This document shows, one piece after another, positions 1 to 31,069 of a stretch of DNA of 31,069 nucleotides. The position numbers and the translations under genes are program-made. Under the pieces are notes generated by a model, which saw only the letters and a list, made by a program, of their open reading frames with translations, made no database searches and was not told where the DNA came from. Source of the DNA: Candidatus Thorarchaeota archaeon (GTDB lineage: Archaea > Asgardarchaeota > Thorarchaeia > Thorarchaeales > Thorarchaeaceae); assembly GCA_038893995.1 (NCBI GenBank), contig JAWAQK010000028.1, positions 1 to 31,069 on the forward strand, read 5' to 3'. Position 1 is the first letter of the stretch; each line of letters begins with the position of its first letter.

Positions 1-55
1 ATCCAGGCGGTCCTTTGTAGAGCGTCTGTGCAGGATATACTTGGAGATCTGTCAT
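1..55 (-). CDS. Possible 5' end of a CDS running off the window (MTDLQVYPAQTLYKGPPG...)
   Basis: ATG at 55 with an open frame to the window edge; only 18 codons visible and no recognisable motif. Confidence 0.25.
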   Translation of the reverse strand, partial: MTDLQVYPAQTLYKGPPG

Positions 56-385
56 GTCAGGAAGGCAAGACGCAGGAGCCTACCCCTGGGAGCGGTTCTC
101 CATTCCGATGCTGGAAGGCACGGAAACTCAGGTGAAGAGGCAACCTCCCCTGAGTCCCACCATACCCGACGATCCCTTCGGTAGGTGAGTACATCCAAAC
201 CACACCACCCCGTCCAAGAACCCTCGTCGCTGAAGGATTCACGGACGGACAAGCACAATGAGGGGCCATCCGTCATCCATGCGGTTGGCCCCCAACCTTT
301 CTGAAACGAAACTGCCTCATTTTGGTACGCGTGGACGCGAAATGCTTTTCATCGAGAGCTAGGATGTGAATCCAGTGATGACAGG

Positions 386-784
386 ATGGTCAACCTATCG
401 CCCCGAGCACTGTTCTTGGTGACATCTCTCGACCAGGTAGCCATTGCAATCATCGCGATAGTCGTCGTCTACTTTGTTGCGCCAGACTACTTGACAATCG
501 CACTGATCCTGACACTCCTGCTACTAGCGCTCTACTTTGTGGGAAAATACTACATAGTCTATCCAGTACTGAAGATGGGAAAGGGGACTGCATATGAGGT
601 TGCTGGGAAGGTCGGCTTAGCAGTAACTAGGATAACTCCATCAGAGGGGAAAATGCGAATTGGGGGTGAGCTGTGGTCTGCAAGGACGCAAAGTGGTGAG
701 ATCAAAGAGGGAAGTCAGGTCCGTGTCATTGACCGCGACGGCATCAAGCTCATCGTAGAACAGCTCAGCGCCGAGCAACAATAG
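386..784 (+). CDS. Short NfeD-family membrane protein (C-terminal OB-fold)
   Basis: Two N-terminal hydrophobic helices followed by GKVGLAVTRITPSEGKMRIGGELWSA...GSQVRVIDRDGIKLIVE, typical of the NfeD C-terminal domain. Confidence 0.85.
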   Translation: MVNLSPRALFLVTSLDQVAIAIIAIVVVYFVAPDYLTIALILTLLLLALYFVGKYYIVYPVLKMGKGTAYEVAGKVGLAVTRITPSEGKMRIGGELWSARTQSGEIKEGSQVRVIDRDGIKLIVEQLSAEQQ

Positions 785-861
785 AAACCACGAGTGTGCG
801 TCTTGTCGCAGATGACTCTAGTAATGTCCAGCGATTACTCTCCCATATATTCTGCCGAGTC

Positions 862-1329
862 ATGGTCTTTCCTGTGGCGGACGGCGACATTCTCTTGGGG
901 CTCCTACTTGGCCTGCTGGTTGCTGTGGTTGTATATTTGACCATGAGGTATCGCTTGAGGATCCGAATAGCGCTTGTCGAGGAGCAATTCAGGAGACTAT
1001 GGGCGGAGCAGGAATCGGACATAAGGAGAGATGCCACTCAGCGCAGCCGCTATGTGTTGAGGGGCAGAATTGCCGAACACATGGTTCCGATAATGAGGGA
1101 TCTGTTCAAATACGACCCATCTGACGCACGGTTCCTGGGGTCGCCGGTGGACTATGTGGTCTTTGACGGTCTGACAGCTGCGCGAGATGCCGGGTCCAAG
1201 AAACCAGTCGAGATCGTTCTTGTAGAGATCAAGACAGGAAATGCAGATCTCAGCTCCATGGAACGTGTTGTCAAAGACGCCGCAGACGCCGGGAGGATAA
1301 GGTGGGAAACTATCCGGGTAGACCTCTAG
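862..1329 (+). CDS. Membrane-anchored Holliday-junction-resolvase-like PD-(D/E)xK endonuclease
   Basis: N-terminal TM helix; family motifs RSRYVLRGRIAEH, DARFLGSPVDYVVFDG and EIKTG. Start placed at ATG 862 (ORF is open from GTG 796). Confidence 0.8.
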   Translation: MVFPVADGDILLGLLLGLLVAVVVYLTMRYRLRIRIALVEEQFRRLWAEQESDIRRDATQRSRYVLRGRIAEHMVPIMRDLFKYDPSDARFLGSPVDYVVFDGLTAARDAGSKKPVEIVLVEIKTGNADLSSMERVVKDAADAGRIRWETIRVDL

Positions 1330-1341
1330 GGCACTATCGGG

Positions 1342-1698
1342 TCACTGATCATGAAAGCACTCCATCATGAGTGCGCTGAGGAGCATGTCTCTGATAGTGG
1401 ACACATCAGGAATCCCATGCACAACATGGTTGCAGATCCGAATCGCGGGAACCCCGAGTATTCCGGAATCACAGCCACATTCACAGCCACCCTCTATCTT
1501 CACTTGGTGGAGTATATCGGACTTTAGTCCGAGTTCCTCAATTGCTTCGCGTAGCATCTCGAGTGCCGGTGCACAGAAGATGCACCGGTCACCAGTGTAG
1601 AGGGTCACGCAGCTACACCGCCCACACTGTGTGAGTTCCGCCGTAGCATGACATACTTCACTATTGGCCATAGCATCCCTCATCTGCTCGGTTAGCAC
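1342..1698 (-). CDS. Cys-rich thioredoxin/glutaredoxin-fold protein
   Basis: VTLYTGDRCIFC (CxxC after a beta strand), cis-Pro motif GVPAI and a following HG-P motif. Confidence 0.65.
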   Translation of the reverse strand: MLTEQMRDAMANSEVCHATAELTQCGRCSCVTLYTGDRCIFCAPALEMLREAIEELGLKSDILHQVKIEGGCECGCDSGILGVPAIRICNHVVHGIPDVSTIRDMLLSALMMECFHDQ

Positions 1699-2044
1699 CC
1701 CCTAGATGGTGGCGCTGAATCTAGGCGGTGGGAATGACAATCATTGACAGTTTCCTAATAAGGTATATTCAGGTGTATTCAGTATTGTTGTCTGCCTTAT
1801 CTGAGATGCACTTGCATCTGGTACGAGAGGATCGTACAACAAGAGGTAGGTCGACTCCAACATTATTCCCCGAATCCCCCGGTACTCGAGAGACAACCTC
1901 TGACAGGATATGAGCAGCCCCATGGAGATCTGGGGACGACATGTCCCGGATTGCTCGTACAGGAGGACCCGAGCACAGCTATCGAGTATCTGAACAGGAT
2001 TAGGTTATGAGTAGGTCAGTCGTCTGAATAGAAACGAGTATCCG

Positions 2045-2938
2045 ATGGATAATGCAGAATCCAGTGTCGCACTACAGCTATACACTCGTGGTGAGCGGTA
2101 TCTCAGGTTTCACGAGCTTGCAGCTGCTGAGGAATCGTTGAGGGAGGCTCTGAGGCATGACAACAGACATGCACAGTCGTGGTACCTACTTGGCATGGTC
2201 TACAGCGAGATGGGGAGGATCGCCGAGGCGAGGAAATGTTTCGGCGAGGCGCTCACGCACGCTCCAGGGTGGCTCCGGCCGATGGAACAGCTGGGAAGGC
2301 TCGAGTATGCACAACACTGCTATGTGGAATGCGTCAACATACTGAAGGACTACTTTCGACAGGGAGGAGCCGATCCAGATGTAATGAAGATACTCGCTAG
2401 AGCTGCTCACAGCATAGGAAACTATGAAGTTGCGCTCTCTGTGACATCAATCATTCTTGAATCGAACGAGGACGACTACGAGATGTGGGAGCTGCGTGGA
2501 CTATGCCAAGCAGCCATGGGCAAGTTCAACGCTGCAAGTGTCAGTCTCAACATTGCAATCGACATCAATCCCGACTCCATCAGCGCCCTAAACCATGTGG
2601 GAGACATATGCTACGAGTCGGACAACTACTTGCGAGCAGTGGAATTCTACGAGATGAGCCTTGCCAAGAAACCGGAACAGAAAGAGATTCTCTTCCGCTG
2701 TGCGACAGCGCTGTGGTTTGTTGGCAGATGGAACGAGGCAATACCGATCCTGGAGAGATACGTTCAACTGGTCCAAGACGATCCGAAGGGCTGGAACAAT
2801 CTGGGGATTGCCCTTCGGGAGAAGGGGCACATTAAGCGTGCCATAGAGTCACTCAACAAGGCACTCAGCCTCGATCCCGACAATCCTGTCATCAGGAACA
2901 ATATCAGTACTGCCACCAACAAACAGGCACTCAAGTGA
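2045..2938 (+). CDS. Tetratricopeptide repeat protein
   Basis: Multiple TPR-like repeats (WYLLGMVY..MGRIAEARKCF; GWNNLGIALREKGHIKRAIESLNKALSLDP). Confidence 0.9.
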   Translation: MDNAESSVALQLYTRGERYLRFHELAAAEESLREALRHDNRHAQSWYLLGMVYSEMGRIAEARKCFGEALTHAPGWLRPMEQLGRLEYAQHCYVECVNILKDYFRQGGADPDVMKILARAAHSIGNYEVALSVTSIILESNEDDYEMWELRGLCQAAMGKFNAASVSLNIAIDINPDSISALNHVGDICYESDNYLRAVEFYEMSLAKKPEQKEILFRCATALWFVGRWNEAIPILERYVQLVQDDPKGWNNLGIALREKGHIKRAIESLNKALSLDPDNPVIRNNISTATNKQALK

Positions 2939-3025
2939 CATCTTCTGAAAGCCAGTGTCTATGACTGAGTCCCAGACGACCGACTGCAACTCGCGACGGA
3001 CCAGGTCCCGAAACCTTAAAGAATA

Positions 3026-3589
3026 GTGCCTGATGCCGCAACTATCAGAAACCAAATCTCGGTGCCAGCAATGAGCATGACAATATGGTGGAAACGAGGG
3101 AACAGACCTGGCCTAGTGCTGATATTCCTGGGATTGGCGGGACTGGCACAGATCCCAATCATATGGCACGCAGAGAGATATGTCCAAGTGCTGAGCGCCG
3201 AGTTGCAGATCCTAGTGTCTCTGGCTGCCATGCTAGTACTTGGAGGAGCCTACGTCCTTACGGCTGAGGCCATGTATAGGTGGGCAAGTCTAGCTTCAAA
3301 GAGGAAGGTCAGAAGACATCAGAGAGCCCAACTTAGATGGGTCTCAACACTATCGGAGTTCGTCAGGTCTAGAGAGGAACTGCCCGGATTCGCAGGCGTA
3401 GCTCTGATGACTGGGCTATTCCTGATGTTCTATTTCATCCCGTTTGGGATTGGCGCAGGAGGTACACTGCCTCAGCTGCTATCAATACTTGCTTTCATGG
3501 ACCCCGTCTACTTGTACCCTCTGGCGCACTGCGGATCTGCTACACTGACTGCGGTCGTGGCCAGCTACTTCAATGACAAGTTCAAGTAG
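3026..3589 (+). CDS. Hypothetical membrane protein (about 4 TM helices)
   Basis: 187-aa ORF with several hydrophobic segments and a basic loop; start may be a downstream ATG near 3071. Confidence 0.65.
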   Translation: MPDAATIRNQISVPAMSMTIWWKRGNRPGLVLIFLGLAGLAQIPIIWHAERYVQVLSAELQILVSLAAMLVLGGAYVLTAEAMYRWASLASKRKVRRHQRAQLRWVSTLSEFVRSREELPGFAGVALMTGLFLMFYFIPFGIGAGGTLPQLLSILAFMDPVYLYPLAHCGSATLTAVVASYFNDKFK

Positions 3590-3652
3590 AGTACCCCCTA
3601 TCCCACTCGAGAACTGAGACGGACTAGAGAGTGGTGACACAGGTCCATCACG

Positions 3653-3659
3653 TTTATAT
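3653..3659 (+). promoter_or_regulatory. TATA box of tRNA-Phe
   Basis: TTTATAT about 30 nt upstream of tRNA position 1. Confidence 0.6.
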
Positions 3660-3684
3660 CGCCTTGTACTAGAGAACGCAGCAG

Positions 3685-3791
3685 GCCTCGGTAGATTAGC
3701 TGGGAGATCGCGCGGCTGAAGACCGCGTTGTCGCTGGTTCGCAAGTGACGTTTCTATGTCACTCGGCCAAGAAGTCCGGCCCGAGGCACCA
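3685..3791 (+). tRNA. tRNA-Phe(GAA) with a 31-nt non-canonical T-loop intron at 56/57 (3741-3771); CCA encoded
   Basis: Acceptor GCCTCGG/CCGAGGC-A-CCA; anticodon arm CGCGG-CT-GAA-GA-CCGCG; T-stem GCTGG/CCGGC. Removing 3741-3771 restores the loop TTCAAGT. Splice motif: helix TGGT/GCCA with bulges TCG and AGA. Confidence 0.92.
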
Positions 3792-3942
3792 ATTCTGTTC
3801 TGATATGTAAGTGCGCCTATTGGAAAACTGAGTAATGGCTTGCATTGTTCGATGAGTTCATACATCCTCTTGGCAGTCTGACGTGCCTCAGGTGAACACG
3901 ACCCCCGCAGTAATAAGTGCGTTCGTCATCAGCTCGACAAGA

Positions 3943-4359
3943 ATGAAAGTCCTCTTCATATGTACTGGAAACTCTGCACGAAGTCAGATCGCAGAGGCAC
4001 TTCTTAGGCATCTGGGCCAAGATCAATTCGAGGCCTTCAGCGCAGGCACCGCACCTGGAACTGATGTCAATCCTTACGCACTTGAGGTACTCCGGGAGAA
4101 GGGGATAGACACGAGGGGTCTATATCCCAAAAGACTGGACCTATTCAGGGACAAGTGGTTCGATCTTGTGGTGACGGTCTGTGACCACGCCAGACAGACT
4201 TGTCCGTTCTTTCCGAATGCGAGGAAGATCGCTCACTGGTCACTTCCCGACCCCGCGGCATTCGAGGGGTCCCAATTCGAGATACTCGAGAAATTCAGAG
4301 AAACGAGAGACAACATAGAAAGGCGGATCATTCAGGAGATTCTGCCACTTCGCCACTGA
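3943..4359 (+). CDS. arsC: Arsenate reductase (thioredoxin-coupled, LMW-PTP fold)
   Basis: MKVLFICTGNSARSQIAEA P-loop, VTVCD...CP and HWSLPDP motifs; start at ATG 3943. Confidence 0.88.
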   Translation: MKVLFICTGNSARSQIAEALLRHLGQDQFEAFSAGTAPGTDVNPYALEVLREKGIDTRGLYPKRLDLFRDKWFDLVVTVCDHARQTCPFFPNARKIAHWSLPDPAAFEGSQFEILEKFRETRDNIERRIIQEILPLRH

Positions 4360-6301
4360 TGTCTGACGACTCCGTGTCTACCCACTTGAACTTACGCTGA
4401 AGTGTCTTGGAATACACCTTGTGCCAGTCAAGATCAACCTTCTGACACCAGTTCCAGACTAGTTTCGGATGTATGTAGGACTTTAAGGAGGTGGTCAGGT
4501 TCCATGTTCGGGTGGCCTTAGCAAGTTCGTAGTCAGTCTGGATCTTAGACTTCATCTCCTCCGCCCTGCGGAGGGCTTCTTCTGCTCTGCCTAGTGCGCT
4601 CTCTGCTCGACTCAGCTGCCTAGAGAATGTCCGCTCGAGTGAGGCAAGACGTGACCTTTTCTTGTGGAGTGTTGATTGCTCACGCTCAAGACGTTTCTGC
4701 ACATACTCGAGCGCTGAAGCATCACCAACCTGAGACGACGACTGGACCCTCGATTGGCGGGGAGGGGTTTGTCTCTCATTTGGAGGATACTTGTCATTGC
4801 CAGTAAGGTTCTGAATAGTTTGTTCGTACTGCGCGATCAGCTCTTCCTGCCTTGCGATGGTCTCTCTCAGATCTCCAATCCTACGCTCATGCTTCTTCCT
4901 CAGGCTGCGGACCTTGTCACGCTGCTTGTCTACATTCTTTCTTGCGGCCTCAATTTTGCTCTCAGCCACTCTCAATCGACTCTCGAATCTACGTTCTGAT
5001 TTCTCCCAGTTCTTGGGAGCCTGCTTTGTATGGTTCATCACTCGCGCAACCTCGAGGTTCGCACGTTTGACTGCCTCCATCTTGACGAACTCGGGATCGC
5101 TCCTCTTGACTCGGCTCTTCGCAAGCTCGTTCTTCATGGTCATTGAGGCATGGTATGTCCTGAAGACCTTGGCAGTCAGTTCCGGATGGACCTCTGCCAG
5201 GAAGCGATTCACATGACTGCTTCCAATATCGGGAAAGATCTGGGCTATCTTCTTTGGGTCTCCCCTTGTCTTGCCCTGCCTCCGGGCGGCAAACAGTTTC
5301 ATCCGTTCGCTTGCTGCCTCGTACAGCTCCTTGAAGACGGAATAGACATCAGGAGGCATCTCAAGTTCCTTGTGCCACGGGACACTGTCCTTGCCCAAGA
5401 AGTCGAATACGACAGAGGAGTCCTTCAAGGTCAGATGCTCAACTCTCAGAGTAGTGGCACCTACCGTGTCAGCCTCGTCGGGGTCCTTCTCGTCACCCAC
5501 TCTGAGACTCAGTCTGTCAATCAAGTAGCATGCTGCCGCAACCATTCGCCGTCTTGGGTCCTTGGATCTCAGACCATCCAGGATATGCCTGCGAATCTCA
5601 TCGATTCGCCGTCCTATCTTGAGCGCCTTGTCGAACTTCGCCTCCTCACGCTCCTGCTTAATGGGAGTACTATCATGCAACCATATGTACTTCAAGTTCC
5701 CAGTCAGTCGATCAGTCCACCGGGCAATCCACATACATTCGGGACTCCATACTATCTCCTTCCAGTCACCTGACGGTCGTGGTGCGTCAGGACTGAGATT
5801 CAGTGTGATGTCAGAATGTTGAACCGGATACTTCCACTTACCACGCAGCGGATGCTGCCCTCGTCCCATGAATATTCCCGCAGGCTCCGTCTGATAGTTT
5901 GCCAGCTCCATGCGGACGCCATCGACCAAAGCATATCCGTAGATTTCTTTCAGTCTACTCCGTTCAGCCTTTCTTCGTTCGAGGTCTGCTCTCTTCTCTT
6001 GAGTACTCATCGCATCCTTTGCTGTTCGCTCAGACTGGACAAAGTTGATCACTTCTGAGAAGTCGATCTCCTCTGGCTTTAGGGACGGACGGACTCCTAG
6101 CTCTCTGCTGAAGTCCTCAAAGAAGTTGGACCTGAAGACGGGGTCCTCGACATAGGGCGTACCAAGTTTCTTGACCCATGCTACAGCCATTGCCTCCTGC
6201 ATCTGATTCAGCAGATGTGTTTCCCCTCGCACGTTGATTCTCAGACCATGAGGCGGGGGGAGACCCAACACTATTATGCCATTGTGATGCAGACTCTTCA
6301 T
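4328..6301 (-). CDS. DNA topoisomerase IB (eukaryote-like, with N-terminal cap and long linker)
   Basis: Catalytic residues in SLRVGDEKD, FDFLGKDSV, AKVFRTYHAS, MNH and TSLKSYIHP (Tyr); GRGQHPLRGKWK motif. Confidence 0.95.
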   Translation of the reverse strand: MKSLHHNGIIVLGLPPPHGLRINVRGETHLLNQMQEAMAVAWVKKLGTPYVEDPVFRSNFFEDFSRELGVRPSLKPEEIDFSEVINFVQSERTAKDAMSTQEKRADLERRKAERSRLKEIYGYALVDGVRMELANYQTEPAGIFMGRGQHPLRGKWKYPVQHSDITLNLSPDAPRPSGDWKEIVWSPECMWIARWTDRLTGNLKYIWLHDSTPIKQEREEAKFDKALKIGRRIDEIRRHILDGLRSKDPRRRMVAAACYLIDRLSLRVGDEKDPDEADTVGATTLRVEHLTLKDSSVVFDFLGKDSVPWHKELEMPPDVYSVFKELYEAASERMKLFAARRQGKTRGDPKKIAQIFPDIGSSHVNRFLAEVHPELTAKVFRTYHASMTMKNELAKSRVKRSDPEFVKMEAVKRANLEVARVMNHTKQAPKNWEKSERRFESRLRVAESKIEAARKNVDKQRDKVRSLRKKHERRIGDLRETIARQEELIAQYEQTIQNLTGNDKYPPNERQTPPRQSRVQSSSQVGDASALEYVQKRLEREQSTLHKKRSRLASLERTFSRQLSRAESALGRAEEALRRAEEMKSKIQTDYELAKATRTWNLTTSLKSYIHPKLVWNWCQKVDLDWHKVYSKTLQRKFKWVDTESSDISGEVAESPE

Positions 6302-6528
6302 TCAACCGACCTCTAGACGGTCCCTACTAGGCTCGCATGAGTCTCGTCACAGCGCGACCTGCACACTGAAAAAAAGGTTATGATAACACATCTTACGGAA
6401 AGACTGACACGGTGTAGACAATGTCTCGACCGAACAACTGGCATTTCGAGTACCTGCAAATCACTCGTGTGTGAGTTAGTTCGGCGGGACACTGGAATCG
6501 TAGCAAGAGGACCAACAGCTGGATACTA

Positions 6529-6603
6529 TGGTGCGCCTGCCGGGACTCGAACCCGGGCCACGAGCTTGGAAGGCTCGCATCATAACCCCTAGACAACAGG
6601 CGC
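6529..6603 (-). tRNA. tRNA-Gly(TCC); CCA encoded
   Basis: GCGCCTG...CGAGC-CT-TCC-AA-GCTCG...CCGGG-TTCGAGT-CCCGG-CAGGCGC-A-CCA. Confidence 0.96.
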
Positions 6604-6714
6604 GCTAGCTGTGTGGGGATGGCCTGACAGATTTAAGCATGTTGATGGCAGTTGGGACTCGAGATGTCGTGGCAATATACTGGTACGGTCATATGCGTCT
6701 GAGCGGAGCATGTC

Positions 6715-7437
6715 CTAAGACCCATTCAGTTCACCAAAGCGATGCCTTGTGATGTCGATCCGCAGAGAATAGGTCCAGAGTACTTGTGCACAAACATGCC
6801 ACGCCATCATCACCTCCGGGTCAAATCTCCTATGAATCTTGAAGAGGGAACTCACTTCGTTGCTGAAGTCTCCGTGAGGAAATGCGCCGACTCCCACTAG
6901 GACAGGCTTCGAGCTATCAGGTGGAAGCAGCTCGGCAAGTTCAGCCGAGGATGTCGGAGTACCGCTTTCCGAGGCGAGCATTACAATGGCCTCAGAGTCA
7001 TGAAGATACGGCTCAATCAGATCATGGAGACTGATTCCGGTGACTCTTAGCAGAGGGTCACCTGTAGGTGGTACACGACCTCTCTCAAGTAGCTGTTCAA
7101 TGAGTCCACAGAAACGTTCATAGTTGCGGGGAAGTCTGACATCTGGTTCCAATTCCACAATGGTTCCATCCATAAGATGGAGATGAACACGAAGCAATCT
7201 GCTCTTGCAAAGAGGGGACTCAAGGAGAGTCATCAGGCACATGTGAACGATGTCTGGACGACCGCGGCGCTCATGATTTGGCAGACGCATAATCGCGCGC
7301 CCATGGTATGCCTGGTCCAGCAGAGTTGAACATGGATGTTTCCTTCGCCGAGCCGCGTGTTGCTGTACCTCCTTTAGGGCCGAGATCTGTTTCGGAACCA
7401 GTTCCAACGGACACTCTAGCAGAATGATATGGAGCAT
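6715..7437 (-). CDS. nep1: 16S rRNA pseudouridine N1-methyltransferase Nep1/Emg1 (SPOUT)
   Basis: LELVP, RGRPDIVH, LESPL, RLPRNYERFCGLIEQLL and VGAFPHGDF motifs. Confidence 0.93.
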   Translation of the reverse strand: MLHIILLECPLELVPKQISALKEVQQHAARRRKHPCSTLLDQAYHGRAIMRLPNHERRGRPDIVHMCLMTLLESPLCKSRLLRVHLHLMDGTIVELEPDVRLPRNYERFCGLIEQLLERGRVPPTGDPLLRVTGISLHDLIEPYLHDSEAIVMLASESGTPTSSAELAELLPPDSSKPVLVGVGAFPHGDFSNEVSSLFKIHRRFDPEVMMAWHVCAQVLWTYSLRIDITRHRFGELNGS

Positions 7438-7517
7438 GACAGACGTCGGTCAACGATGCCTAGAAACCATTTAAGGACGTTTTGGAGTATGTGGCAGTTG
7501 CAGGAGAGACCCGTTAC

Positions 7518-7829
7518 TTGACTAGGGAAAGTAGGGCGAGGAACGTAAGGAAGATGGCAAGGAGGAGGGTCCTGGAGCTCTGGAGACTGAGTGTCCAGGT
7601 TGCCACCGATGAGCCACAACTGGCACGGGAATGGGTTGGAGGAGCTAGAAGAATCGCGCAGAAGGCAAGGATGAAACTTCCTGATGAGATGAAGAGAAAC
7701 ATCTGTAGAAGATGTGACACTGTCTTGATACCTGGCAGAACATCACGTGTCCGACTGCATGCGAGAGGGAGACACATGACTGTGACCTGTCTCAATTGCG
7801 GCAGGATGAAACGATATCGCTTCAAATGA
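7518..7829 (+). CDS. rnp4: Ribonuclease P protein component 4 (Rpp21)
   Basis: ARRIAQKARMKLP..KRNICRRC..LIPG..SRVR..VTCLNCG zinc ribbon; TTG start 7518 chosen from the upstream GGAGAG and a TTTAA box near 7470. Confidence 0.92.
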   Translation: MTRESRARNVRKMARRRVLELWRLSVQVATDEPQLAREWVGGARRIAQKARMKLPDEMKRNICRRCDTVLIPGRTSRVRLHARGRHMTVTCLNCGRMKRYRFK

Positions 7830-7871
7830 TAACTTTAAGCGGGAACAGTGGAGAGGGGTGGGAGAATTGAA

Positions 7872-8156
7872 ATGCCAGCCAGAAGGATATATCCGGACCC
7901 AATTAGGATAGGCGTAGTGTGGCACGAACCCCCGCTTCTCATAATTGGAAAACTCGGTCTCAGCGAGGGAACTATCGCGGAGGCCAAGAGACTTCTGAAC
8001 AAGCACAAGTACATGAAGATCCGGCTTCTGAGGTCCTCACTGGAAGATCGGTCCAAGGAAGAAACCGTTCATGAGCTCTGTTCCAAGATACACGCAGGAT
8101 TGGCAGGGATCAGGGGAAACACTGCAGTGATATACAAGATCCGTGCAAGAGAGTAA
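7872..8156 (+). CDS. YhbY/CRM-domain RNA-binding protein
   Basis: IGKLGL...L.KH..MKIRLL...IRGNTAVIYK; conserved position between rpp21 and rps19e. Confidence 0.85.
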   Translation: MPARRIYPDPIRIGVVWHEPPLLIIGKLGLSEGTIAEAKRLLNKHKYMKIRLLRSSLEDRSKEETVHELCSKIHAGLAGIRGNTAVIYKIRARE

Positions 8157-8281
8157 CAGTAGGCTCAGTTGTAACGATAATCTTTTATGGAGAGTCATGG
8201 TTGCGGGTCCAGCGTTCTGGGATCGGCATCTTGCCCAGTAGAGAAGCCGTGACCGAGTTTCAAGAGATTTGGTGATCATCC

Positions 8282-8734
8282 ATGCCCACTGTGTACGACA
8301 TTCCGGCGCATATCCTCATTCGAAGACTGGCTCAGGAGCTCAGGAGTCGGAAAGAGATCAAGCCCCCTGAGTGGGCCCCGTTTGTCAAGACGGGCAGTCA
8401 TCGTGAGCGAGCCCCAGACGATCCAGACTGGTGGTACATTAGATGTGCGAGTATCCTTCGCAAGATATATCTGAAAGGGCCGATCGGGACTCAGAAACTG
8501 CGGGTGATGTATGGGGGCAGGAAATCAAGAGGAACAAAGCCAAACAGATTCTGCAAGGGCAGTGGATCGATCATCAGAACCGCTCTTCAGCAACTGGAGA
8601 TGGCGGGATTCATCAAGAAGCGGGGCACTGTCGGAAGAGAGCTGACGAATGTGGGTAGGTCTTACATCGACAAGCTCTCCACTGGGCTGAAAGCCGAGCT
8701 GTCAAAGGCGATTCCCGAACTGGAGAGATACTGA
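8282..8734 (+). CDS. rps19e: 30S ribosomal protein S19e
   Basis: PEWAPFVKTG, DWWYIRCASILRKIY, GSGSIIRTALQQLE. Confidence 0.97.
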   Translation: MPTVYDIPAHILIRRLAQELRSRKEIKPPEWAPFVKTGSHRERAPDDPDWWYIRCASILRKIYLKGPIGTQKLRVMYGGRKSRGTKPNRFCKGSGSIIRTALQQLEMAGFIKKRGTVGRELTNVGRSYIDKLSTGLKAELSKAIPELERY

Positions 8735-8755
8735 AACGGCAAGTGGTGATGGCCT

Positions 8756-9085
8756 GTGGGAGAAGAAGAGCTTGAGGAGATCCGCAAGAGGAAGCTCGCC
8801 GCTCTCAGAGAGCAGGTACTCCAACAACAGGTCGAAGAACAGAGAATGGCCGAGATGGAGGCCCAGAAGGAGGCGATCCTTCGTCAGATAATGACCCCCG
8901 AAGCAAGGGCAAGACTGACTAACATCAAGATTGTCAAGCCTCAACTTGCTGAACAGATTGAGTCTCAGCTCATACAGCTTGCTGCCAGTGGAAGACTCAG
9001 GGGACAGGTCACTGACGAGCAGCTGAGGTCGCTTCTGATGCAGATTCAGGGAAGAGAACGTGAACGAAAGGTCACATTCAGGTAG
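8756..9085 (+). CDS. PDCD5-family dsDNA-binding protein
   Basis: [10 protein letters not shown]...[22 protein letters not shown]. Confidence 0.93.
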
Positions 9086-9109
9086 GCTCGGAATGAGAGG
9101 TGGACACTG

Positions 9110-9265
9110 TTGGCAAGAAACAAGCCCATTGCGAAGAAGCTGAGGATGGCTAAGGCATTGAAGTCAAACTCCTCTGTACCCACATGGGTAATCATGAGGA
9201 CGGCCAGAAGGGTGAGAAGGACACCATCACAGCGTAACTGGCGTGACACCAAACTGAAACCGTAA
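9110..9265 (+). CDS. rpl39e: 50S ribosomal protein L39e (not in the ORF track)
   Basis: Manual translation [51 protein letters not shown]; TTG start after GAGGTG. Confidence 0.95.
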
Positions 9266-9278
9266 GGGGGGAAACTGA

Positions 9279-9665
9279 ATGAGCGAGAATAGCGATCGAG
9301 ATCAAACTCCCGTCGAAGAGGTCTTGAGCAAGGAAGCAGAGAAACCTTCAGAAGAGAAGCCAGTCGAGAGTGTCACTGCACCTCCAGCTGAAGTACCAGA
9401 GGAGGAAATTGTGGAGGAGAGAATCTACACGGTACCTCTCAGAAGGTTGTTCTGGACCGGGAGCAGATTGCGCAGGTCTAGCCGCGCAATACGGGCGATC
9501 AGGGAGTTCGTCACAAGGCACATGAAGCCAGAGCAACTCCTGATAGAGAAAGAGGTCAATGAGAGGATCTGGAGCAGGGGAATTCAGAAACCACCTCGAA
9601 AGATAAGGGTTAGAGTGACCAAGAACTCTGAGAATCTTGTAAGAGTGTATCTGGCCGAGGGATGA
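9279..9665 (+). CDS. rpl31e: 50S ribosomal protein L31e with acidic N-terminal extension
   Basis: EERIYTVPL...RAIRAIREF..RHMK...NERIWSRGIQKPPRKIRV. Confidence 0.95.
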   Translation: MSENSDRDQTPVEEVLSKEAEKPSEEKPVESVTAPPAEVPEEEIVEERIYTVPLRRLFWTGSRLRRSSRAIRAIREFVTRHMKPEQLLIEKEVNERIWSRGIQKPPRKIRVRVTKNSENLVRVYLAEG

Positions 9666-9669
9666 CCCT

Positions 9670-10338
9670 GTGACGGTCGTCCGGACTGACTTTGAGGGAG
9701 AACCAAACATTGGCGCATTCTGCATAGCGACCGATAGCTTTGTACTTGTATCGTCCAACGTATCAGACAAGTCACTTGCCCTGTTGGAGCAAGTATTTGG
9801 ACTCCCTATCGTCCAGTCAACTGTGGCCACACTCGATGCCGTCGGAATAATGTGTGCTGCGAATTCACATGGCATCGTCGTTCCGTATACAACTACGGAT
9901 GAGGAATTGTCTGGGCTCAGAAGATCCGTCGACGTAACAGTCGAGTGGATTGACAGCAAGATGACGGCCATGGGCAACATAATAATGGTCAATGACAAGG
10001 GTGCATTATGTCACCCAGAGTTCGATGAGAGAGCAATCAGAGTGATAGCAGACACACTAGATGTAGAGGTGGTGAGAGGGACGGTTGCCAAGTTACCTCT
10101 GGTCGGATCGGGCTCGGTAGCAACAAATAGGGGGGTCGTGACCCACCCCCTGGCGACCGATGACGAGATGACACGTATATCAGAGGTCCTCGGGGTTAAC
10201 GTAGAGGTCGGAACTGTCAATCGGGGAAGTCCCTATCCGAGGCTAGGTGTCATAGCCAACTCGGTCGGAATGATAGCAGGGTCCGAAACGACCGGAGTTG
10301 AACTTGCACATATATCACAGGTACTAGGACTGACATGA
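9670..10338 (+). CDS. eif6: Translation initiation factor 6 (aIF6)
   Basis: G.PNIG, ANSHG, GNIIMVNDKGA, GTVNRGSPY, GSETTGVEL; conserved context. Confidence 0.95.
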   Translation: MTVVRTDFEGEPNIGAFCIATDSFVLVSSNVSDKSLALLEQVFGLPIVQSTVATLDAVGIMCAANSHGIVVPYTTTDEELSGLRRSVDVTVEWIDSKMTAMGNIIMVNDKGALCHPEFDERAIRVIADTLDVEVVRGTVAKLPLVGSGSVATNRGVVTHPLATDDEMTRISEVLGVNVEVGTVNRGSPYPRLGVIANSVGMIAGSETTGVELAHISQVLGLT

Positions 10339-10589
10339 GCGGAGGGATCCAAATGGTGAAAATCTGGCGTGTATCTGGCGCATACAAGAAAAACAAGAAA
10401 CTGATAGCGTTTTCCAAGGAGCTGTTGGCAGAGAAGGAGTCAATCGTCAGGGAGAGAGTACTATCCGACATAGGTAGCAGACACAGGGTGAAGCGAAGGG
10501 ATATTGTAATGAACGAGATAAGAGAGATTCAGACTGATGAGGTAATCAATCCTGACATCAGAAGGATCCTGAGTCTGGAGAGTAAGTGA
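10335..10589 (+). CDS. rpl18a: 50S ribosomal protein L18a/LX (eL20)
   Basis: FSKE..A...RERVLSDIGSRHRVKR..I; start may be ATG 10353. Confidence 0.92.
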   Translation: MSGGIQMVKIWRVSGAYKKNKKLIAFSKELLAEKESIVRERVLSDIGSRHRVKRRDIVMNEIREIQTDEVINPDIRRILSLESK

Positions 10590-11029
10590 TGATGTCCGAG
10601 GACTTGCATAAGACCCTCCAGCGAATAAGGTCTGAACAGAGGTTGGTAGCATCGAACATCGAGGTCCTGCAGCAACAGATTGACATGGTGCGCCTGAACG
10701 TCATGAACTACAGGACCGGCCTGGGGGTGCTACAGGAGCTAAGGACTGCGGCCCTCGATGAGGATGTCCTTCTGAATATCGGAGGGTCTATCCTCGTCCG
10801 GTGTAGACTATCAAGTGAAAACAGGGTGGCACGAGACATCGGAAGTGGAGTCAGAATAGAATCCACGATCGAGGAGGCGGAGAGTGATCTCAGGGCGCGA
10901 GTAGAAGCGCTGGAGAAGAAACTTGAGGAACTCATCGGAGAATACAGGAGGCACACCGAGTACGCCCTTACACTGAGCGCAATGCTACAACAGGCATCCG
11001 CGAGAGCAAGCACGAACCCGGAGGGTTGA
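10586..11029 (+). CDS. pfdA: Prefoldin alpha subunit
   Basis: Coiled coils flanking VLLNIGGS...DIGSGVRIESTIEEA; conserved position before ftsY. Confidence 0.88.
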   Translation: MMMSEDLHKTLQRIRSEQRLVASNIEVLQQQIDMVRLNVMNYRTGLGVLQELRTAALDEDVLLNIGGSILVRCRLSSENRVARDIGSGVRIESTIEEAESDLRARVEALEKKLEELIGEYRRHTEYALTLSAMLQQASARASTNPEG

Positions 11030-11032
11030 TCC

Positions 11033-11941
11033 GTGTTCGACCGGCTGCGTCAAGCAATCGACACAACACTGACGAAGATAACCACACGGGAACTGAACGA
11101 GAATAATCTGAGTGATGCAATCTGGGAACTTCAGCTTGTGCTAGTACAGAACGATGTGGCAGTTGAGGTCGCAGAACATGTCTGCAATGCCACAATGCAA
11201 AGGATACTCGGAAGCAGGGCGGGGCGACTTGAAAGAACTTCAAGAATCTTCAGAGAAGCAGTATACCAGTCCGTTCTCGAGGTGTTGAGCGTAAAGCCTG
11301 ACCTTGACCCCCTGGCAGTTGTGGCTGACCGACATGCCCGCCGTGAAACCACGGTGATCATGTTCGTTGGTGTCAATGGTACGGGGAAGACGACAACCCT
11401 TGCAAAGATCGCAAATCTATGCAAGACTGCAGGATACAGTGTCGTGATTGCTGCCTCAGACACCTACCGGGCAGGAAGTATAGAACAGCTGGAGAAACAT
11501 GCCCAGAATCTGAAGGTGGAGATCATCAAACAGCACTACGGTGCGGATGCCGCAGCAGTAGCCTATGACACTATTGCTCACGCCCGAGCTAGAAGAATAG
11601 ATGTTGTTCTAATAGACACAGCAGGGAGAATGCAGAGCAACAAGAACCTCCTCGCCGAGATGCAGAAGATAGCCCGTGTCTCACAGCCAAACATCAAGAT
11701 ATTCGTCGGAGATTCACTCGCTGGCAACGACGCAGTATCCCAGGCAAGAGAGTTTAATCAGGCCATTGAGATAGACGGGACAATACTCACAAAAATCGAT
11801 GCAGACCCGAGCGGCGGTGCTGCGCTATCGATTGCGTTTGTTACGGGAAAACCGATCATGTACGTGTGCACGGGTCAAGGTTATGACGACATAGAGAGAT
11901 TCAGCCCAGAAAGGTTCGCCAGTCGAATCGTCCCGGTTTAG
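11033..11941 (+). CDS. ftsY: Signal recognition particle receptor FtsY
   Basis: GVNGTGKTTT, DTYRAG, DTAGR and TKID GTPase motifs. Confidence 0.97.
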   Translation: MFDRLRQAIDTTLTKITTRELNENNLSDAIWELQLVLVQNDVAVEVAEHVCNATMQRILGSRAGRLERTSRIFREAVYQSVLEVLSVKPDLDPLAVVADRHARRETTVIMFVGVNGTGKTTTLAKIANLCKTAGYSVVIAASDTYRAGSIEQLEKHAQNLKVEIIKQHYGADAAAVAYDTIAHARARRIDVVLIDTAGRMQSNKNLLAEMQKIARVSQPNIKIFVGDSLAGNDAVSQAREFNQAIEIDGTILTKIDADPSGGAALSIAFVTGKPIMYVCTGQGYDDIERFSPERFASRIVPV

Positions 11942-12010
11942 CTAGAGAAGGCAGTTTTATTACATCATTGTAGCAGCGGGACTGCAACAATCTGAAAGGG
12001 TGTCAGAGAA

Positions 12011-12937
12011 TTGAGCCTTAAGGGTAGAGACTTTCTCGACGAGCATGACTTCAGACGGCACGAACTGAGACTGATACTGGATACTGCACATGATCTGAAG
12101 AGAAAGCAACACATGCGGGAGCCACACGAACCTCTGAAAGGTAAGTCACTGGCCATGATATTCATGAAGCCATCGACCAGGACCAGAGTTTCATTTGAGG
12201 TAGGAATGACACAGCTCGGGGGTCATGCCTTGTACTTGGAAACTGGCGGAACCCAGCTTGGTCGAGGCGAAACAATCGCCGACACTGCCAGAGTGCTGAG
12301 CAGGTATTGTGATGTGATCATGGCCAGGGTGTTTGCCCATAAGGACGTGACAGATCTGGCTGAGTATGCCTCCGTACCCGTGATCAACGGTCTGTCAGAC
12401 TTGCTTCACCCCTGTCAGATAATGGCTGATCTGTTGACCATAGAGGAGCACAAGGGAGGACTGGAGGGCCTCAAGATCGCATATGTGGGCGACTCTAATA
12501 ATGTGAGTAACTCAATAATGCAGGGCTGTACCATCATGGGACTAGATGTCACAATTGGTTCTCCGAAGGGGTACGAACCACTCCCCATGATAGTAGAGAG
12601 AGCAACTACTCTGAGCCAAGAATACGGTACGTCTCTCAGGATAGTCAATAGCCCAACAGAGGCTGTCAGGGATGCCGACGTCATCTACACCGACACCTTC
12701 TTCAGTATGGGACAGGAGAGAAGCAAGGAAAAGGAGACAGCCCTGATGCCATACCAGGTGAACGAGCGCCTCGTTGCATCTGCCAAGAAGGACGTGATAG
12801 TCATGCATTGCTTACCAGCACACAGGGGAGAGGAGATTGTCGATGCCGTCATGGATGGGCCGCATAGCGTAGTCTTTGACCAGGCAGAGAACCGATTGCA
12901 TGCCCAGAAGGCAATACTCTCTCTGATCGTCCCCTGA
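12011..12937 (+). CDS. argF: Ornithine carbamoyltransferase
   Basis: KPSTRTRVSF, HPCQ, SMG, HCLP and QAENR motifs. Confidence 0.96.
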   Translation: MSLKGRDFLDEHDFRRHELRLILDTAHDLKRKQHMREPHEPLKGKSLAMIFMKPSTRTRVSFEVGMTQLGGHALYLETGGTQLGRGETIADTARVLSRYCDVIMARVFAHKDVTDLAEYASVPVINGLSDLLHPCQIMADLLTIEEHKGGLEGLKIAYVGDSNNVSNSIMQGCTIMGLDVTIGSPKGYEPLPMIVERATTLSQEYGTSLRIVNSPTEAVRDADVIYTDTFFSMGQERSKEKETALMPYQVNERLVASAKKDVIVMHCLPAHRGEEIVDAVMDGPHSVVFDQAENRLHAQKAILSLIVP

Positions 12938-13908
12938 TGACTGAGGTGTCCACTCGCTTGTCACTTGAGGTCTTGTCAATCGGAAAGGTCAACATTGACG
13001 TGGTCCTACGCGTGGAAGACCTCGCGCGGACGGACCAACATCTCTTCAGCCACGAGGGGTACATCTCGTTTGGAGGGTCAGCAGCAAACTTCGCCACACA
13101 GTCGGCGAAGCTCGGGGTCAAGACTGGGCTGTTCTGTTGCATAGGTTCGGATCTGTATGGGAAAATGGTGCTGAGAGAACTGTCGAGGGTAGGAGTTGAC
13201 ACACGTCACGTACTCGTCCTCGAGAACCAAGACACGGGAATCTTCGTCCATATCAGTGACAAGAAATCCTGTGAGCTCATAGTAGTTGAACCAGGTGCAA
13301 ACAGATTCCTTGAGAAACGTGCCTTGGACGAGAGCGGAATGGAGAATGTCAGGACCATCCACGTTGCTGGTGCCTTTCCAAACATGGCATTGATGGCTGC
13401 ACAGTTTGCAACAGTGAACGGCATTGTCTTCTCCCTCGATCCAGGCCGTGCTGCTGCATCTCTGGACTACGGAAGACTACTCCAGTGTACAGACATTCTA
13501 TTCGTGAACGAGAAAGAGCTGCACGACTACTTTGGTCTGAGTGTGGTCGAGTCGGACCTCAAGAACTTTGCAAAGACATTTCCAGGTGTCCTGGTCGTGA
13601 AGAGAGGCGGACATGGTGCGGTCGCAACAGATGGTTTCGAGTACTACTACTCACCTGCTTTTGAGGTGGATGTTGTGGACACCGTAGGTGCGGGTGACTC
13701 GTTTGACGCTGCCTTCGTTGCTACATGGACTAGGACAGAGAGAATAGATGAGGCACTCAACATTGCCAACGCTGCTGCTGCCCTGACGGTCAGTGAGCGG
13801 GGAGCTCAGGAAGGACAGCCCTCGTTTCAGGAGATCACTAGGCTACTGGCTGAACAGGGAACCGCTTCAGAGGAAATGGTCAGGACGTTGAACAAGAAAG
13901 CAAGGTAG
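12937..13908 (+). CDS. PfkB/ribokinase-family carbohydrate kinase
   Basis: GGSAAN, NEKE and DTVGAGDSF motifs; translationally coupled to argF (TGATG). Confidence 0.92.
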   Translation: MTEVSTRLSLEVLSIGKVNIDVVLRVEDLARTDQHLFSHEGYISFGGSAANFATQSAKLGVKTGLFCCIGSDLYGKMVLRELSRVGVDTRHVLVLENQDTGIFVHISDKKSCELIVVEPGANRFLEKRALDESGMENVRTIHVAGAFPNMALMAAQFATVNGIVFSLDPGRAAASLDYGRLLQCTDILFVNEKELHDYFGLSVVESDLKNFAKTFPGVLVVKRGGHGAVATDGFEYYYSPAFEVDVVDTVGAGDSFDAAFVATWTRTERIDEALNIANAAAALTVSERGAQEGQPSFQEITRLLAEQGTASEEMVRTLNKKAR

Positions 13909-13996
13909 GATCTCTCAGGCCCATATTACGTGGGTAGCATTCCAGTTTTTGTTAGTGCTCTACAACCCAGCAATAGCAACAGAAGAGGGTTTCATC

Positions 13997-15151
13997 ATGC
14001 ATCCAATCCTGGAAGAAGTTCTGAGTAGTTCGGCGTCATCGCGGCGAGATGCACATCTTAGAGTTTCTAGGAGGCCTACAAGAGGAGGAGTAACTGACGA
14101 GGAGCTTGCAGGCCTACTCGAAAGCGTGACCTCAAAGATACTCGTAGTGGGAGTTGGCGGCGCTGGAAACAACGCGATAACAAGACTCATGGAAGTAGGC
14201 ATTGAGGGCGCAGAAACGCTATCTGTCAATACTGATGCTCAGGACTTGTTCTATACAAACTCGAACTACAAGATACTGATCGGTCGAGAGACCTGCGGTG
14301 GTCTTGGTGCAGGAAATGATCCTGACGTGGGAGAGGCCGCAGCAATCGAGAGCTATGACATTCTCAAGGAGGCAACGAGGGCGGACCTTGTCTTTATCAC
14401 GGCGGGAATGGGTGGAGGAACGGGAACAGGTGCCTCAGCGCATGTTGCCAGGGCCGCCAAGGAAAATGGCGCACTCACAGTCGCAATTGTCTGTCTGCCG
14501 TTTGAGGTTGAGGGATCAGTCAGGAAAAGGAATGCTGCACGGGGACTGAATGCGCTCATGCAGCACGTCGACACTCTGATCGCAATTCCAAATGAGAAGC
14601 TGTTGGAGATAGTTCCAGACCTTCCGATCTCGCAGGCATTCAGAGTGGCAGACGAGATACTCGTGAGAGCTGTAAAGGGAATCACCGAACTCATCTCCAG
14701 ACCAGGTCTAATCAACCTAGATTTTGCCGACGTTCGAAAGACAATGAAGAATGGAGGAGTGTCGATGATCGCTCTCGGGGAGGCGGAAGGCGAGAATCGA
14801 GCAGAGGAAGCCGTCAGGAATGCATTGCAGAATCCCCTGATCGATGTATCGATAGAGAACGCAAGAAATGTCCTAGTGAACGTAAGCGGAAGCGAGGGGC
14901 TCCAGCTGTGGGAGGTCAAGAGAGTGGTAGAGCTGGTGACTGAGCAGGTGAATCCCGATGCAGAGGTGATATACGGAGCGGTAATAATACCTGAGCTCGG
15001 GAACAGGATACGTGTCACCCTGATTGCCTCAGGTGTCTCATCTCCCTACATTCTCAAGTCGACTCCAGACCCAGTTCGGCCGCTCATTGACGACATCGGC
15101 ATGGAGTTTCACAAGTCTGAGGACAGTCATTGGTCACTCGATAAGGATTAA
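13997..15151 (+). CDS. ftsZ: Cell division protein FtsZ (secE/spt5-linked, FtsZ1-type context)
   Basis: GVGGAGNN, NTDAQ, GMGGGTGTG and INLDFADV motifs; start at ATG 13997. Confidence 0.96.
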   Translation: MHPILEEVLSSSASSRRDAHLRVSRRPTRGGVTDEELAGLLESVTSKILVVGVGGAGNNAITRLMEVGIEGAETLSVNTDAQDLFYTNSNYKILIGRETCGGLGAGNDPDVGEAAAIESYDILKEATRADLVFITAGMGGGTGTGASAHVARAAKENGALTVAIVCLPFEVEGSVRKRNAARGLNALMQHVDTLIAIPNEKLLEIVPDLPISQAFRVADEILVRAVKGITELISRPGLINLDFADVRKTMKNGGVSMIALGEAEGENRAEEAVRNALQNPLIDVSIENARNVLVNVSGSEGLQLWEVKRVVELVTEQVNPDAEVIYGAVIIPELGNRIRVTLIASGVSSPYILKSTPDPVRPLIDDIGMEFHKSEDSHWSLDKD

Positions 15152-15224
15152 AAGGGAACATCGCAATGGGCTCGATGGTTCACGATCCAAATACGGTAGT
15201 CGTGAATAGGAAAGCTGAAGGTAC

Positions 15225-15398
15225 ATGGGTCTTAGCAAGTTCATCAGTGACAGCAGGAGGATATTGAAGCTTGCAACCAGGCCATCAAGGGAAGAGATGT
15301 CCATGAGCCTCAAGATAAGCCTCCTTGCGATGTTTCTAGTAGGCTTCCTCAGTTTCGTGATTCAGCTAGTGATGACTCTGATCACCACAGGATGGTGA
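15225..15398 (+). CDS. secE: Protein translocase subunit SecE/Sec61-gamma (not in the ORF track)
   Basis: Manual translation MGLSKFISDSRRILKLATRPSREEMSMSLKISLLAMFLVGFLSFVIQLVMTLITTGW; lies between ftsZ and spt5. Confidence 0.93.
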   Translation: MGLSKFISDSRRILKLATRPSREEMSMSLKISLLAMFLVGFLSFVIQLVMTLITTGW

Positions 15399-15423
15399 CA
15401 GCCAAGAAACGAAGGGACACGCA

Positions 15424-16092
15424 ATGCGAACGAGTATCTATGCCGTGCGTACCACAATAGGCCAGGAAAGATCGGTTACGGATCTGGTAACCACAGCAGT
15501 AATAGGGGAGGAGGAGGCATGGGAGTGTCCCTACTGTCATGAGCAGTTTCCTTCCGAGATGCTCACTCGGAACCATATGAACAAGTGTTCGAAAAGAACT
15601 ACGGAGGTCGAACCGAAGGCCATTTCAAAGAACCCTCTCCTGGGGAGAGTCAAGGCAATCCTCGTACCTGAGACTCTAAGGGGATATGTGTTTATAGAAA
15701 CAGAGGAGTTCAGAGATGTCGAGATAGCAATTGCGGGGATTCCGCACGTGAGAGGAAGGGTCGGTGGAAAGGTAAGCCTAGCCGAGATTGATAAGTTTCT
15801 CCTACCCAAACCTGCTGCAGAGGGCATCGCCAGTGGAGACACAGTAGAGATTATCTCCGGGACGTTCAAGGGAGAACGAGCAAGAGTCAAGAGAGTCGAT
15901 TCAGCAAAGGAGGAACTTGTTCTCGAGCTGCTTGATAGTCCAGTAACGATACCGATTCGAGTACATGCTGACTTCGCAAAACTAGTCGAGAAGGGAAAGG
16001 CCGAGGAAGAGATCCCACAGGAACCGGCAGCTGAAGAAACTGGTTCTATGCCAAGCGAATCGGAGGAGGACGAGGACTCATTCTGGTCGTAA
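15424..16092 (+). CDS. spt5: Transcription elongation factor Spt5 (NusG) with a zinc-finger insertion and acidic tail
   Basis: IYAVRTTIGQE, LRGYVFIE and KOW motif GDTVEIISGTFKGERARV. Confidence 0.95.
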   Translation: MRTSIYAVRTTIGQERSVTDLVTTAVIGEEEAWECPYCHEQFPSEMLTRNHMNKCSKRTTEVEPKAISKNPLLGRVKAILVPETLRGYVFIETEEFRDVEIAIAGIPHVRGRVGGKVSLAEIDKFLLPKPAAEGIASGDTVEIISGTFKGERARVKRVDSAKEELVLELLDSPVTIPIRVHADFAKLVEKGKAEEEIPQEPAAEETGSMPSESEEDEDSFWS

Positions 16093-16547
16093 CGGGCCTA
16101 ACCCTGTGCCCGGATCGGCGACCAAGGCTCTACGAGGGCGCTAGATCGTAGACGCAATACGACTCATCCCAGGAAGAACACTCTTGTTGTGTACCAACCC
16201 CGAACATTCTGACGGCACCGTTGCCTAGAGGGATAGAAAACTATTCGCTTCGAATGTGGGGTCAAACTCTAGACTCGATAGGATCGCCCCGTGCACGTTG
16301 TGGATCCGTTGCCTTCAAGTCATTACTAGTGTGATACGACTCCAACGATTGGATGAACCCCGGTGGAAGCGATCCGCGCGAACTCTCCAATCATTACGTC
16401 ATGTGAGTCCAGAGATGGACCTGAGTTCGGAGCCATCACCTTCAGAGCTGGACCGGGAGTATCTTCAGGTGATAATCGGTACAGGTGCTCTAAGACACAC
16501 GTGGGGGAGCGGTGGTATGTGACCTGTCAGTGGTACATCCAAAACGG

Positions 16548-16554
16548 TTAAAAA
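16548..16554 (+). promoter_or_regulatory. Probable TATA box for the rpl11-rpl1-rpl10-rpl12 operon
   Basis: AAAACGG-TTAAAAA (BRE-like purines plus TATA) in an otherwise GC-balanced spacer. Confidence 0.5.
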
Positions 16555-16743
16555 GACGGGGATGTTGGGCGAGCCAACCTCCTCAATGTGATCTGACGCA
16601 AGACGTTCAGGTCAGGAGTGATGATGACGTGTTGATAGTAGATGCAGTAGACCCGCTGGGCAGAGATGGAAACCCTGCCACCCGGGGTCGCTCCGAAGAG
16701 TGTGTGCAGACGCACAGTCACTGCATCAGGAGATGTGATTCAG

Positions 16744-17247
16744 TTGAGTGAGAAGAAGGTCGTAGTAGAGGCAATGGTCGAGGGTGGAAAAGCCTCAGGA
16801 GGTCCGCCAATCGGTCCAGCCCTCGGCCCGACTGGAGTAAATGTGTTTGCAGTTGTCACAAAGATAAACGAGGTCACACAGCCCTTTGCTGGACTCAAGG
16901 TCCCAGTGAAGATTCATGTTGACCCCGTAACAAAGCAGTTTGAGGTTGAAGTAGGTATCCCCCCAACCAGTGCATTGATCCTGAGAGAGTTGGGTGCGTC
17001 TAAGGGGTCAGGAACACCCAATGCCGCCACTGTGGGTAATCTCACCATTGATCAGCTCAAGAGCATTGCAAAGACCAAGTCGTCGAATCTCTCTGCACTG
17101 GACCTGAAGGGAGCTATCATGACTGTTGCAGGTACGTGTGTTTCGATGGGAGTGACGATCGAGGGAAAACCCGCAAAGGAATTTCAGAGAGAGGTTCGAC
17201 AAGGCCTGTGGGACACTAGGCTCAATGAGCCCTTGAGGGAGGAGTGA
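16744..17247 (+). CDS. rpl11: 50S ribosomal protein L11 (uL11)
   Basis: VEGGKASGGPPIGPALGP, VGIPPTSAL, GTCVSMGV; TTG start 16744 after GGAGATGTGA. Confidence 0.96.
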   Translation: MSEKKVVVEAMVEGGKASGGPPIGPALGPTGVNVFAVVTKINEVTQPFAGLKVPVKIHVDPVTKQFEVEVGIPPTSALILRELGASKGSGTPNAATVGNLTIDQLKSIAKTKSSNLSALDLKGAIMTVAGTCVSMGVTIEGKPAKEFQREVRQGLWDTRLNEPLREE

Positions 17248-17252
17248 AAGAG

Positions 17253-17915
17253 ATGTCACTCAGTAGGAAAGACATCGAGCTGGCAGTCGCAGAGGCAAGA
17301 GGTAGGGGGAAAGAGCGCGGAATAAAGTTCGAACAGAGCTTTGACCTCTCAGTAAACTTCAGGCGAAAGGAGATGGATGTTTCCAGGCCTGAGAACAGGA
17401 TCAACCAGGAACTGGTTCTGCCAAACCCGCTGTACCCCCCCGCGAAGGTGTGCGCCTTTGGAGATGGCGAGTTTGCTCAGAAGGCTGCTGAGGCGGGAAC
17501 AGAGCAGGTAATACCGAAAGAGGACATACCCAAGATCGGAGGAGAGAAGAAGGCAAGACGAAGACTTGTCAAGAACTTCGACTTCTTCATAGCCTCTACC
17601 GAGACAATGCCTCTAGTGGGCCGCTATCTTGGACAGGCGCTCGGTTCAAGAGGGAAGATGCCAAAGCCGTTTCCACCCCAGGCAGACTTGTCGAATGTTG
17701 TTGCAAGCTACAAGAAGACCGTACGTATCAAGATGCGTAACACACCGACATTCCACGTCAAGGTCGGACATGAGAGGATGAGCGACTCCGAGATTGCTGA
17801 AAACATTGAGTCGGTACTGAGTTTCATTCAGAACAGAGGTCAATGGGACAAGGTCGGTAGTATCTATCTGAAGACCACAATGGGGCCCCCCGTGAGAATT
17901 GAAATCAGGAAGTGA
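17253..17915 (+). CDS. rpl1: 50S ribosomal protein L1 (uL1)
   Basis: FEQSFDL, GRYLG..LG.RGKMP, YLKTTMGP; alternative GTG start at 17244. Confidence 0.96.
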   Translation: MSLSRKDIELAVAEARGRGKERGIKFEQSFDLSVNFRRKEMDVSRPENRINQELVLPNPLYPPAKVCAFGDGEFAQKAAEAGTEQVIPKEDIPKIGGEKKARRRLVKNFDFFIASTETMPLVGRYLGQALGSRGKMPKPFPPQADLSNVVASYKKTVRIKMRNTPTFHVKVGHERMSDSEIAENIESVLSFIQNRGQWDKVGSIYLKTTMGPPVRIEIRK

Positions 17916-18934
17916 GAAAGGTGAAGCTCTACAAACACCAGGTACCACAATGGAAGGTCGACGAGGTAAAATCGCTGGCCGACGAGATCCGGAAGAGCGA
18001 AGTGGTTGGACTGATCAATGTCGAGGGAGTGGGTGCCAAGCAGCTTCAGGGTATAAGAGAGAGTCTGAGGAAGACTGCAAAGATTCGAATGGCCCGGAAC
18101 TCGCTCATGAGGCTCGCTGTGAGAGAGTCGGGACTTCCCGGTATCGAGGAATTGGAACAGTACATAAAGGGGCCAGTCGCATTCATCTTTGGAAAGACGG
18201 ACCCCTTCACACTGACCAAGTTCCTGGCTGAGAACAAGGCCTCAGCACCGGCGAAGGGAGGCCAGATAGCAACAAAGGACATCATAATTCCGGCGATGAA
18301 TACGGGCGTGGCTCCAGGTCCGTTCATCAGTGAACTTGCGGCTCTCAAGATTCCTGCCCGCGTCAAGGGAGGCGTAATACATGTCACTGAGGACACTCTG
18401 GTCGTCAAGGCGGGCGAGGTGATATCCAATACAATGGCTCAGATGCTCGGGCGGCTCGGAATCCAGCCAATCGACATACAGCTGAAGCTAATTGCAGCCT
18501 ACACAGAAGGTACATTGATTGCAGAGGACGGCCTAATGGTAGACCTGGACGAAATAATCGAGCAGATATGTACGGGATACCAGCAGGCCATCAACCTATC
18601 CATGAATATTGGTTACATCACCAAAGAAATGTTACCAATGCTGATAGTCAACGCGCATCTCGAAGCGAGGAACCTGGCTCTGAATATCGAGTTCTTCGAA
18701 GTCGAGCTGATTCATGAGTTCCTCGCTAAGGCAGAGTCAGAGGCTGCAGCTCTTGCAGCACTGATGGCCTCCAGGAATCCTGATTCGGTCAGCATTGACC
18801 TGAGGACTCAGATCACGAGTTCCACGACGACAGGACAACCATCCAAGGGGAATGCCCCGTCTAAGGAGGGAGATTCTGAGTCTGAGGAGGACAAGGGCGA
18901 AATCGTATCAGGGCTGGGGAGTCTATTTGGATAA
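17912..18934 (+). CDS. rpl10: 50S ribosomal protein L10/P0 (uL10)
   Basis: PQWK..EV, LQGIR..LR, NTGVAPGP and C-terminal GLGSLFG. Confidence 0.96.
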   Translation: MRKVKLYKHQVPQWKVDEVKSLADEIRKSEVVGLINVEGVGAKQLQGIRESLRKTAKIRMARNSLMRLAVRESGLPGIEELEQYIKGPVAFIFGKTDPFTLTKFLAENKASAPAKGGQIATKDIIIPAMNTGVAPGPFISELAALKIPARVKGGVIHVTEDTLVVKAGEVISNTMAQMLGRLGIQPIDIQLKLIAAYTEGTLIAEDGLMVDLDEIIEQICTGYQQAINLSMNIGYITKEMLPMLIVNAHLEARNLALNIEFFEVELIHEFLAKAESEAAALAALMASRNPDSVSIDLRTQITSSTTTGQPSKGNAPSKEGDSESEEDKGEIVSGLGSLFG

Positions 18935-18955
18935 CCAAGGAGAGAGGTAGTCGAA

Positions 18956-19261
18956 ATGGAATACGTGTATGCAACACTTCTGCTCCATAAGGCAGGACAG
19001 GAGATCAGTGAAAAGAACATTGAGGCTGTTCTTACAGCAGCAGGCGTGAAGACTGACAAGGGAAGGATCAAGGCGCTTCTGGCAGCACTGGAAGGTGTGA
19101 ACATCGACGAGGCGCTGAAGAGTTCAGTCATGGTAGCTGGACCAGTACAGGCTGCTGGCACTCAGGCTGCTGCTCCTGCCTCGCAGGAGAAGAAGGAAGA
19201 GAAGAAGGAAGAGAAGAAGGAAGAGGAGTTCACAGCTGGACTTGGAAGCCTGTTTGGCTAA
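18956..19261 (+). CDS. rpl12: 50S ribosomal protein L12/P1 (archaeal stalk)
   Basis: [14 protein letters not shown]...KKEE repeats...GLGSLFG. Confidence 0.97.
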
Positions 19262-19283
19262 GGGGTGCAGCTCTGCAATTCCA

Positions 19284-19321
19284 CTGACCACGGGCGGGGC
19301 CCATACCCGTCCGGTGGTCAG
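19284..19321 (+). other. Strong hairpin just after rpl12 (start of a structured trailer; possible terminator or processing signal)
   Basis: CTGACCAC-GGGCGGG / CCCGTCC-G-GTGGTCAG, 15 bp; no U-tract follows. Confidence 0.5.
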
Positions 19322-19662
19322 CAGTACCCAAATCGGTGGAGCACGTGGGGCAGTCGGGGATAGAGTTGCCGAGATGCCATTCGGGGAGTTCAGGGAACTC
19401 GCATCCTGTGAGGTCATGTTGAAACTAGTTGGATCTCAAACATGATGGAACCGGGAGATTTCTGTGCCTCACACGTGCCAGGGACCGTCGGTCCTGCCGC
19501 TACAGAACACCATTCTCTGACGTCATGGAATTTGTTTCTCTAAGCAATTATCCACTCGGGGGACATTACAGGCATCGAAGAACATACGGATGAATGTCCG
19601 TGATCTCTGCGAGCACGTCCAACCGCAGTAGGTGCCGCTCCTGGCGGGGATCACGACACTTG

Positions 19663-19674
19663 GAAAGCTTTATG
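19663..19674 (+). promoter_or_regulatory. BRE/TATA promoter of tRNA-Arg
   Basis: GAAAGCTTTATG about 30 nt upstream of tRNA position 1. Confidence 0.65.
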
Positions 19675-19699
19675 ACTACTACGCCACGAGTGAAGCACA

Positions 19700-19859
19700 G
19701 GGCCCGTTGCCCAGCCCGGACTCCTTAGCAATACGCTTGGGAGGAATTGATAGGGCGCCAGCCTTCTAAGGGCCGTGTGGGCACGTAGACAGTTGGAGGT
19801 CGCGCGTTCGAGCGGTTTGAGGACTTCCCTCACCGGGACAGATCGCGCCGGGCCCGCCA
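19700..19859 (+). tRNA. tRNA-Arg(TCT) with three introns: D-loop (about 19720-19749, 30 nt), canonical 37/38 (19769-19790, 22 nt) and T-loop 58/59 (19812-19841, 30 nt); CCA encoded
   Basis: Spliced sequence GGGCCCG-TT-GCCC-AGCCCGGATA-GGGC-G-CCAGC-CT-TCT-AA-GTTGG-AGGTC-GCGCG-TTCGAAT-CGCGC-CGGGCCC-G-CCA forms a complete cloverleaf; upstream TATA box. Confidence 0.9.
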
Positions 19860-19934
19860 TCTCTCATTATCAATTGAGCTACAGGCGTTAGACGATGATA
19901 CACTGCGGCTGGTCGTTCATAGTAACCGACCTGT

Positions 19935-21650
19935 TCATTCAAACACCATCCACCGCGTGAGCCATTCTGGTAGACGGATGCCAACTATAGACTCAGCCTC
20001 TTGTACCGAGCGCGGATATTCCCGTTTCAGCCTGGCCGCTCGCTTCTGGCCGACTCCAGGGATCATGGACCACTGCGCAAGTGTCATCTCACGAGCACGA
20101 ATAGGGCAAGGGAGTACAGAAACCGATCGGGGACCATGATCGACGACAAACACATCGCAGGTCTTCGGCGCATTGCCGTGACTAGGCATCTGACATAGCA
20201 GGGGATACGATCCAAGGGGTCTCATGAGCAAATAATTACCTTCTCTGCTCTCGAGGAAGACCGATCTAATGATAGTGCCAGGAGGGGCCACACGTTTCAG
20301 AAAGACTACGTCCATATTCCGACGGATGTATTCCTTGTGACTGAGGAACTCGGAGTGACTTATTCGCCCCGCTCTCTGCTGAGCGACACGTGTGCCAGGA
20401 AACGCGATGAGCTGACGGATGTTTATTCTTCGCAGTATCAGACCTTCCTCCAATATTCGCTCCAACAGGTTCGCGTTTGCCTCAAGAGTCCTATTGCTCT
20501 CGCCTGGCAGTCCATACACAAAGTTCAGACCTGGCAGGAGATGCGGTAACTCGTGAGGAGGACGCTTCGCACCGACCTCATTCAGCAATCGGACAGCGTC
20601 TAACACCTCCTCTGGAGTTGCCTTTAGGTTGTTCCGTCGTATTACATCAGGGTCAGCAGACTCAACTCCAAAGGCTGCAACATCACCCGTTGTGTGATAT
20701 CGCATGATTGCTCGCGCAACATCTCTGCTCTCCTCGGGATATCTCGACAATGTACCGGGATTTACATTATCAATATGTAGCACGTGAATATCTGGCGCTA
20801 CGCGGCGAATTCCCAGGAACAGTTTCTCAACCGCTTCGGCGTTGGGACGAGGAAACTCAACTTCGCCCATCTCTTTCGATCCGTAGACAAAGAGGTCTGC
20901 CTGACGTCCAATGCGGAAGGCTCTAACTCCAACTTGATATAATCGTTCGACCTCTCTGACTACTGCCTCGACTGCTCTCTGCATGGGAGCCCCATACAAT
21001 GGCTCGACGCAGAAGGAACATCCCCCTGTCAAGTACCTTGGACAGCCTCTGAAGGTCTCAATCTCACATATCAGATGTCCGATTTTGAAACCAGGGGCCT
21101 GAAGTACTATTTCCGCACCTCTGAGAGCGAACTGCTCTGTCTCATCTGGACGACTCCGGACCTGTGTCAGATCTACATTTTCGAGGGAGCAGCCGGCGGA
21201 GAGAGCGTTTCCAATGACAATCTCGGCGTCACCACTTATGACGTAGTCGAAAAGGGGAGCCAGGTCCTCCGGACTGCAGGCTGGACGACCTCCCTGCAGC
21301 GCATAGCCAAAGCGGGCCCATGGACCAACAAGTACTTTCGTAGTCTGAGATAGACGCGAGTCAGAGAAAAGATGTCTGGCCTCCCGGGGAGAGATAGGCG
21401 TGCCTCCAAGGTATTTCCCTGGTACAATCATCCCCGCTATGAGAACAACCATGTCTGATTTCGACCATGTGCTGACTGCTACGTCGGGTGCAGAGCGGAC
21501 TGAGTCAATGGTCTGATAGATGATCTCGAGATGAGGCAGGAATGTCCAGAACGCTCCAGCCAGATAGCGGGGGTAGGTGCTCACGTAGGGTGGTACGCCT
21601 AGACACGTCGGCTCATCGACATATCCATCGACGATCACGACTCTCTTCAG
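19935..21650 (-). CDS. Radical SAM protein with non-canonical CX7CX2C motif and C-terminal helix-hairpin-helix
   Basis: DGYVDEPTCLGVPPY N-terminus, RGCPRYLTGGCSFC, HIDNVNP and IPGVGQKRA (HhH). Start is either GTG 21638 or CTG 21650. Confidence 0.85.
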   Translation of the reverse strand: MKRVVIVDGYVDEPTCLGVPPYVSTYPRYLAGAFWTFLPHLEIIYQTIDSVRSAPDVAVSTWSKSDMVVLIAGMIVPGKYLGGTPISPREARHLFSDSRLSQTTKVLVGPWARFGYALQGGRPACSPEDLAPLFDYVISGDAEIVIGNALSAGCSLENVDLTQVRSRPDETEQFALRGAEIVLQAPGFKIGHLICEIETFRGCPRYLTGGCSFCVEPLYGAPMQRAVEAVVREVERLYQVGVRAFRIGRQADLFVYGSKEMGEVEFPRPNAEAVEKLFLGIRRVAPDIHVLHIDNVNPGTLSRYPEESRDVARAIMRYHTTGDVAAFGVESADPDVIRRNNLKATPEEVLDAVRLLNEVGAKRPPHELPHLLPGLNFVYGLPGESNRTLEANANLLERILEEGLILRRINIRQLIAFPGTRVAQQRAGRISHSEFLSHKEYIRRNMDVVFLKRVAPPGTIIRSVFLESREGNYLLMRPLGSYPLLCQMPSHGNAPKTCDVFVVDHGPRSVSVLPCPIRAREMTLAQWSMIPGVGQKRAARLKREYPRSVQEAESIVGIRLPEWLTRWMVFE

Positions 21651-22646
21651 TCAGCTCCACTCCAGGAAGTTGTCATACCCTCTTGCGGGGATCACGGTCT
21701 CAGTGCCATCAGCCACAAGACGTACGCGTGCAGGACTGTCACATACCCTCCCTATGACGTGAAGCGGAGTGCGGTACTCTGCCGATATGGTCTGAGCCGC
21801 AGCAAGCTGTTCGCGGGGTATCGTCATGACTAACAGGAACTCTTCGCCACCATTCATTACGAGGTCGAGGAGACTCAGACCGGTCTCTTGTGCAAAGGTG
21901 TCCACACCAGGGGCCACTGGGAGACGCTCGACCAGGAATTCATGGCCGGACTGTTCGGACATGATGTTCAGCGAGATGCCCAGCCCGTCGCTACAGTCCA
22001 TACATGATGTGATCAACCTTCTGGCTGAGAGTTGTTCTACGAGACCAAAGCTCAGTTCGGGCTTGTACACAGCCTCAAGAGCACTGTTTCGAAGTTCGGC
22101 AGGGGCAGGAATGTTCCTCAAGAGAATGTGAAACCCAACAGACGTGAGACCAAAAAGACCCGTGACAGCTACAAGGTCACCTACAGATGACCCCTTACGT
22201 GTGACAATCAAGTCAGGATAGGCCGTTCCAATTGCCACACCTGTCAATATAAGTTCGGAGCTCGATCCCAGGTCACCCCCAAGAAAGTGCACTCCATTCT
22301 TCAGGCAATAGTCCGAGAATCCTCGAACTGCCTCGAGTGCACCATTGACCGGATAGTCATCCGGAACACAGAGAGACAACATGGTGGCCATGGGGCGTGC
22401 GCCCTTGGCAACAATGTCGCTCAACACCATGACTGCGGTCTTCCGACCCATCTGGGCATCAGTCATATGAGGCAGTCGGTCCTTGGACTGAACAAAGGTA
22501 TCGACGTTTGCGACAACACTCTGGCCGCACTCCAGAGGCACATCAGACGCATCTTCGTCAAAGCTGAGACGACTGCCTGGCATGAGTCGCACTAGTGATT
22601 CTAGCATTCTGACGAGGGTTCTTTCGCCCGTGTCACGAACGGTCAT
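21651..22646 (-). CDS. thiL: Thiamine-monophosphate kinase
   Basis: GE..L, EDA, SDIVAKGARP, GGD, DCSDGL, GGEEF.L and C-terminal GYDNF; true start at ATG 22646 (the ORF-track extension overlaps tRNA-Thr). Confidence 0.93.
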   Translation of the reverse strand: MTVRDTGERTLVRMLESLVRLMPGSRLSFDEDASDVPLECGQSVVANVDTFVQSKDRLPHMTDAQMGRKTAVMVLSDIVAKGARPMATMLSLCVPDDYPVNGALEAVRGFSDYCLKNGVHFLGGDLGSSSELILTGVAIGTAYPDLIVTRKGSSVGDLVAVTGLFGLTSVGFHILLRNIPAPAELRNSALEAVYKPELSFGLVEQLSARRLITSCMDCSDGLGISLNIMSEQSGHEFLVERLPVAPGVDTFAQETGLSLLDLVMNGGEEFLLVMTIPREQLAAAQTISAEYRTPLHVIGRVCDSPARVRLVADGTETVIPARGYDNFLEWS

Positions 22647-22685
22647 CGGAGTCCAGAATTGTCGCGTAGTCTTCAATGATAAACC

Positions 22686-22693
22686 TTTATTAA
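22686..22693 (+). promoter_or_regulatory. TATA box in the divergent thiL / tRNA-Thr spacer
   Basis: AAACC-TTTATTAA about 30 nt upstream of tRNA-Thr; may serve both directions. Confidence 0.6.
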
Positions 22694-22722
22694 ACAACAG
22701 GGTCCTCCGGGGGCACAGCTGA

Positions 22723-22825
22723 GCCTCGGTGGCCCAGTGGTCAAGGCGTCCGCCTCGTATATCATGGTCAAGATGATGGCCGAGACAGCGGAAGGTCGGG
22801 GGTTCAAATCCCCCCCGGGGCTCCA
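22723..22825 (+). tRNA. tRNA-Thr(CGT) with a 27-nt canonical intron (22760-22786); CCA encoded
   Basis: GCCTCGG/CCGGGGC-T-CCA; TCCGC-CT-CGT-A^A-GCGGA; splice helix CTCG/CGAG with 3' bulge ACA; GGGGG-TTCAAAT-CCCCC. Confidence 0.95.
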
Positions 22826-22912
22826 TCTCTTGATGCAGGGACTGACAGGAGAAAGGGGAGTACAGATTCAGGAACCGAGGTATATCAGAGTGGTACAATA
22901 CTTTGAGAGAAG

Positions 22913-23000
22913 TGGTGCGGAGGGCGAGATTTGAACTCGCGAATCCCTACGGAATGAGGACCTCAACCTCACGCCTTTGACCTGGCTTGGCAACCTCCGC
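22913..23000 (-). tRNA. tRNA-Leu(GAG); CCA encoded
   Basis: GCGGAGG...TGAGG-TT-GAG-GT-CCTCA, long variable arm, GCGAG-TTCAAAT-CTCGC-CCTCCGC-A-CCA. Confidence 0.96.
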
Positions 23001-23462
23001 TAGCCTCATGGCCGGTCAAGATAGCGGTCGTTGCTCCTCTTTTTACCTTTTCGGGACCTCTCATGTGCGCACCTTGTTTACGGATTAGGCCCTATCTTCC
23101 GGTTCTCAGCCTGGAAACGGTCCATGCGGTCCTGATCTGATCCGAGATGGGCCCAGGTAGATCAGCTCGCGTCTGTTGCTGACCCTAGGGCACTTGTATG
23201 AGTCATCAATGGATTGACACTGCCGCGGTGGCCCATGATTGGCGGATAGCAGGAGGAATCTCTCAAATGGCTTGATGCACATGGCCTGCGCCTACTTCTC
23301 CGACGTATGGATCCAAATGTGGCATGTGACAGCGGCAGTTCAGAAACATGTGCCAAACATCCCTTGGACGCGTTCACTAGCAGGCACTTCAGCAGGGCTT
23401 ACAGCAGGAGCATCTATAAGGGAAAGACCTGTCAACAGTGCTCGCGAAGAGGGAAGCGTGGT

Positions 23463-24464
23463 ATGACAGTGAAGATCGGAATAGTTGGCCTGGGAAACAT
23501 GGGAAGCATCCACGCAAGGATACTCGGTAGCCAAAGATTGCTCACAGCCGTCGCAGACCTCAACTATGAGAGAGCAAAACAGGTGGCGTCGGCATACCGA
23601 GTCAGTGCGTATGACTCCGTTGATTCAATGCTTCAGGGGACTGACATAGATGGTGTGATAATTGCTACTCCAACATCGACCCACGCTCAGCTGGCCATCA
23701 ACATTGCCAGGAACTACGATGTGAAGGGACTGCTGATTGAGAAACCCATTGCCAGCTCCCTAAGAGAGGCGCAAGAGGTAGCAAGAGTCCTGAATGGGAG
23801 GGGGATAGTGACGATCGTTTCGCACTCCGAGATCTACAATCCTGTGGTCGACAGGGCACTGATGTTGATCAAACAGGGTGCGATTGGAGTTCCGAAGACA
23901 GTGATTCATGAGAGACGAGGATTCGTGTTGCCATCTAGGATTCCATCCCTCGGTGATGTCTTTGAGGACATCGGAGTACATGATTTCGATATAATGTCAA
24001 GGATAACTCAGGGCCGGGCCACGTTGTTTGCTCTATGCAATAAGGTAGAAGAAATGTGTAATGCAGCCACCGTAATGGTGGGATTCGAGCACGGAACGAT
24101 TCACGTCTTTCACTTGTCCCGTCAGTATGCAGGGCGTGTGAGGTCATTGGATGTGACAGGCACCCATGGTGCCCTCACAATAGACCTGTTCGGGCAGATA
24201 CTCAAGGTCCAAGATCTTGATCAGGAGCCTCTCGCGGATGGACGTGCAATCAGATTGCCAGAGCGGGGAGCCACAATAAAGGTCTATGGAGAACCCATCC
24301 AGGAGGTAGTGAACGACTTTCTTCGGTGCATGACCGAGGGATGTCCACCTCGTGTAGGACTGGAGGATGGAATTAGGGCACTTGCAGTTGTCGAGGCCGC
24401 TCGCGAGAGTATAAGGCAGGGCAACCCAGTCAGCATTGAGATCGCACCGCGATCGCAGACGTGA
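23463..24464 (+). CDS. Gfo/Idh/MocA-family NAD(P)-dependent oxidoreductase
   Basis: KIGIVGLGNMG, ATPTSTH, IEKP and DIGVHDFD motifs; start at ATG 23463. Confidence 0.92.
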   Translation: MTVKIGIVGLGNMGSIHARILGSQRLLTAVADLNYERAKQVASAYRVSAYDSVDSMLQGTDIDGVIIATPTSTHAQLAINIARNYDVKGLLIEKPIASSLREAQEVARVLNGRGIVTIVSHSEIYNPVVDRALMLIKQGAIGVPKTVIHERRGFVLPSRIPSLGDVFEDIGVHDFDIMSRITQGRATLFALCNKVEEMCNAATVMVGFEHGTIHVFHLSRQYAGRVRSLDVTGTHGALTIDLFGQILKVQDLDQEPLADGRAIRLPERGATIKVYGEPIQEVVNDFLRCMTEGCPPRVGLEDGIRALAVVEAARESIRQGNPVSIEIAPRSQT

Positions 24465-24514
24465 ATGGGTCGTACAGGCCGGGCAGTTTCACCTTGCCAG
24501 GAGTGAGTGACGCA

Positions 24515-25813
24515 TCATGGTCGTTCCCCCGGCTGAATAAGTCTACCTAGCAGATGGGTCTTGGAGGCTGAGACTACCCTGCAGTTCACTACAGTTCCGG
24601 GAGAGATGTCCTCGCGAAGCACGATCCTCCTGTAGGACCAGGTGCGTCCAAGCGAGCTGGAGTCGGCCCCACGTTCTGTGATAATGACAGGACCACACCA
24701 CCCGACCAGTGCTTGGTTAGAGGCTTCAGAGATTGAGAGAGCCAATCTTGTAAGTTTCCTGCTGCGACTCTTCTTGGTGTCTGTGGGAACCTTGTGATCC
24801 GCTCTTGAAGCAACTGTACCAGGACGGTCTCCGTACTTGGAGATATTGACCACATCCGGACGCACCCTGCGGATCAGATCATAAGTCATGTCGAAGTCTT
24901 GTTCAGACTCGTCCGGAAAGCCCACGATCACATCAGTGGCGATAGTGGCATCGGGAAATGTGGACCTTATAGTCGACACAGCCCACTCCCACTCGGCTAC
25001 CGTATAGGGACGCCCCATCAGTTCAAGAAGTCTGTCACTACCTGACTGGAGAGGAACATGAAAGAATCGAAAGAAGTGCGGCGACCGCACGACCTCCAGG
25101 AGGTCTGGGAGAAAATCTTGGACCAAATGTACGTTGAACATCCCCAGACGGCAGACATGCGCACCTCTTATCATGTCGATACGTGACAGAAGGTCTATCA
25201 GAGACTCGCCGGTGTCATGTCCAAAGGCGCCCACATCCTGTGCAGTGAGTCTTATCTCACGGCACCCATGGCATATACATCGTTCCACTGCACGACAGAT
25301 CTCATCGATGGAGTTGCTCCGCACGCGTCCGCGAGCAAGTCTGACTGCACAGTATGTGCACTCGCCCAGGCAACCCTCACACAAGGGGACTGTGCATATC
25401 ACCGATGATCCCTGATAACCAATGTGTTCCAGCTTTGGCGACGGAGTGCCAGCAAATTCAGTCAGATTTCTCTCTCCAGTCAAGACCCTCCCAACTACCT
25501 CTTCTATCAGTCCAATGGCGTCAGGGGGAACAAGCGCAGCAAAGCTGGGAATGGCCTGTCTGACGCGAGCGGGGGATATACGCGTCAGGCAGCCTGCAAC
25601 GATCACAGGTGGGCCAAGTTGACCAAGTCGAGATAGTTGACTGAGTATCTTGTCCTCGGTAGGCTCCTTGACACCGCACGTGTTCACCAGTATGAGGTCC
25701 GCATCGTCTGGCGAGCTTACTTTGGTGGCGCCCAGCGTGGTCAGAATATGCTCCATCACATCTGAGTCAGAGGAATTGAGAGAACATCCATACGTTTCCA
25801 GATAGAACCTCAA
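24515..25813 (-). CDS. MiaB-like tRNA methylthiotransferase (archaeal/eukaryotic e-MtaB/CDKAL1 type, t6A37)
   Basis: ETYGCSLN..D, NTCGVK, VAGCL (N-terminal MTTase domain), EGCLGECTYC, SGSD.LL..MGR, DVIVGFP.E and a C-terminal TRAM-like region. Confidence 0.92.
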   Translation of the reverse strand: MRFYLETYGCSLNSSDSDVMEHILTTLGATKVSSPDDADLILVNTCGVKEPTEDKILSQLSRLGQLGPPVIVAGCLTRISPARVRQAIPSFAALVPPDAIGLIEEVVGRVLTGERNLTEFAGTPSPKLEHIGYQGSSVICTVPLCEGCLGECTYCAVRLARGRVRSNSIDEICRAVERCICHGCREIRLTAQDVGAFGHDTGESLIDLLSRIDMIRGAHVCRLGMFNVHLVQDFLPDLLEVVRSPHFFRFFHVPLQSGSDRLLELMGRPYTVAEWEWAVSTIRSTFPDATIATDVIVGFPDESEQDFDMTYDLIRRVRPDVVNISKYGDRPGTVASRADHKVPTDTKKSRSRKLTRLALSISEASNQALVGWCGPVIITERGADSSSLGRTWSYRRIVLREDISPGTVVNCRVVSASKTHLLGRLIQPGERP

Positions 25814-26115
25814 GCATCACTCACCCCGCCGCCCTGGATGTGAGGAAGCAGGACTATCTCATCGCCGTCGTGGACTGGCGTGTCTGCACCTTCCATCGAG
25901 TCAATGTCTGTACCATTCAGCACGACCACAATGTTGCCACTGATTCTGCCACTGTCGATCACGGATCCCCCGAACTCCGAGCCCAGCTGCCGTGCAGCCT
26001 CGCGCAGGACATCAAATACCGTTGCGCTACCCTCCAGTTCGAGATCAAGCCTATCACTGCTGGTCAGTCGTTTCAGCATTCCGTAGATCTTCATATGCAC
26101 CCTCAAGGAACTCAC
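25810..26115 (-). CDS. MoaD/ThiS/SAMP ubiquitin-like (beta-grasp) protein
   Basis: ATVFDVL, VVLNGTDI, TPVHDGDEIVLLPHIQGG followed by a short extension. Confidence 0.9.
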   Translation of the reverse strand: MSSLRVHMKIYGMLKRLTSSDRLDLELEGSATVFDVLREAARQLGSEFGGSVIDSGRISGNIVVVLNGTDIDSMEGADTPVHDGDEIVLLPHIQGGGVSDA

Positions 26116-26489
26116 CGCCTTCCGGACACGGCCAAGAACTCGTCCACCATCTCGTCGACCAACCTGACGATATCTTCTATCACCTGACGGGGAGCATTAG
26201 AAACGTGGATGCCCACAGATACCAGAACATTGACGCCAAGCTCTCTGCAGAGACGTTCTGCGACACTAGTCGCTACCACATAGTCCTTGTGACCGGGCGC
26301 AGTAATAGTGTTGACGCTGATCATTCGGCTGTCGCTGTGTGAGGAAGCTGTAGAAAAACCGAGGGCCGCACCACCGATGTGTGACTCGTCACCTCCGTGG
26401 ATGATCACAAGCAGGTCCTTGCCGATGAAACGGGCACTGAAGAGGAGCCTGTGGGCATTGATATCCCGCTCTGATATCCACTCATCCAT
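26112..26489 (-). CDS. Small His-motif protein, LpdD-like / PAC4-like family (tentative)
   Basis: GKDLLVIIHGG..SHIG, GHKD and VGIH motifs, recalled from this family. Confidence 0.6.
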   Translation of the reverse strand: MDEWISERDINAHRLLFSARFIGKDLLVIIHGGDESHIGGAALGFSTASSHSDSRMISVNTITAPGHKDYVVATSVAERLCRELGVNVLVSVGIHVSNAPRQVIEDIVRLVDEMVDEFLAVSGRR

Positions 26490-26538
26490 CGCATGTCACC
26501 GAACCAGTGTCAGTGGTGGGCCATATCTCTTCCGAACA

Positions 26539-28095
26539 TTACTGCTCCCGCATCCCCTGTCTGTACATTCTCCAGGAGAGAGTAAGAGTCTTCGGATGGG
26601 CGGCCTTGTACTCATCGAGCCGCCTCACGGACGTGGCATGAGGTGCCTCCTTTACAATGTTCGGATTCTCATGCGCCTCGCGGGAGATCTGGGCGAGGAC
26701 AGAGAGGAGATAGTCGAGATCTTCCCTCGACTCCGTTTCTGTGGGTTCTATCATCAGCGCTTCACGGACTATCAGCGGGAAGTAGACGGTGGGCGCATGA
26801 ATACCAAAGTCAAGCATCCTCTTGGCCACGTTCATCGCAGAAACTCCAGTGGTCTTCTGTAGGTCCTCTGCTGAGATCACGCACTCATGCATCCTGGGCG
26901 AGTCTTTTGAGAACGGGAGAGTGAAACCCGGGATCTTGCTTGCATGGTGGGCGATGTAGTTGGCGTTCAGGACAGCGGTCTCAGAAGCATGTCTGAGACC
27001 CGGTCCTCCTAGAGCGTAGGCGTAACAATATGCCCTGACGAGGACTCCGAAGTTTCCGAAGAAGGTATGGACCTTTCCGATGGAGTGAGGTAGATTGTAA
27101 TTGAGGTCGAAGCGACCATCATCAGTACGGACAATCCTCGGGACCGGTAGGAACTCCGCGAGGAAATCCTTCACGCCCACTGGACCTGCTCCGGGACCGC
27201 CACCCCCGTGAGGAGTGGAGAATGTCTTATGCAGGTTCAGATGAACCAAGTCAAATCCCATGTCGCCAGGACGCGTGATACCCATGATGGCGTTGAAATT
27301 GGCGCCATCATAGTAGAGGAGACCTCCAGCGTCGTGGACTATCCCGGCTATCTCACCGATGTTCTTCTCGAATACTCCGATCGTGTTCGGATTGGTCAAC
27401 ATCAGACCAGCCGTCTTGGGTCCAGCTGCCGCCTTGAGCGCATCCATGTCAATGAGCCCCTCCCTGTCAGAGGGAATGACCACTATGTCGTAACCAGCCA
27501 TGGCGGCGGAGGCGGGGTTTGTGCCATGCGCTGAGTCGGGGATGAGCATCTCGGTACGACGTTCACATTCACGGGTGACACACTTGTGGTACTCGCGCAT
27601 AACCATCACTCCCGTGAACTCTCCCTGAGCTCCAGCTGCAGGCTGAAGTGTCACAGCATCCATTCCCGTCAATTCACACAGCCACTGTTCGAGCTCCCAC
27701 ATGAGTTCAAGGGCGCCTTGGGCAGTGCGTGGATCCTGGCATGGGTGAAGATGGGCAAAGCCCGGGAGTGCCGCGGCTACATCATTCACTACTGGATTGT
27801 ACTTCATCGTACAGCTACCAAGCGGATAGGTCCCGAGGTTTACTGCAAAGTTCATCTGGGACAACCTGGTGAAATGACGGACCACCTGCAACTCAGATAC
27901 CTCAGGTAGTGCTGGCTTCTGGGACCTCCTCAGATTCTTGGGCAGCAGACCTTCAACTGGACCGAGTCGTCCCCTTATCTCCGGATCCAGTGCCGGAAAG
28001 GAGTGACCTATGTGTCCGGCCCTGGACCTCTCGAACAGTAGTGGTTCTTGCCATCGTGCCTGGCGAACTGATTCCTTTGAACGCTCTTGAGCCAT
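26539..28095 (-). CDS. gcvPB: Glycine dehydrogenase (decarboxylating) subunit 2
   Basis: YPLGSCTMKYNP, QPAAGAQGE, SAHGTNPASA and NLHKTFSTPHGGGGPG (PLP lysine); start at ATG 28095. Confidence 0.96.
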   Translation of the reverse strand: MAQERSKESVRQARWQEPLLFERSRAGHIGHSFPALDPEIRGRLGPVEGLLPKNLRRSQKPALPEVSELQVVRHFTRLSQMNFAVNLGTYPLGSCTMKYNPVVNDVAAALPGFAHLHPCQDPRTAQGALELMWELEQWLCELTGMDAVTLQPAAGAQGEFTGVMVMREYHKCVTRECERRTEMLIPDSAHGTNPASAAMAGYDIVVIPSDREGLIDMDALKAAAGPKTAGLMLTNPNTIGVFEKNIGEIAGIVHDAGGLLYYDGANFNAIMGITRPGDMGFDLVHLNLHKTFSTPHGGGGPGAGPVGVKDFLAEFLPVPRIVRTDDGRFDLNYNLPHSIGKVHTFFGNFGVLVRAYCYAYALGGPGLRHASETAVLNANYIAHHASKIPGFTLPFSKDSPRMHECVISAEDLQKTTGVSAMNVAKRMLDFGIHAPTVYFPLIVREALMIEPTETESREDLDYLLSVLAQISREAHENPNIVKEAPHATSVRRLDEYKAAHPKTLTLSWRMYRQGMREQ

Positions 28096-28102
28096 CTCCT
28101 TA

Positions 28103-29500
28103 TCACCTCCTACTCCCAGCGGCGATCGCCACCGCATCAGCAAGAGAGTCAATAGACTTCCTATCGTGGACTTCTGTCACGGAAACCAGCATAGACTCTC
28201 CAAGTTCCGGAAAGTCATTGACAAGTGATATACCAGCATGGATGCCTCGGTCAAGAAGGTCGTCCAGGATCTGCTTCACTCGGTGTCCGTTGTCAAATCG
28301 GACAACGAAATTCTTCCAGAATGTCTTTCCAACTGCAGGAGCGCTGACCCCCGGAATCTCGTCAAGCTTCTGGGCTGCATAGTTCGAGTTGTATAGGATC
28401 AATTCGCCCAGCTTAGATAGACCGGACGGACCCAGCAGAGACATATACACAGCAGCATGTACAGCCATCAATGCCTGGTTTGAACAGATGTTGCTGGTGG
28501 CCTTTTCACGACGAATGTGCTGTTCACGGGGACTCAGGGTGAGTACATAGCCCCTGTCAAATGGTTCATCTACAGTAGTGGTCATGCCGACTAGCCGACC
28601 GGGCAGTTGATAGACCAACTTGCGGTCGTTCTTGCATCCGAAAACTCCCAACAGCGGACCTCCAAACGACATGGAGTTCCCGAGTACCTGTCCCTCGCCG
28701 ATAACAATGTCTGCATCATACTCTCCCGGAGGGCGTATCAGACCAAGAGATAGTAGATCGACACCAACGACTAGAAGAGAACCTGCTGCGTGTACGATCT
28801 CACTTATCTCATCGACTTGACTCTCGAAGAAACCGAGGTGGCTGGGATTCTCGATGTAGACACCAGCGACTCCTGCATCAACCTTGGTCTTTAGGTCAGA
28901 TAGGTCGAGTAGTCCTGTTTCCCTGTCATAACCTACCGGATCAACCCTGATCCCTGCGGCCTCGATGTAGGTCCTCATCACGCGGGCGTGGTAGGGGTTC
29001 ATGGTAGCAGGGACCAGGAAGCGAGGTGGCTTCTTGCTGACTCTCACTGCCATTCGTACTGCTTCTCCCAATGAGCTGCCCATGTCATACATACTGCTAT
29101 TCACAACATCGATCGAGAGCATCTCCGCGAGCATGCTCTGATACTCAAACAGGGTCTGCAGCATGCCTTGGCTTACCTCGGGTTGGTAGCTGGTATAGGA
29201 TGTAACAAACTCAGATCTGCCAGCCAACGCATCCACCGCCGCAGGAATGTGATGCAAGTACACACCCCCTCCCAGGAACATCTTACTTGGGTCAGAAACG
29301 ACGTTCTTGTTAGCAAGATGCCTCATTCGATTCATCACTTCGATCTCTGAATGAGGACTCGGGAGTTTCAGCTCACGATCCAATCTAAACTTGACAGGAA
29401 TGTCCCGAAATAGCTCCTCTACCGAACGACATCCAATGGACGATAGCATGTCCGCCTCGGTTTCGTCGGTGAGCGGAATGTAATGGTGCGGTTCCTTCAC
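28103..29500 (-). CDS. gcvPA: Glycine dehydrogenase (decarboxylating) subunit 1
   Basis: YTSYQPEVSQG.LQ..FEYQ, NSSMYD, PGRLVG, REQHIRREKATSNICSNQ. Confidence 0.96.
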   Translation of the reverse strand: MKEPHHYIPLTDETEADMLSSIGCRSVEELFRDIPVKFRLDRELKLPSPHSEIEVMNRMRHLANKNVVSDPSKMFLGGGVYLHHIPAAVDALAGRSEFVTSYTSYQPEVSQGMLQTLFEYQSMLAEMLSIDVVNSSMYDMGSSLGEAVRMAVRVSKKPPRFLVPATMNPYHARVMRTYIEAAGIRVDPVGYDRETGLLDLSDLKTKVDAGVAGVYIENPSHLGFFESQVDEISEIVHAAGSLLVVGVDLLSLGLIRPPGEYDADIVIGEGQVLGNSMSFGGPLLGVFGCKNDRKLVYQLPGRLVGMTTTVDEPFDRGYVLTLSPREQHIRREKATSNICSNQALMAVHAAVYMSLLGPSGLSKLGELILYNSNYAAQKLDEIPGVSAPAVGKTFWKNFVVRFDNGHRVKQILDDLLDRGIHAGISLVNDFPELGESMLVSVTEVHDRKSIDSLADAVAIAAGSRR

Positions 29501-29621
29501 GAAATCACCCCGTCAATTAATGGTTGGTCGACATGTTGCGACTGTCCTAGACAGGTGGTTGAGATGTCCAATCAGTTTTAAAAGGATATGATAGGAATCA
29601 CGCTGACGAGGAAGCGACCGG

Positions 29622-29942
29622 TTGAAACGCTGGCTCATGGATATTCTTGCATGTCCCGCGACAGGATGCAGGTCTTCACTTGAGCTCGATGTCTTCGCCT
29701 CGCATACCATACATACCCCGGAGGGAGATGTGGAAGAGATCGACGAGGCGTTGATCACATGTCCTAGATGCCGAAGGTGGTATCCCGTGATTGACGGAAT
29801 TGCATGTATGCTCCCCGATGATCTAAGAATGGCGAAGAGACAGCGGGACGAGGAGACAACGTTTCTCATCAAGTGGCGCGACAGAATATCACCCGAGATA
29901 TTGGAGAGAGGAGTCCCATTCGGACTGGAGAGCCAGAGCTAG
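29622..29942 (+). CDS. Trm112-like methyltransferase activator (zinc-binding)
   Basis: LMDILACP...L.CPRCRRWYPVIDGI..MLPD. Confidence 0.88.
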   Translation: MKRWLMDILACPATGCRSSLELDVFASHTIHTPEGDVEEIDEALITCPRCRRWYPVIDGIACMLPDDLRMAKRQRDEETTFLIKWRDRISPEILERGVPFGLESQS

Positions 29943-29967
29943 CTGAACACCGGCCGCGGTACGCAGG

Positions 29968-30043
29968 AGCCCCGTGGTGTAGTGGTCAAGCATGGCGGGT
30001 TTTGGCCTCGCCGACCCAGGTTCAAATCCTGGCGGGGCTACCA
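29968..30043 (+). tRNA. tRNA-Gln(TTG); CCA encoded
   Basis: AGCCCCG/CGGGGCT-A-CCA (A1-U72); GCGGG-TT-TTG-GC-CTCGC; CCAGG-TTCAAAT-CCTGG. Confidence 0.96.
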
Positions 30044-30048
30044 TATAC

Positions 30049-30909
30049 TCATCTCTCAGCCACACTCAGCGAACTCTCTGGATCACGCATCTCTACTCGA
30101 AAGAGACGCTTTACCTTTGATAGTACAAGTCGTTGACCATTGAGTAGAATGTCAATATCCACATAATCGGCAAGTCCCGATGTACGTAGTTTCTTTTCCA
30201 GTACTGATTCAACTTGAAAAACTCCGGCGGGATTGTCCATCGCGACAGTTATCCTCAGAGGCTTCTCCGTTCCTTTGTCCAGGGTGACGACATTGATGGC
30301 CAGTGCACTCACAGAATGAATGTCTACCTTTCCCTTCTGGTACGGCACTATGGACCGGCCCTTGGTCAGGTCACAGCCATCTCCTATCTTTGTGAGACCG
30401 GCCTCTAGGGTTAGGCACTGAGTGTCATCATCGTGAGCATAGATACCGTGTAGTGCGAAAGAGAGTATGTCCGTTGCCTGTGATGGATCTTCATATAGCT
30501 CCCTCAACTTGGTTTCGAGTATGGGAGCAGCCAAGTTCACTGCGGCTTGGGGATGCTCGTTCCGATGAATGACCATACCGATGTCGTGGAGGTAGGTAGA
30601 CGCGAGAACTACCAGACGAGCGTCATCCATATCGCCGAGTTCCTCAGCCACTACGTTTGGTAGAAAAGAGTCTGTAATTAGGTCGAACGCCTTCATTGCA
30701 TAGAAGGTGGCTACTTCTGCATGCGTCGGTCCGTGATCCGTGTATCCCAGGCGGGACACGGCCATGCGATTGGCAGTCCTGAGATAGGACTGTACATGCG
30801 GAGAGTTTCTCAAGTACTCATACATCTGGAGCGACTTGCTGTCTAGACTCAGGAACTCCCTGACGCTAACTGATTCTCGATCGAAAGTGACTGTGCTCAC
30901 GTCGAACAC
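30049..30909 (-). CDS. HD-superfamily phosphohydrolase
   Basis: RLGYTDHGPTH, YLHDIG..IHR..H, AHD, D..D..KGRS, DIHSVSA. Confidence 0.88.
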   Translation of the reverse strand: MFDVSTVTFDRESVSVREFLSLDSKSLQMYEYLRNSPHVQSYLRTANRMAVSRLGYTDHGPTHAEVATFYAMKAFDLITDSFLPNVVAEELGDMDDARLVVLASTYLHDIGMVIHRNEHPQAAVNLAAPILETKLRELYEDPSQATDILSFALHGIYAHDDDTQCLTLEAGLTKIGDGCDLTKGRSIVPYQKGKVDIHSVSALAINVVTLDKGTEKPLRITVAMDNPAGVFQVESVLEKKLRTSGLADYVDIDILLNGQRLVLSKVKRLFRVEMRDPESSLSVAER

Positions 30910-30962
30910 CGATGGAAGCTGGTTTGGCGTCTGTAACGAGATAAGGGTTACTAAGGAGCAAC

Positions 30963-31069
30963 CTAGATCTCGCCAGCTTCCTCCAGTAGAGACAGGAGTA
31001 TGCGGTCCGTCGTAGCGACAGCCTGCTTGATCGTCTTCAGATAGTCTTGACGCGTCTTCTCATATGCTG
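30963..31069 (-). CDS. 3' end of a CDS entering from the right (…AYEKTRQDYLKTIKQAVATTDRILLSLLEEAGEI*)
   Basis: Open frame from the window edge to TAG at 30963-30965; helical, protein-like composition. Confidence 0.55.
   Translation of the reverse strand, partial: AYEKTRQDYLKTIKQAVATTDRILLSLLEEAGEI

Follow-up and report, generated by a model that had tools for sequence, protein, structure and literature searches.

The window analysed here, a whole stretch of 31,069 nucleotides from a Candidatus Thorarchaeota archaeon, contained a real tRNA-Arg(UCU) gene at positions 19700-19859 of the plus strand, which was made up of four exons and three inserts. Very probably it was the single functional Arg-UCU gene of its host, with its own promoter and with three BHB-type introns that would be cut by an (alpha-beta)2 EndA before RtcB ligates the exons into a tRNA reading AGA. 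The window corresponded to contig C28 of a 2.33-Mb assembly that was 91% complete, and its ribosomal L10 matched a Thorarchaeota record. The gene and its upstream region had the following parts.

19662-19674, plus strand: predicted archaeal promoter, from sequence and conservation, with a BRE-like GGAAAG (19662-19667) and a TATA-like TTTATG (19669-19674)
19700-19719, plus strand: exon 1, tRNA positions 1-19 (acceptor 5' strand, D-stem 5' strand and D-loop to G19)
19720-19749, plus strand: intron 1, 30 nt, in the D-loop at 19/20 (after G19), with a strong hairpin h' and a weak central helix GCCC/GAAT (2/4)
19750-19768, plus strand: exon 2, A20 to A37, with the anticodon UCU at 19765-19767
19769-19790, plus strand: intron 2, 22 nt, at the canonical 37/38 site (after A37), with the central helix CTTC/GTAG (3/4), a relaxed motif
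19791-19811, plus strand: exon 3, A38 to A58
19812-19841, plus strand: intron 3, 30 nt, in the T-loop at 58/59 (after A58), with the central helix GTTC/GGAC (4/4) and h' CGG/CCG, of the HBh' form
19842-19859, plus strand: exon 4, A59 to A76, with the discriminator G73 and an encoded CCA

Removal of all three inserts produced a 78-nt cloverleaf with 21 of 21 stem pairs (one of them G-U), the encoded CCA and the conserved U8, G18-G19, U33 and TTCRA. ARAGORN recognised this product as tRNA-Arg(tct); neither the unspliced precursor nor any partly spliced form received an Arg call. Moreover, a multi-intron scan with an intron-allowing profile, trained on the other tRNAs of the same genome, found the gene unaided with a score of 57 and 21/21 stem pairs, and the maxima in the reversed genome were a score of 28.8 and 17 pairs. 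With cheaper intron costs the same scan gave many false matches (null scores up to 38.6), and its output at that setting was treated as leads only. The boundary of intron 1 at 19/20 was set by the orthologues without direct-repeat ambiguity. Thus, the three introns (30, 22 and 30 nt), the paired cloverleaf and the CCA described in the earlier note were confirmed. The same note suggested that standard scanners may miss the gene, and indeed both ARAGORN and Rfam missed the unspliced form when the window and the genome were searched, and ARAGORN with a lowered threshold returned only noise.

The promoter GGAAAG-C-TTTATG was located at -38 to -26 of the gene. GGAAAG-TTTATGAC was invariant among five aligned orthologues, and the promoter element was also present upstream of many others. 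The proposal of a BRE/TATA promoter ahead of the gene was thus borne out by sequence and conservation, and the element probably functions as such. The gene was placed after the L11-L1-L10-P1 ribosomal protein genes and converged on a B12/radical-SAM gene. Two other tRNA genes with introns were noted in the window. A second cryptic gene, tRNA-Phe(GAA) at 3685-3791 (plus strand), was also unseen by ARAGORN and Rfam; it had one T-loop intron of 31 nt at 56/57 (about 3741-3771) with a fully paired central helix TGGT/GCCA (4/4). The tRNA-Thr(CGU) gene at 22723-22825 (plus strand) had a canonical 37/38 intron of 27 nt (22760-22786) and stood head-on to a minus-strand tRNA-Leu(GAG).

A pattern search of the 91%-complete assembly found one Arg-UCU match and no other tRNA-Arg(UCU). 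Separate Arg genes with the anticodons CCU, CCG, GCG and UCG were present in a scan of the same genome; a Thr-UGU gene was likewise not found in the 91%-complete assembly. AGA was common in the window, as had been claimed, accounting for 24% of Arg codons in its ORFs and for 25% genome-wide (10,684 codons, present in 1383 of 1391 long ORFs). Since this was the only UCU decoder found in the assembly, the gene is probably essential, which supported the earlier suggestion to that effect. Provided that the unassembled DNA holds no second copy, translation in the cell would depend on splicing of this gene. The 78-nt product had A20, C35 and U36, which are the usual identity elements for arginine.

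About 70 relatives possessed an orthologue of this gene with zero to three inserts, mostly at the same sites. Of the 87 genomes in the order, 68 matched the exon-2 pattern, and all 63 automatically parsed orthologous loci encoded the same 78-nt product. Six of these loci had no insert, 31 had the D-loop insert only, 14 the anticodon insert only, nine the D-loop and anticodon inserts, one the anticodon and T-loop inserts, and two all three. About ten more loci were outside the automatic parsing, and none of them was triple by eye. The two triple-intron alleles belonged to the host and to a genome from another genus (G013), and the six intron-free alleles showed the identical 78-nt layout at the orthologous site. 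The radical-SAM neighbour was common to 37 of the 44 loci tested. It was very improbable that the host locus is a pseudogene and that the unassembled DNA carries an intron-free Arg-UCU gene instead. The incompleteness of the assembly (91%) leaves room for such a gene, but the exons were undecayed (21/21 pairs), the promoter was conserved, and the locus was the family-wide syntenic orthologue of a gene present in a single copy in most relatives.

Several relatives had unusual Arg-UCU sequences. U33 is near-universal in tRNAs; in all four g11 genomes (L027, L029 and L030 from G024, G010 and G033; also G067) the syntenic Arg-UCU had C33 in the anticodon loop CCUCUAA, and the pattern matched no version with U33 in these genomes. 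The cell could tolerate this C33 or edit it, or the anticodon could be read in a shifted register (CUA). G014 had several partial Arg-UCU copies about 5 kb apart, on C64 (L020, L042) and C87 (L097), one ending in the T-arm; integration of elements at the Arg-UCU tRNA, with duplication of the attachment site, would give such a picture. In G077 (L067, L068), two extra diverged intron-free tRNA-like copies with the UCU anticodon were found beside the orthologue, and they were possibly carried by mobile elements.

The introns at the same sites in G013 provided insights into the origin of the inserts. Its D-loop intron had the same length and position as that of the host, was identical at 18 of 30 positions (p 0.0001) and showed compensatory changes in the hairpin. 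Its T-loop intron was also equal in length and position, with 14 of 30 identical positions (p 0.012), and its central helix used GAAT, also paired 4/4. Across the family, the D-loop introns at 19/20 were 27-32 nt long. The alternative origin, by recent transposition of copies of other tRNA introns in the genome as in Thermoproteales, concerned the source of the introns only and not the function of the gene. In its favour, intron lengths in the host peaked sharply, with 28 of the 45 introns of the automated table at 29-31 nt and the T-loop introns mostly 30 or 31 nt long; the other Arg tRNAs of the genome, moreover, have a GTTT D-loop with which the 3' end of the D-loop intron would form four of four pairs. 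A fixed-length route of gain or a constraint on length may lie behind the peak. On the other hand, none of the three introns resembled others in the genome beyond shuffled sequences (p 0.32, 0.42 and 0.32), and the matches to another genus pointed to vertical inheritance. Recent copying within the genome was therefore largely refuted, and we consider such an origin improbable; a transposition long ago may have happened. Since the D-loop and T-loop introns matched the same-site introns of G013 and did not resemble other introns of the genome, they were most likely inherited rather than recently copied.

For the splice motifs, the central helices were defined by placing the cut behind the second base in every 3-nt bulge. 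The T-loop intron had four of four central pairs, bulges GAG and AGA, and three closing base pairs in h'. The helix, bulges and closing pairs were thus as claimed earlier; however, the motif was HBh' and not the full hBHBh', because C52 and U60 are mismatched and the exon-side helix is not adjacent. At 37/38, the central helix had a U34-U mismatch and the anticodon stem served as the outer helix, which made this motif relaxed rather than strict. The D-loop intron reached two of four central pairs in its best register and was thus no strict 4-bp BHB, being lower than even the relaxed class (3/4) of a preprint on Asgard tRNA introns (10.64898/2026.10.13.758758). No better central helix was found in the alternative registers (18/19, 20/20a and a length of 31 nt). 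It kept the BHB spacing exactly (hairpin, 4 nt, 3-nt bulge), and its hairpin, at -10.9 kcal/mol, was matched by 0.6% of shuffles. Because the spacing and the h' hairpin were kept and the introns at the homologous site had 3-4/4 pairs, the D-loop intron was considered BHB-like, and it may work like a BHB intron although it is not a strict one. ViennaRNA pair probabilities were about zero for all three central helices, the 4/4 one included, and, as the calculation had no positive control, they were taken as uninformative. In the family as a whole, 40 distinct D-loop introns had a mean of 3.32 central pairs, compared with 2.85 when hosts were permuted and 1.51 when introns were shuffled, an excess that was read as a trend without a p-value since the kin are not independent.

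Two further readings concerned the weak D-loop helix. It was conceivable, though rather unlikely, that EndA cuts this intron by reading the geometry of the D-stem and the intron hairpin and not a paired helix. If true, the geometry-read motif would be less strict than the BHB and BHL substrates on which (alpha-beta)2 enzymes have been tested, and such reading would be closer to the structure-measuring mode of the eukaryotic TSEN. A still less probable reading was that the anticodon and T-loop introns are spliced, and the D-loop insert is poorly removed or retained, so that the tRNA carries an additional hairpin in its D-loop or little of it matures. Accordant with retention, the two triple-intron alleles (host and G013) were the only ones among 42 D-loop introns with a 2/4 central helix, as compared with 3-4/4 in the other 40, and many D-arm inserts in Asgard genomes lacked the canonical motif (10.64898/2026.10.13.758758). 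However, the exact BHB spacing was kept, the h' hairpin was held by compensatory changes between two genera, and motifs with 2/4 pairs also occurred at canonical 37/38 sites in relatives (G019). Moreover, a retained hairpin would part G19 from the arginine identity element A20 in the sole AGA decoder found.

The host genome encoded two EndA paralogues, on contigs C15 and C39, as well as RtcB. The best PDB match of the C15 protein was the alpha subunit of the Aeropyrum pernix EndA (3P1Z, E 7.6e-44), and its K47, R49, Y130, H138, R162, K169 and W189 corresponded to K44, R46, Y125, H133, R157, K164 and W183 of the latter. Thus, by alignment to A. pernix, the Tyr/His/Lys triad and the CSL lysine were present, which classified the enzyme as the (alpha-beta)2 type with the CSL/L1 loop. 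The named close homologues of this alpha subunit were nearly all from Candidatus Thorarchaeota, at about 70% identity, which together with the L10 match pointed to a host in Thorarchaeia (Asgard). The C39 paralogue was without the catalytic His and the loop and gave weak matches to beta-subunit models; it would be a non-catalytic beta subunit, as its missing His and loop fit. Judging by these sequences, the host EndA probably assembles into a heterotetramer with a broad substrate range. In A. pernix, the CSL and K44 give EndA the ability to cleave D-loop and BHL introns (PMC3241643). The earlier note had deduced an EndA of relaxed specificity in this lineage. The type and the CSL lysine agreed with this, but novelty did not follow, as Asgard archaea had already been reported to possess this (alpha-beta)2 type and its L1 loop (PMC5829648). 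Since the CSL/L1 loop motif was present in 28 of 29 relatives, it was a family trait and not special to the triple-intron gene; several relatives had an intron-free Arg-UCU gene despite the family-wide loop.

The preferred reading, a single functional gene with three spliced introns, can be described by the following route. Its own BRE/TATA promoter would give a precursor of about 160 nt. The (alpha-beta)2 EndA with the CSL/L1 loop would cut after the second nucleotide of the 3-nt bulges at three BHB-type junctions, namely the strong HBh' of the T-loop, the 3/4 motif of the 37/38 site and the D-loop motif, which is very relaxed (2/4). The encoded RtcB would then join the exons, and the 78-nt product would be charged with arginine and read AGA. 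Because the D- and T-loops form the tRNA elbow, the L-shape probably cannot form until both of these introns are out. The introns themselves look like neutral passengers, which a small number of permissive sites may have acquired and lost again.

Other tRNA genes of the host also contained several introns. Among 45 tRNA genes counted, 12 had no intron, 17 had one, 13 had two, two had three and one had four, or about 1.2 introns per gene. The triple-intron genes were Arg-UCU and iMet (C5:46092-46264, minus strand), the four-intron gene was tRNA-Asn(GUU) (C37:2931-3123, plus strand), and the iMet and Asn genes both spliced to tRNAs recognised by ARAGORN. The elongator tRNA-Met gene (C39:2290-2459, plus strand) had a D-loop intron and, at 37/38, an unusually long insert of 62 nt, roughly double the common length, which was possibly a nested intron. 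The tRNA-Arg(CCG) and tRNA-Arg(GCG) genes (C19:5562-5699 and 6131-6268, plus strand) had near-identical exons and D-loop introns (one difference) and unrelated 37/38 introns; their likeness was suggestive of duplication or gene conversion.

Triple-intron tRNAs had been described in the earlier note as rare and best known from Thermoproteales. This was not supported, given the iMet and Asn genes of the host and the published Asgard genes with three to five introns. In three complete Asgard genomes, introns occurred in 92-95% of tRNA genes, with several in more than half (PMC11291895), and Supplementary Data 4 of that paper contained many three- and four-intron genes, including a four-intron Arg-TCT in Freyarchaeia. 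A survey of 90 Asgard genomes reported genes with as many as five inserts, of which those in the D-arm were systematically missed and had weaker motifs; it also described repeated gains and found (alpha-beta)2 EndA to be widespread, and its main text did not name Thorarchaeia (10.64898/2026.10.13.758758). As in the multi-intron genes of Atabeyarchaeia and Freyarchaeia (PMC11291895) and of this survey, the host had short BHB-type introns in the D-arm, anticodon loop and T-arm that were missed by annotators, together with weak D-arm motifs, (alpha-beta)2 EndA and patchy gain and loss. It differed in the number of introns per gene (about 1.2 versus 2.2 in the focal families of the preprint) and in the peak of intron lengths (29-31 nt, where the Asgard census has a median of 22-23 nt). 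The Thermoproteales tRNAs, which reach three introns (PMC4033280), shared with the host this upper number, the use of canonical and non-canonical sites and an (alpha-beta)2 EndA with the CSL. However, they belong to another phylum, and the three introns of the host showed no sign of copying between tRNA types. The A. pernix (alpha-beta)2 EndA (PDB 3P1Z, 3AJV; PMC3241643) had equivalents of its K44/R46 CSL, triad and Trp183 in the host alpha subunit, whereas the 2/4 central helix of the host D-loop intron was less strict than those of the BHB and BHL substrates given to that enzyme.

Accordingly, the triple-intron Arg-UCU gene belongs to the described Asgard class with up to five introns and reveals no new mechanism. 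It fills an annotation gap, since ARAGORN and Rfam alone would leave this genome seemingly without an AGA decoder. The range of the Asgard EndA was listed as unmeasured (10.64898/2026.10.13.758758), and the alleles of one orthologous gene with zero to three introns, together with the weak D-loop motif, make a handy substrate set for it. Finally, the gene extends the known Asgard pattern of multi-intron tRNAs to Thorarchaeia.
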